Source of the DNA: Ostreococcus lucimarinus
Taxonomy: Eukaryota
NCBI GenBank assembly: GCA_000092065.1
Contig: CP000592.1
Reading direction: 5' to 3' (one strand)
Length of the DNA stretch: 64,000 bases
Shown: positions 1-64,000 of the stretch, in pieces
Position numbering within the stretch: position 1 is the first letter of the stretch
Layout: each line of letters starts with the position of its first letter
Made by a program: the position numbers and the translations under genes
The notes under the pieces: model-generated
Seen by the model: only the letters and a program-made list of their open reading frames with translations
Database searches by the model: none
What the model was told of the DNA's origin: nothing

Positions 1-92
1 ATTATTCCATAGAAGCACCGCTGTTAGCACAGCGATAATGTAGTACACAGGCACACGCAAGCCGTTATATGCATATATCGTATCGTACAAAT

Positions 93-1787
93 CTACCAGA
101 AAGAAGTCTGCGCGTTTCGAGCGAGGTCTCGTTCGTATTCTTCGACGTGCGCAGGTATTTCGAGTTTCTCGTTGATCCCTTCCAGTCGGACGTAGTCGCG
201 TAAATCGCACACTGTCTCGACGTACTCAACCTTGTTACACAACCTCGACTCGAGTTGAAGCATGTCCATCGTCCAGATTGCCGCCTTGAGTATCGCCGTC
301 GCGTGCACGACAAACACCGTCTTCAGCGTGTCGCGATGCTGCGGCCCGAGCGCGACGTGCAGCTTGCGAATGAAGTCCAAGCTAGGCGGCGCGCCGTACA
401 CACCTCCGGTGTGATGATACACAATGACGTATCCTCGCGGATTATCCGTCACCCCACGAAGTTCCTTCGCCACGTGCGCCAGGAGCCTTTGCTCTTCGCC
501 CGACTTGATCAAGCGCTCGAGAAACGCGGCGATGACGACGACGACTCGTCGACCGATGTAATCGCGAGACTTTTCTAGATAGATCGCCTTGGCGTCGCTC
601 ACATCGCTCACATCCATAGATTCCGCGCGCCGTAGCAAATTCGCTCGGCGGGTTTGTTCATCCTCCACGTCTCGCGTGTCTCGCGACACCGTGAGCCCGG
701 TTTCCTCGTTCGCGCCCACGGCGAGACGATCCAACGCCCCGGCCCAATTCGCGTCTACATCACCGTCATTCTCTTCAACGCGCTGGCGTCTGGATTCGGG
801 ATCTATGCTCATCGACATGAAAACGCTGCTCACCGCGGGCACGACGGTGGCGTCGGAATCATCCAGGCTGACCCCCATCGTCTTGTTCATCCCGCCCGTG
901 AAATCGCTCGCCGACGACAACCGCCCCGCGATGCGCAGACGTCTTTCGTCCAAAATCATCTCTCCGTACTCGTTGTACCCGGGCTTATCCTTCAGCGCCT
1001 CCTCCGATAGCTTTCTTTCCTCGTCGTTTCTCGGGAAAAACACCGAAAGCGCCGCTCGATAATCATCCATCTCCGCCGCGTTGGCGCACACGACGACGCA
1101 GTCCAACTTACCGCTCCACTTCTCCAGAAACCTACGAATCGTCCGCACCATCACCATCGCCGCCGAATCGCTCGGATACCCCTTCTTCTCATCGCACGCC
1201 GGCGTGCACGCCACCGTCCTCGCCTTGCACTCGTCCACCGCTTTCGTCAGCGCGCTCACGTAACAGTGCACGAGCGCGTGCTCCGCCGCCGTCGCGTACT
1301 TCTCCGCGTACCTCGGCCCGACGCAGTGCGCGATCCTCCGCGCCGGCAACCGTCCTCCCGACGTCATCGCGCACTCCCCAGTCCTCGCCCGCTCGCCGTT
1401 CGTCCCGAGTTCGCGCCACACGTCGCTCCCCGCGAGCGCCGTCAGCGTCGCGCCCGGCGCGTCGCCGCTCGCCTCGCGCGCCCTCGCCCCCTCCCGTCCC
1501 GCGCACGTCACCACCTCGCAGTCCAGCAGCCACGGCGACGTCGCGTCGCGTCCATCGAACGCGCACACGCGCACGAGGGCGTTCAGATCGCGTCGCACCG
1601 CGAACGCGCGCGTCGCATCCGTCGTCGTCGCCGCAACACCATCGCCGTCGCTCGCGTCGCCGCGCGCGCCCTCGCGCGCGCGCTCGAGCGACGCCCACGT
1701 CGCGAGCTCGCGCCAGCGCGTCGTCGGCGCGCGCTTCGGCGGCGCCGCGCCGACGTCGTAGCCCGGCGCGTCGTACGCGCGCGCCAT
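93..1787 (-). CDS. GDAP2-like protein (macro domain + CRAL-TRIO/Sec14 domain)
   Basis: Macro-domain motifs (VVTCAGREGA...GECAMTSGGRLPARRIAHCVGPRY) are followed by a C-terminal CRAL-TRIO-like region. I placed the start at the internal ATG (MARAYDAPG...), checked as cat at 1785-1787. Upstream of that the long track ORF is Arg-rich and looks like composition extension. Confidence 0.65.
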   Translation of the reverse strand: MARAYDAPGYDVGAAPPKRAPTTRWRELATWASLERAREGARGDASDGDGVAATTTDATRAFAVRRDLNALVRVCAFDGRDATSPWLLDCEVVTCAGREGARAREASGDAPGATLTALAGSDVWRELGTNGERARTGECAMTSGGRLPARRIAHCVGPRYAEKYATAAEHALVHCYVSALTKAVDECKARTVACTPACDEKKGYPSDSAAMVMVRTIRRFLEKWSGKLDCVVVCANAAEMDDYRAALSVFFPRNDEERKLSEEALKDKPGYNEYGEMILDERRLRIAGRLSSASDFTGGMNKTMGVSLDDSDATVVPAVSSVFMSMSIDPESRRQRVEENDGDVDANWAGALDRLAVGANEETGLTVSRDTRDVEDEQTRRANLLRRAESMDVSDVSDAKAIYLEKSRDYIGRRVVVVIAAFLERLIKSGEEQRLLAHVAKELRGVTDNPRGYVIVYHHTGGVYGAPPSLDFIRKLHVALGPQHRDTLKTVFVVHATAILKAAIWTMDMLQLESRLCNKVEYVETVCDLRDYVRLEGINEKLEIPAHVEEYERDLARNAQTSFW

Positions 1788-1896
1788 TCGCGCGCGCCGC
1801 GCTCTGCGACGAATCCGCGCCGACGCCGCGCCGCGCCGCCGGACGCCGCGCCGCGCCGACGCGACGCGCGGTCGGGCGCGCGCCGAACGGCGCGCG
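1788..1896. promoter_or_regulatory. ~109 bp head-to-head intergenic region, putative bidirectional promoter between GDAP2-like and BMT5-like genes
   Basis: The start codons of two divergent genes lie 109 bp apart. This is inferred from the gene models, and no motif was identified. Confidence 0.3.
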
Positions 1897-2736
1897 ATGG
1901 CGAAGAAGGGGCGCGAGGCGCGCATCACGCGCGCGATCGCGAAGATTCGCGGCGAGCCGCTGTCGCTCGCGCTGCGAAAGCGCGCGGCGACGCGACCGAG
2001 CGCGAGCGACGGCGCGAGCGCGTCGAAGCGATCGGCGTGGAGAAAGCGCAAGGATAAGGCGAAGACGCGGGCGGAGGCGCGAGGGACGGCGACGGCGCCG
2101 CAGGGGTATCACGGAGGGATGAAGATTTTGTGCGTGGGCGACGGGAACATGAGCTTCGCGCTGGCGCTGGCGACGCTGTTCGGAAACGACGCGCCGGGGC
2201 TGGTGGTGACGACGGACGCGAGCGAAAGAGGGGCGAAAAAAATGTATGGAACGATGGAGGACACGGTGGAGGCGCTGGAGGCGAGCGGGGCGTCGGTGGT
2301 GTACGGGATGGAGTGCGAGACGCTGGGGACGAAGAGCGGGAGCGCGACGCTGCGAGGACGCGCGGGAGGGTCGAATTTCGATCGCGTGGTGTTTAATTTT
2401 CCCGACGCGGGGGTGGGGAAGGTTGGGATGCTGAGCGTTAGGGCGCAGCGGGAGCTGATCGCGAGTTTCTTTGAGAACGCGCCAAAGTTGTTGAAGTCGA
2501 ACGGGGAACTGCGATTGACGATGCAAACGGGGGCGCCGTACGATAAGTGGAACGTCGAGGGTCTGGCGCTCAAGGCGCGTTTAGTGTTTAAAACGAGCGT
2601 GGAATTTCTTGCGAGCGAGTTTCCCGGGTACGAATACTGCGACACCCCCGCCGAGGACGCCGAGGACGTCGAGCCGAGCGCCGACGACTTGGGCCGGTGC
2701 GTGACGTACGTCTTCGCGGCCAACGTCGAGCAGTAG
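1897..2736 (+). CDS. BMT5-like (DUF2431) rRNA methyltransferase with KR-rich nucleolar-type N-terminus
   Basis: Family motifs are present: ILCVGDGNMSFALALA and FDRVVFNFPDAG. The N-terminus is Lys/Arg-rich, and the ATG at 1897 was verified. Confidence 0.55.
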   Translation: MAKKGREARITRAIAKIRGEPLSLALRKRAATRPSASDGASASKRSAWRKRKDKAKTRAEARGTATAPQGYHGGMKILCVGDGNMSFALALATLFGNDAPGLVVTTDASERGAKKMYGTMEDTVEALEASGASVVYGMECETLGTKSGSATLRGRAGGSNFDRVVFNFPDAGVGKVGMLSVRAQRELIASFFENAPKLLKSNGELRLTMQTGAPYDKWNVEGLALKARLVFKTSVEFLASEFPGYEYCDTPAEDAEDVEPSADDLGRCVTYVFAANVEQ

Positions 2737-2916
2737 TTTTGGAAAGGCCGCCCGCGCGCGCGCGGCGAGCGGACGCGTGGCGATGTTCGAGATAGAATTG
2801 TGCAATAGGAGAAGCTAGACAGTTTTGGAGATTTGTTGTGGTAAAATGGTTATAAAACTGTCGCGCGGCGCGAGTCGATCCGATATTTTGTACAGCCGAA
2901 GCTCTCGTCGAGACGA

Positions 2917-3792
2917 TTATTCGTCAAAGTCCGGGTCACCGACGACGTAACCGGCGTATTGCAACATCGGCACGACGAAAGAGATGACGAGCAAGCCGAT
3001 GACGACGTTCGCGAACACGTCACGCTTCTCGCTCGTCTCGCTCTTCGTCTTGAAGTTGCTTCCCTTTTGCGCCTCAAACTTTGCCGGAGGGCCGGGATCG
3101 TCCTTGCCCTCGAGCACCGCCGCGATGCGCTTCACCGACGACGTCAACGCTTCGTTATACTTTTCTTGCTCGAGATTAATACCGTAGTTGCTCGTCAAAA
3201 CGCTGTCAATCAAAGGATCGCCAACCTGTTTCAAAAATTTTGGCCCCCCCACCAACGCGCCGTCCTTCGTCGACTTCACCAGCAACAAGTTACCCTTATC
3301 GTTCCCCTCCTCCACCGTCGGGTACCACGTCTCCAAAACCTTATCCCCAAACGCGAACGGATCGGTCTCAAACACCAATTTTCTCACCGTGATCACGTTC
3401 ACGTGAAATCCCGTCGCGTCCTCCAGCTCCTTCAGCGTCTTGTTCACCGCCGTCGCCGTCGACCTCGACATCAATCCCGCGTCGTCCACGATGTACCCCG
3501 CCGTCGGCGCCGGCGTCGCGAGAATTTCAATCTCCCCCGCCTTCGCGTCGCTCGTCACCGCGCCGAGGCTCAGCGTCGTCGCGAGCGTCGTCGCGATCGC
3601 GAAATTTTTAACCTTCGCCGCGATCGTTTCGTCGTCCCCTCGCGTCGCGCGCGCCGCCGCCGCGCTTCGGCGCGTCGTCGTCGTCTTCCGCGTCACCGTC
3701 GCCGTCGCCGTCGTCGTCGTCGTCGCGCGCGCGCCCATCATCGTTCGCCGCGCGTCGTCGTCTGCCGACGCGCGGCGCCTTATCGGCCTCAT
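2917..3792 (-). CDS. TPM-domain thylakoid lumen protein (TLP18.3/Psb32-like) with transit-peptide-like N-terminus and C-terminal TM helix
   Basis: TPM-domain core (YIVDDAGLMS...VNVITVRKL...DKGNLLLVKSTKDGALVGGPKF) is followed by a C-terminal hydrophobic helix. The N-terminus is Ala/Thr/Arg-rich, and an alternative start exists at MMGARATTTT (3741). Confidence 0.7.
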   Translation of the reverse strand: MRPIRRRASADDDARRTMMGARATTTTTATATVTRKTTTTRRSAAAARATRGDDETIAAKVKNFAIATTLATTLSLGAVTSDAKAGEIEILATPAPTAGYIVDDAGLMSRSTATAVNKTLKELEDATGFHVNVITVRKLVFETDPFAFGDKVLETWYPTVEEGNDKGNLLLVKSTKDGALVGGPKFLKQVGDPLIDSVLTSNYGINLEQEKYNEALTSSVKRIAAVLEGKDDPGPPAKFEAQKGSNFKTKSETSEKRDVFANVVIGLLVISFVVPMLQYAGYVVGDPDFDE

Positions 3793-3930
3793 CGTCGAAG
3801 ATACGCCCTTCGACGCGTTCGCACATCGCGTTCGCGATGTCTACAAAGCGACGCGCATCGCGTTCGAACGCGATTCGACGCAGATAAATGCGCGTCGTTA
3901 GGGTTCGGCGTCCACACACTGCGACGCGCG

Positions 3931-4986
3931 ATGCGCGCGCGCGCGCGCGCGTCGCCGCGATCGCTCGCGCTGCGACGCGTCGACGCGACGCGGACGCGCG
4001 CGTGGACGCGATGCGCGCGCGAGCAGACGCGACGGGCGCGGCGGGGGACGACGACGGCGATGACGACGGATGCGTCGAAACTCGAGCGCGCGCGCTCGGA
4101 CGGCGCGAGGCGAGGCGCGGCGACGCGGGCGGCGGCGCCGAGGCGCGCGGACGTCGCGGGGACGGCGGACTCGGCGGTGGCGCGGTTGGAGGGCGCGGCG
4201 CGGGCGTGGGCGACGCGGACGCTCGGCGCGTGGACGCCGCCGAAATTTTTATGGCGGAGCGCGGCGACGGGACTGTTGTTCGGAAGCGTGCTGTATCGGT
4301 GCGCGCGACAGCCGCGACGGGTGAATTGGGAGCAGACGTTGCAGCAGATCGCGCGCGTGGGGCCGCAAACGCTCGGGGTGTCGCTGTTGACGAGCTCGTT
4401 CGTGGGGATGGTGTTTACGATTCAGTTTTGTAAGGAGTTCGCGAAGGTTGGGCTGAAGAACGCGATCGGGGGGTTGCTGGGCCTGGCGTTCGCGCGGGAG
4501 TTGACGCCGGTGATCTGCGCGATCGTGCTCACGGGAAGAATCGGGAGCTCGATCGCGGCGGAGTTGGGGACGATGCAGGTGACGGAGCAAGTGGACCAGC
4601 TCACGGTGCTCGGGACGGATCCCGTGGATTATCTCGTCATCCCGCGCGTCATCGCGTGCGCGGTGTCGCTGCCGATATTGAGCATAATATCTTTCGCGCA
4701 GGCGCTCGGAGCGAGCATTTTACTCGCGGATTTGCGTTACGGAGTGTCGCCGAACGTCATCATCGACAGCGCGGCCAAGTATTTGGAACCGAGCGACATC
4801 GGCATCATGACCGCGAAATCCATCGCCTTCGGCGCCGTCATCGCGGTGATTTCCTGCGGCTGGGGTACCACCACCACGGGCGGCGCCAAGGGCGTGGGCG
4901 AGAGCACCACCGCGAGCGTCGTCATCAGTCTCACCGCCATCTTCGTCGTCGACTTCGTCCTCTCCCTCGTCTTCTTTCAAAAATAG
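3931..4986 (+). CDS. MlaE/TGD1-type ABC transporter permease (chloroplast lipid import), with transit peptide
   Basis: The C-terminal 260 aa are a multi-TM MlaE-like permease (...GVSLLTSSFVGMVFTIQF...ELTPVICAIVLTGRIGSS...). I chose the in-frame ATG at 3931. The 5' part of the 675-aa track ORF is antisense to the TPM gene and was rejected. Confidence 0.7.
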   Translation: MRARARASPRSLALRRVDATRTRAWTRCAREQTRRARRGTTTAMTTDASKLERARSDGARRGAATRAAAPRRADVAGTADSAVARLEGAARAWATRTLGAWTPPKFLWRSAATGLLFGSVLYRCARQPRRVNWEQTLQQIARVGPQTLGVSLLTSSFVGMVFTIQFCKEFAKVGLKNAIGGLLGLAFARELTPVICAIVLTGRIGSSIAAELGTMQVTEQVDQLTVLGTDPVDYLVIPRVIACAVSLPILSIISFAQALGASILLADLRYGVSPNVIIDSAAKYLEPSDIGIMTAKSIAFGAVIAVISCGWGTTTTGGAKGVGESTTASVVISLTAIFVVDFVLSLVFFQK

Positions 4987-5143
4987 TCCGGCGTCTCGGC
5001 GTCATCGATCGAGCCAGTCACCGCCGCGCGCCCGGCATCGCTTGTATTTCATTTAATTTTTCATCGCCGTCTCGCCGTCGCGAACCGCGCGTCGCCGTCG
5101 TCTCGCCGTCTCGCCGTCTCGTCCCGCACACGCCGCCGCGACG

Positions 5144-6196
5144 ATGTCCTCGTCGCCGCCTTGTCGCCATTTCCTCCGCGGGGCGTGTCGCTACGGCGAC
5201 GCGTGTAAATTCGCCCACGCCGCGCGCGACGCCGACGCCGCGCGCGCGCCTCGCTCGAGGTCGCGCAAAACGCGCCGAAAAGACTCGCGGCAAAAAGTGA
5301 AACGGTTTCGCGAGTGGCTCGCGCGCGAGTTCGCCGACGCGCTCGACGGCGGCGTCGTCCTGGACGTCGCCGGCGGCAAGGGCGTCCTGGCGTTCGATCT
5401 CATGAACTCGACGAACGCGGCGGAGGTGTGGGTGATCGATCCGCGCGCGATGCGCCTGGGAAGGCTCAGGCGCAGGTTCGCGCTGGGATTTCATCTGCGC
5501 GAACGCGAACGCGACGCCGCGACGATACGCGTGCGAGAACCGAAGCACTTGCGAGTGTATTGGTCGCGGGAGGTGTACGCGCGAGAGGACGCGGCGTGGG
5601 AAGCGAGAGTGCGAGCGTCGAACGTCGCGGCGCGAGCGAGCAGGTGGTGCGTGTCGGGACTCGTCGCGGACGATAGGAGAGACGCTCGATACGAAGACGC
5701 GGGGGCGACGGTGCGCGTCGTCGACGGCGCGGTCGATATCGCGCCGTCGACGGATCGTCGAAGCGATGAGGACGACGCCGACGACGACGCCGGCGACGCC
5801 GGCGACGACGCCGACGGTGAAATCGAGTTGGACCAGGACGCCGTCGTCTCCGCGCTCGACGACGTCCTCCGTCGAGTCTCCATCGTCGTCGCCATGCATC
5901 CCGACCAAGCCACGGACGCGGCGGTCGATTTCGCCCTCGAGCGCAATCTTCCCTTCGCCGTCGTTCCGTGTTGCGTGTACGCGAAAGAGTTCGGCAAACG
6001 CCGGCTCGCCGACGGCTCCCGCGTCACCACGCACGCGCACTTGGTCGACCATCTCGTGCAGAAAGCCGGTCTGACCGACGTGCGCGTCGCCGAGCTTCCC
6101 TTTCCCGGGAAAAACGTGGTCGTCTACGGCACGGGTCGACGCGCGTCGACGTGCGTCGCCGTCCAGACGCCGCAGCGCGGAGGCGTAGGAGAATAG
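5144..6196 (+). CDS. CCCH zinc-finger protein with class-I SAM-methyltransferase-like domain (possibly TRM13-like tRNA 2'-O-methyltransferase)
   Basis: The N-terminus carries C-x7-C-x5-C-x3-H (CRHFLRGACRYGDACKFAH). A GxGxG-like motif (VLDVAGGKG) and a later VVAMHPDQATD...VVPCCVY block follow. The TRM13 assignment is tentative. Confidence 0.5.
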   Translation: MSSSPPCRHFLRGACRYGDACKFAHAARDADAARAPRSRSRKTRRKDSRQKVKRFREWLAREFADALDGGVVLDVAGGKGVLAFDLMNSTNAAEVWVIDPRAMRLGRLRRRFALGFHLRERERDAATIRVREPKHLRVYWSREVYAREDAAWEARVRASNVAARASRWCVSGLVADDRRDARYEDAGATVRVVDGAVDIAPSTDRRSDEDDADDDAGDAGDDADGEIELDQDAVVSALDDVLRRVSIVVAMHPDQATDAAVDFALERNLPFAVVPCCVYAKEFGKRRLADGSRVTTHAHLVDHLVQKAGLTDVRVAELPFPGKNVVVYGTGRRASTCVAVQTPQRGGVGE

Positions 6197-6232
6197 GAGA
6201 ATAGGAGAATAGGAGAATAGGAGAATAGGAAC
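6183..6232. repeat. perfect octamer tandem repeat (AGGAGAAT) x6 beginning inside the stop codon of the upstream CDS
   Basis: Seen directly: taggagaat aggagaat aggagaat ... The TAG stop of the 5144..6196 gene is the first repeat unit. Confidence 0.9.
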
Positions 6233-6268
6233 AGACACTCGCGTCGACCGCACTCTCTCGCGCGCACC

Positions 6269-6832
6269 ATGCGCGCGCGTTCGCTCCCGAGCGCGCGCGC
6301 GACGCGCGTCGCGTCTCGCGCGACCACATCGCGCGCGCCGCCGTCTCTCTCTCTCTCGCGCGCGCCGCGCGCGCGCTCGGGACGCTTTCGACGTCATCCA
6401 CCGTCCCGACCGCCGCGCGCGCTCCCCGACGCCGACGTCGCCCCGGTCGAGGCGTGGCAGCTGTGGTTCGGATTCATCGCCGGCGTCAGCCCGTTCGCGA
6501 TCGCGGCGTACGAATTCGGGAAGCGCGTGCTCATCCAGCGCCGGTGCGCGCTCTGCGCGGGCTCGGGCCTCGTCGAAGTCGAGCGCTCGCGAGGCGCGCG
6601 GTTGGTCAAATGCACCGCGTGCGGCGGATTCCTGCCGTGGCAGTCGTGGGAGAGGTTTCTGAGCAGCGAAGCGGGGAACGGGGGCGTGGTGCGCGCGCCG
6701 AAGGGGCAGACGTCGGCGTTTTATAGCGTGGAAAAGGCGACGGCGGCGAGCCGGGAGATGGCGGCGCGACGCGCGCGAGACGGCGAGGCGTCGAGCGATC
6801 GCGACGGCGACGACGACGCGGGATTAGGGTAG
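6269..6832 (+). CDS. thylakoid-type membrane protein with DnaJ-like CxxCxGxG zinc finger (LQY1/SCO2-like), transit-peptide-like N-terminus
   Basis: A Ser/Ala/Arg/Pro-rich N-terminus is followed by a hydrophobic helix (LWFGFIAGVSPFAIAAY). Then come CALCAGSG...KCTACGGF zinc-finger pairs. Confidence 0.5.
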   Translation: MRARSLPSARATRVASRATTSRAPPSLSLSRAPRARSGRFRRHPPSRPPRALPDADVAPVEAWQLWFGFIAGVSPFAIAAYEFGKRVLIQRRCALCAGSGLVEVERSRGARLVKCTACGGFLPWQSWERFLSSEAGNGGVVRAPKGQTSAFYSVEKATAASREMAARRARDGEASSDRDGDDDAGLG

Positions 6833-6961
6833 AAATAATGTATGCGACGCACGCGCTCGAACGTCGGACGTTTCGCGGCGTCTGCGCCGTTGAATCGTCG
6901 CCGCCGCGAACCGTCGTCGTCGTCGCCGCGCCGCGCGCTCGACGCCGCACTCGCCGACGCC

Positions 6962-8284
6962 ATGCTTCGCGCCGCGCTCTCGAGCGCTCGCGCCTGCGCG
7001 TCGTCGCGCAGAGCGCGCGTTCGCGCGCGCGTTCGTCGCGCGCGCGCGCGCGTTCTCACCGTCGCGGCGTCGCCCGAAGCGCCGCCGCCGGTTCCAGACG
7101 TCCGCGCCTTCGACGCCGCGCCGCTCGACGTCGACGCCCTGGACGCGTTCCCTCGCCTCTCGAGCGGCAAGTACGCGCTCAAGGGCATGCGACGCGCCGA
7201 ACTCGCGGATTGGCTCGCGCACGTCGGGGAGAAACGGTCGAGGGCGGACTCGGTGTTCAGAGCCATGTATCGCGAGCTCGGCGGCGACGCCGACGCGAGC
7301 GAGGCGTTCGGCGATAAATTTAAAGCGCGTCTGGAGGTTTTGGGAAGCTTCGACGGCGATTTGGAGCTGAGCGATACGAGATTAGCGACGGATGGCACGC
7401 GGAAGGTGACGTATAACCTGCGAGGGAGCGGGGGCGGGACGGTGGAGAGCGTGTTGATTCCGGCGCTGACGGAGCGAGGTCGAACGACGGTGTGCGTGAG
7501 TTCGCAGCTCGGGTGCGCGATGAATTGCCAGTTTTGTTACACGGCGAAAATGGGGTTGAGGAAAAATCTCAGCGCGGCGCAGATCGTGGAGCAGGTCGTG
7601 CAGGCGAGACGGATGGTGGGCGCGAGCGAGGTGTCGAACGTAGTCTTTATGGGCATGGGGGAGCCGCTGCACAACGTCGATGAGGTGTTAAAGGCGGTAT
7701 CAATCTTGTTGGATCCCAAAGGATTGGGGTTTTCGCGTAACAAAGTCACCGTGAGCACGTCTGGGCTGGTTCCACAGATGGAGCGATTTTTACGCGAGAG
7801 TGAGGCGTCGTTGGCCGTGTCGCTCAACGCCACGACGGATTACATTCGCAACTGGATCATGCCCATCAATCGCAAATACAACCTCGAAATGCTTCTTGGA
7901 TTGCTCCGTCGCGAGTTTCCGCGCCAATCTCTCGGTAGGCACCAAAGACAGGTATTTTTCGAGTACATCATGCTCGAAGGCGTGAACGACAGCGACGAGG
8001 ACGCGGATCGATTGGTCGAAATCGCTCGCGACATTCCGTGCAAAATCAATCTCATTTATTTCAACACGCACGACGGTTCGGAGTTCAAGTGCAGCGATCA
8101 AGAGCGAATCAACGCTTTTCGCCAGCGCGTCAGCGATGCGGGCGTGACGTGCACGATTCGACAGTCTCGAGGGGACGAAGAGATGTCGGCGTGCGGACAG
8201 CTCGGCAAGCCGGACGACGAGGCAAACTGGAAACCTCCGCCGCCTCGCATGCGAGACCCGCGCACGCGCGCGCAGCGCTTGTGA
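6962..8284 (+). CDS. rlmN: RlmN/Cfr-family radical SAM RNA methyltransferase, organelle-targeted
   Basis: It has the radical-SAM CxxxCxxC motif (GCAMNCQFC). The RlmN N-terminal block (MRRAELADWLAHVGEK) and the GMGEPL and SACGQLG motifs are present. The track ORF starts at 6842, only 10 nt after the upstream stop, so I preferred the in-frame ATG at 6962 (MLRAALSS...), which begins a transit-like peptide. Confidence 0.75.
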   Translation: MLRAALSSARACASSRRARVRARVRRARARVLTVAASPEAPPPVPDVRAFDAAPLDVDALDAFPRLSSGKYALKGMRRAELADWLAHVGEKRSRADSVFRAMYRELGGDADASEAFGDKFKARLEVLGSFDGDLELSDTRLATDGTRKVTYNLRGSGGGTVESVLIPALTERGRTTVCVSSQLGCAMNCQFCYTAKMGLRKNLSAAQIVEQVVQARRMVGASEVSNVVFMGMGEPLHNVDEVLKAVSILLDPKGLGFSRNKVTVSTSGLVPQMERFLRESEASLAVSLNATTDYIRNWIMPINRKYNLEMLLGLLRREFPRQSLGRHQRQVFFEYIMLEGVNDSDEDADRLVEIARDIPCKINLIYFNTHDGSEFKCSDQERINAFRQRVSDAGVTCTIRQSRGDEEMSACGQLGKPDDEANWKPPPPRMRDPRTRAQRL

Positions 8285-8359
8285 TCACGATGTTAACGCC
8301 GCATACATGCTTATACGATATAGTTACAAGGTTTGTACCGTACTTATTTTTATGTAATT

Positions 8360-9148
8360 TTACTCCTTCCCGAACAATCCGCCTTGCTCAAACTCTCTCT
8401 GACTCGCGTTGCGAAGCAGACGCGCTGCCTCCACCTGGTCGTTCGCTTCCGCGAGCTCCAGCGCGGTGCCGCTCGCCGAGCGAAGAATGTTACTCTCCGA
8501 CGCGCTGTGTCGAATGTTCGCACCGCTCTCGAGAAGCGCGCTCAGGGAAGAACTCGACCCGTTCGCCGCCGCCACGTGCAGCGCCGAGTACCCGCCTCGC
8601 ATCTCCCCGTTCACCGCCGCCCCGAGTCGAACCAGCAGCTTCACCATCGCCCCGTGTCCACTGTGCGACGCCACGTGCAGCGCCGTGCATCCGTGCGCGT
8701 TCTTCGCCTCCAAATTCGTCCCCTTCCACTCCCCCAAAACCTCCGCCGCGTCCAGCGCGTTCGCGCGCGCCGCCTCGTGCAGCGCCGTGTCCCCCTGTTC
8801 GTCCTTCCCGTTCGCGTCCGCCCCTCGCTCGAGCAATAATCGACACACTTCCGCGTGTCCCCACTGCGCCGCCGTCATGAGCGCCGTCGCGCCTCGCTCG
8901 TCTCGTTCGTCCACCGCCGCGCCCGCGACGAGGAGCGCCCTCGCCGTGCTCGCCTCCCCGTCCTCGCACGCCGCGTGCAGCGGCGTGTGCAGGTCGTGCT
9001 TCGGTCCGCGTCGCGAGAAATCATCCAGCTCGCGTCGCAGCGCGCTCGCCGCGCGCGCCGCGCGCTCGCGCTCGCCGCGCATCGCCGCCGCGTGCCGACG
9101 CAGCGCCGCCTCGCTCAATCTCGGACTCGGCGGCCGCTCGTCGCGCAT
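8360..9148 (-). CDS. ankyrin-repeat protein
   Basis: It has four or more ANK repeats (e.g. TPLHAACEDGEASTARALLVAGAAVDERDERGATALMTAAQWGHAEVCRLLLERGAD). Confidence 0.75.
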   Translation of the reverse strand: MRDERPPSPRLSEAALRRHAAAMRGERERAARAASALRRELDDFSRRGPKHDLHTPLHAACEDGEASTARALLVAGAAVDERDERGATALMTAAQWGHAEVCRLLLERGADANGKDEQGDTALHEAARANALDAAEVLGEWKGTNLEAKNAHGCTALHVASHSGHGAMVKLLVRLGAAVNGEMRGGYSALHVAAANGSSSSLSALLESGANIRHSASESNILRSASGTALELAEANDQVEAARLLRNASQREFEQGGLFGKE

Positions 9149-9306
9149 CGCGCGCCCGCGTCGACGCCGACGGCGCGTCGTCTCCGCGCGCGTCGACGCC
9201 GCGCGCTGAAACGCGTCGCGATGGCGTCGCGGTGTCGCGATTTCGATCCGCGGTCGCCATTCGTCGCCATTCGTCGACGATGCGCGCGTCGCGATAGCGC
9301 CGCGCC

Positions 9307-12300
9307 ATGGGCGTCCGCGACCTGTGGCGGCTGCTCGAACCGAGCGGTCGTCGCGCGGACGCCGACAGCGTGCGAGGCAAGCGCGTGGCCGTCGACGCGT
9401 CCATCTGGCTGGTGCAATTCATCAAGGCGACGCGCGACGAAGACGGCGACGTCGCGGCGCGCGCGCACGTCGCCGGGTTCTTTCGCAGGATCGCGCGGTT
9501 GCTGCGTCACGGCGCGCGACCGGTGTTCGTGTTCGACGGGGCGACGCCGGCGCTGAAGAGGCGGACGACGGCGACGCGACGACGCGCGCGGGAGCGGAGC
9601 GCGGCGAAGGTGCGCGTGGCGGCGGAGAAGGTTTTGTTGAACGAACTGAAGCGACGGGCGCTGGTGGCGGCGGCGAACGGAGGGGAGGTGGGAAATGGAG
9701 GGGGGGTGGCGATCGCGGCGCGCGATGGGGACGATGGAGACGACGGCGACGAGCGGGATTCGGAGGCGGAGGCGGAGGAGGAGGAGGAGGAGGAGTTGGA
9801 CGTGTTCGTGCCGGACGGCGAATCGATCGATCCCGAGGTGCTCGGCGCGCTGCCGCCGTCGGTGCGAATGGAGGTCGTGATGCGAATGCGGGATAAGCGC
9901 GTGGCGGATAATCGAGAGCATTTCGCCGCGGCTTCGGGAAAGATGCAAGATTTCAGCGCGTTGCAGTTGGAGACGTATCTTAAAGGGACGAAATTGAAGC
10001 GAGAGATCGATCGCGTGATGCAGAAATCGGATTTGAACGATCCGATGACGTCCAAACGCGTCGCGGCGCAGGATAATCGCGATTTTATATTTGCCGGACC
10101 ATCTTCGTCGAATCGAACGACTTCGAGCGGAGCGCTGGCGCTCGCGCCGCCGCAGCCGCCGCCGTCGACGTCGGGGGTGTTAGGTTTGACGACGGGTACG
10201 TTTGCGTCGGATCAACTCGCTGGGGTGCGAACGGGGCGACGTGGTCGCGCGCCGACGGCGCTCGTCGCGCCGCAAGAACGATTTTTAGTGACGAACCTTC
10301 ACCCGACGCTTCCGACGCCATCAGTCGCCAAATCCGTCGCGGAGACGCCCATCGTGTTGAGCAAAGAGCCATCGACGTTGGATTTGCAAATCTCATTCAC
10401 CACGGAAAATATCAAAGCTGCGGCGAAAGACCCGTTATTCGCGAGCGCGGACGACGCCACGGCGGCCGATGAAGACGAAGACGACATCGTCGCCGTTGCC
10501 GACGCCGACGAGGAATGGGAAGACGTGGAAGACGACGTCAAACCGTCGCCCGCGAAACTCGCGCTTGCCGCGCCGTCACCGCTAGCCCGTCATGACGATG
10601 ACGTTATGGATTTGAGTGAAGACGCTGACGACGCCGATGATGAGTCACACGGCGATGGAACCGCGTTGAAACGCAAGAGCGTGTACTCTCTCAGCCACGG
10701 TTTTCTCAAAGGGCGAAGCTTGGGTGGATGGGACGCCGACGAAGAAGAGGCTGCTGTGCGAGCCGCGGCGGAGGCTGAAACAGAAGCAGACGTCGACGCC
10801 GCAATAGCCATCGGTGTGCGAGGAGATGAAGAAGCGTTAGCGCCGTTGAATCACGACGACGAGAGTGAGCAGTTGCAAAGGGCCATCGCGATGAGCGTCG
10901 CTACGGCGCGCGAGGAAGAGTCGCCGACCAAGGCAGCCGCAGACGGTGTGGAAGTTGAAGCACAATTAGAAACGAACGAGAGTGAAGACGGAAACAACAA
11001 TGATGATGATGACAAAGATGACGACGGGTTGAAAGCAGCGATAGCGATGAGTTTGGCCAAGCACGTCGACGATTCTTTGAAACAGTCGGATGATTCTAAA
11101 GAAGTAGACGTCGTCGAGATTGAAGAAACGAAGCAAGAAGAAGAAATCGATTCGGAAGAAGAGCAGTGGATCGAGGCGGCGCGCGAAGCTGAACGCATCG
11201 CCGAGCGCGCCCGAGTGGAACGTCTAATTTGCGAAGCAGAGGAAGAGCAAGAGCGTCTGAAGCATGAGATTCGTCAAGCCAAGAAAGGTGCCGAACACGT
11301 CACGGATGAGATGTACCGAGACGTCCAAGAACTGCTCACGCTTTTCGGAATTCCTTACATCATCGCGCCGCAAGAAGCTGAAGCGCAGTGCGCGTATCTC
11401 AACCAGCACAAGCTTGTCGACGCCGTCATCACGGACGATAGCGATGTCTTTCTGTTTGGCGCATCGCACGTGTACAGAAACTTTTTCTCGGAGAAAAAAT
11501 ACTGCGAAGTCTACACCGCAGATCGTATCAAGAGAGAACTAGGACTCGATCGAGATCGTTTCATTCAACTCGCGCTCTTGCTCGGGAGCGATTACACCGA
11601 AGGCGTCGGCGGCGTCGGCATCGTGAACGCGCTCGAAATCGTCAGCGTGTTTAAAGGAAACGTTATGGATGCGAGTAAAGCGTTCAGAGAGTGGATTGAT
11701 ATGGAAGAACTCACCATGGTTCCCGAACGCTTGCTTCCTTCGCCGTCGAAAACGTCCGCGGAGAGCGCGACGGACGACGCGATCACCGCCGCCTTCAAAG
11801 AGAAACATCGCTCGCTGAAAAAGAGTTGGGAAGTTCCCGCGAATTACCCATCCCTAGAAGTCGTCAAAGCGTACCAGTATCCGTCAGTCGATCAAAGCGA
11901 AGAAACTTTCGAGTGGGGAAAGCCTGACTTGGACATGCTTCGCTTGTTTTGCATCAAGACGTTGTCGTGGACGCGAGACGCGGCGGATCAAATTTTGCTC
12001 CCGATGATGAAATCGTGGTCGAAACGCGACGACCAGCGTCGCATCGATAGCTTCTTCGAAACTTCTCACGCTGTGAGCTCGCGAGTGGCGAAATTCCGCT
12101 CGAAACGTCTCGGAGACGCGGTGAAAAATCTCACCAACGCCTCGGGATCCGAAGTCGCGGCGATGATTCTCAAGAGAACTCGCGAGGAGGCGTTGGGAGA
12201 CGTCATCGTGGATTACGACGATGATCAGCACGACAACGCGGTTTCCGACCCGGAACCTAAACTCGACGACGGCGACGACGCCGATTTCGCTGACTTGGAC

Positions 12301-12474
12301 TTGTCGCAGTATTCGAGCGACCGCGTCGCTTCGCCGTCGCCGAAGAAGCCAAAGAACCGCGCGACCGCGAAACCCAAACCCCGAGCAAAGCCCAAGCCCG
12401 AGCCCAAGCCCGAGCCCAAAACCACGTCACCCCGCGCGTCCGCGCGATCGAATCGAAACGTCGACAAAAATTAG
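9307..12474 (+). CDS. ERCC5: XPG/ERCC5 (RAD2/UVH3) structure-specific endonuclease
   Basis: The XPG N-domain (MGVRDLWRLL...VDASIWLVQF) comes first. A long acidic spacer separates it from the XPG I-domain (GIPYIIAPQEAEAQCAYL...DDSDVFLFG) and an H3TH region. The tail is basic with KPKPEPKPEPK. Confidence 0.85.
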   Translation: MGVRDLWRLLEPSGRRADADSVRGKRVAVDASIWLVQFIKATRDEDGDVAARAHVAGFFRRIARLLRHGARPVFVFDGATPALKRRTTATRRRARERSAAKVRVAAEKVLLNELKRRALVAAANGGEVGNGGGVAIAARDGDDGDDGDERDSEAEAEEEEEEELDVFVPDGESIDPEVLGALPPSVRMEVVMRMRDKRVADNREHFAAASGKMQDFSALQLETYLKGTKLKREIDRVMQKSDLNDPMTSKRVAAQDNRDFIFAGPSSSNRTTSSGALALAPPQPPPSTSGVLGLTTGTFASDQLAGVRTGRRGRAPTALVAPQERFLVTNLHPTLPTPSVAKSVAETPIVLSKEPSTLDLQISFTTENIKAAAKDPLFASADDATAADEDEDDIVAVADADEEWEDVEDDVKPSPAKLALAAPSPLARHDDDVMDLSEDADDADDESHGDGTALKRKSVYSLSHGFLKGRSLGGWDADEEEAAVRAAAEAETEADVDAAIAIGVRGDEEALAPLNHDDESEQLQRAIAMSVATAREEESPTKAAADGVEVEAQLETNESEDGNNNDDDDKDDDGLKAAIAMSLAKHVDDSLKQSDDSKEVDVVEIEETKQEEEIDSEEEQWIEAAREAERIAERARVERLICEAEEEQERLKHEIRQAKKGAEHVTDEMYRDVQELLTLFGIPYIIAPQEAEAQCAYLNQHKLVDAVITDDSDVFLFGASHVYRNFFSEKKYCEVYTADRIKRELGLDRDRFIQLALLLGSDYTEGVGGVGIVNALEIVSVFKGNVMDASKAFREWIDMEELTMVPERLLPSPSKTSAESATDDAITAAFKEKHRSLKKSWEVPANYPSLEVVKAYQYPSVDQSEETFEWGKPDLDMLRLFCIKTLSWTRDAADQILLPMMKSWSKRDDQRRIDSFFETSHAVSSRVAKFRSKRLGDAVKNLTNASGSEVAAMILKRTREEALGDVIVDYDDDQHDNAVSDPEPKLDDGDDADFADLDLSQYSSDRVASPSPKKPKNRATAKPKPRAKPKPEPKPEPKTTSPRASARSNRNVDKN

Positions 12475-12552
12475 CTCTCGACGCCGCTAGCTCGGCGTCT
12501 GAAAAATCGCAAACAAAAAATTCGCGCTCTCTTTACAACCTCCCGCGCCCGC

Positions 12553-12960
12553 CTACCCGCTCGCCGCGAGCACCGCGGACATCGCTATGAATCCAAATAT
12601 CAACCCATACGTCACGTAATCCACCGCGCTCTTCGCCTTGCTCGCGCTCCCGAACATTCGCGATTCGTTCAGCGAGTTCACCACGCCGTCGCCCTTCGGC
12701 CCCTGAAACATGATGAGCGCCACCGTCGCCGCGCCGACGACCGCGCGCGCCGTCTCCAGCCCTCCCGCGAGCTGCGACGTCGCGATCTCCATCGCCTCGC
12801 CCGTCGGCACCGCGCGCGTCTCCCATCGTCGTCGCGTCGTCGTCGTCGTCGCGCGCGAAACCCCGACCGCGCGTCGTCGTCGCGTCGCGTCGCGCTCGCG
12901 CGCGCGCCCGCGCCCGCGCGCCGTCGTCGTCGTCGCCATCGTCGCGCGCGTCGTCGCCAT
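12553..12960 (-). CDS. hypothetical small single-pass membrane protein with transit-peptide-like N-terminus
   Basis: The ATGs at 12960, 12939 and 12792 are in frame and verified. The mature part is MEIATSQLAGG...AVDYVTYGLIFGFIAMSAVLAASG with a C-terminal TM helix. The upstream extension of the track ORF is Arg-rich artefact. Function is unknown. Confidence 0.4.
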   Translation of the reverse strand: MATTRATMATTTTARGRGRARERDATRRRRAVGVSRATTTTTRRRWETRAVPTGEAMEIATSQLAGGLETARAVVGAATVALIMFQGPKGDGVVNSLNESRMFGSASKAKSAVDYVTYGLIFGFIAMSAVLAASG

Positions 12961-13104
12961 CGTCGCGCGCGCTCGGTCCCGCGCCGCGCGTCGCGATGCG
13001 GCGACGACGACGTCGATTCGACCCGTCCCGCCGCGATCGCGATTCGCCGCACTGCGCGTCGCCGACGCGCCCGCGCACGTCCGACTCGCGCGCAGACGCG
13101 CGCG

Positions 13105-13647
13105 ATGCTCGCCTCCGTCGCGCCCGCGCGCGCGTCGCGCGTCGCGATCGTCGCGCGCGTCGACGCGCGCCGCCGAAGATGCGCCGCACCGCGCGGACGA
13201 ATCGTCGCGGCGAAGCGCGACGACGACGCCGACGGCGCGTCGAGCGCGCCGAAGGGGTTCCCGCTGAAGGGATCGTCCTCGCCCGGCGGCTCGCGCGGAC
13301 CCGGGGCGGCGCCGCTGCGCATGGAGACGACGGAGCAGAGAAAGTTTGGGTACGGCGGCGACGGGCAACCGCCGCGCGACGACGACGACGACGAGGAGGC
13401 GTGGGACGACGGATGGAATCCCGGCGACGAGGGACAACCGAGCGCGTGGGGGTTGGTAATTCTGTTGGTCATCGGATCGTGGGCGCTGTGGGAGTATAAA
13501 CGACCGGGAGGGTCGCTGAACCCGGAGACGAAGCGAAGGAAGCAGCGCGCGAGGTACGAGCGCGCGTTCAAGGCCAAGTACGGGTACCTGCCGGGCGAAC
13601 GACCGCCGTCGACGGGCGCGACGGGGTCGATCTCGGGATTGGATTGA
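13105..13647 (+). CDS. hypothetical small protein with one TM helix (alternative start 13321)
   Basis: An acidic stretch is followed by WGLVILLVIGSWALWEY and a basic tail. It is transcribed divergently from the 12553..12960 gene. No homology was recognised. Confidence 0.3.
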   Translation: MLASVAPARASRVAIVARVDARRRRCAAPRGRIVAAKRDDDADGASSAPKGFPLKGSSSPGGSRGPGAAPLRMETTEQRKFGYGGDGQPPRDDDDDEEAWDDGWNPGDEGQPSAWGLVILLVIGSWALWEYKRPGGSLNPETKRRKQRARYERAFKAKYGYLPGERPPSTGATGSISGLD

Positions 13648-13682
13648 TCGCGGTTTTGAATCGTCGACGACTCGGACGGCGT

Positions 13683-13735
13683 CGATTCGATTCGATTCGA
13701 TTCGATTCGGTTCGATTCGATTCCGTTCCGTTCGG
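13683..13735. repeat. (GATTC)n pentanucleotide microsatellite
   Basis: Seen directly: gattcgattcgattcgattcgattcggttcgattcgattcc. Confidence 0.85.
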
Positions 13736-13810
13736 CGCTCGCGACTCGACTCGGGCAATTTTAAACCATCTCCGCGAGTCTCGATCGACGCGTCTCGCGT
13801 CGCGCGACGA

Positions 13811-14377
13811 ATGAAATCGTGTTTTCCCATCGTCATCGCTCGACCCGCGCGTTCGCTCGCGTCGTCGCGGTCGCCGTCGCCGTCGTTCGCTCCGCTCGCG
13901 TCTCGCCTCGCCTCGCGTTCGCGCCACAGCTCGGCGCGCGATCGATCGATCGATCGATACATGTTCCCGACGAGCGTGCGCAAACCATCGCCCGGACCCG
14001 CGCCTGACGCGAGCGAAAGCGACGAGCGCGCGGCGTCTCCCGCGCCGTCGGAACCGAGCGCGCGGACGTCGGACGACGAGCGCGTCGAGCGCGACTACGA
14101 CGAGGGCGCGGCGGAATCGGCGCGAGAAAAGTACCGACTTCAGGGCAAAGCCGGGTGCGATCGCGTCCTCGAAGCGCTGCGACGGGAGAAAGAGAGCGTG
14201 AAAGAGACGCGACAGTACCTGTTCGGACGGTTGTTGAACCTGCAGCTCGAAGAGGCGGTGCTGCGGGATCATCTGAACGCGACGGTGAACGCGGCGAGCG
14301 ATGCCGCGAGGGAGGGAAACGGGGGATCGGGACGTGAAGTGGAAGCGAGGGAAACGCAGAGCGGCGCTGAAACATAA
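13811..14377 (+). CDS. hypothetical ORF; possibly the 5' exon of the downstream tRNA-splicing endonuclease gene
   Basis: This is a 188-aa ORF with no recognisable domain. It overlaps the next ORF by 77 nt in a different frame. Confidence 0.3.
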   Translation: MKSCFPIVIARPARSLASSRSPSPSFAPLASRLASRSRHSSARDRSIDRYMFPTSVRKPSPGPAPDASESDERAASPAPSEPSARTSDDERVERDYDEGAAESAREKYRLQGKAGCDRVLEALRREKESVKETRQYLFGRLLNLQLEEAVLRDHLNATVNAASDAAREGNGGSGREVEARETQSGAET

Positions 14378-15164
14378 GAGACCCGAACAATTGGTGGAGT
14401 CGCTGATTCGGGAGTTCGGCGTGGTGCGAGGGACGCGCGCGAGGGGGCAGGTTTGGATCGGGGCGACGCGGCGGTTGGGGTATCTGTTGGAGCAGACGTG
14501 TTTGGGGCGAAGAGCGCGCGCGGGGACGGAGATTGGCGTGCCGTTGACGCCGAATGGGGCCGGAAACGAACTCGTGATACGAGTCTGCTGCGAGGATGCG
14601 TATTACATGTGCGCGTTTTTGCGGTGTTTAGTGGTGAGCGAGGACGGGGACGAAGACGCGGCGCGGGAAATTCGGCTCGGGTTAGGGACGCGGGAGATGG
14701 ACTGCGAGACGCTTTGGCGCGTGTTTCGACGCGATTGTGGGCACGCGTTCGCATTGAAGTGCGCGGCGACGGTGCACTTCAGACTCACGGGTTGGTTACC
14801 GCGCAGCGGATTACAATACGGTGCAGATTTCGTGTTATACCAGCGTCACCCGTCGCTCGTGCACAGCGACTCCACCGTGGTGCTGGTGCCCGACGCCGCC
14901 GCGCGTAGGAGCTTTCAAATCGACGACGACGACGCGCCCCATCGCGGCGTCGCGCTCGACAACGGCTGGCCCGACTGGCCCGATTTGCAGGCTACGTCAA
15001 GATTGGCCGTGCAGGTGAGCAAGAAATTCATCGAGGCGCACATCTCGGCGCCGAAAAACGTGAATTGGAACGAGCCGTCGTGCTTACAGCACATTTACGT
15101 CAACGAGATTGAAGTCTCGCGATTCAATACGAAAAAACACTTGGAGAATTACCAAGGAGATTAG
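14301..15164 (+). CDS. tRNA-splicing endonuclease catalytic subunit (Sen2/Sen34 family)
   Basis: The catalytic domain block is TGWLPRSGLQYGADFVLYQRHPSLVHSDSTVVLV, followed by SRLAVQVSKKFIEAHI. The N-terminal boundary is uncertain (see finding). Confidence 0.6.
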   Translation: MPRGRETGDRDVKWKRGKRRAALKHKRPEQLVESLIREFGVVRGTRARGQVWIGATRRLGYLLEQTCLGRRARAGTEIGVPLTPNGAGNELVIRVCCEDAYYMCAFLRCLVVSEDGDEDAAREIRLGLGTREMDCETLWRVFRRDCGHAFALKCAATVHFRLTGWLPRSGLQYGADFVLYQRHPSLVHSDSTVVLVPDAAARRSFQIDDDDAPHRGVALDNGWPDWPDLQATSRLAVQVSKKFIEAHISAPKNVNWNEPSCLQHIYVNEIEVSRFNTKKHLENYQGD

Positions 15165-15214
15165 AGAATGTGTACATCAGTTACAAACTTGTTGAATAAA
15201 AGAAAATGATCAAT

Positions 15215-16741
15215 TCATCCATCGACGGTCACCGTTTCGTCGACTTTCGAAAAATTTTTATAAAACGCCGTGAAGTGTTTGAAACAGATATCGATGTCTT
15301 CCGTGCCGCACATCTCGCGCACGGAGTGCATGCTTAGTTGAGGGATACCCACGTCTACGGTGCGGATGCCGACGCCGGCGGCGATGATCGGACCGATTGT
15401 GGAACCACATCCCATGTCGTTGCGCACCACAAAGTCTTGCGTCGGAACGTTTTCCATCTTGGCGCACTCACGAAACAAGTAAGACGTCACCGCTGTCGTC
15501 GCGTATCGCTGGTTGGCGTTGTGCTTCACCACCATGCCCTTGTGCATCTTTGGTTGATGATTATCTTCGTGCTTATCCATATAATTCGGGTGCAACGCGT
15601 GCGCCATGTCGGCGCTGACGAGGAAAGAGTTGCGCACGGTGCGTTCAACGAGACCTTCGCCGCCTTGGTTCGGCGCCGCCTTACTAAGCGCCGACGCCGC
15701 GCGTTTGATGGATTCAAACATCATCGGTGATCCGCCGCCATAAAATGACGAGCTTCCAACCTCCTCGTTGTCGAACAGCGCCACCATTTGCACGCCGGTT
15801 TGCTCGGCGAGCGCCGCCGCGCTCGTGGCTTCGATTAAAGCCCGAACGCCGCAATAGCTCGACGCCAAGTTGTCCAATCGTCCCGAAAAAATAAACTCGC
15901 GCGCCGCGCCACCGATGACGGATGGCTGCGTGTCACAAACATTCAGTTCAAAGTCAGCGATATCGCCTGGTGCGCACCCGAGCTCTTCCGCGAGAACGGC
16001 GAGCAAAAGAGCGTGATGGGCGCCGCCGTCGTTGGCCACCTTTTCCTCGAGTTCGCCTTTTATCGCGGTGGCAAGAATCGGCGCAAAATTCGTCTCCGTG
16101 TTCGGTTTGAACCCATTCGTCGAGATTTCACGATCAAGATGAATCGCGAGCGTGGGAATGCGAATGATCGGTCGATCGATGCGCACCAACTCGTGCGCCA
16201 ACTTTCCGTCTCGTTTGACGAGCACTCGCCCCGCGACGCTCAAATCGCGGTCGAACCACGTGTGCCACAACCCCCCGCCATACGTCTGCACGCCCACTTG
16301 CATGAAACCACCTTTTTTAATTTTTGACACCGGTTTCAACTTCGGGCACGGCGAATCGGTGTGCGCGGCGACAACGTTGAACCCGTTACCCGGTTCGTAC
16401 GCCCCGCCCACGGCGAACGCCACCAACGCGCTTTGGTTTCGCGTCACGTAATACTTTCCATTTCTCTTCAGATCTCCCCACTCTACGCTTTCACTGATCT
16501 TGGAGTATCCTGCAGCTTCTAAAAGCTTCACCGACGCCTCCGTGGCGTGATGCGCCGTCCACGAATCGTTCAAAAAGTCAACCAAATCGTTCGCCACGCT
16601 CGCCGCCGCGCCGCCGTTCACCGTCCCGAACCTTCGAATGTCCCGTCGGTCGTCTCGGCGTCCGCGCGCGTCGCTCTCACGCGCGAGTCGCGCGTTTATG
16701 CGCGGTGCGGCGCCACTGAACGCGCACTCGGGCGCGCGCAT
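15215..16741 (-). CDS. DNPEP: M18 aspartyl aminopeptidase
   Basis: The M18 family shows collinear similarity across the whole protein (...VAAHTDSPCPKLKP...HLDRE...NEEVGS...HALHPNY...). I chose the ATG at 16741. The track ORF runs to 17038, abutting the next gene. Confidence 0.8.
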   Translation of the reverse strand: MRAPECAFSGAAPRINARLARESDARGRRDDRRDIRRFGTVNGGAAASVANDLVDFLNDSWTAHHATEASVKLLEAAGYSKISESVEWGDLKRNGKYYVTRNQSALVAFAVGGAYEPGNGFNVVAAHTDSPCPKLKPVSKIKKGGFMQVGVQTYGGGLWHTWFDRDLSVAGRVLVKRDGKLAHELVRIDRPIIRIPTLAIHLDREISTNGFKPNTETNFAPILATAIKGELEEKVANDGGAHHALLLAVLAEELGCAPGDIADFELNVCDTQPSVIGGAAREFIFSGRLDNLASSYCGVRALIEATSAAALAEQTGVQMVALFDNEEVGSSSFYGGGSPMMFESIKRAASALSKAAPNQGGEGLVERTVRNSFLVSADMAHALHPNYMDKHEDNHQPKMHKGMVVKHNANQRYATTAVTSYLFRECAKMENVPTQDFVVRNDMGCGSTIGPIIAAGVGIRTVDVGIPQLSMHSVREMCGTEDIDICFKHFTAFYKNFSKVDETVTVDG

Positions 16742-17043
16742 CGCGCGCACGCGGCACGAAGTCGCGCTGCGCGTCGAGGTTTGTTGGGCGACTCGCGGCG
16801 ACGCCGACGCGCCGTGCGTCGCCGACGCGCGTCGCGCGCGCGCGTCGACGGCGTATCGGTGCATGACGTATCTCGTGACGCGCGTGGCGATGCGCGCAGG
16901 AGGCATCGCGCGCGAGCGGTTCGGTGAGGCGTCGTCCAATGGCGCGACGCGCGGGAGGGTTGGTTGGCGACAGTCGAAGAGACAGAATATCGTCTGTACA
17001 ACGGAAACAAAACTAAGTAAAATACAAGGTGAATGCAAGAAAA

Positions 17044-19932
17044 TTAAGACACGTGTTCTCGAGCCTTGGTGTCGCCGTCGGAGGATAAGAAGATCATGTC
17101 GCCGTCTTTTAACTTTGTGGACGGCGGCACCATGACCATGTTTACGTTGACGCGCGCGTCGGCGTCGGCGGAAGACGCGGCTTCTGCACGAATTTCCGCC
17201 ACGGTTGACCCGCGTCGGACGCTGCGAACTTCGGGTAAATCATCTTTCCAAGTGATGACCATGACGCCGTCGTTGTTGAGATCGACATTGGGAAGTTTGG
17301 CGGACGGGTTCTTCAGCGCAACTTCGGCTTCGAATTTCGCGGCTTCTTCGGTTTGGAAGATGCCTTTGCTCGGCTTGGGAGTGGTGCGCTTTCCAGCCAT
17401 GAGGATATTGAGCGCCGGCGCTTCTTCTTCGCCACGACGCCAGCGCTCTTCGCGGGCGAGCTGAGTTTGTTTCGCGCGGGCGATGCGCTTGCGCTTTTCA
17501 ATCTCTGCGGCGGTGGCGGACCAGTTGCTCAGCAAGGTTTCCTTGTCCTCGCCAGAGGCGTCGTCGCCGTCGATGGATTCGTTCAAAAGCTCTCCCGCGA
17601 CGGTTTGAAGCTGACGAATCCGCATATCGACGTCATCGTCGTCGAGCGACGACAAATCGTCGTCAGAATCATTTGCATCATCCGCGCCCTCGATGACAAT
17701 TTCCGCCGTCACGCGCGTCTTGTGCCCGAGGTTGTCGACGCGATGCCAGCGCTGGTCGACGCAATAGCAAAACTCAGAGATGAAAAATTCGCTCGTGCCT
17801 TGACGGGCGCTGGTCAAACCGGACGCAATGACCTCTTTCATGAGCGCTTCGTGATGTTTATCAGCCATCCAAGCCGCGACGTCACTCCACTCACTACGCA
17901 TCGGTTCGGCGACGAGCATGCGCGAGCCATTGGCGTCGATGACGACGCCACAACTTCGGCGCCCGCTTGACACGAGTTGTACGCCACCGCCGACCGAAGG
18001 AGTTTCGTCCGTGTGTGACGCATCTTGATACGACTTCGAAGCGAACTTGGGCTTCCCTTTGTACATCCATTGGGCAGCGACACCAAACTCAGCGGCGTCG
18101 TGCATCGAACGCGTGCGCACTTGCACCTCGAGAGGTGCGCCGTCGGGTCCACCGATGGCGGTGTGAAGCGACCTATACCCGGTTTTCTTGGCGTTGGTGA
18201 TGTAATCGTCATACTCTCCTTCGATTGGGCGATACATCTTGTGAATCAAGTCGAGAAGCGCGTAGCATGCGTCGATTTCTCGTTCTGTGCCTCGCTCAGA
18301 CGTGCTCGCGTCACCGACGACGATGCGCATCGCGCGCGTGTCGCACACGCGTTCGAATGGTAAATTCTTGCGCTTCATCTTCATGTACGTGCTGTACGCG
18401 CTCTTTAGCCGCGAAGACACCGAGATGTTCAAATCGCTTTGAGTCGTATAGCCATCCATGAGAAGTTCGCTCCACAATCGACCGCGAATCGCGTCCAGAG
18501 TGCTCAGCGACGCGGCGATGCTCCCAGGTAGCGCGGTCAATCCTTCGACTTGCAACGAATCACCCTCGCGAGTAGACAACCAATCGAAAGAAGGTATACT
18601 CTCGATGCGATGCTTCACATCTAACTGCCAAGGCGCATATCGGTCGTCATCGTGTGACCCGCTTCCGTCAAACGAGTCGCTCTCCGTTTCCTCCTTGGCG
18701 CCGAAAAACGACACAGCGTCCAAACCAAAAAACGAACTCGGAGACGATTCCGTTTGCCCCGTCTGCTTTGACTTCGAGCTCGATCGCGCGCGGCCACTCA
18801 TGTCTTTCGCGCGCGGTTTCCAAGCCTTCGATCGCGCCGTCATGATGCCGTCGAAATTCTCCGGGTCGAGCACGGCGAAGCACAAATCCTCGAGCTCTGA
18901 TTTGATGGCCCACATCCCGAGCTTTTCGGCGAGCGAGCACCACACGCGAAGCGTTTCGTTGGCGATGTCCATCGCCTTTTCCTCGCTTGATATCGCGTAT
19001 ATCGTTCGCATGTTGTGCAAACGGTCGGCGATTTTAATCAAAAACACCCGCGGGTCGCGAACGATGAGCAACAAAATCTTGCGCAGCTGAGTCAAATCTT
19101 CCTCGCTCAGCTTCGCCTTGACTTCGACGTCGTCGACGTCTCGTCGTCGGCGACGCATGACTTCGTTCATCTGACCCACGCGTGAGACCTGAATCACCAA
19201 ATTATACACCCGCGTCCCGAACGTCGCCTTGAGCGTCTCATCCGTGCACGCCGTGTCGTCCAACACGTCGTGCAACAAGCACGCGCACACGGCGTCTCGA
19301 CTTCTCGACCCATTCCCGGGTAAATTCGCCGCTAAAATCTTCGCTGACTCCACGCAATGCTTGGCGTACGAGTCCCCATTCTTTCTGCGCTGTCCGCGGT
19401 GCCAAGACGCGGCGAAAGCCAGCGCGCGCTTCACCTCGGGTTCTTGGAAAATCGCGTATCGCGACACGTCGACGCCGTGCAACGTCTTCCCGTCAAAGTC
19501 CCGCGACTCCCCCACCCAAGACGCATCCGCGCTCTCCGCTCGCGCCGACGCCCATCCACCCCTATTACTCGCATCATCGCTCGCATCGCTCCCGAACACT
19601 CGCCCCTTCCACGCGCGCTCCCACATAAACGCCGTCGCCCCCACGCACGCCGAAGTCACGAAACTCGCCAAAAACGCCTCGTTGAATTCCCCGAGCTCCG
19701 TCGCCCGCTGACTCATCCGCACGAAAAAATCCGGCGCCTCGGGCGGTAAAACCCGCGTCCGCGTCTTCTCCGCGCGCCGTCGCGCCCCCCTCTCCCCCCT
19801 TCCGCCCGCGCGCGTCGCGAACGCGCGTCCCGGTCGTCCATCTTTCGTTCGCGCGCGCGCCTTCCCTCGCGCGCGTCGCGCGAGACGGACGCCCGTCTCG
19901 CGTCCCGGTCGTCCCGCGGCGATCGTCGACAT
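17044..19932 (-). CDS. RelA/SpoT homologue (RSH) (p)ppGpp synthetase/hydrolase with HD, RelA_SpoT and TGS domains, plastid-type
   Basis: The HD domain (LLHDVLDDT), the synthetase domain (YRSLHTAIGGPDGAPLEVQVRTRSMHD) and a C-terminal TGS-like domain are present. The start is uncertain, with in-frame ATGs at 19932 and 19716. Confidence 0.8.
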   Translation of the reverse strand: MSTIAAGRPGRETGVRLARRARGKARARTKDGRPGRAFATRAGGRGERGARRRAEKTRTRVLPPEAPDFFVRMSQRATELGEFNEAFLASFVTSACVGATAFMWERAWKGRVFGSDASDDASNRGGWASARAESADASWVGESRDFDGKTLHGVDVSRYAIFQEPEVKRALAFAASWHRGQRRKNGDSYAKHCVESAKILAANLPGNGSRSRDAVCACLLHDVLDDTACTDETLKATFGTRVYNLVIQVSRVGQMNEVMRRRRRDVDDVEVKAKLSEEDLTQLRKILLLIVRDPRVFLIKIADRLHNMRTIYAISSEEKAMDIANETLRVWCSLAEKLGMWAIKSELEDLCFAVLDPENFDGIMTARSKAWKPRAKDMSGRARSSSKSKQTGQTESSPSSFFGLDAVSFFGAKEETESDSFDGSGSHDDDRYAPWQLDVKHRIESIPSFDWLSTREGDSLQVEGLTALPGSIAASLSTLDAIRGRLWSELLMDGYTTQSDLNISVSSRLKSAYSTYMKMKRKNLPFERVCDTRAMRIVVGDASTSERGTEREIDACYALLDLIHKMYRPIEGEYDDYITNAKKTGYRSLHTAIGGPDGAPLEVQVRTRSMHDAAEFGVAAQWMYKGKPKFASKSYQDASHTDETPSVGGGVQLVSSGRRSCGVVIDANGSRMLVAEPMRSEWSDVAAWMADKHHEALMKEVIASGLTSARQGTSEFFISEFCYCVDQRWHRVDNLGHKTRVTAEIVIEGADDANDSDDDLSSLDDDDVDMRIRQLQTVAGELLNESIDGDDASGEDKETLLSNWSATAAEIEKRKRIARAKQTQLAREERWRRGEEEAPALNILMAGKRTTPKPSKGIFQTEEAAKFEAEVALKNPSAKLPNVDLNNDGVMVITWKDDLPEVRSVRRGSTVAEIRAEAASSADADARVNVNMVMVPPSTKLKDGDMIFLSSDGDTKAREHVS

Positions 19933-20271
19933 CGACGGGTTCCCTCGCGTCGCGATCTCGACGCCGCGGCACATTCGCGCGCGAGTGTGCGCGCGAATGC
20001 GCGCGCGAATCCGACGCGGCGTCGTCGCGGTCGGTTCGCGGTCGGTTCGAACGCGCTGTGCAAATTGACGTCTCACTGTTTGCGCACACACCGACCGACC
20101 GTGAGGTCACACGCGGGTGTCCATCGCGAGGCGCGTCTTTCGCGCGGGAGACCTGAGACTCGATGCCGGTGCGTGGCCCCTAAATACGACGTCATCGCGC
20201 GATAAAAAAAGCGTCAACCCTAACGGTCGGTCGGCCGTTGCGATCGATTCGCCGTCGCGCGCCGTCGAACG

Positions 20272-21750
20272 ATGACGCGCGACGACCACGCCGACGTGCA
20301 CGCGGTCGCGAGGGCGCTCGCGAGGGCGCCGAAACGCGCGACGCGGCGCACGGCGAAGGCGCTGCGCGCGCTCGTCTCGCGGCGCGGCGCGCTGACGTTC
20401 ACGGACGTCGAGGACGACCCGGCGCGGTTCTTCGCCGCGCACCGCGCGCTGGCGACGCACGCGACGACGCTGGGACCGGGATTTTGGATACGGTTCACGG
20501 TGCAGTATAACTTGTTCGCGGGGACGTGCGCGGCGCTGGGGACGGAGGCGCAGCGCGCGCGGTTGGAGACGCTGCGACGGCGCGGGACGCTGGGGTGCTT
20601 TTGTTTGACGGAACGGCTCGCGGGGGTGAACAGTGGGTTGGTGGTGCACACGCGCGCGGATTGGGACGGGAAGACGGGAGGGTACGTGATCAACAGCGGG
20701 GAAGGGGACGGCGGGACGAAGAATTGGATTTCGCAAGGGTTGACGGCGGACGCGGCGGTCGTCGTCGCGAATTTGTTCGTGAAGGGTCGATCTTTCGGAC
20801 CGCACGGGTTTTTGGTGACGATGCGCGAGGGGGCGTTCGGGCGTCTGGCGCGAGGGATCACCGTCGGCGATATGGGTTTGAAAACGACTGGTAACGATCT
20901 CGACAACGCCTGGGTGCGATTCGACGACTTTCGCGCGCCCGCGGAGTCGTTACTGGCTAAATATGGGGACGTCGACGCGAGTACCGGTGAGTACGTGGCG
21001 AAAAAAGAAGGGATTCGCACGATGGACATGATCGGTCAGCGTTTGTTCACCGGGCGCGTGGCTGTGGCGCAGGCGGCGTTGACGTTTGTGCGCAGACTCT
21101 TCGACGACACGAAGCGGTACTCGGACCAGAAGCCCTGCACTATGCGCGGTGATTCGCCGGCGTTGACGGACGTACCTCAACTGCGCGCGCTTTACGATGA
21201 AGGCTACGCGACGATCGATCGTTTGGATGCGTACGTGAAGCAGTGCGAAAATGAATTGTGCCAGTGCTTGCGGCGACGCGAAATCCCAGACGCGGTTCTA
21301 GTCCAAGCCATCGCCGTGGCGAAGATAAAAGCCGTGGAGGGCGCGATCGATCTCGCGTTTCGCCTGAAGCAAGAAGTCGGGTCGTATGCCTTGATGTCTG
21401 GCACAGGATTCGACAACACGGACTTTCTGCAGTGCTGCAAATTTGCCGAAGGAGATAGCCGTATTTTGTCGCAAAAGCTCGCGCGCGACTGCTTCGGCGC
21501 ATTTCAACGCAACGATCAACGCAGCGCGGTCGGGGTAAAGTCGGAGATCGAGCTTGATTTATGCCAGCGAATCGATGAACACATGCGAGACGCGCGCGAA
21601 GCAAATGCAAACGTGAGTAAGATCGAAGCGTGGGATTCGGCGTGGCGCGAGGTGTATCGTCTCGCCGAAGTCATTTGCGAGCGCGTGATGCATGAAAAGA
21701 GTTTCGCCGCCGCTGCCGCGGCGGGATCGGTCACGCGTTCGAAACTGTAG
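20272..21750 (+). CDS. acyl-CoA oxidase/dehydrogenase family protein
   Basis: It has ACAD/ACOX-like N- and middle-domain motifs (GCFCLTERLAGVNSG, TKNWISQGLTADAAVV) and a C-terminal helical domain. Confidence 0.65.
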   Translation: MTRDDHADVHAVARALARAPKRATRRTAKALRALVSRRGALTFTDVEDDPARFFAAHRALATHATTLGPGFWIRFTVQYNLFAGTCAALGTEAQRARLETLRRRGTLGCFCLTERLAGVNSGLVVHTRADWDGKTGGYVINSGEGDGGTKNWISQGLTADAAVVVANLFVKGRSFGPHGFLVTMREGAFGRLARGITVGDMGLKTTGNDLDNAWVRFDDFRAPAESLLAKYGDVDASTGEYVAKKEGIRTMDMIGQRLFTGRVAVAQAALTFVRRLFDDTKRYSDQKPCTMRGDSPALTDVPQLRALYDEGYATIDRLDAYVKQCENELCQCLRRREIPDAVLVQAIAVAKIKAVEGAIDLAFRLKQEVGSYALMSGTGFDNTDFLQCCKFAEGDSRILSQKLARDCFGAFQRNDQRSAVGVKSEIELDLCQRIDEHMRDAREANANVSKIEAWDSAWREVYRLAEVICERVMHEKSFAAAAAAGSVTRSKL

Positions 21751-21852
21751 CGTTGGTGCGGCTGATGACTGTAAATATTACTTTAGAACTACTTTGCGAC
21801 TGATTTACAACGCGTCTACGATTGAGTGAAAAGATTGGCGAAACGTCGACGT

Positions 21853-23220
21853 TTAACGTCGCGAGCGACCGTCGTCCCGTCCTCGTTCTCGGTCTCGCGA
21901 TCGGTCACGCTTGCGATCGCGGTCTCGCGATCGCGATCGATCTCGCTTGCGATCGCGGTCTCGTGATCGCGACCGGTCTCGCTTGCGGTCGCGACGCTCG
22001 TCTTTGTCTCTGTGCGAATATTTGCGGTCGCGATGCTTGTCGTCGCGCTTGCCCGCGCTCTTATTGTCTTGCACCATGGCGTAACGCGCATTGCCACCGC
22101 TGATATGACCCATGGCGTTAGATTTGATCTCAAACGTTCGCCCAGCGCCCTGAAACGTGCGCTTCATGCCTCGACTGGATTTACCATCCGCCTCGTCAAA
22201 GTCCTCCTCCGTCCCACCGTTTTTCCCGAAACGCTTGAAATTCTTCCAAAGATGATGCATCGATTGCGAAAAGTCGACGTGAATGCGTCTGTCGTCGATC
22301 AAAACATTATCCATCTTGAAGTACGCCTGCTCGGCCTCGTGTTTGTGCTCAAAGTTAACGAAGGCGTACCCAAGACTCGCTCCCGTCTTGAAGTCGCGAA
22401 TGACGTCGCACGACAATACCTTACCAAATCGACTGAAAATGATTTCTAAATCCTCATCCGTAGTCACTGGGTTCAATTTGCACACAAAGAGCGATTCTTC
22501 CGGCGGTTTTGCGTCCGCATCGGGCAAGTCTCCTATGAGTTCAAGGACGACGGCTCGATTGTGCGCCTCGCGCCCACGCTTCTCCTCTTCAATCTGTGCC
22601 TCATCCTTATTCATCTCCGCGTTGACATCGAAATCATCCTCTAACCTATCATCATCGGGGTCCTCTTTTCTAGGCGGCGACGCGTCCGGGACGAGTTCGG
22701 CGAACCCCGGGGGATCGTCGAACGGGTCGTCCAGCACGACGCAGTGCTTTATGCGAATATTCTGCCACGGTCGTCCACTTTCATCGCAATACGCCTCATT
22801 AATCGCCCTCAACACGTCCATCCCCTCTGAAACCTCCCCAAATATCGTTCGCGTCCCATCCAACGCGTCTACCGCGCCCGCGCGCGTCGTGATGATGAAC
22901 TGCGACGCGTTCGCGTTCTCCGCCGCCGGCGCCATGCTCACCGTTCCAAACTTTTCATGCTTCCGCGTCGCGTGTATCTCATCCTCGAAGAACCGCGCTT
23001 GCTCGCCGTACAGAAACTTAAACACCGAGTCTCCACCGCGCCCGGTGTTCGTGGGATCGCCCGTCTGCGCCATGAAATCCTTTTGAATGTCGAAAAACTT
23101 GCAGTGGTTGTAATACTTCATCTTGCACAGCTTGACGAAATTCAGGCACGTCTTCGGGGCGTCGTCGACGAACAGGTCGATGACGATGTCCCCTTTCGAG
23201 GTCTCGAGCAGGACCGCCAT
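21853..23220 (-). CDS. PPIL4: peptidyl-prolyl isomerase-like 4 (cyclophilin + RRM, PPIL4/CYP59) with RS/RD-repeat tail
   Basis: It starts [17 protein letters not shown] as PPIL4 orthologues do. A cyclophilin domain, an RRM ([23 protein letters not shown]...YAFVNFE) and a C-terminal [12 protein letters not shown] repeat follow. The ATG at 23220 was verified. Confidence 0.85.
21885..22000. repeat. ~36-nt imperfect tandem repeats encoding the RD/RS tail of PPIL4
   Basis: cggtctcgcgatcg...cttgcgatcg units are repeated about three times. They lie inside the coding region. Confidence 0.6.
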
Positions 23221-23420
23221 GGGCGCCGCGCGCGCGTCGCTCTGTGCGATTTCAGCGTTAACCTCGATGGAGTCGTCACAGTTCGACGCGTTCGCGCGCG
23301 CCTCGAAAGCCTCGCGCGCGCGTTCGCGAGCGCGTATCGTAAGAAACCGTCGCACTTCGCGACTCGGGACGCGAGACCGTCGACGCGCGCGACGCACGCG
23401 GAGGAAACCGATCGATCGCG

Positions 23421-24041
23421 ATGGCGGAAGGATTACCGCGCGAGGAGGTCGAGCGCATGCTCTTCTTCGAGGACGCGCGAGCGCGCGCCGAGGCCGAGCA
23501 CAGACAAAACCCGCACGACGCGCAAGTGCTCACGCGATGGGGCGGCGCGCTGCTGGAGCTGGCGCACTTTCGACAGGGCCCAGAGGCCGTGGACATGATC
23601 GAGGAGGCGGTGGAAAAGTTTGAGAGCGCGTTGGAGATCAACCCGAAGAAACACGACGCGCTGTGGTGCCTGGGAAACGCGCTGACGAGTCAAGGATTCC
23701 TGTTCCCGGAAGCGCGCGAGGCGATGAAGTACTTTGAAGAAGCGAAGTCGTGCTTCCGACGGGCGCTGGAGGAGGAGCCGAATAACGAGATTTATCGCAA
23801 GGCGCTGGAGATGACGGATAAAGCGCCAGGTTTGCACGCAGAGTTGCAGCGACAGCTCGCGGAACAAGCGGCGCATCAGCAGGCGTACGGCGGTGGGATG
23901 GGCGGCGGCGGTGGGATGGGCGCCGGGGCGAATAAGGCGGACGACGAGCACGACTTTTATTGGGACGTCCTCGGGTGGTGCACGTTCGGTTTGATCGCCA
24001 CGTCTTGGCTCGTCATGGCGCAGATGCAAACCGCGCAGTGA
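23421..24041 (+). CDS. TOM20: plant-type mitochondrial import receptor TOM20
   Basis: [37 protein letters not shown] matches the plant TOM20 N-terminus. TPR-like helices, a Gly-rich linker and a C-terminal TM anchor follow. Confidence 0.85.
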
Positions 24042-24170
24042 TGCGTTCGTGGAAAACTAATCGTTCGCTAAACGCTCGTAGCGCTTGAAATTAGACGTTT
24101 CACCTTTTCAACCTCGCGTTTTCAAACTCGCTCGGGACAGCCGAGCGGGACGACAGCCGCATTCTCGCGC

Positions 24171-25166
24171 ATGCTCCTCGGCGTCGGCGCGCGATTTCAA
24201 ATCGTCTTACAACGCACGATGTCGAACAAAATAACCGCTCTCGGCGCCGCCAAACCGAAGGCGCAGATGGGGCTCGGCGCTTTTCTCGTCAAGGGTGTCA
24301 AGATGAGCGAAAACAAAATCCTCGCCGCGAGCGCGCCCACGCGCGCGGTCGCCGTCGAAGCGAAGGCGAAAGAGAACGCGGCGAGCGCTTCGACGAACAC
24401 CGCGGAAGGCGCGGGCGCGGAGGCGACGAAGGCGGAGAAGACGACGTCGCGCGGGAGAAAGACTTCAAAACCGGCGTCGTTCGAAGCGTCGCCGGCGAAG
24501 CGCGCGAAGAAAGCGGCCGGCCCCGGCCCCGATCGCTCGCACGAAAAGAAACACTGGGAAGCAGGTCGTCATCGAGTCGTAGGCGTGGACGAAGCGGGAC
24601 GGGGACCGTTGGCAGGACCTGTGGTGGCGGCGGCGTGCTTCGTGCCGAAGGATTGCGTCGTCGACTGCGTCAACGACTCCAAGCAGCTCACTGAGGAGGG
24701 CAGAGAGGAGATCTTCGAGGAGCTCATGGCGAATAAGGATATCGAGTACGGGGTGTGCGTGATCGATCAAGATCGCATCGATGAGATTAATATTTTGGAG
24801 TGCACGATGGAGGCGATGCACCGAAGCGCCGCCGACGTGCCGAACGTGGACTGGGTGTTAATCGACGGGAATCGCGTTCCGAAGCCGCTGGAAGGCAAAG
24901 CCGAAGCGATCGTGAAAGGTGACGCGAAGAACGTCGCCATCGCCGCCGCGTCTATCATCGCCAAGGTCACGCGGGATCGAATGATGCTCGAAATCGACAA
25001 GGAATTTCCGATGTACGGCTTCAAGGACCACAAAGGATACGGCACCAAGGCGCACATGGCGGCGATCGACAAACACGGCCCGTGCGTGTACCACAGGAAA
25101 ACCTTCGCGCCGATCAAGCACATGGACTTGTCTAAGTGGCCGGAGTGCATGAAGAAGAAGACCTAG
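24171..25166 (+). CDS. rnhB: bacterial-type ribonuclease HII with N-terminal extension (organellar)
   Basis: RNase HII motifs GVDEAGRGPLAGPVV and DSKQLT are present with the C-terminal catalytic region. The alternative start at 24219 (MSNKITALG) is in frame. Confidence 0.8.
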   Translation: MLLGVGARFQIVLQRTMSNKITALGAAKPKAQMGLGAFLVKGVKMSENKILAASAPTRAVAVEAKAKENAASASTNTAEGAGAEATKAEKTTSRGRKTSKPASFEASPAKRAKKAAGPGPDRSHEKKHWEAGRHRVVGVDEAGRGPLAGPVVAAACFVPKDCVVDCVNDSKQLTEEGREEIFEELMANKDIEYGVCVIDQDRIDEINILECTMEAMHRSAADVPNVDWVLIDGNRVPKPLEGKAEAIVKGDAKNVAIAAASIIAKVTRDRMMLEIDKEFPMYGFKDHKGYGTKAHMAAIDKHGPCVYHRKTFAPIKHMDLSKWPECMKKKT

Positions 25167-25234
25167 TGCGCGCTATCGATTCAATACAACTATTTCTGCT
25201 ACGCTACGCTCGACGCGACGGTCCCGCTCTCGCC

Positions 25235-25534
25235 CTACATCACCGCCCGGTACACCCCGAGCGCGACGAACGCCGCCGCGAACGCCCCCATGGCGATCTT
25301 ATGCGACAAAACGCGTCGAGGTTCTCGGTACACCTCCCACGTCACCATCGCCGCGCCCACGGCGCAGGCGGACGTGCCTAAAACTCGACAGCTCAGGCAA
25401 TCGTCGGCGTTCGTCGCCTTCGCGCTCGTTCGCGGGGCGTAGGTGAGGTGCGAGAACGGAATCGACGTCGCGGCGCGCGCGCTCGACGCGGCGCTCGATT
25501 CGCGCGCGCGCGCGCCGTCGACGCCGTCGGGCAT
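25235..25534 (-). CDS. hypothetical small membrane protein with CLSCR motif (possibly DUF4536/DMAC1-like)
   Basis: This 99-aa ORF contains DDCLSCRVLGTSACAVGA and a C-terminal hydrophobic helix. The family assignment is a guess. Confidence 0.3.
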   Translation of the reverse strand: MPDGVDGARARESSAASSARAATSIPFSHLTYAPRTSAKATNADDCLSCRVLGTSACAVGAAMVTWEVYREPRRVLSHKIAMGAFAAAFVALGVYRAVM

Positions 25535-25610
25535 GTCGTCGAGGTCTGAGGAGGCGTGGTCGGCGGTTAGTTGAGCTTTCGCGCGCGGCGGTTGCGTCTA
25601 ATATATGTTA

Positions 25611-28386
25611 CTACGTAGTCGCGGGCGCTTCAGGCGCCGGTGCATGCGCATCATCGACGGTTCCTTCGATGGAAGTAGTCGCGTGCACTTCGTGTGCCGG
25701 TGCATCCACGTCATCAGTGTCCATCGGCGCGGGCGCGGCCACAGGTACGCCCGGAACCGTTTTGGTTTGCAGCGGGTGTGCACCCCCCTGCTCTTGCGTG
25801 GGTTTGGCGTCGCCTTTCGAGTATTTCATGTCGACAAAATGAGTCGCTCGATAGTCATCGATCATCGCCACGTAAGCGAGCACTTCTTTCATCGAACGTA
25901 ATTTGTGGCCGCTTGGTGAGAGGAATTCTTTGTACGAAGTCCCCGCAAGACGTCCACCTTTTCGCTCAAACACGTCTACACGCCAGCCGCGACCGCGAAT
26001 GTCGATATTGGGCGCGTGCTTTTCGACATACGCGTACAATTTCTCAAGTTCGCTCGCTGTCGCGTTTCTGACGGCGAATTTCGTCTCGCGAACCTCGCTG
26101 ACTGGCTTCGCGGCGGTCGTTTTCGGCTTCTTCAACTCCAACCGATCTCTAAGTCGCACATTCTCCTCTTGCAGAGCGCGTACTTTCGCGCGCGAACTGT
26201 CGAGCTGGAACTCACGAGTTTGCACGCGTACTCGTAATCTTTCGAGCTCTCCTGCGTATGATTTCATTTCCTCTACGCTCACGGTGGAAGAGCCGTTGAT
26301 GCCCCTCTTAATATTCTGATCAATATAACGCGCATTTGCAGCGCGTTCCTCCGCGAGTTCTGTCTCGAGCTGCACGAACTTTTCCTCGAGAATCTTGAAG
26401 AAGCTCTCATCGATGACGGTTGAGAGCGCTTTGGGAACTCGAACCATCTGGTTTGGCTCTGCTTTGACATCAGGACGCTCCATATTGCTTTCTTCTTTCT
26501 CAGTGACTGTTTTCTTTGCATCTGCCGCTGCCGCGACTTTATTGACCAAAAGTGGAGGAACGGCAATAGCAGGCGAAGGCTCGACCGTTTGATCATCGAC
26601 CGCAGTGCGCACTTGAGCCTCTCGCATTAAATTCTCGCGCCGCGACACCGCAGTCGGTGCGGACGTCGGTGCGGAGTGGAACGCGTCGCCAGTGTCCGTT
26701 TCCGTTCTTGTCGGCCCGCGTGCGTCCGCTGCGGCGTGCGACGCTAGCGCAGGAACCACGAATTCCTCGTCTTCAATTCTAGTTTGCCATTGATACTCAA
26801 ACTCTCTTGACATGATGCGCGCCATCTTGAACACTGGCGTGTCGTCTTTGTTGTAAGTCATCGCATTGGACCAAACCAGTCGAACGTCGGCGGCGTACGC
26901 CTCGACATTTTTCTCGTCGTAATACCCCGCGTCGATGCGTTCTTTAATCGTACCGAGATCCATCGGATTTTTAATGACTTCGAAGTAGTCTGGAATCTCC
27001 CAGTACACCGGATCGACTGGACGCAAGAAAATGTACGCGTTCTTGTGTACCATGAGAGAGCGATGAATCGACTTGATGCGGGTAAGTGGGGTCGCGACAC
27101 GTCCGCCTTTCGGCCTACCGCGCGGCGCTGGAGCCTTATTCGCACCGTCGCTCCCTCCATCTTCATCGTCTTCGTCGAACGAGCTAGACTTGTGCAAACG
27201 TTTTCGTCGCTTCGCCGTTTGCTTCAAAGACGTCGTTCCCGCGCCGCGGCCGCCGCCGCCGGCTAAACGATACCTTTGAATACCGAAATAATAATCCTGC
27301 ATGCATTGCACTAGATGACGCTTGAACTTTTGATAGGTGATGTCGGCCTCCTTGAATGCTTGTTTGTTGTGTGTCGGTTCCAAGGAGTCCGCCTCGATGA
27401 CACCGATCATATCCTTCATCATTGTGTTCGCCTGCAGCTGCGAACCGAAGCGTTGGTGCATGCGAATCAATCGGTTCTTGTTGTAAATGTGGAACCCACA
27501 CTTCTTCGAAGTTTCATCCGCGGCGTATCCGATGTGAATCGTGATTCCCGCGTCCAAGCCTCGCGGCTTGTACTCCGGAAACACATAATATTCTCGCGCG
27601 AGATGCGCGATCGGGTCTCGCGGCACGACTGGTCGCCCGCGAAGCGTGAATTCGCACCGCGGTTTCAGGTACAAAATTTCCATGTAAGCACGTAAACTAT
27701 AGTCTTCCTGCACATCAATCGACGCCTGCTGGCCTTCGCGCGATTGTTGGAAAATCGGTCCGCGCACCGCTCGCTCGTCATCTGGGATAGCCCCCACCAG
27801 ACGAATGTCATCCTTGTAGCTCGTGAAATCCAACTCGGGCGGATCGCGCAAGTTGAAAAGTACGATGCGCGTCCCGTGTGAACCTCTTATCTTGTCCAAC
27901 TCTCGCATCAACTGTGGCTCCGAGGGTACGAATGAATATCGCAAGATCACAGACATGTGTTCATCCCATTTTTTCGTATTCGCTGGTTCGCTCGCGACGT
28001 ATGAAACCCTGCCGCCAGTCGTCGCGTCTCGCTCCATCCTCCACGAAAACATCGGAATCAGAATGTCGTCCAGCTCGGCGTCATCTAAAAACGTCTGTGA
28101 CAGGAACGCGACGTGGGCGTACCCATCTCTTTTCGTCAATATCAACGCGTCTCGCGCCAATCGCATCGATCCAGACTTAAAACCGATACCAAACCGCCCG
28201 ACGTTCCCAGCCTTGTGTTCCTTGTCGCTAAAACCAAACGACAGCATGCCGACCAGTCGCCGACGATCCATGCCCACGCCGTCGTCTTGAACGATGATGC
28301 CCACATTATTCTTGGGATCGACCATTTTAGAAAGCTCTACGACGTCGACGTGTACGGCTTTGGCTCCACACTCCGCGTCTTGCGCG
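25611..28386 (-). CDS. MORC-family GHKL ATPase – bromodomain – coiled coil – MBD protein, exon 2
   Basis: GHKL/MORC motifs (VDVVELSKMVDPKNNVGIIVQDDGVGMD, GRFGIGFKSGSMRLARDALILTK) and the S5-like region come first. A bromodomain (MVHKNAYIFLRPVDPVYWEIPDYFEVIKNPMDLGTIKERIDAGYY...MTYN), a long coiled coil and an MBD (RGRGWRVDVFERKGGRLAGTSYKEFLSPSGHKLRSMKEVLAYV) follow. The exon-2 5' boundary was set at the AG acceptor at 28387-28388. Confidence 0.75.
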
Positions 28387-28513
28387 CTACGTTCGAGCGA
28401 GAGCGAACGCGCGCGTCAGTCTCGCGTTCCGTCGCGTCGAAACGAAGAAAATCGAGCGAAAACGAGATTCACCGCGCCTCTCAAAATCGCATCGCTCCGC
28501 TTCGTAAACGCAC

Positions 28514-28599
28514 TTATCGATCAGTTCCGCGAGCGCCCCTAACGGCCACACGTGACTCGTGGCGTTACCTGCGCTCAAAAACGACGCGACGCTCCGCAT
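28514..28599 (-). CDS. MORC-bromodomain-MBD gene, exon 1 (MRSVASFLSAGNATSHVWPLGALAELID + first 2 nt of the Asn codon)
   Basis: Exon 1 encodes the MORC N-terminal box (NATSHVW...ALAELIDN). Donor GATAA|gtgcgt and acceptor cgtag|CGCG restore ...ELIDNAQDAECGAKAVHVDV... in frame. The intron is 28387..28513 (127 nt). The ATG at 28597-28599 was verified. Confidence 0.6.
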
Positions 28600-29297
28600 C
28601 AGTCAGTCTTCAGTCTCCGCGACTCGCCGTCTCCGCGATCGTCCCGATTCTCCGCGATCGCGCGCCGCTTTCCCCGCGTTTCCCCCTCACATCTCTCACG
28701 CACTCTTCAGCATCCGCGGGTGCGCCTTCGAGTGTTCCATAGCTCGCGCATCTCTCTGTCGATCCACGTCGAACGTCACTCCGGGAGCCGTCGCGCGCTC
28801 TTCCTCCTCCTCGCCGTCCCGTTCGTCGCCGACGCGTTCCAGCCCCGCCAGCTCCACGCGTTGTGGTTTTTGCTTCCGTCTCTGCGTCGTTCCGTCCCGG
28901 TCCCACCGTCAGTCGTCCGCGACGCGCGAAACCGTCGCATCCGTCTCCTCCCGCGTCCGCGTCGCGCGTCGCGCGCGCGCGCCGCGACGGTCGCACCATT
29001 CCGCTCGACGTTCGCCCGCGCGCGTCCCGTCGCGAACCGATTCACGAAAACCCGCGTCGACGCGCCGATCCCGCGAATCGCCCGCCGTCGCGCGCGCTCG
29101 CGGCGCAATAATTTAACCCGCGCGTCGCGTCGCGCGCGCGACGTCGTTCGCGCGCGCGCGACGAAGTGCCGCGCGCCGTCGCGGCGTCCGAGCGCGGGCA
29201 ACAACGCGCGCGTTCGGACGCACGAGGACGCGCGACGCCGCCGTCTCTCGGCGCACACGCGCGCGCGCGCGACGCGAAGATTTTTCTCCGCCTCGGC

Positions 29298-32279
29298 ATG
29301 GCGCGCGATCGGCGCGATCGAGCGTCGCGCGCGGATGGGACCGCTCGAGCGAACCCTCGCGGGCGCGCGCGCGCGCGAGGCGTCGTCGTCGTCGTCGCGG
29401 CGTGCGCGGCGATCGTCGAGGCGGCGGTCGTCGAGGACGCGACGAGTCGGTCGATCGGGTTCGTCGCGACGGGCGAGGACGCGGTGGTGCGCGCGCGGGT
29501 GGTGACGGATCGGTCGCGGGCGAGGACGCGGGTGTCGGCGCGGTGCGCGAAGGGGTGGGAAGGCGAGACGCGCGTCGAGGCGCGCGACGACGGACGATGG
29601 CCGGACGACGTCGCGAACGACGGCGTGTACGCGGCGAAGTGCTCGACGGATGGTTTGCGAGCGGGTGAACGCGTGCGGTGGCGATGGGAGGTGGAATCGC
29701 CGGAACGCGCGTTCGCGCCGACGGGACGGGCGAGATATTACGGGACGGTTCTCGAAAAAGATTTAAGAGCGGATACGAGTCTGAGCGTCGTGCACGTGTT
29801 CGCCCCGGACTATCGGAAGATGACCACCGACGAGGGCGAACGGGTTGGGGTGTACTTTGAGGGGCGGTATTACGACGACGTCCTCATGCGCCGACGAGGA
29901 TCGAATCGTAAGGAAGCCGTGATCGGGGTCGATTTGTCCGCCGCGAATTGGCCCAAGCACAAGTTTAAGCTCGATTTTCACGGTCGGGTGTTCAAGTTCG
30001 ACGAGAACGAGCGCAAGGTAGAGGAAATTAATTTGCAGTCGCATTATCAAGAGCCAGGGGAAGAGACGTACCTACGCGAGAATCTCGGATTCGCCATACT
30101 GCGCCGCGCCGGCGTGCCGGCGTCGCTGACCAAGCACGTACAAGTCCGCGTGAATAACGAGTTCTACGGATTATTCTCGTTGATCGAGCAAGTCGACTCG
30201 ACTTTCCTTCGCCGGAACTATCTCGATCCTGAAGGAGCGTTGTATAAGGCGGTGAATTGGAAGTACAGCAATCTTCGAGCGGGAGATCCGAACCTGCCTT
30301 GCCCGTACGCTACGCCCGATTACAAGCGAGAATGGATGAACGACGGTTGTCCGGAAATCTATCGTAAAGCTTCAAAGGCGAATCGTGACAATTGGGACGA
30401 TTTGTGGGAGCTCACGCAAGTGATCGAGCGCGTACGCAGGAATCCCGGGGGCGAGGCGTACTTGCTGTACGATCATACCAATCTTCCCGCCTTGGTGAAC
30501 GAAATGGCTGCACAAACGCTCATGCTCGGAGCCGATCGCTGTACAAAGAACTACTACATGCACAAAGACTGGACGGGCGAATGGTCGCGTATTCCGTGGG
30601 ACGTGGAAGACGTGTTTCCGGGAGATAAACGATACGGCATCGACCTCTGTAAGTCGAGTGAATGCGACAAGAAATCAACCGCGTATTGCATTCTGTCGTG
30701 CGAAAAGTTCAACTCGCCGCTGTACTGCGACCGAAATCATCCCCAGGACATCTTTTACGCTCAATCTCCCGAGCAAGACCCTCGATCAACGTACAATGTT
30801 CTCATAGACGTTATGCTCGCAGTCTGGCCAGTCAAGGAGATGTACTTCACCCGCTTGCGCACGCTTATGGATGAGATTTTGGCAACGTCGTTCATCGACG
30901 ACTACGCGAGGCGCACGTTGAACATTATACGCAAAGATGCTCTGCGGGATTCAGAGAAGTGGGGGGTCGGCGCCGTGCGAGCTATCGACCAAGGCGTGCT
31001 TCAGCTGCTCTCGCAAATCGTCCCGAAACGCCGAGACCAATTGTTCAACCAATACAGCTCCATGATACCATCGTCGACGCCTTCGAATGCGCGAGTGTAC
31101 GTCTCACACGCGCAAAAGAATGGCGTTGAAGCGTACGTCAAGATTAGTAATCCGAACGGCTATGCCGTGGACGTGTCGTTTTGGATAGTCGAAACTCGAG
31201 GCGGGTGGAAATATACGCTGAAACCGGGCACCGTTCTCGGCGCCGGTCGCACCCTGTTCGTCGTCAGGGACGCGAAAGAATTCAGACGTCGCGCGACGTG
31301 GGCTCGCCGCGAATACCCCGAAGGCGTCTTCGTGCAAGGAAATTTCCAATCTGATTTAGACACAGATGACGTGAATATGATTTCTGTGACAAGGACATCC
31401 GAGCGCGTCGCCGCGCTCAACGGACGTGGGCGCGCGTTCAGACGGTTTCGACCACGCGTAGGATTCGACAACACTTCGTGCGCGCTCCCAGATGTCGGTC
31501 CTTGGAGCGAATACGGTGATTGCTGCGCCGAAGGCAAATGCGGTTTGTGGTGCGGCGTCCAAAACGCCGCGCGAGTTCGACGTCGAGACGTGAACATCAC
31601 GCTCGGACTTGATCCGAACGATTTACCGCAGTGTTTGGTCCATAGCTATGAGATTGATAGACGCTGCGCGAGCCTTGAGTGCGGCACGCCGAGACCGCCG
31701 AACTCGACGGCGTGTCGAATTCCCTCGAATGAATCGTTTGTGCGTCTCTCGCGAAACGACCAAAGCGTCATCTTTAGTCCGATTTTCGGCTTGAACACAC
31801 GCACGTGGGAGGATTGGAGTTACAAGGTGGAAGTCGCACCGCACGACGCGCACGGCGTCGATGGCGCTTCAAAGTCGTTGAAAATCCTCGTACACTCGGG
31901 TGGTGGTTTGGCGTTTCGAGCGACGGCGCGAAACGACACTCGGCTCACTTCCGCACACTTCTGGATCGCGAGACACGCCCCGCCCCAACCCCTTCCGCGC
32001 CTCGTCTTCGACCTCGAGTCGACGAGCGATAACACCACGACGACGCGCGCGGCGCCCGGAGAGTTTCTTCGAGGCATCGCCCGCGCGCAGAGCGACTGGA
32101 ACGCCGGTTGCTACGTCGAAATCATCGCCGATTTCGCCGGCTTCGACGACTCTCCGACCACCGCGGCGCGCGAGCCGTCGTCCGTCAAAATCGTTCTCAA
32201 GAGCGCGTTCGGCTCGCCAACGCGTCTCTGGCTCGGTCGCGCGGTGGCCGTGTTCTCATCTCACGAAAACGCGCCGTAA
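29298..32279 (+). CDS. CotH-domain (kinase-like) protein with N-terminal signal-anchor and Cys-rich C-terminal region
   Basis: The signal anchor is GVVVVVAACAAIVEAAVV. The central region matches the CotH family (LRENLGFAILRRAGVPASLTKHVQVRVNNEFYGLFSLIEQVDSTFLRRNY...YKAVNW). The C-terminal roughly 350 aa are Cys-rich. The ATG at 29298 is in frame with the track ORF that begins at 29166. Confidence 0.65.
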   Translation: MARDRRDRASRADGTARANPRGRARARGVVVVVAACAAIVEAAVVEDATSRSIGFVATGEDAVVRARVVTDRSRARTRVSARCAKGWEGETRVEARDDGRWPDDVANDGVYAAKCSTDGLRAGERVRWRWEVESPERAFAPTGRARYYGTVLEKDLRADTSLSVVHVFAPDYRKMTTDEGERVGVYFEGRYYDDVLMRRRGSNRKEAVIGVDLSAANWPKHKFKLDFHGRVFKFDENERKVEEINLQSHYQEPGEETYLRENLGFAILRRAGVPASLTKHVQVRVNNEFYGLFSLIEQVDSTFLRRNYLDPEGALYKAVNWKYSNLRAGDPNLPCPYATPDYKREWMNDGCPEIYRKASKANRDNWDDLWELTQVIERVRRNPGGEAYLLYDHTNLPALVNEMAAQTLMLGADRCTKNYYMHKDWTGEWSRIPWDVEDVFPGDKRYGIDLCKSSECDKKSTAYCILSCEKFNSPLYCDRNHPQDIFYAQSPEQDPRSTYNVLIDVMLAVWPVKEMYFTRLRTLMDEILATSFIDDYARRTLNIIRKDALRDSEKWGVGAVRAIDQGVLQLLSQIVPKRRDQLFNQYSSMIPSSTPSNARVYVSHAQKNGVEAYVKISNPNGYAVDVSFWIVETRGGWKYTLKPGTVLGAGRTLFVVRDAKEFRRRATWARREYPEGVFVQGNFQSDLDTDDVNMISVTRTSERVAALNGRGRAFRRFRPRVGFDNTSCALPDVGPWSEYGDCCAEGKCGLWCGVQNAARVRRRDVNITLGLDPNDLPQCLVHSYEIDRRCASLECGTPRPPNSTACRIPSNESFVRLSRNDQSVIFSPIFGLNTRTWEDWSYKVEVAPHDAHGVDGASKSLKILVHSGGGLAFRATARNDTRLTSAHFWIARHAPPQPLPRLVFDLESTSDNTTTTRAAPGEFLRGIARAQSDWNAGCYVEIIADFAGFDDSPTTAAREPSSVKIVLKSAFGSPTRLWLGRAVAVFSSHENAP

Positions 32280-32406
32280 ACGTTCGTTTGTATGATAGCA
32301 CTCGACGCTTTCGCCGCGACGACCGCGCGGACGAACGGCGTTCGTCGAACGCCTTCGCGCGCGACGCCTCGCGCGCCTCACACCGCGACGCGCGCCGATT
32401 CGCGAC

Positions 32407-33126
32407 ATGCGCGCGATCGCGCGCGCGCGCCCGTCGGTGGCGCCTTCGCGCGCGGTGCCGACGCCGCGACGCGGGACGATCGCGGTCGGTCGCGCGGCGC
32501 GCGCGCGCGCGCGCGTCGACATCGTTGCGTCTCACGAGTGCGCGAACGCGCGTCGTCGCGTCGTCGTCGCGCGCGCGGCGACGAGCGACGACGCGAGCGA
32601 CGACGCGAACGAGACGAGTGGGATGGCAAAGGTCAAGGCGTGGTGGCGAGACGCGGCGAAGATCGATAAGAAGAAGATTGCCTCGCTCGGTTCGGCGGCG
32701 TTGCTGTCGTACGGGTTCGTGAGTAACGTGTTTTACGTGACGTCGTTGATGCTGGCGACGTACACGGCGGTGAAGACGACGGGGGCGAGCCCGCTGGTGA
32801 ATTCGCTGTCGATGAAGACGTTCGCGTCGTCGTATTTTGGGTTGTGGATGATTCAAAACTTTTTGCGCCCGGCGCGATTCGCGTTGTCGGTGGCCATCTC
32901 CCCGGGGACGGATAGAATCGTGGAGTTCTTTCGTAGGTACGCGCCGAATAACGATAAGAAGTGGGCGTTTGCGTTGACTGTGTTTTGCATCAACGTTGTC
33001 GGGACTTTTGCGTACATGTTTGCCGGGTTTGGATTGATCGTAGCGCTCACGGGCGTACCGCTGGAATTGTCATCTTTCGGCGGACTGTTGGCAGCCGCCA
33101 AAACGGCAAAGACGGGCGCGGTGTAG
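32407..33126 (+). CDS. organelle-targeted multi-TM membrane protein (possibly DUF1279/FAM210-like)
   Basis: A transit-like N-terminus is followed by KKKIASLGSAALLSYGFVSNVFYVTSLMLATYTAV and further hydrophobic helices. The family call is tentative. Confidence 0.4.
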   Translation: MRAIARARPSVAPSRAVPTPRRGTIAVGRAARARARVDIVASHECANARRRVVVARAATSDDASDDANETSGMAKVKAWWRDAAKIDKKKIASLGSAALLSYGFVSNVFYVTSLMLATYTAVKTTGASPLVNSLSMKTFASSYFGLWMIQNFLRPARFALSVAISPGTDRIVEFFRRYAPNNDKKWAFALTVFCINVVGTFAYMFAGFGLIVALTGVPLELSSFGGLLAAAKTAKTGAV

Positions 33127-33176
33127 CGCGCGCGCTGTCGAGGCTGATTGAAATTCAATTATTGTACGTGTGTTTA

Positions 33177-34088
33177 CTAATCGTCAAAGTGCAACGCGCC
33201 GTCGTCTTCGTCGTCGTCCGAGTACTCCTCTTCTCGCTTCAACACGGTGACGATATCGCGAATCACCGAACCGCCGTGTCCGCGCCGTTCGAGCCAAGCC
33301 ATCAGACGTCTTACGCGCGCCTGAAAGTCTCCGCGTTTATTCCTCTTAAACTGCGTTCGAGCTGCCTGCAAGAGTTCCTTTGCCCGCGTTCGTTCTAAAT
33401 TTTCCTCGTCGTCCTCGTCGTCGTCCTCGTCGTCGTCCTCGTCGTCTTCAAATAAATCAATCTTTATGGCCCCACCCTCCGCGAACACGGGCCCAAATCC
33501 TAAGTCTATGTCTCGATCATCCACGCCTTTCTGTCGCAGCGCCCCTCGCACGCGCCACGCCGCCCATCTCGAGTTTCTCCACTTGTACCTCGCGAACGCC
33601 TCTGCGTACGCGGCGTCGCTTTGCACCCCCGCGCGTTGCATAGCATCCAACGCCTCGTTCGCATCCTCAGCCTCGTATCCCTTATCGATCGTCAATTTAT
33701 CAAATAACTCCTTACGCGTGCGCGGTTTGTATTCGAGAAATCGCACGATTTGCGCTTTGGCGTCGTCCACGCGCGTCGGTTGAAACGCTCCGGTGGATTT
33801 GTACTTTGTCCCACTCAGTGGTTGATTCTTGAGCGATTCAAAGACGTCCGCGCGCGTCTTCTTCCTAGGCACCTCGGATGCATCGTCGGCGTTCGCCTGC
33901 GCGCGCGTGCGAAGCGCGAAGCCTCGCGTGCGCGATGGAAACGACGTCGTCGTCGCCGACTGGGACGAGTCCAACTTCAAACGCCTCGGCGTCGCCTCGG
34001 CGTGCGTGAGTCGTTCGGCCGGAGCCAGTGGGCGCGCGCACGCGGTACGAACGAATGTGAGAAACATATCGACGCGCGCGCGACGCAT
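33177..34088 (-). CDS. recX: RecX-like recombination regulator with organellar presequence and acidic tract
   Basis: It has the RecX three-helix repeats (IVRFLEYKPRTRKELFDKLTIDKGYEAEDANEALDAMQRAGVQSDAAYAEAFARYKWRNSRWAAWRVRGALRQKGVDDRDIDLGF). A (DEDDDE)n tract is encoded by (ctcgtcgtc)n near 33405-33450. I chose the ATG at 34088. Confidence 0.6.
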   Translation of the reverse strand: MRRARVDMFLTFVRTACARPLAPAERLTHAEATPRRLKLDSSQSATTTSFPSRTRGFALRTRAQANADDASEVPRKKTRADVFESLKNQPLSGTKYKSTGAFQPTRVDDAKAQIVRFLEYKPRTRKELFDKLTIDKGYEAEDANEALDAMQRAGVQSDAAYAEAFARYKWRNSRWAAWRVRGALRQKGVDDRDIDLGFGPVFAEGGAIKIDLFEDDEDDDEDDDEDDEENLERTRAKELLQAARTQFKRNKRGDFQARVRRLMAWLERRGHGGSVIRDIVTVLKREEEYSDDDEDDGALHFDD

Positions 34089-34176
34089 GCGATGGCGAAA
34101 CCGCGCGCGGTCGTTTGAAGACGATGCAAGCGAAAAAGAGATGGATACGTTTCCGTGATAGTAATACAAAATTGAA

Positions 34177-36705
34177 TCAGTGTCTGTGGCAGACGTTGTA
34201 TTGAGCCAACGTTTGCAACATGTTGACCACGTCGTCGGTGTCGTCGAGATACGCAGGCGCCTTGCTCGGTTTTTGACCTATGGTTGATGTGTAAATGGAC
34301 GCGCCGGCGTAGAGCGGGAGCTGCGCGTGCGTGTTGACGGCGACGAACATGTCCTCGTCCGAACGGTCGTCGCCAACGGCGAGAACGAAATCGGCGACGT
34401 CAGCGGAAGATTGCGTGTCTAAAAGTTGGTTTATCACCAGACCTTTGTGCACGCCCTTGGGTTTGATCTCGACGGTGCCATTTCCGGCGATGACGTCCAC
34501 GGGGTCGCCGTGTAACACGCTCTCGAGGTGATCGAGAAGTTCCTTGGCTTGCCAAGCCCCAAAATCGGGATCGGCGTCTCGATAGTGCCACACGCAAGAA
34601 CTTTCTTTGGACTGGATGAACGAACCGTCCGTCGCTTCGGCATACTGCTCTAAAATTGGTAGGACGGTATCTTTCCACTCGAGCACGCTGTTGTCCGTGC
34701 CACTCGGAGCAAGCTCGTTCCACGCCACGTCTGATCCGCGGCGGAACCAGTATCCGTGCTCAGCCACCATGCAAAGACCAGGAATATTACCGAACCACTT
34801 GTCTAAAGTCTCGCGCTCGCGTCCAGACACGATACACACCTCGTTTGCGTCGTCATTTACGAGGACGGTGAGGAGGGACAATAAATGCGCCGTCGGCGGC
34901 TGCGCAAAGGATGCCAGTGGTACTAGCGTACCGTCGTAATCGATCACGAGCTTTCGACGAGTCGCCTTGAGGTAGTTGGCCACCACACCGGCCGTGTCGA
35001 GCTTTCGGAACGTCGAACTGAGATGCACGACACGGAAGTTCAACCCGAAACCCAAACCGTAGCATCGGTTGCTCTGAGCCTTCTCTGTCACGCGCTGAAG
35101 CTCGGCGAGGCAAGATTGCGCCCAGAAGCCGACGTGGTGCTCGCTAACGTAGCGCCAGTGCTTCTCATGACGAGCTTCATGCTCGTGACCGCTCATTTGA
35201 AGTGCTTTGTACATGGAATCCGCGACATCCTCTTCGTGCCACGGGTTGACGCGAAGCGCCCCTGAGAGCGACGGCGAACACCCGGTGAACTCAGAAATAA
35301 TCAAAGAGGATTGTCGTGGCAACGAGAAACCATCGGACGTGCCCTGGGACTCGTCATTCGGACCCTGTCTACAAGTTATGTACTCGTATGGCGCAAGGTT
35401 CATACCATCGCGCGTGGCCGTGACCACAGCGATGTCCGCGACTGAGTACAACGCGATGCGCTCGTGCAGCGGCACGGGCCTCACTTCAAACTTCACAACG
35501 TTGACACCATTCTTTGCATACTTGTCATTTATTCTCGCCACCATCGAATCCACGGTCGCTCGCAAATCATCAATGTCCCGCCCACTTCCGCGAGGTGGAT
35601 TACACACTTGATACAGCACAATTTGCTCGGCGATTTCTGGGTGTTCGTCGAGCATGCGTTCAAACGCCGCGATTTTCTGATCGATTCCCTTGAACTCGTC
35701 GAAATCATCGAGACCAAGCAACATTTTGCGCCCCGCAATTTCGGTGACGAGTTCTTTCCGACGATCCTTGCACATTTGTGCGTCTAAAACATCTCGCAAA
35801 CGCGACGTCTTCACGCCAGTGGGACAAATCTTAACCGACACGAGTCTGCCGAAGTTGTCGATGACGAGCGACCCGCGCTCCATCCTATGATTTAATCCGA
35901 GCAACCGCGTGCAGCACGACAAAAAGTGTCGAGCGTAATCGAACGTATGAAAACCGACAAAGTCGGCATTTAAAAGTCCGCGCAGGATTAAATCTCGGTT
36001 CGGCGTCGTTCTGAAGATTTCGCTCGACGGAAACGGGCAGTGCAAAAAGAAACCACACTTGACGGCGTTGAAGCGTTTACGCAGAAACGTCGGCAAAAGC
36101 ATCAAGTGGTAATCGTGCACCCACACTTGATCGTCATCACTGCACACCACTTCCATCAGCTTATCCGCGAAACGCTTATTCGCCGCGATGTACGCCTGCC
36201 ACTGATGTTTTTGAAATCGCGAATCCAACGGCGACATCGGCAAGACGTAGTGCATCAGAGGCCACAGATACTGTTTACAGAACCCCTTATAAAAGTTCTC
36301 CTTGGTATCTTCGGGCAAAAACACCGGCACCGCATCAAATCTCGCCTCTAAATCGTTCGCCACCGCCTCTTGCAACTCAAACGGCACTTGCATCGGCAAC
36401 TGTCCGACGTTTATCACCGCGTCGTACTGCCCGTTCGCCTCCGCTCCTTCCCGACATTGATCGTAAATGCTATCCCCATCCTTTTCGAACGCATACTTGT
36501 GTCCGTACGGTTTCCCCGCCTCCGCGTCCTCTCGCATCTTCAGCGGTAACGAATTACTGACGATGAAGACGCGTTCGACGCGCGGTTCGCTCGCCCCGCT
36601 CGCCCCGCTGAGATCGGCGCTCGACCCGCCGATCGTGTTCGGCTTCCCATCGTTCGCGTCCTCCCCGATCAGCGCTGTTCGTTTCGCAGACCACATCGCG
36701 CGCAT
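34177..36705 (-). CDS. TPS: trehalose-6-phosphate synthase (GT20) fused to trehalose-phosphatase-like domain (class II TPS)
   Basis: The GT20 domain (YLWPLMHYVLP, VWVHDYHLMLLPTFLRKR, GFFLHCPFPSSEIFR) is followed by a C-terminal TPP/HAD-like domain (LVIDYDGTLVP...AVGDDRSDEDMF). The ATG at 36705 was verified. The track ORF extends to 37038 through Arg-rich sequence. Confidence 0.85.
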   Translation of the reverse strand: MRAMWSAKRTALIGEDANDGKPNTIGGSSADLSGASGASEPRVERVFIVSNSLPLKMREDAEAGKPYGHKYAFEKDGDSIYDQCREGAEANGQYDAVINVGQLPMQVPFELQEAVANDLEARFDAVPVFLPEDTKENFYKGFCKQYLWPLMHYVLPMSPLDSRFQKHQWQAYIAANKRFADKLMEVVCSDDDQVWVHDYHLMLLPTFLRKRFNAVKCGFFLHCPFPSSEIFRTTPNRDLILRGLLNADFVGFHTFDYARHFLSCCTRLLGLNHRMERGSLVIDNFGRLVSVKICPTGVKTSRLRDVLDAQMCKDRRKELVTEIAGRKMLLGLDDFDEFKGIDQKIAAFERMLDEHPEIAEQIVLYQVCNPPRGSGRDIDDLRATVDSMVARINDKYAKNGVNVVKFEVRPVPLHERIALYSVADIAVVTATRDGMNLAPYEYITCRQGPNDESQGTSDGFSLPRQSSLIISEFTGCSPSLSGALRVNPWHEEDVADSMYKALQMSGHEHEARHEKHWRYVSEHHVGFWAQSCLAELQRVTEKAQSNRCYGLGFGLNFRVVHLSSTFRKLDTAGVVANYLKATRRKLVIDYDGTLVPLASFAQPPTAHLLSLLTVLVNDDANEVCIVSGRERETLDKWFGNIPGLCMVAEHGYWFRRGSDVAWNELAPSGTDNSVLEWKDTVLPILEQYAEATDGSFIQSKESSCVWHYRDADPDFGAWQAKELLDHLESVLHGDPVDVIAGNGTVEIKPKGVHKGLVINQLLDTQSSADVADFVLAVGDDRSDEDMFVAVNTHAQLPLYAGASIYTSTIGQKPSKAPAYLDDTDDVVNMLQTLAQYNVCHRH

Positions 36706-37110
36706 CGTCAGTCCGTCGTTCTCGCGCGACGCCCGCGCGCGCGCGCGCCGCGAGCGCGTCTCGACCGCTCGAATCACCAAAAAACCCAAGACTCCGATTC
36801 CGCGTTTCGTCGCTTCGCGCGCGTCGATCGACGCCGCGCGCGCGATTCGCACCTTGTAAGTCCGTGACGGATGAGTTGTTATTCGCCGTGCGGCGCATCG
36901 CGAGCGCGCGCGCGGTCGTCTGCGGCGCGCGACGGGACGACGAGTCGCCCGTCCGATTCTGTTGCACCGCGAGCCGACGCCGCGAACGCGCGCGACGAGA
37001 CGAACGCGAATTCGCGCGCGCGATGGACGCCGAAACAAACAAAATTACAACAAAACGAAAACTCCGACGCGCCGTCGCGACGCCGCGGCGCCGCGCGTCG
37101 CGCGCGTCCG

Positions 37111-37145
37111 ATCGAAATCGAGCGTCGAGCGTCGAGCGTCGAGCG
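37111..37145. repeat. (GAGCGTC)n heptamer tandem repeat in TPS upstream region
   Basis: Seen directly: cgagcgtcgagcgtcgagcgtcgagcgtcg. Confidence 0.8.
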
Positions 37146-37209
37146 TCGCGTCGCGCCGGATAAAGCGCGCGCGTCGTCGTCGTCGCGCGACGCCTCCGCG
37201 TCCGCGCGC

Positions 37210-37638
37210 TCACGCGTCCAAGATCTTCTTCGCCGCGAAAAACGTCATGAAGAACAGCGGCACGTCCGCCAGGTGCGACACGAGTCCCCCGAGCCGTCGC
37301 TTCGCCGGGTCTCCCGTGGCGTACCCGCGAATGTACTCCACGCGACCGACCGCCCACACGCAGAGCAGGATCGCCGACGCCCGCGGGTACGCCAGTCCGC
37401 TCGCCGTCCCCATCGCGATCACCGGCGCGTAGTTCTCCAGCGTGTTCTGGTGTCCGCGCTGCACGCAGTCGAACTGTTTCTTCTTTTCGTGTCCCGGCGG
37501 GGCGTACAGGTCGGGGTACTCGACGCCGTGCGCCTTCCGCGCGCGCGCGACGCGCACCGCGCCGTAGACGAGCGGCACGAAGCACGCGCCGACGGCGGCG
37601 ACGACGCAGCCGAACTCGCTCGCGATCTCGAGCGGCAT
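37210..37638 (-). CDS. MGST3: MAPEG family microsomal glutathione S-transferase 3-like
   Basis: It is collinear with MGST3 (RKAHGVEYPDLY...FDCVQRGHQNTLENYAPV...GRVEYIRGYATGDPAKR). The ATG at 37638 was verified. Confidence 0.75.
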   Translation of the reverse strand: MPLEIASEFGCVVAAVGACFVPLVYGAVRVARARKAHGVEYPDLYAPPGHEKKKQFDCVQRGHQNTLENYAPVIAMGTASGLAYPRASAILLCVWAVGRVEYIRGYATGDPAKRRLGGLVSHLADVPLFFMTFFAAKKILDA

Positions 37639-37763
37639 CGCGGCGAATCGATGAATCGTTCGGTGAATCGTTCGTTCGACGCGTCGATCAGTGCCGCGCC
37701 GCGCCACTCCGCGCCGCGCCGAAAACGCCGCGCGCGTCCGGCGCCGAAAACGCCGCGCCGTCG

Positions 37764-38606
37764 ATGCGGCTGGAGACGTACGAGGCGATCCGACGCGAGA
37801 TCGCGGCGACGCCGTGCGACGCCCACCCGAACGTCGACGCGCTTCGCGCGGCGCATCCCGAGCTCACGCTCGACGCGCTCGTGAGCATCGCGTCGCAGGA
37901 GTCGTCGCGAAGGATCCGCGCCGCGCACGGACGGCAGGTGCGCGCGATCGAGGCGCACGCGCGGCGGTACCTGCTGGGGGAGGATGTGTTCAGCGTGGCG
38001 CAGAACTTAGACTTTCCGGCGTGTCAGTTGATGCGGTTGCTGCTCGAACACCTGCTCGGGGTGGGGCACAAGGCGGTGGGGGCGCTGCTCAGGGACCCGC
38101 ACGGGAAGATACCGGCGACGCCGGCGGCGGGGACGCCGGCGGCGGCGCGCGGGGCGAAGCTGTGTCGGCGGTTGCGGTTGGACGTCGAACGCGTGACGGC
38201 GTGGGATCATCACGCGTCGCCGGCGGTGGACGCGCTGCGACACAACGCGGGGAAGGAGTACGAGGAATTGTTGGAGGAGATGCTCGCGGCGGAGGGGATA
38301 CCGTTCGTGACGGAGCGGGATTTACGCGCGGACGGACACGCGCGGACGCCGGATATCAAACTCGAGGTGCCGATCGCCGTGCGCGGGCGAATAGTGAATT
38401 GGATAGACTCCAAGGCGTCGTTCAGCGATCCTTTGGTGCACGTGGAGAAGGGCGTGGAACAGTTTCAGGGATACGTCAACAGATTCGGGCCCGGAATGGT
38501 GATTTATTGGCACGGCATCGTGGACGAGTTGAACGACGATCCCAACGTCTTGCTCGTCGACGCGTTTCCTCACTCGAGCGACATCGTCAAGCTTCGCATG
38601 ATTTAG
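37764..38606 (+). CDS. CDIN1/C15orf41-like (TPD-motif, restriction-endonuclease-like fold) protein
   Basis: The C-terminal block TPDIKLEVPIAVRGRIVNWIDSKASFSD resembles the TPD family signature. The assignment is tentative. Confidence 0.45.
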   Translation: MRLETYEAIRREIAATPCDAHPNVDALRAAHPELTLDALVSIASQESSRRIRAAHGRQVRAIEAHARRYLLGEDVFSVAQNLDFPACQLMRLLLEHLLGVGHKAVGALLRDPHGKIPATPAAGTPAAARGAKLCRRLRLDVERVTAWDHHASPAVDALRHNAGKEYEELLEEMLAAEGIPFVTERDLRADGHARTPDIKLEVPIAVRGRIVNWIDSKASFSDPLVHVEKGVEQFQGYVNRFGPGMVIYWHGIVDELNDDPNVLLVDAFPHSSDIVKLRMI

Positions 38607-38770
38607 TTCGTTCGCGCGCGCGACGAAGGCCTCGCGCGACGAAGGCGTCGCGTTTCGCTGATTGTAACACATTGTAACGCGCGCTAGCGCTAGACGACGT
38701 CCCCGGCGTCTCCGCGACGCGCGCGTCGACTCGCCCCGCGATTTCCTCGCCGCTCGCTTCCCCCCCCCGG

Positions 38771-39211
38771 TCACCCCGCAAACGTCGCCGAATCGTATCC
38801 CATGTTTTCTCGCGCCACGTCCTCGAACGTCACGTACACGCGCGTTCCCGCGATTCCGAACGTCTCGCCCAACAGCGCGCACACGTCCTCGCTCACCGCC
38901 TTGTTATTCTCCAGATCGATCCCTCCCAGGCTCGTCAGCCTGCACAGCGCGCAGTCGTCGTCGGACCCTCCCCAGACGATGTCCGCGCGGTCCACGACGC
39001 ACACCGCGACGTAGCTCTCGGGCTTTTTCAGCGTCTTCGCGACGCTTCGGCTCGCCGCGAGCATGAACGCGCGCTTCCTCGACCCCATGTCCACGTTCGT
39101 GTGCACGACGAGCGTCGGATCGCCCGGCAGGTCGACGAGGTCGCGCCTGATCGCGCCGAGCGCCGCGCGCGGCGTCGCGACGCGCGCGCGGGGCGCGATC
39201 GCGACGCGCAT
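38771..39211 (-). CDS. MIF: macrophage migration inhibitory factor / D-dopachrome tautomerase family protein with 31-aa N-terminal extension
   Basis: The MIF fold sequence is PTLVVHTNV...KPESYVAVCVVDRADIVWGGSDDDCALCRLTSLGGI...RVYVTFEDV. It is preceded by MRVAIAPRARVATPRAALGAIRRDLVDLPGD, with the ATG verified at 39211. Confidence 0.6.
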   Translation of the reverse strand: MRVAIAPRARVATPRAALGAIRRDLVDLPGDPTLVVHTNVDMGSRKRAFMLAASRSVAKTLKKPESYVAVCVVDRADIVWGGSDDDCALCRLTSLGGIDLENNKAVSEDVCALLGETFGIAGTRVYVTFEDVARENMGYDSATFAG

Positions 39212-39259
39212 TCGCGCCGGGCGTCGCGATCTGCCGACGCCGCACTTCGCGACGCGCCG

Positions 39260-42200
39260 ATGCAGCCGCCGCCGATCGGGCCGCCGCCGATCGGCGCGCC
39301 GCGACGCGCGCCGCCGCCGATCGGCGCGCCGGGCGCGGACGCGGGCGCGCGCGACGCGCGTTCGACGCACGATTGGCGCGGCGCGCCGGGACGCGGGATG
39401 GATGGGCCGGACGCGCGCGCGGCGCGCGCGGGCGAACCGAACGGGCAAACGCACGCGGGCGGTCAGACGCACGTCGCGCCGGGCGCGGTCGCGGCGGACG
39501 CGCGCGCGGGCGCGGGACGGGGCGCGCCGGCGATGGGATCGAGCGGCGGATTCGACGGAGGCGGCGGATTCGCGAGCGCGAGCGCGCCGACGCCGGGGGC
39601 GCCGGGGACCGGGATCGCGCCGCCGGTGACGATGGGACGCGCGATGGGAGGGATGCACGCGCCGCCGGCGATGGGAGGGATGGCGGCGATGGCGCACGGA
39701 CAGGGGATGGTGCCGTCGACGGCGAGCGCGCCGCCGATTGGCGCGCCGCCGATCGGCGCGCCGCCGCAGTCGCCGCAGTATCCAACGCAGTATCCAACGC
39801 AGTATCCGCCGCAGTATCCGCCGCAGTCGCCGATGGGGATGGCACCGCAACCGCCGATGGGGGCGATGGCGCCGCCGCCGGTGCCAGGTCCGGGGATGCC
39901 CGCGATGGGAGGGTACCCGCAGGCGGGCGGTTACGGCGCGCCGGCGATGAACTTTGTGGAGGATTTCGCGTCTCTGAACCTCGGTCCGGGCGGTGGTCCC
40001 GGTGGGGAGGCTGGAATGGATCCCGCGACGTTTCCTCGACCGGGCGACGACGAAGCGCGTCCGAACTTGGAGCTTTCGTGCGATCCCAAGTACATGCGTC
40101 TGACGTGCGGGGCGCTGCCGTCGAGCCCGAGCTTGAAGACGAGGTTCGCCATGCCGCTGGGATGCATCGTCCAGCCGCTCAGACCTGGAGATGAGACGAC
40201 GGTGAAGACGGCGCATTTCGGGAGCTCGGGTATCGTGCGATGCCGCAGATGTCGAACTTACATAAACCCTTTCGTGCAATTCACAGACGGCGGGCGGCGA
40301 TTTAGGTGCAACGTGTGCGCGCTGCCCAACGAAGTGCCGGTGGATTACTTTTGCACGCTCGACGCGAACGGGGTGCGTCGAGACATCGCCGAGCGCCCTG
40401 AGTTGAACAGTGGAACGGTTGAATTTTTAGCGAGCCAAGAGTACATGGTGCGACCGCCGATGCCGCCGTCCTACTTCTTCGCCTTGGACGTGTCGCACAC
40501 GGCGGTGAATAGCGGCTTTTTGAAACAAACGGTGGAGGTGATTCGGGACTCCCTCGACGTCATGTCGAAGAAGAGCGAGCGCACGCGGGTCGGATTCTTG
40601 ACGTACGATTCGACGTTACACTTTTATAGCCTGAAGGCGAATCAGTCTCAGCCGCAAATGATGGTAGTCGCCGAGCTCGACGACCCGTTTTGTCCGATGC
40701 CAGACGACTTGCTGGTGAATCTCGCCGAGTCGCGCGCGGTGATTGATGCATTTTTAGACATGGTGTGCGATACGTACGCGCAGACGCAAAACATGGAAAG
40801 TGCCATGGGCCCGGCGATTCAAGCCGCGTTCTTAGCTATGTCTCACATCGGTGGTAAGCTTCTCGTGTTCCAATCCTGCCTGCCCACGCTCGGCGCGGGA
40901 CGCATGATCAACCGCGACGACACGCGAGCGAGCACGGATAGCACGAAGGAACACCTGCTTCGCGGCCCGGTCGATGGTTTCTTCAAGAAGACCTCGGCAG
41001 AGTGCTCACGACATCAGATTTGTATCGATTTGTACACCATCGCGGCGCCGTTCTCTGATTTGGCCTCCATGGCGGTGTTGTGCAAGTTCACCGGAGGCGA
41101 GTTGCGACATTACCCCGGTTTTACGCCGGACAAGGATGGGGTAAAGTACGCAAAGGAGCTGAAAAATAATCTCACGCGCTTCACCGCGTGGGAAGCCGTG
41201 TGTCGGGTGCGATGCAGTCGAGGATTTAGAATCTGCGCCTTCAACGGGCACTTCTTCATTCGATCGATGGACTTGCTCGCGCTCCCGGCGACGGATGGCG
41301 ACAAGGCGTACGGCGTGCACATCGCGCACGACGAAGTGGTTCCGAGCACGAACATTTCGTACTTGCAGTGTGCGCTACTGTACACCTCCGCAGAAGGAGA
41401 ACGCAGAATCCGAGTGCACACGATGGCGGTTCCGGTGGTGACAGACATAGCAGAGATGTACCGCGCCGTGGACTGCGGCGCCATGGGCGCGTTCATGGCG
41501 CGTTTGGGCGCCGAGCGCACGCTCACGGTGCGATTGCAAGATGCGCGCGAGGCGGTGATGACCAAGGTTGTCGCCACGTTGCGTGAGTTCAAGTTGCTCA
41601 ACACGCAAGCGTCGAGAGCGTTCAATAGGCTCATCTTCCCCGAGAGCATGAAGTTACTTCCGTTGTGGATCTTCGCCGCGAGCAAGAGCACGGCGATGCG
41701 AGGCGGCCCGCGAGACGTCCCCGTCGACGCGCGGATCGCCGCTGTGTACGACTTCATGTCTGCCTCGACGGAAGAAATCTTAAAGCTGCTGTATCCCACG
41801 ATGCACGCCTTGCACACGATGCCCGAGGAAGCGGGTACGAAGGACGAATACGGCAGAGTGATTTTGCCGCCGCGCACCGTCCTCGCGGGCGAGCGCATCG
41901 ACGCTCGCGGCGCCTACCTCGTCGACGACGGTCGTCGCCTGCTTTTATGGCTCGGAAAGATGCTCGACCCACAGTTCGTCGCCGCTTTGTTCGGCCCTAG
42001 CGGTCCTCCGAGCGCGGATGTGGACTGCAACCTCCCTCATCTGGACACCGACGTCTCGCGTCGCGCGCGCGCCGTCGTCGACGACATACGCGCCGAGGCG
42101 TCCCGCGCGCGTCATCTCGCCCTCACCGTCGTCATCCAAGGCCATCCGAGTGAGACGCAATTATTCCCTTACCTCATCGAAGATCGAGGCGCGGCCAACG

Positions 42201-42271
42201 TGCCCGGCGCGTCGTCCTACGGCGAGTTCCTAGTGCAGCTTCACAGGCAAGTCTCCGCCGCGCAGCGGTGA
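39260..42271 (+). CDS. SEC24: COPII coat protein Sec24
   Basis: A Pro/Gly/Met-rich disordered N-terminus comes first. It is followed by the Sec23/24 zinc finger (CRRCRTYINPFVQF...FRCNVCALPN), trunk, beta-sandwich, helical and gelsolin-like regions. I chose the ATG at 39260 (MQPPPIGPP), and the track ORF starts at 39101. Confidence 0.8.
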   Translation: MQPPPIGPPPIGAPRRAPPPIGAPGADAGARDARSTHDWRGAPGRGMDGPDARAARAGEPNGQTHAGGQTHVAPGAVAADARAGAGRGAPAMGSSGGFDGGGGFASASAPTPGAPGTGIAPPVTMGRAMGGMHAPPAMGGMAAMAHGQGMVPSTASAPPIGAPPIGAPPQSPQYPTQYPTQYPPQYPPQSPMGMAPQPPMGAMAPPPVPGPGMPAMGGYPQAGGYGAPAMNFVEDFASLNLGPGGGPGGEAGMDPATFPRPGDDEARPNLELSCDPKYMRLTCGALPSSPSLKTRFAMPLGCIVQPLRPGDETTVKTAHFGSSGIVRCRRCRTYINPFVQFTDGGRRFRCNVCALPNEVPVDYFCTLDANGVRRDIAERPELNSGTVEFLASQEYMVRPPMPPSYFFALDVSHTAVNSGFLKQTVEVIRDSLDVMSKKSERTRVGFLTYDSTLHFYSLKANQSQPQMMVVAELDDPFCPMPDDLLVNLAESRAVIDAFLDMVCDTYAQTQNMESAMGPAIQAAFLAMSHIGGKLLVFQSCLPTLGAGRMINRDDTRASTDSTKEHLLRGPVDGFFKKTSAECSRHQICIDLYTIAAPFSDLASMAVLCKFTGGELRHYPGFTPDKDGVKYAKELKNNLTRFTAWEAVCRVRCSRGFRICAFNGHFFIRSMDLLALPATDGDKAYGVHIAHDEVVPSTNISYLQCALLYTSAEGERRIRVHTMAVPVVTDIAEMYRAVDCGAMGAFMARLGAERTLTVRLQDAREAVMTKVVATLREFKLLNTQASRAFNRLIFPESMKLLPLWIFAASKSTAMRGGPRDVPVDARIAAVYDFMSASTEEILKLLYPTMHALHTMPEEAGTKDEYGRVILPPRTVLAGERIDARGAYLVDDGRRLLLWLGKMLDPQFVAALFGPSGPPSADVDCNLPHLDTDVSRRARAVVDDIRAEASRARHLALTVVIQGHPSETQLFPYLIEDRGAANVPGASSYGEFLVQLHRQVSAAQR

Positions 42272-42435
42272 CCACGGACAAAGTCCGTGTGTTAAATACA
42301 ATCACACATCTTTCATACCATAAAAACAGACACATTGCGCACCGAGACTCGTATAATAACATGGTCAAAAGTGCCAAAGACCTTCCGACGCCCGCGGCGC
42401 GATCCGTCTTTACGCGACGCCCTCGAACGCTCGCC

Positions 42436-42444
42436 ATGGACAAG
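42436..42444 (+). CDS. RPL13A: 60S ribosomal protein L13a (uL13), exon 1 (ATG GAC AAG)
   Basis: Proposed three-codon first exon ends at donor AAG|gtacgg. The acceptor is cacccgcag|GTT at 42632/42633. Adding it supplies the missing Met to exon 2. Confidence 0.45.
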
Positions 42445-42632
42445 GTACGGCGCGCGCCGAGCGCGTCGAAGCGCACGTCTTCATCGACATCGCGCGCGTT
42501 CGCGATCGACTCGATCGACGCGCGCGACGCGCGCGACATCGACGCGACGCCCCGCATCGCGTAGGGTTTCGCGATCGACCACGACGCCGACGCGCGAAGA
42601 CTGACGCCGACGCGCGCGCGACGCACCCGCAG

Positions 42633-42716
42633 GTTATCGTCATCGACGCCAAGGGACACCTTTTCGGGCGATTGGCCTCGATCGTCTCCAAGCAGTTGTT
42701 GCAAGGCCAGCACGTG
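42633..42716 (+). CDS. RPL13A: 60S ribosomal protein L13a, exon 2
   Basis: Exon 2 encodes [28 protein letters not shown], collinear with the plant/animal L13a N-terminus. The donor is GTG|gtgcgt at 42716/42717. Confidence 0.6.
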
Positions 42717-43009
42717 GTGCGTATCGATTTCGGCGACGCGCGCGCGTTCGCGTTGGGCGCGCGATCATCGCGTCGCGCGCGCGCACCGTGGAGGCGACGG
42801 AGCGCGACGCGATGGCGAGCGATGGATATGGTGGTATTCATGCGATGATTCGCGCGCGCGTTGGACGTCGACAAGACGCAGATGAGGCGCGGGACGATGG
42901 GATGTCGGTCGCATCGGTGGTGGCGGATTAGGGCTTTGACGCGCGAGACGCGCGAACGACGAACGCGAAGACTGACGAAAGCACGCGCGATGGTTTGCGT
43001 AACGAATAG

Positions 43010-43516
43010 GTTGTGGTTCGCACCGAGGGTATCTGCATGTCCGGTGGTATGGTTCGTCGTCGCATGGCGCACGACCGCTACAAGAACAAGAGGATGAACA
43101 CGAACCCGAAGAAGGGTCCGTACCACTACACGTCGCCGTCTCGACTCTTCTGGAAGACGGTTCGCGGTATGCTTCCGCACAAGACTGTGCGTGGTGCGGC
43201 TGCTTTCGAACGCTTCAAGGCGTACGAAGGCATCCCGGCGCCGTACGACAAGGTTAAGCGCGCGGTCGTTCCGGAAGCGCTCAAGGTGTTGCGCCTCGGT
43301 GAGGGGCACCGTTTCTGCGTGCTCGGCGACTTCTGCGAACAAATCGGGTGGAAGCATGGTGCGATCGTGAAGGAGCTCGAGGCGAAGCGCCAAACTGCGG
43401 CGTCTGAGTACTGGGCGCAGAAGAAGGAGGCTAACTCCAAGTTTGCCGCGGCCAAGGCTGCGGCGAATGCGCAACTCGGCGATTTGCAACAGTTGATCGA
43501 AGCCACCGGGTATTAG
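43010..43516 (+). CDS. RPL13A: 60S ribosomal protein L13a, exon 3
   Basis: The acceptor is acgaatag|GTTGTG. It encodes [13 protein letters not shown]...[14 protein letters not shown]...[15 protein letters not shown]... to the stop. The track's M at 43013 is really a GTG codon (Val). Confidence 0.8.
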   Translation, partial: [168 protein letters not shown]

Positions 43517-43667
43517 ATTTTTGACACTCGCCAAAAAATAGTAGGTGTGTAGTCGAAAAAGGTTGTGAATGAGATGAGAAAGTTTCAAATTAAATCAATT
43601 TCCAAACTAAAGCGCGCCTTTGCGCAGTTGCCTTTGCGAGAGCGCGCCGCTTAAAACCGCTCGGCGC

Positions 43668-44852
43668 TTAATACCGGAAGTCTCGAACGGTCTTGAAGAA
43701 GTGTCCAACGTTTTCCTCTGGGGTGCCGACCATGACCCCGTGACCGAGATTCATGACGTGCTTCTTGTTTCCAGCCTTGGCGATCGTTTCGTGCACCTTT
43801 TTCGTGATGAAATCTTGCGACGCAAAGAGGTGGAGCGGATCCATGTTCCCTTGCACCGCCTGATCCATACCGAGTCGAGCGCGCGCGTCCGCCATGTCAA
43901 TCGTCCCGTCTAAGCTGATAACATCCGCGTTCGTCGTCGCTAAGCGCTCCAAGAAACCGGCACTTCCAGAGCTGTAAAGGATGAGCGGCACGTGTGGGTG
44001 GGTTTGCTTGCACTCGGCGACGATGCGTTGGAGGTACGGCAGGCAGTACACTTCGAAATCCGCGGGCGAAAACTCGCTTGCCCACGAGTCGAAAATTTGC
44101 ACCACTTGCGCCCCAGAGTCCGCTTGGTACCGCGTGTACTCGATCACGGCGTCCGTGAGCTTATTCATGAGCGCCTCGTACACCGCTGGCGAATCGAACG
44201 CCATTTTCTTAATCACCTTGTAGTGCGAGCTCGTCCCGCCCTCGACGATGTAAGACGCCAACGTAAACGGCGCTCCACAAAACCCGAGCAGCGTCGCCTC
44301 GTTCCCAATTTCATTTCTCAACACCTTCAACGACTCCCCGACGAACGGCACGCTCTTCTCCGGCTCCAACGGCGTGATGCTCTTGATATCGTCCATCTCG
44401 CGCACCGGGTTGAAGATGATCGGCCCCGTTCCCTTTACGATGTCGAACGGAATGTTCATCCCTTGCAACGGCGTGAGAATATCGCTGAACAAAATCACCC
44501 CATCGGGTTTAAACGCCTCGTACGGCTGCAGCGAGATCTCTACCGCGAGATCCACCGTCTCGCTTCGCTCTCGAAACGTCGTGTGCTTTTTGCACAAGTC
44601 TTGATACACCTTCATGTATCTCCCCGCCTGTCGCATCATCCAGATCGGCGGTCGCTCGACGTCTTCGCCTCGGATCGCGCGCAGCATGAGCGGATCGATG
44701 TCACCGCTCGACGCGCGCGCGCACGGCGCGCGGCGCACCGCGCGAGGGCGTCGGGACGCCGCGAGCGGTTTTTGGGCGCGCGCGCGGCGAACGACGTCGC
44801 GCGCGCGGGCGTCGGCGACGTCGGCGAGCGTCGAGGCGCGCAAGGTGGACAT
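43668..44852 (-). CDS. HEME: uroporphyrinogen decarboxylase (HemE), plastid-targeted
   Basis: UROD shows full-length similarity (PPIWMMRQAGRYMKVYQ...ILFSDILTPLQGMN...). A transit-like N-terminus is present, and the ATG at 44852 was verified. Confidence 0.9.
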   Translation of the reverse strand: MSTLRASTLADVADARARDVVRRARAQKPLAASRRPRAVRRAPCARASSGDIDPLMLRAIRGEDVERPPIWMMRQAGRYMKVYQDLCKKHTTFRERSETVDLAVEISLQPYEAFKPDGVILFSDILTPLQGMNIPFDIVKGTGPIIFNPVREMDDIKSITPLEPEKSVPFVGESLKVLRNEIGNEATLLGFCGAPFTLASYIVEGGTSSHYKVIKKMAFDSPAVYEALMNKLTDAVIEYTRYQADSGAQVVQIFDSWASEFSPADFEVYCLPYLQRIVAECKQTHPHVPLILYSSGSAGFLERLATTNADVISLDGTIDMADARARLGMDQAVQGNMDPLHLFASQDFITKKVHETIAKAGNKKHVMNLGHGVMVGTPEENVGHFFKTVRDFRY

Positions 44853-45030
44853 CGCGTCGGTGTGCGCGAGGCAGCGATGGATCCGCGGACGAGGCGATGT
44901 GTGCGGGCGCGGCTCCGGCGGCGATGGCGATCTCTCGTTATCCAGAGAGATTTTCGACGACGCGCGGAACGACGGGAGGGCGGGAAGCTACGATTGGTTG
45001 TGTAAAGCTATTACAGGAATGTTGCGCGCT

Positions 45031-48000
45031 TTACGCGGCCGTGGCGGCGTCCCATTGGATCCAGGCTGGAATACCCTCGTCGTCGTCTTCGTGCTCGTGG
45101 TCGTGGTCGACGTCGTCCTCGGCGAAGGATTCTTCGAGAGCGTCGGCGGAGTACGCGTCCGACTTTGATGCGTGCTTTTTGGACTTGTGAGAGTGTTTCG
45201 AGGAACCGTGCTGAGCGTGCGTCGAAAGGTTTTCGTCACCCTCGTCGTCGTCTTCGTCAAAGTCCGCGGAACTACTGCGATGAGAGCTCTTCTTCTTCGG
45301 CGCGCGCTCAACTGAGTCGTCCCACGGATTCTTATTGTGCTTGGAAGATTCTTTAGGGACAAAACTCTGTGATTCCGCGAGAGCCTCGAAGTCGACGCTT
45401 TCATCATGCTTCTTTCGTCCATGTCCGTGTGCATCGCGCGTGTCCTCGTCGACGTCGTCGTCGTCATCGTCGTACGAGTCGCTCGCCTTGGAGGCGCTCG
45501 AGGAGAAGAGATCGTACGAAATCTTGTGCTTCATATGTTTGGCGTCGTGCATGGAGTACGTCGAGCGGTGGTGATACAAATGATCAGCCGCGTCATCAGC
45601 GTATGTCGGCAACTTGGCGCCAGTGCGAGCAGCGACAGCTTCGCGCGGTTCTTCGTAATATTCTGTCTCGTCCACGTTTTGCTCGTCGTCAATCATGAGC
45701 GAGTTTTGATGAATTTCTGGAGGCTTGAGCGCGTCTAATCCATACGAGGTGCCCCAAAATGAACCATCGTGTCTATCTTTCGCGTACACAATTGGCTTGT
45801 CCGAAGTTGTCGAAGAAGTGACCGGGGCTTGCACAGCCGGAGCAAAGCGAGATGGCACCACTTGGCGCGCCGGCGCAAGCGCTGGACGACTTTGTGACGA
45901 TCCCGACATGGGTACCGGCTGCGCTGGCTGCTGATACGTGGCCGTCTGCTGCGGTTGCTGGTACGTAGTCGGCTGCGCTGGCTGCTGATACGTGGCCGTC
46001 TGCTGCGGTTGCTGGTACGTAGTCGGCTGCGCTGGCTGCTGATACGTGGCCGTCTGCTGCGGTTGCTGGTACGTAGTCGGCTGCGCTGGCTGCTGATACG
46101 TGGCCGTCTGCTGCGGTTGCTGGTACGTAGTCGGCTGCGCAGCAATCGGTTGCTGCCGCACCGTGTGATGTTTCTGCTCGCGGTCAGCTTGCGGTTGTTC
46201 CTTGTGACTGCTGTGTCTCGGCTCGACTTCTTCGAACTCGTCCGAAATGTCGCTCTTGTGATGCTTCTGCTCGCGATTCGGTCCGCCGTTCTGGTTTTCT
46301 TGCGTGAAATCTACGGGCGGTAAACCTCTCGACGCCTTCTCCCAGGGCGCCGCGTGGCCTTCGAATCCCAATGTGCTAGAACTATTGACCTCGGTTGCGT
46401 TCGTCTCAATGCCAGTCAGCGACTGCTGTTCCGCTGCGTTCGGGCTGGTGGTTGGAACTGGGGAAGATGAGGCCGGCGCCACGGGCGTAGGTAACACGTC
46501 CGTTGAAGTAGCTGCCTCAATGCCAGTCAGCGACTGCTGTTCCGCTGCGTTCGGGCTGGTGGTTGGAACTGGGGAAGATGAGGCCGGCGCCACGGGCGTA
46601 GGTAACACGTCCGTTGAAGTAGCTGCCTCAATGCCAGTCAGCGACTGCTGTTCCGCTGCGTTCGGGCTGGTGGTTGGAACTGGGGAAGATGAGGCCGGCG
46701 CCACGGGCGTAGGTAACACGTCCGTTGAAGTAGCTGCCTTCATCGCGTCAGCCAGCGTCATGGGATCTGAGTACTCCTCTGATGCGTCTTCCTGCGATGC
46801 ACCAAGCCTCGCTGCCGTCGGACGTGGCAACGCTTGCGCCTGTTCTGCCGGTGTGGTTCGACCAGCGTTTGTCGTGACGTTACCACCACTCACCTCAGAG
46901 TCGTCGTGAAACGCGCCGAGGGACGCTTGGAAGTGTTCCATGCTCCAGAAATCTTGATGCTTCCCAGCGCGTTGCATTTTCCAACCCCAGAAAAAGTTTG
47001 GCATGTTTGCGACCTCAAAAGCTCGCATTTGACCCCTGTACACAGCATGTTTCACTCTATCTTCGTCGCAGCCCATGGCGCTGTCGTGATGCGTCGCGAG
47101 CGACCACTCGCCCACACTAAATTGGTGCACTCCGATGTCCTCCGCCGTGCGCTTCACCTTCGCGATGTGCCCGGCCATGGCAGATCGAACGGTTTCAGTG
47201 ATGTGTTGCGACGAGTCCGAGCAACTCCAAGCGCACCCAGACTTGCATCCATTCACTCCCCAAGCGAGATAGAAGTGTGTGTCTAATACCGCCCACGTTC
47301 TAAGCTCTTCGCGATCGAACCACTTTCTCATGAGTTTCCCGTACTCTTGTACTGCTAGCCCACTCGTTTCCATCAAATTGACGTACAGCTTTGGCACGCG
47401 CTTGCCCGACATCTCGCGGGGTCGCGCCACGAGCTGACGATACGCAAAGATGGCCTTCTCCATCCATGCCAGCATCGCGTCGCGTTTCGCCGGCATCAAG
47501 TGCGCGGGTTCGTTCAAAAGCGTGAAGCCATCGACAAAATCCTTATCATCCTCAGTGAGGTGGTTGTACCACTTGAACATACTGTGAATCGCGTTCACAC
47601 CCACGTCTTGAAGTTTTGCGTCGTCCCAAAACGCCGGTGGGTGCGGAGACACGCCGTTGTACGTGCCCTCCGAGCTGCCACCGGGCATGTTGTGCATGTC
47701 GACTACCACTCGCGCCCCAGTCTTCTTGTGCAAGATTCGAAGAACGTTCGTCAACGTCATCTGATCGACAGTCACCTGCGCTCGATCGCTATACTTTGGG
47801 TCTTCGACCACTCGCGTCGGGCTTTTCTCCGTGCCCATGAACGCCGCCCAATTCACAGGTAGTCGCAGCGTCTTGTATCCCACTCGCGCGATCTTCTCCA
47901 CGTCCGCGTTCGTCATCCAACTCGATCGATACGCGTTCATAATCTTCACAGTCTTCAAATTCCCATACTTCTTCGCGAGTTTCGCCACCAACTCCCCCTC

Positions 48001-48528
48001 GCTCGACCACGAAAAACCGAGCTCCTCGGCTGAATTGAAAAACGGCGGCAACACCCTTCCCTGCGCGCGCCCGAGCGGCGAATCCACCAACGTGCTCTCA
48101 CCGTTCGCGAAGAACCAATCCTCGAGGTGCAACCATCCGTTCAACGCGACGCCCGCGTTATCCGGAACGCGCGTGAACGCCTCGCGCTCGACCGGCGTCA
48201 ATCCCAGCGCCGCGCTCTCGCGCGCGCGCGCGTCCCCCGTCGCCGTCCCTCGCGCGCGCGCCCCGAGCACCGCCACCATCGCGCCGAGCGCGACGCACGC
48301 CGCGCGTCCGCGTCGCCGCGCATCCCTTCCCGCGCCGTCGCTCGCTCGAGTCGTCTTCCCGCCGCGCGCGTCGTCGCCGGCGTCGCGCGCGCCGTCGTCG
48401 GCGTCGATCTCGCCGCGCGCGCGCTCGACGTCGTACGCGTCGTCGCGCGCGCGCGCGCGGTCGCGCGTCGCGCGGGACGACGACGGACGATCGCCGCCGC
48501 GTCCGAGCAGCGCCGCGCGCTCGCTCAT
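45031..48528 (-). CDS. membrane-anchored glycoside hydrolase family 5 protein with long repetitive Ser/Thr/Pro/Gln-rich stalk and acidic tail
   Basis: An N-terminal TM helix is followed by a GH5 domain carrying the catalytic NEP and GEW motifs. About 650 aa of low-complexity sequence follow, with two families of tandem repeats. I chose the ATG at 48528, and there is an alternative at 48573. Confidence 0.7.
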   Translation of the reverse strand: MSERAALLGRGGDRPSSSRATRDRARARDDAYDVERARGEIDADDGARDAGDDARGGKTTRASDGAGRDARRRGRAACVALGAMVAVLGARARGTATGDARARESAALGLTPVEREAFTRVPDNAGVALNGWLHLEDWFFANGESTLVDSPLGRAQGRVLPPFFNSAEELGFSWSSEGELVAKLAKKYGNLKTVKIMNAYRSSWMTNADVEKIARVGYKTLRLPVNWAAFMGTEKSPTRVVEDPKYSDRAQVTVDQMTLTNVLRILHKKTGARVVVDMHNMPGGSSEGTYNGVSPHPPAFWDDAKLQDVGVNAIHSMFKWYNHLTEDDKDFVDGFTLLNEPAHLMPAKRDAMLAWMEKAIFAYRQLVARPREMSGKRVPKLYVNLMETSGLAVQEYGKLMRKWFDREELRTWAVLDTHFYLAWGVNGCKSGCAWSCSDSSQHITETVRSAMAGHIAKVKRTAEDIGVHQFSVGEWSLATHHDSAMGCDEDRVKHAVYRGQMRAFEVANMPNFFWGWKMQRAGKHQDFWSMEHFQASLGAFHDDSEVSGGNVTTNAGRTTPAEQAQALPRPTAARLGASQEDASEEYSDPMTLADAMKAATSTDVLPTPVAPASSSPVPTTSPNAAEQQSLTGIEAATSTDVLPTPVAPASSSPVPTTSPNAAEQQSLTGIEAATSTDVLPTPVAPASSSPVPTTSPNAAEQQSLTGIETNATEVNSSSTLGFEGHAAPWEKASRGLPPVDFTQENQNGGPNREQKHHKSDISDEFEEVEPRHSSHKEQPQADREQKHHTVRQQPIAAQPTTYQQPQQTATYQQPAQPTTYQQPQQTATYQQPAQPTTYQQPQQTATYQQPAQPTTYQQPQQTATYQQPAQPVPMSGSSQSRPALAPARQVVPSRFAPAVQAPVTSSTTSDKPIVYAKDRHDGSFWGTSYGLDALKPPEIHQNSLMIDDEQNVDETEYYEEPREAVAARTGAKLPTYADDAADHLYHHRSTYSMHDAKHMKHKISYDLFSSSASKASDSYDDDDDDVDEDTRDAHGHGRKKHDESVDFEALAESQSFVPKESSKHNKNPWDDSVERAPKKKSSHRSSSADFDEDDDEGDENLSTHAQHGSSKHSHKSKKHASKSDAYSADALEESFAEDDVDHDHEHEDDDEGIPAWIQWDAATAA
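45911..46130. repeat. 54-nt tandem repeat x4 (encodes TYQQPAQPTTYQQPQQTA units) inside GH5 gene
   Basis: Near-perfect copies of ggtacgtagtcggctgcgctggctgctgatacgtggccgtctgctgcggttgct are seen. Confidence 0.85.
46408..46740. repeat. 111-nt perfect tandem repeat x3 (encodes DVLPTPVAPASSSPVPTTSPNAAEQQSLTGIEAATST) inside GH5 gene
   Basis: Three essentially identical 111-nt units are seen directly. Confidence 0.9.
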
Positions 48529-48743
48529 GGCCGCCGTCGCGCGCGGTCGCGGTGTGATGACGCGCCCGCTCATGAGTTTTGGGTGTTGAACGACAAAAGG
48601 TCCGTGTGGATTCAGCTGATTAAAATTAAAACACACGCGCGGAGCACCGAGGACGCGCGGCGGTGATTGATTATTGGTGATTATCGGTGATCATCGCGCG
48701 ATCGAGGATCGAGCGCGACGGTCGGGGTTGACAAAATTTTCGC

Positions 48744-50366
48744 TCAGACGGCGCCGTAGGCGCCGCGCGCGCCGCGTCGGAGACGCGCGGCCTCGGGCGA
48801 CGCGTGACGGTGTCGCCTGTAAGCGACGAACGCCAAGGCGAGGAAACCGGTGAGAGCGACGGATGGGCCGATGAGCGACGCGTGGGAGTTCGAGGCGGCG
48901 TAGAGGGCTCGGCCCAAGGTTGGAACGCCGACGGGGCCGTCGCCGCCGACGGGGTAACCGCCGCCGGTGGTGCCGTCGCCGCCGACGGGGTAACCGCCGC
49001 CGGTGGCGCCGTCGCCGCCGACGGGGTAACCGCCGCCGGTGGTGCCGTCGCCGCCGACGGGGTGATCGCCGCCGGTGGTGCCGTCGCCGCCGACGGGGTA
49101 ACCGCCGCCGGTGGTGCCGTCGCCGCCGACGGGGTAACCGCCGCCGGTGGTGCCATCGCCGCCGACGGGGTAACCGCCGCCGGTGGTGCCATCGCCGCCG
49201 ATGGGGTGATCGCCGCCGGTGGTGCCGTCGCCGCCGTCGCCGCCGTCGCCGCCATCGCCGCCACCGCCGCCGATGCTGCCGTCGCCGCCTTCGCCGCCTT
49301 CGCCGCCGTCGCCGCCGTCGCCGCCGTCGCCGCCGTCGCCGCCGTCCACGTGAGCCAGGGCGTCTTCGCAGCCGGTGTTGACTTCCGGTAGGTTGGGCTT
49401 CGGATGACAGTGCGGGCCTTCTTCATCGTCGTCATCAGGGTTACCTTCGTCAAACTCACAACCAGCGTTTGCCTCGCATGCACTTTGGTCTTCGTCGCTC
49501 ATCGAACACTCAATGTCGCACAGGTCGATCTGCTTGTTGGTTTCCTTGACGAACGTCTGCAAGTCGCCAAATGTTCTCGGGCACACGTCGAAGCCCATGG
49601 CGTCCGACTCAGGGTGCGGGACGCAAAGTGCTCCGTTCGGGAGCTCTTCGTTCCATTCGCAGGCAATCATGCTAGTGCACGAGTCCGCATCGGTGCCCTC
49701 TCGACAAACCTCCACGCAAGGGTTGGTGGCGTCACCGCCGCCGTCGCCGCCGTCGCCGCCATCGCCGCCGTCGTGGCCGGTGGTGCCGTCACCGTCGCCG
49801 CCTTCGCCGCCTTCGCCGCCTTCGCCGCCTTCGCCGCCTTCGCCGCCTTCGCCGCCTTCGCCGCCGTTGCCGCCACCGCCGCCGTCGCCGCCGTCGCCGC
49901 CGTCCACGCGAGCCAAGGCGTCTTCGCAGCCAGTGTTGACTTCCGGTAGGTTGAACTTCGGACGACAGTGCGGGCCTTCTTCATCGCCGCCTTCAGGGTT
50001 TAGGCCTTCTTCATCGCCGCCTTCATCGCCGCCTTCAGGACCTTTGTCGAACTCACAACCAGCGTTTGCCTCGCACGTACTTTGGTCGTCGATGATCGAA
50101 CACTCGACTTCGCACAGGTTGATCTGCTGAATGTTGTTGGTAGTCTTGACGAACGTCTGTAACTCGCCAAATGTTTTCGGGCACGCGTCGAAGCCCATGG
50201 CGTACGACTCAGGGTGCGGGACGCACGTCGAGTCCGCGTCGCCCCATTCGCAGGCGAGCATGGCGTCGCACGAGTCCGCGTCGGTTTTCGCTTGACAGAA
50301 GCCCTCGCAAGGGTTGTTGGCGTCGCCGCCAGCGGGGTAGCCGCCGTCGCCGCCATTGCCGCCGGT

Positions 50367-50409
<43 letters not shown>

Positions 50410-50534
50410 TTGCCGCCGGTGCCGCCGCCGGTGCCGCCGCCGCCGCCGCCATTGCCGCCGCCGCCATTGCCGCCGGTGCCGCCGCCGGTGCCGCCGCCGC
50501 CGCCGCCATTGCCGCCGGTGCCGCCGCCGCCGGT

Positions 50535-50595
<61 letters not shown>

Positions 50596-50912
50596 TTGCC
50601 GCCGGTGCCGCCGCCGGTGCCGCCGTCGCCGCCGTGACCGCCGCCGGTGCCGCCGTCGCCGCCGTGACCGCCGCCGTGACCGCCGTGACCGCCGCCCTGA
50701 CCGCCGCCGTGACCGCCGTGACCGCCGCCGTGACCGCCGCCGTGACCGCCGTGACCGCCGCCCTGACCGCCGCCGTGACCGCCGTGACCGCCGCCCTGAC
50801 CGCCGACAGCGTGACCGCCGACGTGACCGCCGTCACCCTCGCCGCGCGCCGCGTCGTCCGCGCGATCCGCCTCCTCCGTCGTCGCCGCCGTCACCGCGCC
50901 GCGTCGCGTCAT
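48744..50912 (-). CDS. glycine-rich, cysteine-module cell-surface-type protein with C-terminal TM anchor
   Basis: His/Gly-rich (GGHGG)n and a poly-Gly tract of about 100 aa come first. Two copies of a ~130-aa 10-Cys module (NPC..C...SC....ACEW...C.PHPES.AMGFD.CP.TFG.LQTFVK...C..ECS......C.ANAGCEFD) follow. Then come nine YPVGGDGTTGG repeats and a C-terminal hydrophobic helix plus basic tail. The start is uncertain, no signal peptide is seen at the chosen ATG 50912, and the track ORF extends to 51095 into a duplicated AT-rich element. Confidence 0.55.
48940..49235. repeat. 33-nt tandem repeat x9 (encodes GGYPVGGDGTT units)
   Basis: gacggggtaaccgccgccggtggtgccgtcgccgcc units are seen directly with minor variants. 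Confidence 0.85.
50340..50640. repeat. near-pure (GCC)n trinucleotide tract (~300 nt) encoding poly-Gly on the minus strand
   Basis: Seen directly, with occasional ATT/GGT interruptions. Confidence 0.9.
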
Positions 50913-51042
50913 CGCGCGTTCGAGCGTTCGAGTACGTTCGCGGTCGCGCGCGCGCGTCGCGGGAGCGCTCGCGTGTGTCGCGCGCGCGTCGTTCGCCGTC
51001 GACGACGCCGATCCATCATCGCTGACGCGGATCGGGGGTGTT

Positions 51043-51300
51043 GCGCAGAGTCGGAATCTTCGATATACCGTAAATATACGCCTTTGTATGTACATTAAAC
51101 ACGTAGAGTAACTCGTAACACCCCATCAATATGCGTGGAGCGAGACGCGCGGCGTGCGACCTCTCTGTGTGTGACGCAGCGTCGGAATCTTCGATATGCC
51201 GTAAATCTACTCTTGTGTATGTACATTAAACACGTATAATCACTAGTAACACTCTATGTGTGGAAACGCGTGCGACCTCTCTGCGTGCCCAGACTGCGCG
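51043..51300. repeat. ~130-bp AT-rich segment tandemly duplicated (2 copies, ~85% identity) in intergenic region
   Basis: Copy 1 is gtcggaatcttcgatataccgtaaatatacgcctttgtatgtacattaaacacgtagagtaactcgtaacac...gtgcgacctctctgtgtg. Copy 2 is gtcggaatcttcgatatgccgtaaatctactcttgtgtatgtacattaaacacgtataatcactagtaacac...gtgcgacctctctgcgtg. Confidence 0.8.
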
Positions 51301-51524
51301 CCATACGCACGACACGATTCGCCGCGCGCGTCGCGCGGACGCGCGAACGCCAGCGCGACGCGCGGATGCTCGCGCGCGCGATCGCGCGCGTCGAACCGCG
51401 ACCGCGCGGCGACGCGCGCGCGACGCGACGAGCGGCGATTCGACCGAACGCGGCGACGAATCGTTCGATGATCGCGCGCGCGATTCGAAATCGCGCGATT
51501 CGAACGACGCGCGCGCGATTCGCG

Positions 51525-52094
51525 ATGGACGGGACGTCGGCGCGCGCGATGGGGACGTCGGAGACGGTGGCGACGGCGACGCGCGTCGGGAGCGCGCGAG
51601 AGGGGTCGGGAGCGACGGCGGGCGCGCGAGCGACGACGCCGGTGCGAGGCGCGCCGCCGTTGCCGCCGGCGGCGGCGAGAGCGCCGACGCGGGCGCCGAC
51701 GGGAGGCGCGGGGACGACGGGACGCGAGCGCGACGGCGGAGGGAAACCCGCGCTGGGGGGGATCGTGCCGGAGGACATCGACGCGGTGTATCATCAGATG
51801 CAACACTTGGGGAATAAGTGGGCGGACGCGCACGCGGAGGCGGAGATGCTGGAGGAGGCGAAGAAGTGCGTGTTGGCGACGATCACGCTGCATTACATCG
51901 GGGACGGTGGTACGAAGGCGGCGGCGGAGGTGCAGGCGTACGCGTCGCAGGAGTATCAGGATCACATTAAACGCATGGTCGAGGCGCGGAGACGGGCGAA
52001 TTTGGCCAAGATCGAGCTCGAGAGCATCAAGACGCACTTAAACTTGACGAGGACGTACGAGGCGACGCGACGGGAGGAGATGAAGATGCTCTGA
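51525..52094 (+). CDS. hypothetical protein with C-terminal ~110-aa helical/coiled-coil domain
   Basis: The C-terminal block is GIVPEDIDAVYHQMQHLGNKWADAHAEAEMLEEAKK...ELESIKTHLNLTRTYEATRREEMKML. The N-terminus is Arg/Ala-rich. The ATG at 51525 is in frame with the track ORF from 51258, which starts inside the duplicated element. Confidence 0.35.
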   Translation: MDGTSARAMGTSETVATATRVGSAREGSGATAGARATTPVRGAPPLPPAAARAPTRAPTGGAGTTGRERDGGGKPALGGIVPEDIDAVYHQMQHLGNKWADAHAEAEMLEEAKKCVLATITLHYIGDGGTKAAAEVQAYASQEYQDHIKRMVEARRRANLAKIELESIKTHLNLTRTYEATRREEMKML

Positions 52095-52187
52095 GCGCGA
52101 TGCGACGGATTTTTCATCGATTTTTGTGCGCTGTGTGAATGACAACGAAATTTTCATGAAATCTACAAACGACCGACGCGTCTCGCT

Positions 52188-53252
52188 CTAAAGCGCGTCT
52201 AGGCCGAGCTCGGCGCTGTATCCGCCCATCTTCTTCGCGTCGCTCACGAGCTCGACCATGCGCGCGACGCCGCCGCCGATCTGAATCATCGTCGCGCATC
52301 CCTCGGAAAGGCGCAAATGCGTGAATCCTATGATGCGAATCAACTCGAGCTTGATGAACTCTGGCATCGCCGTATCGTCAAAATTTTTACACACTCGGTA
52401 CATGGTGCCGATGATGTCGAACACCGAATACCCTTGGTCGTGCAGCGACTTCAAGCGCGCGTACGCGTCATCGACGTTCCCTTGCAAAATGAACGAAAAC
52501 GCGTCTCGCACGATGTTCGGATGCGGTTGATCGCACACTCGAAACACGTTTTCCTCGTTCACCATCCCGAAACCGAGCGCCGTCGATTGCAAGTTATTCA
52601 ACGCCTGTCTCATGTCCCCATCCGCGGTGAACACGATCGCCTCTAAACCTTTCGGCACGTACGTCACCTTCTCCGCCTCCACCACGGTCATCAACCTCTT
52701 CAAAACCTGTGCGTCCGTCAGTTTCCCGAACCGCACGATCGCGCACCGCGACTGAATCGGTTCGATCACCTTCTCACTCGTGTTACACGCCAACGCAAAC
52801 CGCGTCGTCGCGCTGTAAATCTCCATCGTTCTTCGCATCGCTTGCTGCGCCGCCGTCGTCATGCTATCCGCCTCGTCCAATATCACCAGTTTCGTTCGTC
52901 CCGGCGCGAGCGTCACCTTTTTCTGCGCAAACATTTTAATCTTATTCCTCACCACATCGATCCCTCGCTCGTCGCTCGCGTTCATCTCCAGCACCGCCTC
53001 CTTGTATTTATCTCCCAGCAGCTCTCGCGCCAGCACGCCGATCGCGGACGTCTTCCCGCACCCCGGGGGACCGGAAAAGATCAAGTTTGGCATGAAGCCG
53101 CTCCGCACCATGGTTCGCATGCGATCGACCGCGTCGTCGTTCCCGACGAGATCGTCCAGGGTCTTGGGGCGGTACTTCTCGACCCACGGCATGCCGTCGT
53201 CGCTTTTGGGCTTCTGCGCCGCGCGCAGGGCGGCGAAGGCGTCGGCGACCAT
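52188..53252 (-). CDS. RFC: replication factor C small subunit (AAA+ clamp loader; RFC2/RFC4-type)
   Basis: PWVEKYRP, the Walker [10 protein letters not shown], the DEAD-like [10 protein letters not shown] and the SRC motif (SRCAIVRF) are all present. The ATG at 53252 was verified. Confidence 0.9.
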
Positions 53253-53306
53253 GGCGAGGAGTGACGCGATCTGGCTGTCAGATTTAAAAAAATGATTTCG
53301 ACGCGA

Positions 53307-53340
53307 ACGCGAACGCGAACGCGAACGCGAACGCGACGAC
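53307..53340. repeat. (GCGAAC)5 hexanucleotide microsatellite
   Basis: Seen directly: cgcgaacgcgaacgcgaacgcgaacgcgaacgcgac. Confidence 0.85.
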
Positions 53341-53414
53341 GCGACGCGACGTCTGACTAACGGCTAATCGTGACTACAATCTAAATAATATAGTCCGCGA
53401 TTTACGAACGGTCG

Positions 53415-54113
53415 CTACGCCGCGGTGGCGTCGCAGTCGGCGTCGGCGACGAACGCGCGAAGCCGCTCGAAGAAGAGCTCGCGATACAGCGGCGAGCGAG
53501 GCACGTACTCGTACGGCCCCTTCGCCCCGACCGCGTCCACGCGCGCGGCGGCGTCCGCCAACGCGCGCTCTAACGCATCGAATTCAATCCATTTCGTCGC
53601 CGTGACTTCGGCCAAACCGATCGCGAATTCATCCTCGTCGTCTTCGCCTTCGTCCCGTCGCGTCCATCGCGCGAAGTACACGTCCTCGAAACAGTTACAC
53701 CCCCCGAACGACGCCTGCGCCGCCGGCACCGTGAACTGAAACACCAGCGCGTCTTCGCGCTCTAACTCAACCCCGAGCTCCTCCGCCAGCTCGTGTCGCG
53801 CCGTTCGCCTCGACGATCCGCCGTCCTCCGCGCCGACGTGTCCCGCCGCGCCGACGTCCCACGCGCCGGGAAACGTGTCCTTCATCGCGCTTCGCTTCTG
53901 CACCACCACGCTTCGCGTTCGCGCGTCCACGAGCCACACGTGCGCGCTCCGGTGCCAATCACCGTCCGCGTGGACGTCCGCGCGCCGCTTCACCGCGCCC
54001 GTGGGCGTCGGCGCGTCGACGAACGCGTCGAAATCATCGCCGGGCGGCGCCATGACTTCAAACATCTCATCGCTCGATTGCGCGCTCGTCAGCGCGCGCG
54101 CGTTCTCGCGCAT
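53415..54113 (-). CDS. Nudix hydrolase
   Basis: The Nudix box is GAWDVGAAGHVGAEDGGSSRRTARHELAEELGV. ATGs at 54113 and 54065 are in frame and verified. The upstream 170 aa of the track ORF are Arg-rich artefact. Confidence 0.7.
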   Translation of the reverse strand: MRENARALTSAQSSDEMFEVMAPPGDDFDAFVDAPTPTGAVKRRADVHADGDWHRSAHVWLVDARTRSVVVQKRSAMKDTFPGAWDVGAAGHVGAEDGGSSRRTARHELAEELGVELEREDALVFQFTVPAAQASFGGCNCFEDVYFARWTRRDEGEDDEDEFAIGLAEVTATKWIEFDALERALADAAARVDAVGAKGPYEYVPRSPLYRELFFERLRAFVADADCDATAA

Positions 54114-54488
54114 GCCGCCGTCGCGCGCGTCCGCGTCGTCGGCGCGCGCTCTCTCGCGCGCGGCCGTCGCGGCGTCGCGCGCGTCGCGGAGTCGCGCGCG
54201 CCGACGACGCACTCCGCGACGCCACGATCGACGCGCGTCATGGCGCTCCGACGCGCGGGCGCGGCGCTCGCGCGACCGCTCGGGCGCGGATACGCATCGT
54301 GCGTGCGCGCGCGATCGACGCGCGCGACCGCGGACGCGCGCGCGCGCTTCGACGACGCGCGAGGGCGAACGCGCGCGGAAACCTCGCGCGCGCGCGGCGT
54401 TCGACGACGACGCGCGCGAGCGCGCGAGCGACGCGACGACGCGACTGACGAGCGCGCGCGGTGATGACGCGTCGCGCGCAGGATCTCG

Positions 54489-54812
54489 GTGACGGTGATG
54501 CGCGACGGCGTGCGCGCGACGATCGACGCGCGCGAGGGCGAGACGCTGGCGAGCGCGTTGGCGCGAGACGCGACGATGAAATCCGCGGTGCCGGTGATGA
54601 GCATCGATCGAGGACCGGACGCGCACGTCGTGATTCCCGATGCATTCTTGAAGCGGCTCCCGGCGCTGGACGCGCTGGAGATGGATAAACTAGAGGACGT
54701 CGCGGCGGGGTTGGGCGCGAATTCGCGCCTGGCGAGTCAGGTGACGCTGACCAAGGAGGTCGACGGATTAGTCGCGGCGATCGCGAAAGTGTACCCCGAG
54801 AACCCGATGTAA
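54489..54812 (+). CDS. adrenodoxin-like ferredoxin-fold protein lacking the Cys ligands (tentative)
   Basis: The terminal block NSRLASQVTLTKEVDGLVAAI parallels the adrenodoxin SRLGCQI.LTK motif with Ser in place of Cys. No Cys-x5-Cys-x2-Cys is present. The ORF ends in a non-GC-biased 3' region. Confidence 0.35.
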   Translation: MTVMRDGVRATIDAREGETLASALARDATMKSAVPVMSIDRGPDAHVVIPDAFLKRLPALDALEMDKLEDVAAGLGANSRLASQVTLTKEVDGLVAAIAKVYPENPM

Positions 54813-54825
54813 GTAACGTTTCTTA

Positions 54826-57312
54826 TCACAAATTGCGCGGCGCGGTCGACGTAGGACAGAACGGGTTCGGTCTGTGTGTCATTCGAAAGTGGATCTCTCT
54901 CGCGCGCGAGCGCGGGCTGAGCGAGTCGACGGAACGAGGGACGCCGGGAGGTCGCGCCGTGAGCGCAGACGACGGCTTACACTTCGGACGTTTCGTCGTC
55001 GACTGAGTCGCAGCACTTCGTTGTACGGGGTTATCGTCTTCTGAATCAGAGATCACGATGACGTCGGGTTCGCGTTTCCTCTTACCCGGCGCCCTCGCGC
55101 CGCCCGCGCCGCAAAATTCCGCGGCTTCGCGAATCGCTCGTCGATATTCTTCCTCTTCATCGAGTTCAGAGTCCTCGCCGTCGTCGTCAGTTTTCACCAA
55201 CTCGATCGTTTCTTTCGACTCCACGTTCGGTGTTTCGGCGACGGTGACGCCGTTGACTTTCGTCGCCGTGCTCGTCGGACTTCCGTCGTCGCCGTCGAGT
55301 TTCCAAGTGACGCTGTAACCCGAAATCACCGGCGCGTACCATCTCAGTTGCGATGCATCTAACGGGGGCGCGCCTGCATCTTCGCGAGGACGCCAATGTC
55401 CGTCTTTGTTTATCTCTATTCGGCTCACCTTGCTCAACGCTCGTTCTGTAACTTTATCCACGCAGTACTTGATGAAGCTGTCGACGCGCAAATCCGACGG
55501 ACCGCCCTTTTTACCACACTCCGGACAGCACCACTTTCGACTCACCGTGTTGAGTTGCAAAAAGCTCTCCGCGTCGAACGCATGCAAGCCAACGCACGAA
55601 GATAATCTCGCCGGATTGCGACAAACTTGCCCACTAATTGGACAACGTAGCGAGACCAACGCGACGTCTTCCATGATGACTTCGTCGTCCTTCTCGGTGA
55701 ATCCGAGATGTTTGAGTGCATTTCGTAGCGCCACACCCACGGAGGCGGCTTTTGGTATAGACGCCGCGACTTCTTCGAGCGTGCGCTTTCGTACGATACG
55801 CAAAGCGATCATGAAAGCGCCGCGTCTATCTCGATGAAACATGCGGAAATGATTTGAACCGCTTCGCAAGCGAGACGCGGGAATGCGCACCGAGGGATCT
55901 CTCGTCGACTTGGTCACGCTCTTCACCGTCGATCGCTTGACCACGGTCAACGTGTGATCGTTCGCGGTGAGGTATACGTCTAATGGCCACTGCATGCGTT
56001 CCTTCACATCGTCGTTTTGTAACATGCACACCGCTTGCAGCTCGAACTCGTCCTCGCGTTGTAAAAAGTGCAAATCCGTGGCGGACAAAAAGAAGCACTG
56101 CTGGAACGTCTTCATCGGCACGACTTTTTGTGGTTTCACTAAATCACCTGGAGGATACGATGGATTGTCCGCCGATGAGATCATTTCAAACATGGGATCA
56201 GCCTTCTCCAGCCGCTGATAGAACGTGCGCTCCTCCGGCGTCGCTCCGGGAAGCGTAGCCGCGGCTTTCGACGGCGCGTTGGCGCGCGCCTCTGGCGAAG
56301 ATACTTTTTCAGCCTTTTTCATCGGCGATGCGCGCGCCATGACTTCGCGTCGAAACATTTCTCTACTTAAATTTTCCATCCCAGCGTTCTCGTCAGCCGT
56401 GGGCGGTGGACCCGCCGTCGCCGTCGAACCCGTCGCCGGAGGCGCCGTCGCCGTCGAACCCGTCGCGCGCCTGTCTTCAGCACACTTCGGCTTTGATCGC
56501 CAGTACGGAAACATCGACGCATTCTCAGGCGCTCTGACGTACGCTAAAGCTCTCCGGACCTCGCCGTGAATCCTATCCGGCGTCAACGAGTGCACTTGTT
56601 CTATCGGAGACTGTTGCCCAAACAGGCTGTACAACCTATCCATCGCCCGCGCGTTCGCCCTGGGATCGTTCGACCAATGCCCCTCACCGCAGAACCGCGC
56701 CGGTGGCAACATCGGACAATCCATCGCATCGATCCACTGCCGTTTACTCAGCGGCAATTCCTCGTACACCGCGTCGTACAACAGGTACGCTCGCTCCGCC
56801 CTCGACGTCTCCGTCGAGTAATATCCGTCGACGCTCGAATTCGCCAACGCGTACCGCTCCTTCCAAACCCTCCCCGCGCTCGCCTGATCGCTCGCCGTCG
56901 CGAACGATTCCTCCTCGCCCGCCTTGACGCACACGAACGCGTCCTCGAACGCGCATCCCGCCCCGTCGCGCACCATCCTCAGCGTCGCTCGCGCCGCGTC
57001 GCCTCGCCGCGTCGTCCCTCTCGCGAATCCTCTCCCCATCTGCCCCACGATCGCCCTCACGAGCGCCGCCTTCGTCCCGCTCTTCCGCAGGCTCATCGCG
57101 TCGCACATCGCGCGCAGTTCCTCGCACTGCATCGACGCGAGCGCCCTCGCGACGTCCTCGCGCGCGTCGCGTCGCAGGACGCACGCGAGGACATCCTTTC
57201 CCGTCGCTCGCTCAAACTCCGCGATCGAGCACGGCGCGAGCGGGTGGTGGAGCGGGCGCATCGCGTCGGAGCGCGACTCGCGCGCGCGCGCGTCGTCGGG
57301 CGGCATCGGCAT
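54826..57312 (-). CDS. SIZ1: SIZ1/PIAS-type SUMO E3 ligase (SAP, PINIT, SP-RING/MIZ, SIM)
   Basis: The SAP motif is LRAMCDAMSLRKSGTKAALVRAIV. The SP-RING is LRCPISGQVCRNPARLSSCVGLHAFDAESFL...WCCPECGKK. The SIM is VIVISDSEDD followed by an acidic run. Confidence 0.8.
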   Translation of the reverse strand: MPMPPDDARARESRSDAMRPLHHPLAPCSIAEFERATGKDVLACVLRRDAREDVARALASMQCEELRAMCDAMSLRKSGTKAALVRAIVGQMGRGFARGTTRRGDAARATLRMVRDGAGCAFEDAFVCVKAGEEESFATASDQASAGRVWKERYALANSSVDGYYSTETSRAERAYLLYDAVYEELPLSKRQWIDAMDCPMLPPARFCGEGHWSNDPRANARAMDRLYSLFGQQSPIEQVHSLTPDRIHGEVRRALAYVRAPENASMFPYWRSKPKCAEDRRATGSTATAPPATGSTATAGPPPTADENAGMENLSREMFRREVMARASPMKKAEKVSSPEARANAPSKAAATLPGATPEERTFYQRLEKADPMFEMISSADNPSYPPGDLVKPQKVVPMKTFQQCFFLSATDLHFLQREDEFELQAVCMLQNDDVKERMQWPLDVYLTANDHTLTVVKRSTVKSVTKSTRDPSVRIPASRLRSGSNHFRMFHRDRRGAFMIALRIVRKRTLEEVAASIPKAASVGVALRNALKHLGFTEKDDEVIMEDVALVSLRCPISGQVCRNPARLSSCVGLHAFDAESFLQLNTVSRKWCCPECGKKGGPSDLRVDSFIKYCVDKVTERALSKVSRIEINKDGHWRPREDAGAPPLDASQLRWYAPVISGYSVTWKLDGDDGSPTSTATKVNGVTVAETPNVESKETIELVKTDDDGEDSELDEEEEYRRAIREAAEFCGAGGARAPGKRKREPDVIVISDSEDDNPVQRSAATQSTTKRPKCKPSSALTARPPGVPRSVDSLSPRSRAREIHFRMTHRPNPFCPTSTAPRNL

Positions 57313-57676
57313 CGCGCGCGTCGCGTCGCCGCGCGTCGCGCGATGGCGTGCGCGCGTCGTCGCGTCGTCGCGCCGGCATGGGTATATGGCGTCTACACTA
57401 CGTTCGTGTACACAGTACAGTACGCATGTAGAGATCGATATGAGACCTCGAGTGTGTGTATAGTAGACCTCTCACTGGTTCGCAGTGGACGGGGCGAAAA
57501 CCCGGAAACCAACGTCGCCGCCGCGGCATCGCGCGACGCGCGATCGATCGAGCGACGCCCCGGCGCGCGCGACGGACGCGCGCGAGGTCGGACGCGCGCG
57601 CGCGACCGTCGACGCGGCGCGCGCGCGTCGTTTCCGGGAGCGGAAGCGCCGGAACGCGCGAAGGGCGAACGTCAAC

Positions 57677-60600
57677 ATGATGGCGACGACGACGACGACG
57701 GCGACGGCGACGCGAGCGACGCGGGCGCGGAGCCGCGGGAACGGGCGACGCGATGGGAACGTCGGACGACGACGATGCGTGGTGCGCGCGGAGGCGAGGA
57801 CGGGAGCGACGCGCGAGGAGGCGGGGAGAGACGGGGGACGCGCGCGACGGGCGACGACGAAGCGCGCGACGAGAGGGCGGGACGCGCGCGTCTGGGCGAG
57901 CGAACAGGACGTGGAACCGTTGAAACCGATGACGGCGGATGAGGCGGAGGCGATGGCGAGGGAGATTAGCAGGCTTCGAGAGGAGCAGCGGGAGGGGGCG
58001 CGGCGATTGAAGACGGCGGAGGCGGACAGCGCGGAGGGCGAGGCGCAGGCGAAAGCCATGGCTGAACAGGCGGTGTTAGCGACGGAGGCGTACGAGAAGG
58101 ACGATGAGTTAGCCACGAGCGCGATGAAGAGCGCGCAAGAGGCGAGCAAGGCGGTGGTGGAAGCTGTGGCGCTTTCGGACGCCGTCGCCGAACGTATGCG
58201 GCGAGTGGAAGAAGCCGTGGTGCAGGCGCGATTGGTGCCCTCCGAAGACGGCGCGGAACAGAGTGATGACGTCCTGAGTGTGGTCAAGTTTAAGCGCCCG
58301 AACAAAGAGTCCGATGCGGAGACGTTGGCGCGAAAGATGGGCGTGCTTCCCGAGACGTCGTGGTGGGACGAGGACGATTTGAGCCTCGCCGAGGCGAGCG
58401 AACGCTCAAAGTCGGCGTTCGAGGCTGCGGATTTTGTTCGTAAAGAAACGCAGGCGGAATTGACGAAGCGCGAGGCGTTCGCAGAGGAGTGCGCGACGAA
58501 GGCGCAGAGATCGTTGCAGTTGTCGCTGAGCGCGCACGAGAGCGCGGATCAAGCCATGGAGAAGGTTGCGTCAAAGATGCAAGCCATGGTGGCGCTGAGC
58601 GAGAGCGTGGGGGCTCTCGAGAAGGAGATCAACGATAAACAAGCGTTAATTGATGGCGTCAAGTTCGACGAAGCGTCCGTAACCGAAATGATGTCGGCGA
58701 AGACCAAGGCAGACATCAAGGCGGAGGCGGTGCAAGAACTCGCGGTCAAGCGCGCGGAAAAGGTGGAAGAGAAGGAAGCGCAAGAAGCTGCGGAGGGCAC
58801 GGACGACCAATCGGTGAAAAAGTCGAGTAAGTTCATGCCCGCGGGCTACTTCTCCACTGCCGAACAAGATGGACCGACGGAAGAGACGATCATTAAAAAG
58901 ATTTTCACCGGCTTGTTGTTGCTGGGCACCGCGACGTTGATGCTTCCTATGCCGAAATGCAAGGCGGTGCGTGCGCAGATTGGAACTTCGCTCGTCCGAG
59001 CAGGCAGCGCGGCGAAATCAACAACGGGAGTGTTGCGACGAGGTGCGGCTGACATCATCGAACGCGTCGTTCCGGCGAGTGAGCGCGAATTGGCTGCGCA
59101 CGCGGCCCACGAAGCCGAAGAAACAGGCATGTCAGATTTACTTTGGCTCTTGTTCACGTCCGTGCTCGCGGTGACAATCGTGAGCAAAATTCCGGGCGGT
59201 TCACCCGTGTTAGGGTTCCTCGTCGGTGGTGCCCTCGTCGGTCCGTTCGGTCTCGGAATCATCCAGCACGTCGAACAAGTCAAGGTGCTCGCCGAATTCG
59301 GCGTCGTTTTCCTTCTCTTCAACATCGGTCTCGAGCTTTCGTATGATCGTCTCGTGTCCATGGCCAAGTATATTTTCGGACTTGGCTCGTCGCAGATGAT
59401 GCTGAGCACCGCAGTTGGTGCCGCTGTCGCCGTTGCGTGCGGGTTGGCCATACCTCCAGCGGTGATTGTTGGCTTGGGACTCGCGTTTTCTTCCACCGCC
59501 GTTGCGTTGCAAGTGCTCGCCGACAGAGGCGAGTCCGCGAGTCGCCACGGTCGCGCGACGTTTTCCGTGTTGCTTTTTCAAGATTTAACTGTTGTTTTGG
59601 TCTTCATGCTCGTTCCGTTATTGGCTGGTCCCGATAGCGGGAGTCTTACTGCCATCGGCGGCTCGTTACTCAAAGCCGTCGTAAAGACGGCTGCCGCCAT
59701 CGTTTCCATCATTGGTCTCGGTCGCGTGGTTTTACGACCAGTTTTCGATCGCGTCGCAAAATTGCGCCAAGCCGAGCTCATGAGTGCGACGACGTTGTTT
59801 GTTGCGCTCGGCACGTCGCTCTTGACGCAGTCGCTAGGATTATCCATGGCGCTCGGCGCGTTTTTGGCTGGCTTACTTTTGGCGGAGACGGAATTTCATT
59901 TACAAGTCGAAAACGATATCGCGCCGTTCAGAGGGCTTCTGCTCGGTTTATTCTTCATGACAGTCGGGATGACCATCGACCCGATGACGTTCACGCAGAG
60001 TGCGGGCAACATAGTGAGCATGATGGCGGCGATCTTAATCGGCAAAATCGCCGTCGTCGCCGCCGTCGGTCCCATGTTCGGGTTGTCGCTCTTGAATTGT
60101 ATTCGCGCCGGTATGTACATCGGTCCTGGCGGAGAGTTTGCCTTCGTGACTTTTGCCGAAGCGGTTCGTGTCGGTTTATTCAGCCCTGATCTCGCGACGC
60201 AGCTCAACTTGGCTGTGGTGCTTACGATGGCCATCACGCCCTACCTCGCCGAGGTCGGTAACAGCATGAAGGACGTGTGGAAGAGTGGTAACGTCGCTAC
60301 GCTGCAACCAAAGGAAAACGAAGTGGACGACTTGAAAGGTCACGTCATTTTGGCCGGGTACGGCCGTAACGGCAAGATTATCGGCGAGATTCTCAGTGCG
60401 AATATGATTCCATTCGTAGCGTTGGACGTGAATCCAGAAATCGTCAGCGAAGGTCGCGCCGCCGATCAAAACGTATACTTCGGCGATGCGGGCTCGCCTG
60501 AAGTGCTCAGAGCCATCGGCGCCGCTCGCGCGTCTTGTGCTATCGTCGCCCTCAGTTCGCCGGCCGCGAACTATCGCGCCGTGTGGTCGTTGACGAAGAA

Positions 60601-60910
60601 CTTTAGCAACATCCACACGTACGTAAGAGCCGAAGGCGTCGAGGGTGGTTTGATTCTCGAAAAGGCGGGCGCGAAAGCCGTCGTTCCGGAGGCCCTCGAA
60701 CCGTCCCTTCAGCTCGCCGCCGCATGTTTGCGCGAGCAGAAAATGTCGCCGCAAGACATCAGTGTGGCGATTGACAACTACAGACGAAGTCATCTCAAGA
60801 GTTTGTCATCGCGCAAATTTTCCGCCGACTATTCCAGCGTCAACTACGGCGGCGTCGGTCAGTCCCTTGATATGTCTTCGACCGACGAAGCTGAAGTCGC
60901 ATCCGCGTAG
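57677..60910 (+). CDS. KEA: KEA1/KEA2-type K+ efflux antiporter (CPA2 Na_H exchanger domain + KTN/TrkA-N) with long coiled-coil N-terminal region and transit peptide
   Basis: A multi-TM KefB/KefC-like core is followed by a KTN domain (GHVILAGYGRNGKIIGEIL...). The N-terminal roughly 380 aa are a Glu/Ala-rich coiled coil. I chose the ATG at 57677 (MMATTTTTATATRATRA), and the track ORF starts at 57485. Confidence 0.85.
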   Translation: MMATTTTTATATRATRARSRGNGRRDGNVGRRRCVVRAEARTGATREEAGRDGGRARRATTKRATRGRDARVWASEQDVEPLKPMTADEAEAMAREISRLREEQREGARRLKTAEADSAEGEAQAKAMAEQAVLATEAYEKDDELATSAMKSAQEASKAVVEAVALSDAVAERMRRVEEAVVQARLVPSEDGAEQSDDVLSVVKFKRPNKESDAETLARKMGVLPETSWWDEDDLSLAEASERSKSAFEAADFVRKETQAELTKREAFAEECATKAQRSLQLSLSAHESADQAMEKVASKMQAMVALSESVGALEKEINDKQALIDGVKFDEASVTEMMSAKTKADIKAEAVQELAVKRAEKVEEKEAQEAAEGTDDQSVKKSSKFMPAGYFSTAEQDGPTEETIIKKIFTGLLLLGTATLMLPMPKCKAVRAQIGTSLVRAGSAAKSTTGVLRRGAADIIERVVPASERELAAHAAHEAEETGMSDLLWLLFTSVLAVTIVSKIPGGSPVLGFLVGGALVGPFGLGIIQHVEQVKVLAEFGVVFLLFNIGLELSYDRLVSMAKYIFGLGSSQMMLSTAVGAAVAVACGLAIPPAVIVGLGLAFSSTAVALQVLADRGESASRHGRATFSVLLFQDLTVVLVFMLVPLLAGPDSGSLTAIGGSLLKAVVKTAAAIVSIIGLGRVVLRPVFDRVAKLRQAELMSATTLFVALGTSLLTQSLGLSMALGAFLAGLLLAETEFHLQVENDIAPFRGLLLGLFFMTVGMTIDPMTFTQSAGNIVSMMAAILIGKIAVVAAVGPMFGLSLLNCIRAGMYIGPGGEFAFVTFAEAVRVGLFSPDLATQLNLAVVLTMAITPYLAEVGNSMKDVWKSGNVATLQPKENEVDDLKGHVILAGYGRNGKIIGEILSANMIPFVALDVNPEIVSEGRAADQNVYFGDAGSPEVLRAIGAARASCAIVALSSPAANYRAVWSLTKNFSNIHTYVRAEGVEGGLILEKAGAKAVVPEALEPSLQLAAACLREQKMSPQDISVAIDNYRRSHLKSLSSRKFSADYSSVNYGGVGQSLDMSSTDEAEVASA

Positions 60911-60997
60911 ATCACTTTCCACATTCATTCTTCTTTTTTTTTGAAGTTTAATTTACTACATCTCTAAATCTTTCCTGGTCGTCACGTCGCTATGCTA

Positions 60998-61931
60998 TCA
61001 GCCCATTCTAAACAAGACTTGTTTTTTCCCCTTCTTCTTCCCAGAGCGGGACGAATCGCCTTCGATCGCAGTCTCCGTCAGCGCCGCCGCGCGGGCACCC
61101 CATAGGGGTGGCGGCGCCACCGGCGCCGATGAACCGAGTGCTGGTCCGAAACTTTCCGTGTTGAAGTTCAAACTTGGACCCCCAGAGGCGAAGCCCAATC
61201 CAACGATGTTGGAAAACGAACGCCCACCCGGGCCGCGAGCGTTTTGCACTTCCTCGTACATCGACATACGCTCCATCTCCTCTTCGGCTTCCTCCGCGAG
61301 TTGTCTCGCGATGGCGGCGTCCATGGACGTATCTGGCGTCAATTTACCTGTGGCGCCCAACTCCGGCATGGCGTCGCGAATCGATTTAGCGAACGGTTGT
61401 GAATTCACCTTTGCCGTCGCCTCAGCGCGTTTCTCCTTTGCCTTGGCGCGCGCCGCCGCCGCGTTCTTCTGCGAACGTCGCTTCGCTCGCTGTCGTAACT
61501 CACTTCCCGCTGGTCCGTCCAAGACTTTCTTTGAAACGAGTGATTTCATGTCCAGTTCCACCATCACAAATTCCGTGGTCAGCGGCAAGTGGCGCAAATG
61601 CGCGGCGCGTCGACGTACGTCTTCGTCTTGCGTTCGATGCTCGAGCTCGATGACAGTACCTTCGATTTCGAGCGGGAGCGCCTCGTACGCACCGAATTGC
61701 TCCAGCAGTACGCGCATGCAAGCGCCGTGGAGTAAAACTTGCTGACCATCTGGGGCTTGGTAAAAGTAATAAACATCCGTTCGCTGATCGCTCGTCGGCG
61801 TCGCGGTCGGCGCCACCGTCGGTGGCGACGACGTCGATACGGTGAGAGGCGTCCGTCGCGAGACGGTAGTCGCGTCGGCTTCACGCTTGCTCGCACCGGG
61901 AGAATCCTCCGCGGACGGTTCGGAATCCGAT

Positions 61932-61963
<32 letters not shown>

Positions 61964-62731
61964 ATCCGTGAACGCAGATTCCACGCGCACCTTTGAACCT
62001 TTCAAATACGCCATATTCTTCCCCGGCGGTGGTAACGACGGGAACGCCTCCTCGCGTGGCGTACTTTTCGGCGCCGGCGCCGGCGTCGGCGCGACGACGC
62101 CCGCGGGCGGCGCCCGCGGCTTGGGCGCCGCCACGCCCTCGCTCGCGCATCGCCGCTCCACCCATCGATCGAGCCTTCGCGTTAGGGCGTCGATCGACGC
62201 CAGCGCGAACGGCAACTCGCTCGCCGCGTCGATTTCGCTTTGCTCCGTCAACACGGCGACGTACGATTCGAGGGATTCCAACTCTTGCGTCGCGATGGCG
62301 ACTTCCTCGCTCGTGAGCGTGTACTTCGCGAACGCGTCGCATCCACAATCCGGTAGCGCTCTCGGCCACGCCTCCGACGCCGGCGGCGGCGTCCCTTTCG
62401 CCGTGCGTCGCGCCGGTACGTTTGAATCCCGTCTCCGCGCCATCAACGCAAACTTTTGCGTCCTCCCCGCGCTCGGCGGCGCGATCAACCGCCGCGACAC
62501 CGACCGCAAATCCCCCAATCGAATCTCCGCGAAACACATCGGGCACTTCGCCGGCGTCCCCCGGTCCCTCGTCGTCAGCACGTGCCGCGCGACGCACGGA
62601 AAACAAAACGCGTGTCCGCACGTCGTCGTCTGCGGCGCGATCGCCCCCGCGCCGTCCTCCAGGCACACCGGACACGAAAACGCCTCCGCGCTCGCCACGT
62701 CCACGCGCACGACGTCCTCCCACGACGCCAT
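60998..62731 (-). CDS. RNF10: RNF10/Mag2-family RING E3 ubiquitin ligase
   Basis: The C3HC4 RING is CPVCLEDGAG...CGHAFCFPCVARH...CPMC. The family-specific block YYFYQAPDGQQVLLHGACMRVLLEQFG and an acidic tract are present. I chose the ATG at 62731, and the protein may extend to 63067. Confidence 0.65.
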
Positions 62732-63261
62732 GCGATCCGCGTCCCTCGAGCTCGCGCGCAGATCCGCGCTGTCCGCCACCAAAAACCGAAAATTCGCCTG
62801 CAAGAAGAGCGCCCGCGAGCTGGAGCGCGCGCCTCGCGGCTTTCGTCGTCTCGCCTCGCGCTCGGAGCGCGCGCCGCGTCGTTCGCGCCGCGTCGCGCGC
62901 GCCTCCGGTCGCTCGCGCGGCGCGAAGCACAGCAGAAAGTCCGCGCGCTGGCCCTTGCGTCCGCGCGTCGTCGGCGCGAACGCGCGCGCCGACGCGTCGA
63001 GCGCCGTCGACGACGACGCCGCGGGACGCCCAAGCGCGTCGCCGGCGTCGTCGTCGTCGGCGCGCATCGCGAGTTCGCGCCGCGGTGTCGCGAATCATCC
63101 ATCGCCATCGATCGACGCGCGGTTTCGTCGCTCGCGTCGCGATCCGACGCGCCGCGTCGACTCGAACCCGCGCGTCGCTCGAACCCGCGCGTCTTCGCGC
63201 CGGATTTCGCGCCCGTGCGACGCGCGCGACGCCGATCGCGCGCGATTTCGTCGACGGATTC

Positions 63262-64000
63262 ATGACGCGCGCGCATTCGTGCGCGCGGTGTAAACGCGCG
63301 GCGTACGACGCGGAGAGCGTCGACGTCGACGCGCGAACGCGGTACCACGCGGCGTGTTTCAAGTGCGCGGACTGCGGCGCGCGGTGCGCGATCGCGACGT
63401 TCGTGAAGATCGGCGAGGAGGTGTACTGCCGGCGGCACGCGCTGGAGCGCGACGTGCGGCGAAAGCCGGCGCTGGGCGCGGACGCGCTGGAGATCGCGAC
63501 GTACGCGAATCGACGGACGACGACGGCGAGGGAATGGGTGAAAACGGAGACGGAGGGTGCGGCGACGGGACGCGGGACGTCGGCGACGGCGCGCGCGACG
63601 GGGGGGACCGCGGGAAGCGCGACGGCGGCGCTGACGCGGTCGGCGTGCGAGCGGTGCGGAAAGGCGGCGTACCCGATCGAGTCGGTGGACGTCGACGGGA
63701 AGAAGTGGCACCGGGCGGGGTGTTTTAAGTGCGCGACGTGCGGGGTGGCGCTGAGTTTGACGACGTTCGTGAAGTTTGACGGGGAGTTGTATTGCCGGCG
63801 GGACGCGCCGAAGAGCGCGCCGTCGTTTGAACGCGAGAGCTCGTCGGCGGGGATCGAGATTGAGATCGAGAGCGCGCCGGTGAAGGCGATGAGCGTCGCG
63901 GACGAGATCGTGGTTGAAAAGGCGGCGGCGGTGGAAGAGCGGGCGGCGGCCGAAATCGCCGCGACCGCGGACGAGATTGAAATCGAAGCGAGCGAAAATG
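63262..64000 (+). CDS. plant-type two-LIM-domain protein (CRP/WLIM-like), 3' partial, runs off window
   Basis: Two LIM domains are seen: CARCKRAAYDAESVDVDARTRYHAACFKCADCGARCAIATFVKIGEEVYCRRH and CERCGKAAYPIESVDVDGKKWHRAGCFKCATCGVALSLTTFVKFDGELYCRR. The frame is open to the window end, so it is absent from the ORF track. The ATG at 63262 was verified. Confidence 0.65.
   Translation, partial: MTRAHSCARCKRAAYDAESVDVDARTRYHAACFKCADCGARCAIATFVKIGEEVYCRRHALERDVRRKPALGADALEIATYANRRTTTAREWVKTETEGAATGRGTSATARATGGTAGSATAALTRSACERCGKAAYPIESVDVDGKKWHRAGCFKCATCGVALSLTTFVKFDGELYCRRDAPKSAPSFERESSSAGIEIEIESAPVKAMSVADEIVVEKAAAVEERAAAEIAATADEIEIEASEN

What the first reader, a model, noticed from the sequence alone, without database searches (positions are those of the whole stretch)
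25611..28599. One gene encodes MORC GHKL ATPase + bromodomain + coiled coil + methyl-CpG-binding domain
Read directly: a spliced minus-strand gene of about 950 aa whose two exons are joined by a 127-nt intron. It starts with the MORC N-box (NATSHVW..ALAELIDN, restored across the intron), the DDGVGMD ATP lid and the GFKSGSMRL motif. It continues without interruption into a canonical bromodomain (YF..I..PMDL..I...Y, MTYN). A coiled coil of about 250 aa follows, then an MBD (GWRVDVFERKGGRLAGTSYKEFLSPSGHKLRSMKEVLAYV). Established knowledge: MORCs are chromatin-compacting and gene-silencing ATPases normally paired with CW or PHD readers; bromodomains read acetyl-lysine and MBDs read 5mC. A single chain with an ATP-driven compactor, an acetyl-lysine reader and a methyl-DNA reader is an architecture I do not recognise from characterised proteins. 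Inference: in a lineage with nucleosome-linker CG methylation it could couple methyl-DNA recognition to MORC-type compaction.
Basis: partly seen in the sequence, partly recalled or inferred. Interest (0 to 1): 0.78.

Follow-up and report, generated by a model that had tools for sequence, protein, structure and literature searches.

The report
Ostreococcus MORC ATPase with bromodomain and MBD
The only MORC chromatin ATPase gene of the tiny marine alga Ostreococcus lucimarinus does carry an acetyl-lysine reader and a methyl-DNA-type binding domain in one chain. This layout was already catalogued in 2008 for the sister species, the gene model needed correcting, and the methyl-DNA domain lacks two residues normally needed to sense methylation.

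Summary
The domain observation holds. One continuous minus-strand reading frame encodes GHKL ATPase, S5, bromodomain, a helical region and an MBD, and every Pfam hit is above its curated cut-off. Intron-free, polyadenylated transcript contigs from many sequencing runs show a single mRNA of about 3.2 kb.

The gene model was only partly right. The 127-nt intron is real. The gene has four exons and three introns and encodes 1003 aa. The proposed start (ATG 28599, MRSVASFLSAG) lies inside an intron. The "250-aa coiled coil" is about 120 aa of disorder plus about 90 aa of helix.

The window is O. lucimarinus CCE9901, and RefSeq XP_001420833.1 is a truncated 904-aa version of this gene. The O. tauri orthologue has the same architecture. 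Iyer, Abhiman and Aravind (2008) already listed Bromo and TAM/MBD fusions to MORC, with O. tauri named in the figure legend.

The MBD is found only in Ostreococcus. Bathycoccus, other Mamiellophyceae-like relatives and Cymbomonas have MORC plus bromodomain without it. It has an MBD fold with both arginine fingers. The Asp/Tyr pair that gives 5mC selectivity is replaced by invariant Tyr/Glu, so 5mC reading is unproven.

Verdict: a real but already catalogued architecture of moderate interest.

The parts
28997..29152 (-). Exon 1: 5' UTR ending in the start codon ATG (28999..28997). The 5' ends of the transcript contigs lie at 29101-29152.
   Evidence: Transcript contigs L004-L011 align to 29152/29127..28997. 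There is no upstream ATG in the 128-nt leader. The N-terminus MRRKQKP matches the O. tauri RefSeq model.
28882..28996 (-). Intron 1 (115 nt, GTGCGA...CAG)
   Evidence: Absent from all 8 transcript contigs.
28704..28881 (-). Exon 2: N-terminal extension plus MEHSKAHPRMLKS, the conserved MORC N-terminal strand
   Evidence: The motif is conserved in O. tauri, Bathycoccus and Cymbomonas homologues.
28569..28703 (-). Intron 2 (135 nt, GTGCGT...CAG).
   Evidence: Absent from all transcript contigs.
28514..28568 (-). Exon 3 (55 nt): NATSHVWPLGALAELID-N, the N-box with catalytic Glu75 and the first two bases of the Asn79 codon, which is completed by the first base of exon 4
28387..28513 (-). Intron 3 (127 nt, GTGCGT...TAG).
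   Evidence: Absent from all transcript contigs. An O. tauri read-through ORF (P0008) shows the same intron position.
25611..28386 (-). Exon 4: the rest of the CDS (residues 79-1003) plus the stop codon TAG (25613..25611)
   Evidence: The last 904 codons are identical to O. lucimarinus XP_001420833.1.
28074..28539 (-). GHKL ATPase core (Pfam HATPase_c_3, residues 71-183; the span includes intron 3). G1 box DDGVGM starts at residue 113 and the G2/ATP lid GRFGIGFKSGS at 142.
   Evidence: Pfam 1.3e-17. MORC3 5ix1 E 3e-61. Residues invariant across 53 homologues.
27288..27701 (-). MORC S5-fold domain (residues 308-445) with the conserved THNKQ lysine K420
   Evidence: Pfam Morc6_S5 2.9e-25. AF2 pLDDT about 90.
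27099..27125 (-). AT-hook-like motif PRGRPKGGR (residues 500-508) in the disordered linker before the bromodomain
   Evidence: Read from the sequence. An RGRP core is present in 6 of 7 Ostreococcus-clade orthologues and absent from the five non-Ostreococcus homologues checked. No HMM support.
26760..27098 (-). Bromodomain (residues 509-621) with acetyl-lysine pocket residues Tyr546 and Asn591
   Evidence: Pfam 2.9e-20. PDB BPTF 2e-18 and BRD4. AF2 pLDDT 83-96.
26406..26765 (-). Predicted disordered spacer (residues about 620-739)
   Evidence: AF2 pLDDT 25-38 with no secondary structure.
26136..26408 (-). Two long helices (residues 739-770 and 783-829). This is the putative coiled-coil dimerisation region, about 90 aa.
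   Evidence: AF2 helices with pLDDT 65-86. Conserved in orthologues. Coiled-coil pairing itself was not tested.
25842..26069 (-). MBD module (residues 852-927): an extra N-terminal helix plus the MBD beta-hairpin and helix. Arg fingers are R887 and R909, with Tyr897 and Glu899 in place of the canonical Asp and Tyr.
   Evidence: Pfam MBD 26.1 bits against a cut-off of 21. Profile versus PDB: AtMBD5 7e-6, MBD4, MBD2, MeCP2. Foldseek top 35 hits are all MBDs, and most core alignments of 39-46 residues have rmsd 0.6-1.7 A. Residue numbering.
25614..25835 (-). Disordered Ala/Pro-rich C-terminal tail (residues 930-1003)
   Evidence: AF2 pLDDT below 40.
25571..25610 (-). Very short 3' UTR, with poly(A) addition at about 25571-25579
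   Evidence: Non-templated A-tails on contigs L007 and L009.

Best explanation
This is the single MORC gene of Ostreococcus lucimarinus. It is a four-exon, expressed gene encoding a 1003-aa protein.

Shown:
- The order of parts is: N-terminal extension; GHKL+S5 ATPase of the MORC3 type, with all catalytic motifs intact; a disordered basic linker with an AT-hook-like RGRP; a bromodomain with an intact acetyl-lysine pocket, sitting where animal MORC3/4 carry the CW finger; a 120-aa disordered spacer; about 90 aa of long helices; a helix-extended MBD-fold module; and a disordered tail.

Inferred mechanism:
- As in characterised MORCs, two chains are held together by the C-terminal helices, and their ATPase heads dimerise on ATP binding to clamp or compact DNA.
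- The bromodomain targets the enzyme to acetylated nucleosomes. By analogy with the MORC3 CW domain, it may also gate the ATPase.
- The MBD, probably helped by the AT-hook, anchors the C-terminal end on CpG-containing linker DNA through its two arginine fingers.
- Whether the MBD prefers methylated CpG is open. The Asp/Tyr pair that confers 5mC selectivity is replaced by a conserved Tyr/Glu pair.

The MBD and the AT-hook are Ostreococcus-specific additions to an older MORC-bromodomain protein of prasinophyte algae. The MBD is most similar to the second MBD of an Ostreococcus Cdc6/ORC1-like protein.
For: - Single ORF and domains.
- Single spliced, polyadenylated mRNA seen in 22 runs.
- Identity with O. 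lucimarinus XP_001420833.1.
- O. lucimarinus has one MORC gene: PMC6048995.
- MORC3 similarity and conserved E75, N79, DDGVGM, GxxGxG and K420.
- Bromodomain pocket residues.
- AF2 domain boundaries.
- MBD fold and both Arg fingers invariant in orthologues only 38-48% identical across this module.
- MBD present in all 8 Ostreococcus-clade clusters and absent from 29 other MORC-bromodomain homologues, even with unfiltered HMM search.
- 46% identity (E 3e-18) to MBD2 of the O. tauri Cdc6-like protein.
- MORC3 CW autoinhibition and release by H3K4me3: PMC7596504.
- Mamiellales have DNMT5-dependent CG methylation in nucleosome linkers: PMC5082852 and PMC10538959, both citing Huff and Zilberman 2014.
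Against: - No biochemical data exist for this protein or any orthologue.
- The MBD lacks the Tyr (cMBD2 Y36 / MeCP2 Y123) that mutagenesis links to methyl selectivity. It also lacks the Asp that buttresses Arg finger 1 (PMC3159451).
- A canonical D-x-Y MBD exists in the same genus, so the variant may have a different job.
- Coiled-coil dimerisation, ATPase activity, acetyl-lysine binding and any bromodomain-ATPase contact are inferred only.
- Bathycoccus shares the methylation machinery but lacks the MBD. The MBD is therefore not a general part of the linker-methylation system.
Confidence: 0.6

Rival explanations
1. The C-terminal MBD-fold module is not a 5mC reader. Like MBD3, the BAZ2A/B TAM domain or other degenerate MBDs, it binds DNA (or RNA or protein) regardless of methylation, or it prefers another state such as unmethylated or hemimethylated CpG. 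It would simply add DNA affinity to the MORC clamp.
For: - The Asp and Tyr equivalent to MeCP2 D121 and Y123 are replaced by invariant Tyr897 and Glu899.
- Mutagenesis implicates that tyrosine in methyl selectivity (PMC3159451).
- Among 215 MBD-like domains from 1.84 billion representative proteins, 69 carry R-D-Y-R and only 9 carry R-Y-E-R.
- The O. tauri Cdc6-like protein keeps a canonical MBD next to a variant one, which suggests a division of labour.
- Only profile positions 13-53 of 77 match the Pfam model.
Against: - Both guanine-contacting arginine fingers and the fold are strictly conserved.
- The Tyr and Glu lie at i and i+2 on the same strand face as the canonical Asp and Tyr. A swapped acid/aromatic pair could still serve.
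- The genome is densely CG-methylated in linkers (PMC5082852), so a CpG binder would meet mainly methylated sites.
Confidence: 0.35
2. The bromodomain is mainly an intramolecular regulator. It docks on the ATPase and keeps it off until an acetylated tail competes it away, as the CW domain does in MORC3. The protein would then act at active, acetylated chromatin such as gene bodies or promoters, not as a heterochromatin silencer.
For: - The bromodomain occupies the position of CW directly after the S5 domain.
- MORC3 is autoinhibited by CW and released by H3K4me3, an active-chromatin mark (PMC7596504).
- The ATPase is most similar to MORC3.
Against: - No contact information is available: no PAE or multimer model.
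- A disordered linker of about 54 residues separates S5 and the bromodomain.
- MORC4, with the same layout, is not autoinhibited.
Confidence: 0.3
3. The MORC, bromodomain and MBD parts belong to separate genes or transcripts, and the long ORF is a read-through or assembly artefact.
For: - The public RefSeq model is imperfect, being truncated at the 5' end.
- Some transcript contigs (L004-L006) run on into downstream genes, which shows that contig merging happens in this compact genome.
Against: - There is no stop codon in 904 codons.
- Eight of 8 independent transcript contigs examined (of 22 carrying this ORF) hold the complete 1003-aa ORF. Two of them carry poly(A) tails just after the stop codon.
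- The same collinear architecture is found in five further Ostreococcus lineages at 53-60% identity.
Confidence: 0.02

Closest known systems
Ostreococcus tauri MORC (XP_022840115.1 'Histidine kinase-like ATPase, ATP-binding domain'; OUS46630.1 'Zcwcc3-prov protein'), the MORC-Bromo-TAM/MBD architecture catalogued by Iyer, Abhiman and Aravind 2008 (Biol Direct 3:8)
   Same: An orthologue at 53% identity. It has the same N-terminus (MRRKQKP...MEHSKAHPRMLKSNATSHVW) and the same intron position in the N-box. It has the same four Pfam domains in the same order, and the same Tyr/Glu variant MBD.
   Different: It is a different species. O. tauri lacks the RGRP AT-hook core (RRGRS instead). The O. lucimarinus RefSeq model is truncated by 99 residues, whereas the O. 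tauri model is complete.
Animal MORC3 / MORC4 (GHKL-S5 ATPase, CW zinc finger, coiled coil)
   Same: Best sequence match to any solved structure (5ix1 E 3e-61, 7k7t 4.5e-48). All ATPase motifs are present. A histone-reader domain sits immediately after S5, and there is a C-terminal helical region.
   Different: There is no CW domain (no PF07496 hit). A bromodomain (acetyl-lysine) replaces the H3K4me3 reader. It has an extra C-terminal MBD and an AT-hook-like motif.
MORC-bromodomain proteins of other prasinophytes (Bathycoccus prasinos CAL6296722.1, Cymbomonas KAK3280731.1, uncultured Mamiellophyceae-like relatives)
   Same: ATPase, S5, bromodomain and C-terminal helices, at 40-60% identity in the ATPase.
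   Different: None has an MBD, even with an unfiltered search using the Ostreococcus MBD profile. The five checked have no RGRP motif.
BAZ2A/BAZ2B (TAM/MBD plus PHD plus bromodomain) and MeCP2 (MBD plus AT-hooks)
   Same: They combine an MBD-fold DNA binder with a bromodomain (BAZ2A/B) or with AT-hooks (MeCP2) in one chain. BAZ2B TAM is a weak hit of the MBD profile, and BAZ2A/B bromodomains are among the good bromodomain hits.
   Different: They have no ATPase in the same chain. BAZ2A works through the separate SNF2H motor (from general knowledge). Domain order and sequence are unrelated outside the shared folds.
Ostreococcus Cdc6/ORC1-like protein with two N-terminal MBDs (O. tauri 'Methyl-CpG DNA binding', P0389)
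   Same: Its second MBD is the closest relative of the MORC MBD (46% identity, E 3e-18). It has the same aromatic-Lys-Glu variant and a preceding helix.
   Different: The motor is an AAA+ replication-licensing type ATPase, not GHKL. It also carries a canonical D-x-Y MBD, which the MORC lacks.

Membership tests
MORC (GHKL+S5 ATPase) | Bergerat-fold motifs: N-box ExxxN, G1 DxGxG and G2/ATP lid GxxGxG | tested here: met
   E75 and N79 in AELIDNAQD, DDGVGM at 113, and GRFGIGFKSGS at 142. HATPase_c_3 1.3e-17. Aligned residue by residue to MORC3 5ix1.
MORC (GHKL+S5 ATPase) | MORC-type S5-fold transducer domain with the conserved lysine | tested here: met
   Morc6_S5 2.9e-25 over the full profile (1-139). 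THNKQ with K420 is invariant in 53 homologues.
MORC (GHKL+S5 ATPase) | C-terminal coiled coil that mediates constitutive dimerisation | tested here: inconclusive
   AF2 predicts two long helices (739-770 and 783-829, pLDDT 65-86). My heptad script flagged no segment at its arbitrary cut-off and is uninformative. No multimer prediction was possible.
MORC (GHKL+S5 ATPase) | ATP-dependent head dimerisation and DNA-stimulated ATP hydrolysis | not testable with these tools
   Needs purified protein.
MORC3/4 subfamily (CW-containing) | CW-type zinc finger after the S5 domain | tested here: not met
   No PF07496 hit at E up to 1. The animal hits all carry it. A bromodomain occupies that position.
Bromodomain | Four-helix bundle matching the family model | tested here: met
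   PF00439 2.9e-20, profile positions 4-83 of 84. AF2 gives helices Z, A, B and C with pLDDT 83-96.
Bromodomain | Acetyl-lysine pocket Asn (BRD4 N140) and Tyr (BRD4 Y97) | tested here: met
   N591 in MTYNK and Y546 in PDYF align with YNK and PDYY of BRD4 BD1.
Bromodomain | Binding of acetylated histone peptides | not testable with these tools
   Needs peptide binding assays.
MBD (methyl-CpG-binding domain) | MBD fold (beta-hairpin wedge plus helix) matching the family model | tested here: met
   PF01429 26.1 bits (cut-off 21), and 24.8-34.9 bits in orthologues. Orthologue profile versus PDB: AtMBD5 7e-6, MBD4, MBD2, MeCP2. Foldseek top 35 hits are all MBDs, probability 1.0 for most, and most core alignments have rmsd 0.6-1.7 A.
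MBD (methyl-CpG-binding domain) | Two arginine fingers that contact the CpG guanines (MeCP2 R111 and R133) | tested here: met
   R887 and R909 are invariant in 7 orthologues and align without gaps.
MBD (methyl-CpG-binding domain) | Asp and Tyr of the 5mC-selective MBDs (MeCP2 D121 and Y123; cMBD2 D34 and Y36) | tested here: not met
   They are replaced by invariant Tyr897 and Glu899. The roles of these residues are described in PMC3159451.
MBD (methyl-CpG-binding domain) | Preferential binding to symmetrically methylated CpG | not testable with these tools
   Needs EMSA, ITC or FP with CG, hemi-mCG and mCG probes.

The most novel reading that the evidence does not exclude
The aromatic-Lys-Glu variant MBD ([Y/W]-K-E in place of D-x-Y) may be a distinct Ostreococcus reader class with its own specificity, for example for the dense DNMT5-made CG methylation of nucleosome linkers or for hemimethylated CpG after replication. 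It has been placed on two different ATP-driven machines, the sole MORC and a Cdc6/ORC1-like licensing factor. That would tie linker methylation directly to chromatin compaction and to replication-origin choice in one of the smallest eukaryotic nuclei.
Probability: 0.2. Interest if true: 0.7.

Novelty: already known. Interest (0 to 1): 0.33.

Why it matters
If the MBD does sense CpG methylation, this protein would be a natural one-chain link between DNA methylation, histone acetylation and a MORC motor. It occurs in an alga whose genome is methylated almost only in nucleosome linkers. It would then be a ready-made candidate for the unknown reader of that unusual methylation. O. tauri is, to my knowledge, genetically tractable.

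As it stands, the architecture has been in the comparative-genomics literature since 2008 and in public annotation. The fresh content here is:
- a corrected gene model;
- the finding that the MBD is confined to Ostreococcus;
- the non-canonical Tyr/Glu pair in the MBD;
- its kinship with the MBD of a Cdc6/ORC1-like protein.

Tried and rejected
The transcripts splice that region out.
I used the 904-aa exon-4 ORF instead, so the N-terminal strand and N-box are missing from the model.
- The search for homologous proteins with the MBD alignment returned nothing, not even the query proteins. I treat this as a tool limitation, not a result.
- My crude heptad script flagged no coiled coil at an arbitrary threshold. 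It is uninformative.
- The Huff and Zilberman 2014 paper is not held. Its conclusions are cited second-hand from PMC5082852 and PMC10538959.
- I could not see Figure 2B of Iyer et al. 2008. That O. tauri is the MORC-Bromo-TAM/MBD example is inferred from the legend and text. The supplement held is only a 770-character stub.
- Searches for papers on Ostreococcus MBD proteins, or on MORC together with bromodomain in Ostreococcus, found nothing further.
- Rfam and tRNA scans of the whole window found nothing.
- The gene-fusion or separate-transcript artefact was considered and rejected (see rivals).
- A hidden divergent MBD in Bathycoccus or other non-Ostreococcus homologues was tested with an unfiltered profile search and not found.
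Full report
**What is in the sequence.**
The minus strand between 25611 and 28325 holds a 904-codon ORF with no stop. It contains, in order, DDGVGMD, GFKSGSMRL, an S5 region, a bromodomain, a helical region and the string GWRVDVFERKGGRLAGTSYKEFLSPSGHKLRSMKEVLAYV.

Pfam on the spliced product gives four families above their curated cut-offs:

| Pfam family | E-value | Note |
|---|---|---|
| Morc6_S5 | 2.9e-25 | |
| Bromodomain | 2.9e-20 | |
| HATPase_c_3 | 1.3e-17 | |
| MBD | 6.4e-6 | 26.1 bits, cut-off 21 |

The best solved relative is the MORC3 ATPase (5ix1, E 3e-61, 366 residues aligned), followed by MORC4 and MORC2. The domain observation is far beyond chance.

**Whose gene it is.**
The 904-aa ORF is identical to Ostreococcus lucimarinus CCE9901 XP_001420833.1 / UniProt A4S5V0, annotated as 'predicted protein' or 'Bromo domain-containing protein'. 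A published survey counts a single MORC gene in O. lucimarinus (PMC6048995). This is therefore the alga's only MORC.

**The real gene model.**
A cluster member of 1003 aa (P0133) came from Logan assemblies of 22 sequencing runs, as contigs of about 3.2 kb. Eight of these contigs aligned to the window in four blocks with three clean gaps.

| Feature | Coordinates | Detail |
|---|---|---|
| Exon 1 | up to 29152..28997 | 5' UTR ending in ATG |
| Intron 1 | 28996..28882 | 115 nt |
| Exon 2 | 28881..28704 | |
| Intron 2 | 28703..28569 | 135 nt |
| Exon 3 | 28568..28514 | 55 nt |
| Intron 3 | 28513..28387 | 127 nt |
| Exon 4 | 28386..25611 | rest of CDS and stop |

All introns begin GTGCG(A/T) and end AG. 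Two contigs end in non-templated A-runs at about 25571-25579, so they derive from polyadenylated mRNA with a 3' UTR of about 35 nt.

- Its 'exon 1' is not. ATG 28599 and MRSVASFLSAG lie inside intron 2, and the true sequence is ...MEHSKAHPRMLKS|NATSHVW.
- The leader has no earlier ATG, and the first AUG gives 1003 aa.
- The N-terminus MRRKQKPQR... matches the RNA-supported O. tauri model XP_022840115.1 (MRRKQKPSR...MEHSKAHPRMLKSNATSHVW).
- The RefSeq O. lucimarinus model therefore lacks 99 residues, including the catalytic N-box.
ATPase, bromodomain and MBD are on one mRNA.

**Anatomy.**
AlphaFold2 on the 904-aa ORF with 53 homologues (add 99 for full-length numbering) gives the layout below.

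| Region | Residues (1003-aa numbering) | Prediction |
|---|---|---|
| ATPase + S5 | to about 454 | confident |
| Basic linker | 455-508 | disordered; contains KRRKRLHK and an AT-hook-like PRGRPKGGR |
| Bromodomain | 509-621 | confident, pLDDT about 90 |
| Spacer | about 620-739 | disordered |
| Two long helices | 739-770 and 783-829 | pLDDT 65-86 |
| C-terminal module | 852-927 | compact; helix, two strands, helix; pLDDT 79-96 |
| Tail | 930-1003 | disordered |

The 'coiled coil of about 250 aa' is thus about 90 aa of helix behind a long flexible spacer.

The catalytic residues are all present and are invariant or nearly so in 53 homologues. These are E75 and N79, DDGVGM, the GxxGxG lid and the S5 lysine K420. 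The bromodomain keeps the acetyl-lysine pocket Tyr546 and Asn591 when aligned to BRD4 and BPTF.

**The MBD in detail.**
- A profile of seven orthologous C-terminal modules hits only MBD proteins in the PDB. The hits are AtMBD5 7e-6, MBD4, AtMBD6, MBD2, MeCP2, MBD1 and, weakly, MBD3 and BAZ2B.
- A separate AF2 model of the module has mean pLDDT 75, and 80-91 in the core. Its 35 best Foldseek hits are all MBDs, and most core alignments of 39-46 residues have rmsd 0.6-1.7 A. The fold is not in doubt.
- The gap-free alignments show both guanine-contacting arginines (R887, R909) invariant.
- The Asp and Tyr of canonical readers (MeCP2 D121 and Y123; chicken MBD2 D34 and Y36) are replaced by Tyr897 and Glu899. 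These are invariant among orthologues that are otherwise only 38-48% identical across this module.
- In MBD2 the tyrosine contacts the methyl group and is the residue mutagenesis ties to methyl selectivity. The aspartate buttresses the first arginine (PMC3159451).
- I searched 1.84 billion representative proteins with the module profile and found 140 proteins with 215 MBD-like domains. Sixty-nine have the canonical R-D-Y-R signature and nine have R-Y-E-R.

I therefore file the module as an MBD by fold. I do not file it as a demonstrated or even canonical 5mC reader. The swapped acid/aromatic pair on the same strand face could preserve or alter the read-out, and only binding assays can tell.

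**Distribution.**
- MBD-bearing orthologues fall into eight 90%-identity clusters at 53-100% identity. They include O. tauri (OUS46630.1 'Zcwcc3-prov protein'; XP_022840115.1) and several uncultured Ostreococcus-like lineages.
- Twenty-nine further MORC-bromodomain homologues have ATPase, S5, bromodomain and C-terminal helices but no MBD. This holds even with an unfiltered search using the Ostreococcus profile. They include Bathycoccus prasinos CAL6296722.1, Cymbomonas KAK3280731.1 and many marine metagenome proteins.
- The RGRP motif has a similar distribution. It is present in 6 of 7 Ostreococcus-clade orthologues, and the five non-Ostreococcus homologues checked lack it.
- The MORC-bromodomain fusion is therefore old within prasinophytes. 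The MBD, with an AT-hook-like motif, is a genus-level addition.
- Bathycoccus and Micromonas share the loss of DNMT1 and the presence of DNMT5 (PMC10538959). Mamiellales as a group show CG methylation in nucleosome linkers (PMC5082852 citing Huff and Zilberman 2014). The MBD cannot be an obligatory component of that system.

**Where the MBD came from.**
Its nearest relative outside MORCs is the second MBD of an Ostreococcus Cdc6/ORC1-like AAA+ protein.
- The examples are P0250 and O. tauri P0389, annotated 'Methyl-CpG DNA binding'. Their layout is MBD x2, AAA and Cdc6_C.
- The second MBD is 46% identical to the MORC MBD (E 3e-18). It has the same aromatic-Lys-Glu variant and a similar preceding helix.
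- In the O. tauri protein the first MBD is canonical (…VKDKYFYAPCGTRFRS). The genus therefore retains classical MBDs, and the MORC carries the variant type. This argues for a differentiated role of the variant, not a simple substitute.

**How it most likely works.**
- *Shown:* the parts list and their intact motifs.
- *From established knowledge:* MORC GHKL heads dimerise on ATP and act on DNA. In MORC3 the reader domain after S5 blocks DNA binding by the ATPase until its histone ligand is bound (PMC7596504).
- *Inferred:* a dimer held by the C-terminal helices closes its ATPase heads on DNA. The bromodomain directs, and perhaps licenses, this at acetylated nucleosomes. The MBD and AT-hook, on long flexible tethers, hold the complex on CpG-containing linker DNA.

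I put 0.6 on this overall picture. Roughly one third of the remaining weight goes to the variant in which the MBD is methylation-blind or reads a different CpG state.

**Comparison with what is known, and novelty.**
[quoted passage not shown] They predicted that MORCs respond to histone and DNA-methylation marks.
- The legend of their architecture figure defines TAM/MBD and lists 'Otau: Ostreococcus tauri'.
- O. tauri's MORC is the Bromo+MBD protein, and I found no other MORC-MBD lineage.
- That figure almost certainly shows this architecture, though I could not view it.
- No experimental work on it turned up.

The finding is therefore real but already catalogued.

New here:
- the corrected O. 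lucimarinus gene model;
- the restriction of the MBD to Ostreococcus;
- the Tyr/Glu variant;
- the link to the Cdc6/ORC1-like MBD.

**Scores.**
- Interest is 0.33. It is a sound, testable candidate for reading an unusual methylome, but it has long been known computationally, it is lineage-restricted, and the key reader property is in doubt.
- Novelty class: already known.

Noticed in passing
Not in the window; proteins P0250, P0389 (O. tauri 'Methyl-CpG DNA binding', 813 aa), P0390-P0402: Ostreococcus and related marine algae encode a Cdc6/ORC1-like AAA+ protein with two N-terminal MBDs. In O. tauri one is canonical (D-K-Y) and the other is the same aromatic-K-E variant as in the MORC. No paper found in my searches discusses an MBD on a replication-licensing-type ATPase.
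   Followed up: partly
window 28326..28999 (-): The RefSeq/UniProt model of this gene (XP_001420833.1 / A4S5V0, 904 aa) misses three 5' introns and the first 99 residues, including the catalytic N-box. The O. tauri model is correct.
   Followed up: yes
window 27099..27125 (-): AT-hook-like PRGRPKGGR just before the bromodomain. The RGRP core is shared by most Ostreococcus orthologues and absent from the MBD-less homologues checked, so it may have been gained together with the MBD. It recalls the MBD plus AT-hook pairing of MeCP2.
   Followed up: partly
window 25235..25534 (-) and 24171..25166 (+); loci L004-L006: Some transcript contigs continue past the MORC poly(A) site. They run through a 99-aa ORF only 77 nt downstream and into the convergent RNase HII gene. 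This suggests read-through or overlapping transcripts, or contig merging, in this very compact genome.
   Followed up: no
window 28997..29300, both strands: The MORC mRNA 5' ends (29101-29152) lie almost against the start of the divergent CotH-domain gene (ORF 29166..32279 +). This implies a bidirectional promoter of roughly 100-200 bp.
   Followed up: no
protein P0255 (253 aa, metagenomic): A small protein joins the same Y-R-E variant MBD to ankyrin repeats. This is a third context for this MBD subtype.
   Followed up: no
representative-search hits P0259, P0261-P0263, P0273: Many two-MBD proteins pair a canonical D-K-Y-Y MBD with a variant Y-K-[C/V]-Y MBD whose second arginine finger is Tyr. 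This points to a recurrent canonical-plus-variant tandem design. The organisms are unknown.
   Followed up: no

Follow-up and report, generated by a model that had tools for sequence, protein, structure and literature searches.

CotH belongs, to our knowledge, to the few kinase families that are active outside the cytoplasm, and we know of substrates only for the Bacillus spore-coat enzymes and of demonstrated protein-kinase activity only for Bacillus CotH. Marine Planctomycetes and Verrucomicrobia, cellulosomes and green algae commonly contain large extracellular proteins that join a CotH domain to a lamin-tail domain (LTD); we are aware of none with an assigned function. Bacillus CotH is a single-domain protein of approximately 360 aa, a product of the mother cell whose targets in the spore coat are CotB and CotG. 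The D228Q mutant of the B. subtilis enzyme is inactive, and mutations of D228 and D251 abolish its activity (PMC7821199). In bacterial and fungal cellulosomes, extracellular CotH modules are joined to LTD, Fn3 or dockerin modules (PMC6083626; PMC12484212). The bacterial CotH-LTD proteins, including the cellulosomal Cthe_0239 of C. thermocellum (LTD-LTD-Fn3-CotH) and CseP, are secreted or extracellular and carry their CotH domain in company with binding modules (PMC6083626), and no function has so far been assigned to these multidomain proteins (PMC12484212). Among eukaryotes, the CotH2 and CotH3 invasins of the Mucorales are surface-exposed CotH-domain proteins that are treated as ligands of a host receptor rather than as enzymes (PMC10079182).

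The gene described herein is located in a stretch of 64,000 nucleotides of Ostreococcus lucimarinus DNA, which is referred to below as the window. A CotH-like ORF had been proposed at this position in an initial annotation, and the ORF is real, although its product comprises 993 aa rather than the 990 aa given there. The protein is composed of a basic tail with an 18-aa hydrophobic segment, a beta-sandwich, the CotH domain, a probable lamin-tail domain, a Cys-rich module of approximately 85 aa and a probable jelly-roll of approximately 175 aa, in that order (Table 1). A search of the literature on CotH in green algae or in Ostreococcus returned nothing relevant.

Table 1. Positions in the window of the CotH gene, the regions of its product and two other genes discussed in the text.
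Feature	Position	Strand	Basis or description
CDS	29298..32279	+	First ATG 29298, TAA 32277-32279; complete, intron-less, 993 aa (ORF list and translation)
N-terminal targeting region	29298..29432	+	27-aa Arg-rich tail, then hydrophobic G28-V45 (GVVVVVAACAAIVEAAVV)
N-terminal beta-sandwich (aa 44-155)	29427..29762	+	AF2 model all beta, pLDDT mostly 90-96
CotH atypical kinase domain (aa ~160-590)	29775..31067	+	Pfam, PDB profile, Foldseek; pLDDT mostly >90
Catalytic loop D413-R-C-T-K-N418	30534..30551	+	Conservation in 62 homologues and B. cereus alignment
Metal-binding Asp motif P433-W-D435-V-E-D, counterpart of kinase DFG	30594..30611	+	Conservation and alignment to B. cereus PWDYD
Lamin-tail-like beta-sandwich (aa ~598-700)	31089..31397	+	Pfam, Foldseek, AF2 pLDDT 85-96
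Cys-rich module (aa 722-806, 9 Cys)	31461..31715	+	7 of 9 Cys invariant in 10 orthologues
Probable C-terminal beta-jelly-roll (aa ~815-990), galactose-binding-domain/CBM type	31740..32267	+	Motifs WEDWSW, GGxxAF, PQPLP, W-x2-G-C
GH5-like repeat protein	45031-48636	-	~13-19 kb downstream of CotH gene, with Gly-rich gene
Gly-rich protein	48744-51095	-	~13-19 kb downstream of CotH gene, with GH5-like gene

Three comparisons bear out the CotH assignment of the central domain. Pfam PF08757 matches aa 215-571 over profile positions 8-311 of 322 (E 6.7e-33; 115 bits, with the cut-off at 23.8), a profile of the family matches the B. cereus CotH structures (PDB 5jd9/5jda) over chain positions 20-354 (E 4.3e-35), and the AF2 model aligns to the same structures in Foldseek with E 1.9e-16, a probability of 1.00 and a target TM score of 0.74. 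What the algal protein shares with the Bacillus enzymes is the atypical kinase fold, the D-x4-N loop and the P-W-D metal-binding motif, whereas sequence identity is only 16-17%. Unlike Bacillus CotH, it is equipped with a secretory targeting sequence, comprises five additional regions and bears a Cys-containing insert inside the CotH domain (aa 451-477), and it is made by an organism that forms no spores.

The initial annotation had called this core kinase-like, and its catalytic residues are indeed kept. D413, W434 and D435 are invariant among 62 algal and bacterial homologues, in which K220, E297, K417 and N418 are conserved at 90% or more. D413, N418 and D435 align with D224, N229 and D247 of the B. 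cereus chain, and D413 and D435 correspond to D228 and D251 of B. subtilis, with a spacing of 22 residues compared with 23. Given that the catalytic Asp, the Asn and the metal-binding Asp are all conserved, the protein is, as judged from these alignments, not an obvious pseudokinase. Neither of the two outcomes that the initial annotation had named as telling against its proposal, a missing CotH HMM match and a loss of catalytic residues, was thus observed.

The beta-sandwich that precedes the CotH domain and the probable lamin-tail domain that follows it were both missed in the initial annotation. The first carries the motif RDDGxWPDxxANDGVY, which is also evident in the consensus of bacterial CotH-LTD homologues, and it gives a sub-threshold match to the NCBIfam entry 'choice-of-anchor X' at aa 94-114 (23 bits, short of the required 25). 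The lamin-tail region scores 27.4 bits with Pfam PF00932, under the cut-off of 34.3; PF00932 is nevertheless recorded for approximately two thirds of the homologues, including a near-identical protein (P0001), and the model of the region matches the lamin B1 tail (3jt0) in Foldseek with a probability of 1.00 and E 0.023. With the CotH-LTD proteins of Planctomycetes and Verrucomicrobia the algal protein has in common a beta-sandwich with DG...D..A.DG.Y, a CotH domain with a YCxLxCExFNSPLY insert and, after it, a domain of the lamin-tail type. The bacterial proteins additionally carry Laminin_G_3, extra LTDs, Fn3 or dockerins, in place of which the algal protein has its Cys-rich module and jelly-roll.

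Entry of the protein into the secretory pathway would depend on the N-terminal hydrophobic segment G28-V45. In a hydropathy scan of the whole protein, this segment alone exceeds a KD mean of 1.6 over 19 aa, and no second TM-like stretch was found in the 993 aa. A hydrophobic region of 10-30 aa is present at the N terminus of all 19 homologues checked, and the N termini of orthologues range from anchor-like forms (cores of 18-19 aa after tails of 15-38 aa) to classical signal peptides. The Arg-rich tail favours an N-in orientation, which speaks for an anchor. AF2 places a helix at residues 29-38, and from aa 44 the chain already forms the opening strand of the domain that follows. This lack of a stem speaks against an anchor, as do the short hydrophobic core and a possible signal-peptide cleavage site between the last two residues of V-E-A-A. 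Since the uncharged part of the core spans only 13 aa (G28-V40), and 18 aa when E41 is allowed for, a cleaved signal peptide and a signal anchor are equally possible readings of this segment. Of the earlier description of the protein as membrane-anchored, the single N-terminal hydrophobic segment therefore stands, whereas the anchor itself is not established.

The proposal that the protein is lumenal or extracellular receives indirect support from this targeting sequence and from two further features. There are 20 Cys residues, an even number, in the mature protein, 15 of which are invariant across 10 long orthologues, and all six N-x-S/T sequons are found in the tail.

On balance, we lean towards the view that the protein is a catalytically competent atypical kinase of the CotH type that enters the secretory pathway, with its entire folded part facing the lumen of the ER or Golgi, or the cell exterior. 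Such an enzyme would, like secretory kinases of the Fam20C type, draw on ATP in the lumen, and its substrates would be secreted or surface proteins. Binding or targeting may be the role of the Cys-rich module and of the three beta-sandwich modules that lack a catalytic function, and the jelly-roll, judging from its fold relatives, might bind a glycan, either on the cell surface or on a glycoprotein substrate. The likeness that we propose to Fam20C, Fam20B and POMK-type kinases is that of a lumen-facing, disulfide-bearing kinase domain behind an N-terminal signal or anchor. The algal protein is not a member of that group: no Fam20 match was found in Pfam or the PDB, and the next structural match after CotH is a HipA kinase (E 2e-3).

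The C-terminal tail deserves separate consideration. The initial annotation had described a Cys-rich extension of approximately 350 aa, but the Cys-rich part is confined to the module given in Table 1, which is flanked by the lamin-tail domain and by a jelly-roll with a single Cys. The peptide quoted in support of that extension (CALPDVGPWSEYGDCCAEGKCGLWCG) is located at aa 728-753, within the module, whose motif is W-x2-[WFY]-G-[DE]-C-C-x4-C-x3-C-x6-R-x-R-R-R. No family match was obtained with Pfam and NCBIfam for the C-terminal 279 aa of 10 orthologues or for five isolated Cys-rich modules. An exhaustive HMMER search with the C-terminal profile uncovered no relatives of the module outside its own family among 1.84e9 representative proteins; what it did return were fragments from that family. 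An apparent exception (P0084) is an AP2-repeat protein that matches 'GGRKRDINELNF' and was discarded as spurious. AF2 modelling of the C-terminal region from the 10-sequence alignment reached a mean pLDDT of 54, and the Cys-rich part is low in both this model and the full-length model (<40 to <46), which yields no fold assignment for the module.

We also considered whether the module could be a thrombospondin type-1 repeat (TSR, PF00090/TSP_1), but this assignment was not adopted. The five isolated modules gave no Pfam match to it at E values up to 10, and each TSR has a six-Cys pattern in contrast to the nine Cys of the module. The resemblance seen in an exploratory hhalign comparison with manually entered TSR sequences (83% probability over 29 columns, W..W..C / R.R.R) should be regarded as no more than exploratory.

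The probable jelly-roll, for which model confidence is only moderate, has no direct Pfam match. However, the C-terminal family profile matches bacterial repeat modules with E values from 1e-11 to 6e-4 in proteins that carry Pfam CIA30, CBM_11, CBM_4_9 or MAM, and hhalign pairs the jelly-roll with bacterial CIA30/CBM11-type modules at 97% probability (E 5.6e-11, 147 columns). These similarities place it in the galactose-binding-domain-like CBM superfamily, an assignment that applies at the superfamily level and to no numbered CBM family, and the tail looks like a sugar-binding module. The tail is absent from the syntenic orthologue of a related picoalga, and it is therefore not essential to the core function.

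Fam20B, which is a xylose kinase, and POMK are sugar kinases, and the most serious rival to a protein kinase is an enzyme of their sort, in which the same fold phosphorylates carbohydrate and the jelly-roll and lamin-tail hold the glycan. We regard such a secretory glycan or polysaccharide kinase as unlikely, yet worth weighing. It would fit with the CBM-type jelly-roll that flanks the kinase domain, and with the occurrence of bacterial relatives of this jelly-roll in GH5-like and GH9 glycoside hydrolases. CotH modules moreover appear repeatedly in systems built around polysaccharides, such as cellulosomes (PMC6083626; PMC12484212), a full-text search for CotH also returned papers on Pel and stalk exopolysaccharide gene clusters, and CotH has been described as a distant relative of the Fam20C family of secretory kinases (PMC7821199). 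Against this, the only biochemically defined CotH substrates, CotB and CotG, are proteins (PMC7821199), and the syntenic orthologue without the jelly-roll keeps its kinase domain, which indicates that holding of a glycan by the jelly-roll is not obligatory. CotH also offers no known sugar-kinase-specific residues for comparison. A more elaborate proposal, to which we give distinctly less credence, is that the CotH proteins of the Mamiellales are glycan-directed secretory kinases, in which the Cys-rich module and the jelly-roll would dock on a surface polysaccharide or on the glycan of a glycoprotein, with the CotH domain then phosphorylating either this glycan or the molecule that carries it.

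We think it similarly improbable that the protein is mainly a non-enzymatic adhesin or structural component of the surface, as has been proposed for the CotH invasins of the Mucorales, with the kinase fold serving as a scaffold. Binding-type modules do account for four of its six regions, and seawater is essentially devoid of ATP, such that an extracellular kinase would presumably be idle outside the cell. Nevertheless, algal and bacterial homologues with overall identities of 22-69% retain D413, N418, D435, K220 and E297, which would be hard to explain without catalysis. In addition, the domains that flank CotH differ from those of the Mucorales proteins, and the invasin motif MGQTNDGAYRDPTDNN is absent from the algal protein, in which the best ungapped match covers 5 of 16 positions at an unrelated site (aa 920).

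Relatives are found in Bathycoccus, Micromonas, Chloropicon, Pedinophyceae and Dunaliella; orthologues from Mamiellales-like lineages share 37-73% identity, and four further green-algal lineages have more distant relatives. The algal sequences form one cluster in a rough NJ tree. The nearest non-algal relatives are CotH-LTD proteins of Planctomycetes and Verrucomicrobia at 30-34% identity, and no fungal protein is present among the 71 homologues. The same core, within the same algal cluster, is evident in the Chloropicon primus 'spore coat protein CotH', in a protein of Pedinophyceae sp. YPF-701, in the Dunaliella salina 'CotH protein-domain-containing protein' and in Bathycoccus prasinos, for all of which the annotations are automatic only. 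The Bathycoccus protein has the full C-terminal tail, like that of O. lucimarinus, whereas the Chloropicon, Pedinophyceae and Dunaliella proteins stop after the LTD, and the Chloropicon protein has an additional LTD at its N terminus. On the sequences compared, the beta-sandwich-CotH-LTD core, which is common to the Planctomycetes and Verrucomicrobia proteins and to other green algae, forms an old family of the green algae and falls together with those bacterial proteins, and the tail, found only in Mamiellales-like sequences, is an optional add-on.

The gene occurs with identical neighbours on at least six marine metagenome contigs, and the 90% cluster of its product has 173 metagenomic members. 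Eukaryotic neighbours, namely genes for a MORC-bromodomain protein, RecX and trehalose-phosphate synthase (TPS), are conserved on many marine contigs. Its intron-less structure, its calling as a prokaryote-style ORF in metagenomes and its closest non-algal relatives could be taken to suggest a recent bacterial transfer or an assembly contaminant that is non-functional in the alga, but this is effectively refuted by the eukaryotic genes on both sides with synteny preserved in at least two species, by a GC content of 0.55-0.65 within the 0.53-0.71 range of the window, by the algal orthologues and their grouping in the tree, and by the lack of an algal-virus copy, in that no relative turned up when IMG/VR was scanned with a pattern and all matches in BFVD were bacteriophage CotH proteins, with no prasinovirus protein among them. 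We conclude that the marine green picoalga genuinely carries this gene.

The GH5-like and Gly-rich protein genes that had been reported nearby are indeed present downstream (Table 1). They are separated from the CotH gene by housekeeping genes (Sec24, URO-D, TPS and RecX), and the Pfam matches among the 20 large ORFs scanned are likewise to housekeeping families, including XPG, RelA/SpoT, Sec24, URO-D, RFC and M18 peptidase. Given the distance of 13-19 kb and the unrelated genes that intervene, we claim no link to these two genes, and a functional tie to any neighbour was dropped. A eukaryotic gene neighbourhood is in general weak evidence for a functional link.

Nothing in these findings runs counter to the expectations that a specialist would draw from annotation as a CotH protein, and the protein, although uncharacterised, is a rather ordinary addition to a known family. 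Picoalgae of the Ostreococcus type are abundant worldwide and have no cell wall, and at least O. tauri is genetically tractable. Because of this tractability and the wall-less cells, a gene knockout combined with a surface phosphoproteome is feasible. If the CotH proteins of the Mamiellales were in fact glycan-directed kinases, they would provide wall-less picoalgae with a phosphorylated cell coat, and a function would for the first time be defined for the extracellular CotH-LTD proteins that are widespread in bacteria and algae. With its intact active site and optional CBM-like tail, the O. lucimarinus protein offers a reasonable entry point to these extracellular CotH-LTD proteins.

An open reading frame spanning positions 29166-32279 (+) of the Ostreococcus lucimarinus window has its first ATG at 29298, ends with a TAA at 32277-32279 and encodes a protein of 993 amino acids. 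The next in-frame Met (M175) sits within a conserved region, which leaves 29298 as the only plausible start. The initial annotation had proposed a CotH-family core for this protein, and the assignment is borne out by a Pfam match to PF08757 (CotH) at aa 215-571 (E 6.7e-33; 115 bits versus a gathering score of 23.8). This match is far beyond chance, and thus the prospect of a protein lacking any CotH hit can be set aside. A profile derived from 25 diverse homologues also matches the solved B. cereus CotH structures 5JD9/5JDA (E 4.3e-35), covering chain residues 20-354. The full-length AlphaFold2 model (mean pLDDT 78, with aa 45-700 mostly above 90) superimposes on the same structures with a Foldseek E of 1.9e-16, a probability of 1.00 and a target-normalised TM of 0.74, and the next-best solved structure is a HipA kinase (E 2e-3). 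On these grounds we regard the protein as a genuine CotH-family member.

Across 62 aligned homologues from algae and bacteria, only three columns are invariant (D413, W434 and D435), and R200, G201, K220, K224, E297, D300, K417 and N418 are each conserved in at least 90% of the sequences. The D413-RCTK-N418 segment pairs with FDGFVHN of B. cereus CotH, and P-W-D435 pairs with PWDYD. The spacing between D413 and D435 is 22 residues, versus 23 for D228 and D251 of B. subtilis CotH; substitution of either of these residues (D228Q, D251A) abolishes catalytic activity (PMC7821199). Given the conservation of D413, N418 and D435 and the matching spacing, the loss of catalytic residues that would mark a pseudo-kinase is not observed, and the protein looks catalytically competent. 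The Cys-containing insert in its CotH domain is kept across the bacterial subfamily in which CotH is joined to a lamin-tail domain (LTD), whereas B. cereus CotH has no counterpart in the profile alignment.

Features of the CotH protein (aa) and of neighbouring open reading frames (window positions)
Feature	Position	Characteristics
Targeting region	aa 1-45	27-aa Arg-rich tail, then GVVVVVAACAAIVEAAVV
Beta-sandwich	aa 44-155	High model confidence; motif RDDGxWPDxxANDGVY
CotH domain	aa ~160-590	Includes Cys-containing insert YC(I/V)LSCEKFNSPLYCD..HPQD
Lamin-tail domain	aa ~598-700	Follows CotH; probable, from a sub-threshold Pfam score, homologue records and a model match
Cys-rich module	aa 722-806	9 Cys, 7 invariant in ten orthologues
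C-terminal beta-sandwich	aa ~815-990	Single Cys; conserved motifs WEDWSW, GGxxAF, PQPLP, W-x2-GC
MORC-bromodomain ORF, upstream	25611-28325 (-)	904 aa
ORF directly downstream	32407-33126 (+)	239 aa; several hydrophobic segments
GH5-like repeat ORF	45031-48636 (-)	1201 aa; N-terminal hydrophobic segment
Gly-rich ORF	48744-51095 (-)	783 aa; 35% Gly

The modules surrounding the kinase differ from the Cys-rich extension of about 350 aa originally described, in that a probable LTD follows CotH and the Cys-rich module, which includes the peptide quoted there (aa 728-753), is far shorter. The N-terminal beta-sandwich gives a sub-threshold match to 'choice-of-anchor X', and its motif also appears in the consensus of bacterial relatives. 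For the LTD, PF00932 scores 27.4 bits, under the cut-off of 34.3; roughly two in three homologues have this family on record, and the modelled region matches the tail of lamin B1. No Pfam family matches either module of the C-terminal tail (Cys-rich module plus CBM-like beta-sandwich). When 1.84 billion representative proteins were searched exhaustively by HMMER with a tail profile, only 25 hits emerged, and the strong ones are fragments from this algal family. At weaker significance (E 1e-11 to 6e-4) come secreted proteins of bacteria with 2-7 modules of ~160 aa in tandem; a GH9 cellulase and a GH5-like/Fn3/T9SS protein are among them.

The Cys-rich module looks similar by eye to a thrombospondin type-1 repeat (W-x2-W-G-x-C-C ... 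R-x-R-R-R), and the sole positive sign is an exploratory hhalign against such repeats (83% over 29 columns). Pfam TSP_1 does not match, and the module has nine Cys versus six. Its AlphaFold2 confidence is below 40, and the module stays unclassified. The six N-x-S/T sequons of the protein are all located in the tail (window 31470-32036, aa 725-912), with none in the first 724 aa.

The segment GVVVVVAACAAIVEAAVV is the sole hydrophobic stretch of the protein, and an N-terminal hydrophobic segment is present in 19 of 19 homologues checked. It resembles a classical cleavable signal peptide in four homologues (P0009, P0014, P0027 and P0023). In the Ostreococcus-like group it comprises 18-19 aa after a basic tail of 15-38 aa, an arrangement that is equally consistent with a type II anchor. 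The window protein has an uncharged hydrophobic core of 13 aa and a first folded strand from aa 44, and cleavage between V-E-A and the following A is possible. Whether anchored or cleaved, the folded part is predicted to face the lumen or exterior. The mature protein carries 20 Cys in even-numbered groups by region (2 + 2 + 6 + 10), 15 of which are invariant among 10 long orthologues; these features and the sequons fit such a placement.

The protein combines a CotH fold, in which the active site is intact, with secretory targeting and a series of binding-type modules. We lean towards a secretory CotH kinase that would phosphorylate secreted or surface substrates while lumenal ATP is accessible, as Fam20C-type kinases likewise do, with the beta-sandwich modules, and the CBM-like tail where present, bringing the enzyme to a glycoprotein or glycan. 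A kinase acting on glycans themselves would accord with the CBM association and with the recurrent linkage of CotH to polysaccharide systems, but known CotH substrates are proteins only, and we consider this unlikely. A mainly non-catalytic adhesin, like the CotH invasins of Mucorales, is less probable still because the active-site residues are conserved and the Mucorales invasin motif is absent.

Full-length relatives share 54-65% identity in several Ostreococcus-like lineages and 37-45% in Bathycoccus. Core-only relatives (33-37%) occur in Chloropicon, Pedinophyceae and Dunaliella, and a Micromonas pusilla protein belongs to a family of shorter paralogues that lack the LTD. Among bacteria, the closest relatives are CotH-LTD proteins of Planctomycetes and Verrucomicrobia (30-34%); in a rough NJ tree, computed without support values, the algal sequences all fall into a single cluster beside them. 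This distribution fits a gene that is old in Chlorophyta and possibly derived from one ancient transfer. A search for transfer signatures, as initially advised, revealed no sign of a recent event; recent transfer or contamination is scarcely credible, given the algal cluster and a gene GC within the range of the window. Viral contigs of IMG/VR yielded no copy, and every BFVD match is to a phage protein. P0001, a near-identical record, belongs to a 90%-identity cluster of 173 members, every one of them derived from marine metagenomes or read-archive assemblies; the species that carries the gene is abundant in seawater.

The tail is present only in Mamiellales-like sequences, and not in all of them. 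A syntenic orthologue in a related picoalga (L007 3001-5091; same gene order) is 68% identical over aa 28-697 and ends directly behind the LTD, with the next gene starting 100 bp further on. The 293-aa tail (window 31398-32276) is absent, with no remnant detected by tblastn. P0008, a further relative, lacks the N-terminal beta-sandwich as well, and the accessory modules are therefore evolutionarily labile.

The gene is flanked by a MORC-bromodomain gene and by a 239-aa gene, beyond which lie RecX and trehalose-phosphate synthase, a neighbourhood repeated on many marine metagenome contigs. The upstream product combines a GHKL ATPase of the MORC type with a bromodomain and a weak match to MBD, an unusual chromatin-reader combination that is retained in synteny on all of the metagenome contigs. 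The 239-aa product matches no Pfam family and is kept in the related species (68% identity, syntenic, L007 5191-5925). The nearby GH5-like and Gly-rich surface genes previously noted do exist, but they are separated from the CotH gene by unrelated housekeeping genes and no link to it was found. The former matches PF00150 (GH5) weakly (24.5 bits versus a cut-off of 23.5), followed by Ser/Thr/Pro-rich sequence, TYQQPQQ-type tandem repeats and an acidic tail. The latter, without a Pfam match, carries GGGHGGH and GGDGTTGGGYPVGGD repeats around two Cys-rich units of ~100 aa, terminates in a hydrophobic anchor and occupies the stretch where GC is highest within the window (0.71).

CotH annotations, made automatically, are present already in related algae, and we found no relevant literature on algal CotH. 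The role of extracellular CotH proteins has been described as unclear in general (PMC12484212). The window protein belongs to the beta-sandwich–CotH–LTD subfamily of extracellular proteins, which is known from bacteria, cellulosomes included (PMC6083626). Its Mamiellales-specific Cys-rich and CBM-like tail is a modest architectural variation within a family known for swapping accessory modules.

Follow-up and report, generated by a model that had tools for sequence, protein, structure and literature searches.

A candidate disulfide-knot membrane protein at a hypervariable, lineage-restricted locus of Ostreococcus 'lucimarinus'-type algae

Here we have used comparative sequence analysis and structure prediction to examine a Gly-rich reading frame in a 64,000-nucleotide stretch of Ostreococcus lucimarinus DNA (GenBank assembly GCA_000092065.1, contig CP000592.1), called the window below, which is of the Ostreococcus 'lucimarinus' type. 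Judged from sequence, the locus is a genuine, lineage-restricted protein-coding gene of these algae, and the evidence supports a predicted product that is membrane-anchored, Gly-rich and equipped with cysteine modules. The explanation that we propose, and to which we give an even chance, is that of a disulfide-knot membrane coat or stalk protein encoded at a hypervariable, lineage-restricted locus; both its exoplasmic location and its biological role we infer. The knots would be disulfide-bonded beads on the exoplasmic side of a membrane, strung on anionic, flexible Gly/Asp/Glu/Thr linkers, and knots and linkers together would cover a wall-less cell with a coat or stalk layer close to the membrane.

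The open minus-strand frame spans 48744..51095, and translation from a conserved ATG at 50912 gives 722 aa. An earlier reading of this DNA, made without database searches (the sequence-only reading), had proposed this ORF, and it proved to be a real, single open frame, the 2.2 kb being unbroken in nine of 14 independent assemblies. Intact alleles with the same start and end (L006, L016, L017 and P0137) code for 551–571 aa, and the frame is carried by called proteins of 558 aa (P0137) and 571 aa (L006). In the Cys modules the sense frame has the highest codon-usage log-odds among the six frames, with the pattern GC3>GC1>GC2, and codon usage is native-like. The antisense (SPP)n and poly-Pro ORFs were rejected as the true gene, since they are fragmented products of the mirror frame and the sense frame scores best on codons. 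Frameshifts are found in five of the 14 assemblies, mostly inside repeats, where they probably belong to long-read assemblies; in L008 and L015 the frame is also shifted within module 2, and L015 shows four frame changes and is one Cys short. The non-repetitive modules are free of stop codons and frameshifts in 12 of the 14. An isolated assembly artefact is not what the region represents, for the N-terminal tracts are similarly long (543–564 nt) in four other chromosome-length assemblies, as against 597 nt here. The protein is very acidic (112 D+E against 24 K+R) and 37% glycine, with only two Trp, and no N-x-S/T sequon occurs anywhere in its 722 aa.

Table 1. Features of the locus, with positions in the window
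Feature	Position	Strand	Remarks
5' UTR and divergent promoter region	50913..51290	.	polymorphic, non-triplet indels
CDS, Gly-rich Cys-module membrane protein (predicted)	48744..50912	-	complete: 722 aa + stop; intact alleles share start (MTRRGAVTAATTEE) and end
N-terminus	50832..50912	-	residues 1-27; conserved, non-hydrophobic, not a signal peptide
His/Gly/Gln repeats (GGGHGGH/GGGQ)n	50658..50831	-	residues 28-85; presence differs among alleles
Gly tract	50343..50657	-	residues 86-190, 81% Gly; near-pure (GCC)n on + strand; slippage-prone, length-polymorphic
Cys module 1	49902..50324	-	residues 197-337 (141 aa); 12 Cys, two VSG-CTD-like units; variable acidic insert GGDEEGLNPE
Spacer 1, (GGD)n/(GGE)n	49734..49901	-	residues 338-393; 180-282 nt among alleles
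Cys module 2	49344..49733	-	residues 394-523 (130 aa); 12 Cys, two VSG-CTD-like units
Spacer 2, (GGD)n/(GGE)n	49224..49343	-	residues 524-563
12-aa (36-nt) tandem repeat TTGGGYPVGGDG	48927..49223	-	8.4 copies; membrane-proximal stalk
Transmembrane helix, single (LIGPSVALTGFLALAFVAY region)	48819..48881	-	residues 678-698; only segment with 19-residue Kyte-Doolittle mean >1.5
Basic tail RRHRHASPEAARLRRGARGAYGAV	48747..48818	-	24 aa, ends YGAV

Most of the protein consists of low-complexity tracts (Table 1), whose description by the sequence-only reading stood in its main lines. The N-terminal (GGHGG)n repeats are present, as (GGHGG/GGGQ)n at residues ~28–85, and the (GGGHGGH)n repeats of the present allele bring 13 His in 74 residues; two intact alleles, L011 and L020, have almost none of them, and those of L016 and L017 are short. 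The tract described as about 100 near-consecutive Gly encoded by near-pure (GCC)n exists, with the correction that 85 of its 105 residues (81%) are Gly, the longest pure runs being of 20 and 14 and the interruptions T and N; 81 of the 100 triplets in 50340-50640 are GCC, the longest pure stretch being (GCC)20 at 50535-50594. The Gly/Asp and Gly/Glu spacers between the modules were borne out as (GGD)n/(GGE)n, and spacer 1 of some alleles carries GYPV/DHPV repeats. The nine C-terminal repeats of 11 aa had to be revised, the period being 36 nt (12 aa) and the copies 8.4, among them six units of the TTGGGYPVGGDG type and two DHP[IV] variants. This period, together with a motif that does not fit, led us to reject an RTX-type Ca-binding repeat (tandem nonapeptide GGxGxDxUx).

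The four cysteine knots, two per module, are the protein's only structured parts. The claim of two modules of about 130 aa was right in number, whereas the conserved Cys are 12 and not 10 in each and the lengths are 141 and 130 aa. The modules are 63% identical (BLASTP E 4e-59), and each is an internal duplication, so that the protein holds four half-units; the cysteine unit, of ~40–60 residues, has the core C-x3-C-x8-C-x5-C-E-[W/F]-x(6-29)-C-x-P. Intact alleles retain all 24 Cys. Despite differences at 35 of 126 aligned positions, the modules keep 12 of 12 Cys (P=0.016), and the half-units have only 14 of 52 columns in common, five of the 14 being Cys (P=0.004). An AF2 model of the half-module, built from only four sequences, reached a pLDDT of 79.9, and the predicted fold of the unit is a helix-helix-hairpin. 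At E<=10 no Pfam family was matched by the whole protein, either module or any of the four half-units, which agrees with the earlier remark that the Cys module is not a named domain; the HMM and structure searches then recommended were carried out, and beyond this Pfam result they yielded a likeness, only suggestive, to the membrane-proximal C-terminal domain (CTD) of the trypanosome coat protein, the variant surface glycoprotein (VSG).

In the VSG, the structured region of the CTD has four conserved Cys and a conserved aromatic residue, and CTD units are extracellular disulfide-bonded modules on flexible linkers, near the membrane anchor (PMC12226131). The algal unit likewise has four conserved Cys and an aromatic residue, and this pattern, with its predicted helix-helix-hairpin, may resemble the VSG region. 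When PDB was searched with a profile of the four half-units, VSG545 came first (E 0.011) and VSG MITat1.21 third (E 0.13); the best E values of control profiles were 6.4 (reversed) and 1.1 (column-shuffled). The alignment rests on C-x8-C-x5-C-[DE]-F...C-x-P-K, and HMMER places Cys 2–5 and the [FW] of the unit on Cys and Phe of VSG545 428-462 and MITat1.21 415-446. No VSG match came from the A-only or B-only half profiles, whole-module, A-only and B-only profiles giving chance matches in PDB (E>1); none was found at E<=0.001 in a profile search of 1.84e9 proteins, nor, for a low-confidence whole-module model, did Foldseek against PDB return anything at E<5. The Pfam model of the VSG C-terminal domain (Trypan_glycop_C, which we take to be PF10659) was unmatched at E<=10 by protein, modules and half-units. 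With the T. brucei VSG CTD (PDB 5m4t, 2jwg, 8q0e, 8q0p) the algal protein shares a unit of ~35–50 residues with four conserved Cys and an aromatic, the common spacing C-x8-C-x5-C-x-[FW]-x6-7-C-x-P-K/H, and units, single or tandem, on flexible linkers adjoining the membrane anchor (PMC12226131). Unlike the VSG, the algal protein lacks a GPI-anchor signal and ends in a transmembrane (TM) helix and 24-aa basic tail; it has no VSG N-terminal domain, its N-terminal 190 residues being low-complexity Gly/His; its unit has a further Cys pair (C-x3-C) at the N-terminal end, as well as a sixth Cys; its four units are spaced by very long Gly-rich linkers; and its host is a green alga. Homology and convergence are indistinguishable here.

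The locus is also hypervariable, and the alleles show gene conversion between the modules. Among 14 wild assemblies the repeat-tract segments differ 2–7 fold in length. Between the ATG and module 1 lie 258–622 nt in the 12 that include this segment, as expected from the sequence-only reading, which had called the trinucleotide tract length-polymorphic; spacer 2 with the 12-aa repeats covers 76–549 nt. Megablast identity is 85–93% in the gene against 99–99.7% in its flanks, separate JGI metagenome contigs included, and pairwise diversity (pi) is 0.013–0.088 across 51500-48850 against 0–0.003 in most flanking intervals; in the same loci, RFC and URO-D have a pS of ~0. The gene is by far the most variable spot of its neighbourhood, 10–50 times more polymorphic than the flanks, and the raised diversity reaches beyond the repeats into the non-repetitive modules and the promoter. 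In allele L006 a gene-conversion tract of ~100–150 nt runs from module 1 to module 2. Linker lengths alter readily, both through slippage in (GCC)n and through unequal recombination between repeats of 9, 33 and 36 nt, and the modules swap sequence via intragenic gene conversion; by these processes the locus would behave as a hypervariable, contingency-like surface locus, on which viruses, grazers or cell-cell recognition could plausibly exert a diversifying pressure. Surface proteins and contingency loci with hypervariable repeat length are known elsewhere, for example the fungal FLO/ALS adhesins and the Plasmodium repeat antigens. As in these, strains differ in the copy number of in-frame repeats, a variable stalk carries the structured modules, and local diversity exceeds that of the flanks, with intragenic recombination or gene conversion; the domains, however, are unrelated, the algal gene is single-copy with no paralogue in the window by tblastn, and its protein has neither a signal peptide nor a GPI signal.

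The gene has a small conserved gene on one side and a cellulase-like gene on the other. Two other Ostreococcus lineages, whose RFC is 84% identical, lack it and have the same flanking genes adjacent, 300–420 bp apart; a search for a remnant in this intergenic spacer gave only low-complexity matches. O. tauri appears to lack the gene. A Cys-module profile search of 1.84e9 representative proteins had only two matches, both alleles of this gene; a further protein search gave metagenome proteins only, none from NCBI or UniRef, and the viral contigs scanned for the gene held no match. A pattern scan of metagenomes returned five loci, all of the same species, with patterns too specific for distant relatives. 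Comparative sequence thus indicates that the gene is restricted to one Ostreococcus lineage.

How would such a protein lie in the membrane? The C-terminal TM helix and basic tail that had been described are confirmed (residues 678–698, then 24 aa), and the tail holds seven Arg and two His; its terminal YGAV could be read as a YxxPhi-type motif. A single TM helix, a positive tail and an acidic ectodomain are the layout of a type I protein, but, in agreement with the sequence-only reading, no cleavable N-terminal signal peptide was found: the N-terminus is not hydrophobic, its best Kyte-Doolittle mean over 19 residues being -0.4 (first 60 residues), and the upstream sequence is non-coding in 11 loci. 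The further idea that an upstream exon is missing fared less well, and a signal-peptide exon was rejected as unlikely because indels that are not multiples of 3 lie within 100–200 nt upstream of the ATG in the 11 aligned loci, no frame in this upstream sequence encodes anything hydrophobic, and ~400–600 nt separate the ATG from a divergently transcribed gene. The 5' region also contains an 89-nt AT-rich direct repeat (51038-51126 and 51169-51257). The absence of both a signal peptide and a plausible upstream exon counts against the coat model, since it leaves the 680-residue N-terminal domain no evident route across the membrane; the topology may accordingly be that of an exoplasmic coat protein, which we favour, or that of a tail-anchored protein. 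The modules probably face outward, although on weaker evidence; we favour this orientation because the tail after the TM helix is strongly basic and the remainder acidic (positive-inside rule), and because VSG CTD units are extracellular.

On the tail-anchored alternative, insertion into the ER or the outer membrane of an organelle would follow translation. The acidic, Gly-rich region would be cytosolic, and so would the modules, whose Cys and conserved His would be ligands of zinc or another metal instead of forming disulfides; the basic tail would be comparable to the tail-anchor signals of mitochondrial or plastid outer membranes. The gene model suits this: the only hydrophobic segment, the TM helix, ends 24 residues before the C-terminus, inside the limit of ~30 residues typical of such proteins, nothing comparable exists at the N-terminus, an upstream exon is unlikely, N-glycosylation sequons are absent, and the helix is only moderately hydrophobic, including G, P, S and T. 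We nevertheless consider it unlikely. The Cys spacings C-x3-C and C-x5-C differ from the usual C-x2-C of zinc knuckles, and the only structural or sequence neighbours of the unit are extracellular disulfide-bonded VSG C-terminal domains, whereas the functional domains of tail-anchored proteins are cytosolic; Cys modules followed by a Thr/Pro/Gly repeat stalk, then by a TM helix with a short basic tail, form a type I surface layout, and extreme polymorphism is commoner in exposed surface molecules. Equally doubtful is the reading as a recently arisen ORF that is under weak constraint or decaying and has little function, if any; variability would come from the instability of GC-rich triplets and 36-nt repeats and from gene conversion, and the frame would stay open mainly since all repeat units are multiples of 3. 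Absence from the sister lineages and from NCBI and UniRef proteins agrees with this, as do the frameshifted assemblies, with L015 the worst affected. In the modules dN/dS is 0.3–1.0 between alleles (one pair 2.3), thus near 1 in several pairs, and 0.58–0.76 between modules; such high values mean weak constraint and count against a functional coat. Moreover, the C-terminal 186 nt, identical in 10 of 11 alleles, match the background in nucleotide identity and show no sign of constraint, so we rejected conservation of the TM helix and tail as evidence of selection. Against decay, the Cys scaffold is kept despite 28–37% residue divergence of the paralogous units, modules in 12 of 14 assemblies are unbroken and have native-like codon usage, the unit folds with a pLDDT of 80 from four sequences only, and diversity is raised in the non-repetitive modules and promoter too.

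The cell-wall, scale-associated or metal-binding (His/Gly) surface glycoprotein suggested by the sequence-only reading is very improbable, even though the present allele is rich in His and its acidic (GGD)n/(GGE)n tracts are potential ligands for divalent cations. Metal binding is unlikely because the His-Gly repeats are not conserved, being almost missing from two intact alleles, and Ostreococcus has neither scales nor a discernible wall (PMC3355577). The layout does parallel that of the diatom frustulins, marine microalgal surface proteins in which acidic cysteine-rich (ACR) domains are joined by polyglycine or proline-rich linkers (PMC4712521), and here too both acidic Cys-rich modules lie between Gly-rich linkers, namely the Gly tract and the (GGD/GGE)n spacers. 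Frustulin membership was rejected all the same: the ER presequence, the motifs C[EQ]GDCD (CQGDCD) and VPGCSG and the Trp-rich domain are all missing (2 Trp), no sequence similarity was found, and the algal protein is membrane-anchored, not wall-bound. That a free-living green alga has in this unit a true structural counterpart of the VSG CTD, and that the locus is a coat or receptor gene, specific to the lineage and present in one copy, whose high polymorphism is maintained by diversifying selection, we regard as improbable.

The gene marks an annotation gap, having no NCBI or UniRef protein match, and contigs frequently break within its repeats. Ostreococcus is among the most abundant marine picoeukaryotes and its viruses are strain-specific; to our knowledge, no host surface determinant for them has been described. 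The gene is a concrete candidate for virus adsorption, grazer recognition or mating. If the unit were a true VSG counterpart, the gene may decide which strains are susceptible to prasinoviruses, its product serving as attachment determinant or as shield, or else it may encode a gamete-recognition molecule, and 'naked' Ostreococcus would bear a proteinaceous surface coat. The gene thus bears on whether Ostreococcus really lacks any surface layer, which has already been queried (PMC3355577), and a VSG-type four-Cys knot outside kinetoplastids would inform the evolution or convergence of membrane-proximal coat modules.

Our results show that the minus strand of the window carries a real gene, unannotated and hyperpolymorphic, that is specific to one lineage. 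Its single open frame spans 48744..51095 and, from the ATG at 50912 chosen in the sequence-only reading, encodes a protein of 722 aa. Translation of this frame shows the Gly-rich layout described there, with a Gly tract, two Cys modules and a C-terminal helix followed by a basic tail. The two module copies had been correctly seen, but each holds 12 Cys and not 10; likewise, the C-terminal tandem repeats are present, as 8.4 units of 36 nt (12 aa) and not as nine of 11 aa. The Gly tract is encoded by GCC on the plus strand (81 of the 100 triplets in 50340-50640), the modules are 63% identical to each other (E 4e-59), D and E outnumber K and R by 112 to 24, and no N-x-S/T sequon occurs in the whole protein.

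Features of the target protein (residues) and of its surroundings (window nucleotides)
Feature	Position	Strand	Remarks
Polar N-terminus			27 residues
(GGGHGGH/GGGQ)n repeats	residues 28-85
Gly tract	residues 86-190		Gly 85/105; longest pure runs 20 and 14
Cys module 1	residues 197-337		12 Cys
(GGD)n/(GGE)n spacer	between Cys modules 1 and 2
Cys module 2	residues 394-523		12 Cys
Second spacer	C-terminal of Cys module 2
12-aa (36-nt) repeat TTGGGYPVGGDG	after second spacer		8.4 copies
Hydrophobic helix (one)	residues 678-698
Basic tail	C-terminal end		24 residues
AT-rich direct repeat	51038-51126 and 51169-51257		89 nt; 84% identical; 131-nt spacing
Next gene downstream	45031-48636	minus (same strand)	~1200-aa protein
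Divergently transcribed neighbour	51285-52094	+	called as 269 aa; no Pfam match
RFC (replication factor C)	52188-53252	minus	in one 90% cluster with O. lucimarinus CCE9901 XP_001420841

The frame was compared across 14 independent assemblies of the locus (L005-L011, L015-L020 and the window) and the called protein P0137. It is open in 9 of the 14 assemblies, from a common start, MTRRGAVTAATTEE, to a common ...GARGAYGAV end. The frameshifted assemblies are mostly chromosome-length contigs with the shifts inside repeat tracts, and we infer that these are long-read errors. In L007-L010 (JGI and ENA contigs of ~540 kb) the +/-1 shifts fall within the Gly/Asp tracts, other contigs being in frame, and three further contigs (L012-L014) stop inside, or just short of, the Gly tract. 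Evidently, both assembly and gene calling are difficult here, which may account for the missing reference protein. In the non-repetitive modules, codon-usage log-odds are best of all six frames in the sense frame, with GC3>GC1>GC2. All 24 Cys are retained in the intact alleles, and the extent to which paralogous modules (P=0.016) and half-units (P=0.004) keep their Cys is unlikely by chance. The plus-strand mirror-frame ORFs (49513-50130, 50356-50637 and others) were rejected as the gene, being fragmented and poorer in codon usage; they encode (SPP)n, poly-Pro, poly-Ala and poly-Arg, and the (SPP)n product bears a deceptive likeness to a green-algal hydroxyproline-rich glycoprotein.

Among seven long loci, pairwise diversity is mostly 0-0.003 in flanking windows and 0.013-0.088 from ~51500 to 48850, a peak that covers the promoter and the CDS as far as the end of the 12-aa repeats, the non-repetitive modules included; in these loci, pS in the neighbouring RFC and URO-D genes is ~0. 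Megablast identity is 85-93% for the gene against 99-99.7% for the flanks, and separate JGI metagenome contigs behave likewise. The length-polymorphic tract anticipated from the sequence is real, the distance from the ATG to module 1 ranging from 258 to 622 nt among assemblies, and variability spans the whole gene: spacer 1 measures 180-282 nt, spacer 2 with the 12-aa repeats 76-549 nt and module 1 345-426 nt (owing to duplication of a GGDEEGLNPE insert), and in some alleles GYPV/DHPV repeats sit between the modules. In assembly L006, a stretch of ~100-150 nt in module 2 is identical to module 1 of the same allele but not to the window's module 2; it is an intragenic gene-conversion tract from module 1 into module 2. 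In assembly L015 (positions 1-2200) the flanks are identical to those of other strains and URO-D is 100% identical, yet module 2 is strongly divergent from that of the window (pN 0.21, pS 0.33) and has lost one Cys; the contig also shows four frame changes and several substitutions in the TM helix. This is possibly a deeply divergent allele (allelic dimorphism), a decaying allele or pseudogene, or an assembly error.

The suspicion that an upstream exon had been missed is not borne out. The N-terminus lacks hydrophobicity, confirming the absence of a signal peptide. Upstream of the ATG, the 11 aligned loci differ by indels of 1, 2 and 3 nt within 100-200 nt, so this stretch is non-coding; since, in addition, none of the upstream frames encodes a hydrophobic stretch, and an AT-rich promoter and a divergent gene lie beyond, a missing exon is unlikely. 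The AT-rich direct repeat sits in this divergent promoter region, and strains differ there by small indels. The C-terminal helix is the sole membrane-targeting element. In other Ostreococcus lineages the divergent gene is called as 192-227 aa, and its conservation there is limited to the C-terminal ~116 residues (88-95% identity); the Arg/Ala-rich N-terminal half of the window's call, which lies within the diversity hotspot, may be non-coding.

Pfam has no family for the protein. An exhaustive search of 1.84 billion representative proteins with a two-module profile matched two proteins, both metagenome alleles of the target, and the final word-indexed search returned P0137 and P0016 alone, NCBI and UniRef contributing no entry. 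A word-indexed search with module 2 missed P0016, a representative in the collection searched, despite long exact shared stretches, a longer query retrieving it, so that negatives of such searches for rare proteins need caution. Nothing was found in viral contigs, nor any paralogue within the 64-kb window. An identical RFC occurs in 708 blocks of metagenome data. Two other Ostreococcus lineages have an RFC 84% and a URO-D 90-91% identical to the window's and share the gene order RFC, small gene, cellulase-like gene, URO-D; there, however, a mere 300-420 bp separate the small gene from the cellulase-like one, and neither tblastn nor blastn shows any trace of the target. The gene was thus either gained in the lucimarinus-type lineage or lost elsewhere. 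The product of 45031-48636 combines an Arg-rich N-terminus with a signal-anchor-like helix and a cellulase/GH5-like region; PF00150 matches weakly in its ortholog on contig L023, the window copy having no Pfam match. This gene contains perfect tandem repeats (111 nt x3, 46405-46739; 54 nt x4.2, 45916-46140), is called as 1039-1197 aa among strains and, with the target, is the only one in the 64-kb window with tandem repeats scoring at least 200.

Each Cys module is internally duplicated, giving four half-units in which C6, C10, D15, C19, C25, E26, C37, P39, P41 and E42 are invariant (core C-x3-C-x4-D-x3-C-x5-C-E-[WF]-x(n)-C-x-P-x(1-4)-P-E). AF2 modelled the whole module poorly (pLDDT 59); one half-unit, with a four-unit alignment of only 4 sequences, reached pLDDT 79.9, in the predicted order helix, helix, beta-hairpin, helix, helix. 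In an independent search of all PDB sequences, the four-unit profile had VSG545 as its top match, at E 0.011, and VSG MITat1.21 in third place, at E 0.13; the best E of control profiles was 6.4 (reversed) and 1.1 (column-shuffled). The VSG pattern C-x8-C-x5-C-[DE]-F-D-E-K...C-F-P-K aligns with C-x8-C-x5-C-E-[FW]...C-x-P-[KH] of the half-unit. In the C-terminal domain (CTD) of the trypanosome variant surface glycoprotein (VSG), one or two structured regions, whose defining features are four conserved Cys and an aromatic residue that is likewise conserved, lie amid flexible linkers and adjoin the membrane anchor (PMC12226131). Because A-half and B-half profiles alone found no VSG match in PDB sequences, half-units and modules have no Pfam match and the model rests on four sequences, we regard the half-unit as VSG-CTD-like and not as a family member; the resemblance is suggestive but unproven. 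In keeping with the sequence-only reading, the module matches no named domain in Pfam, and the profile search proposed there gave suggestive VSG matches.

What kind of molecule is this? The best supported reading is a chain of four small knots, probably disulfide-bonded, that are joined by flexible, anionic linkers rich in Gly and anchored in the membrane by the C-terminal helix. In this reading, slippage, unequal recombination and gene conversion diversify both linkers and modules. Four features make us prefer a coat- or stalk-like molecule displayed on the exoplasmic face: its resemblance to the extracellular units of VSG, an acidic ectodomain combined with a basic tail, the stalk-TM-tail layout and the extreme polymorphism; a coat would be relevant because Ostreococcus is regarded as naked, a view that has been questioned (PMC3355577). 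Since there is no signal peptide, a tail-anchored topology, with the protein facing the cytosol, is a serious rival to exoplasmic display. The gene may also be young and weakly constrained, its variability purely mutational; dN/dS is 0.3-1.0 between alleles (2.3 in one pair) and 0.58-0.76 between modules, and constraint is weak apart from the open frame, codon usage and Cys retention.

Two functions suggested in the sequence-only reading fare poorly: association with a cell wall or scales does not fit the organism, and metal binding through His/Gly is ill-fitting, since intact alleles do not consistently keep the His repeats. Frustulins combine acidic Cys-rich domains with polyglycine linkers (PMC4712521) and offer a functional analogy only; their defining motifs are absent, and membership was rejected. 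The target represents a new family within a broadly known class, the repeat-variable membrane proteins with small Cys knots. Interest in the locus would be high should it prove to set virus or mating specificity at the cell surface.
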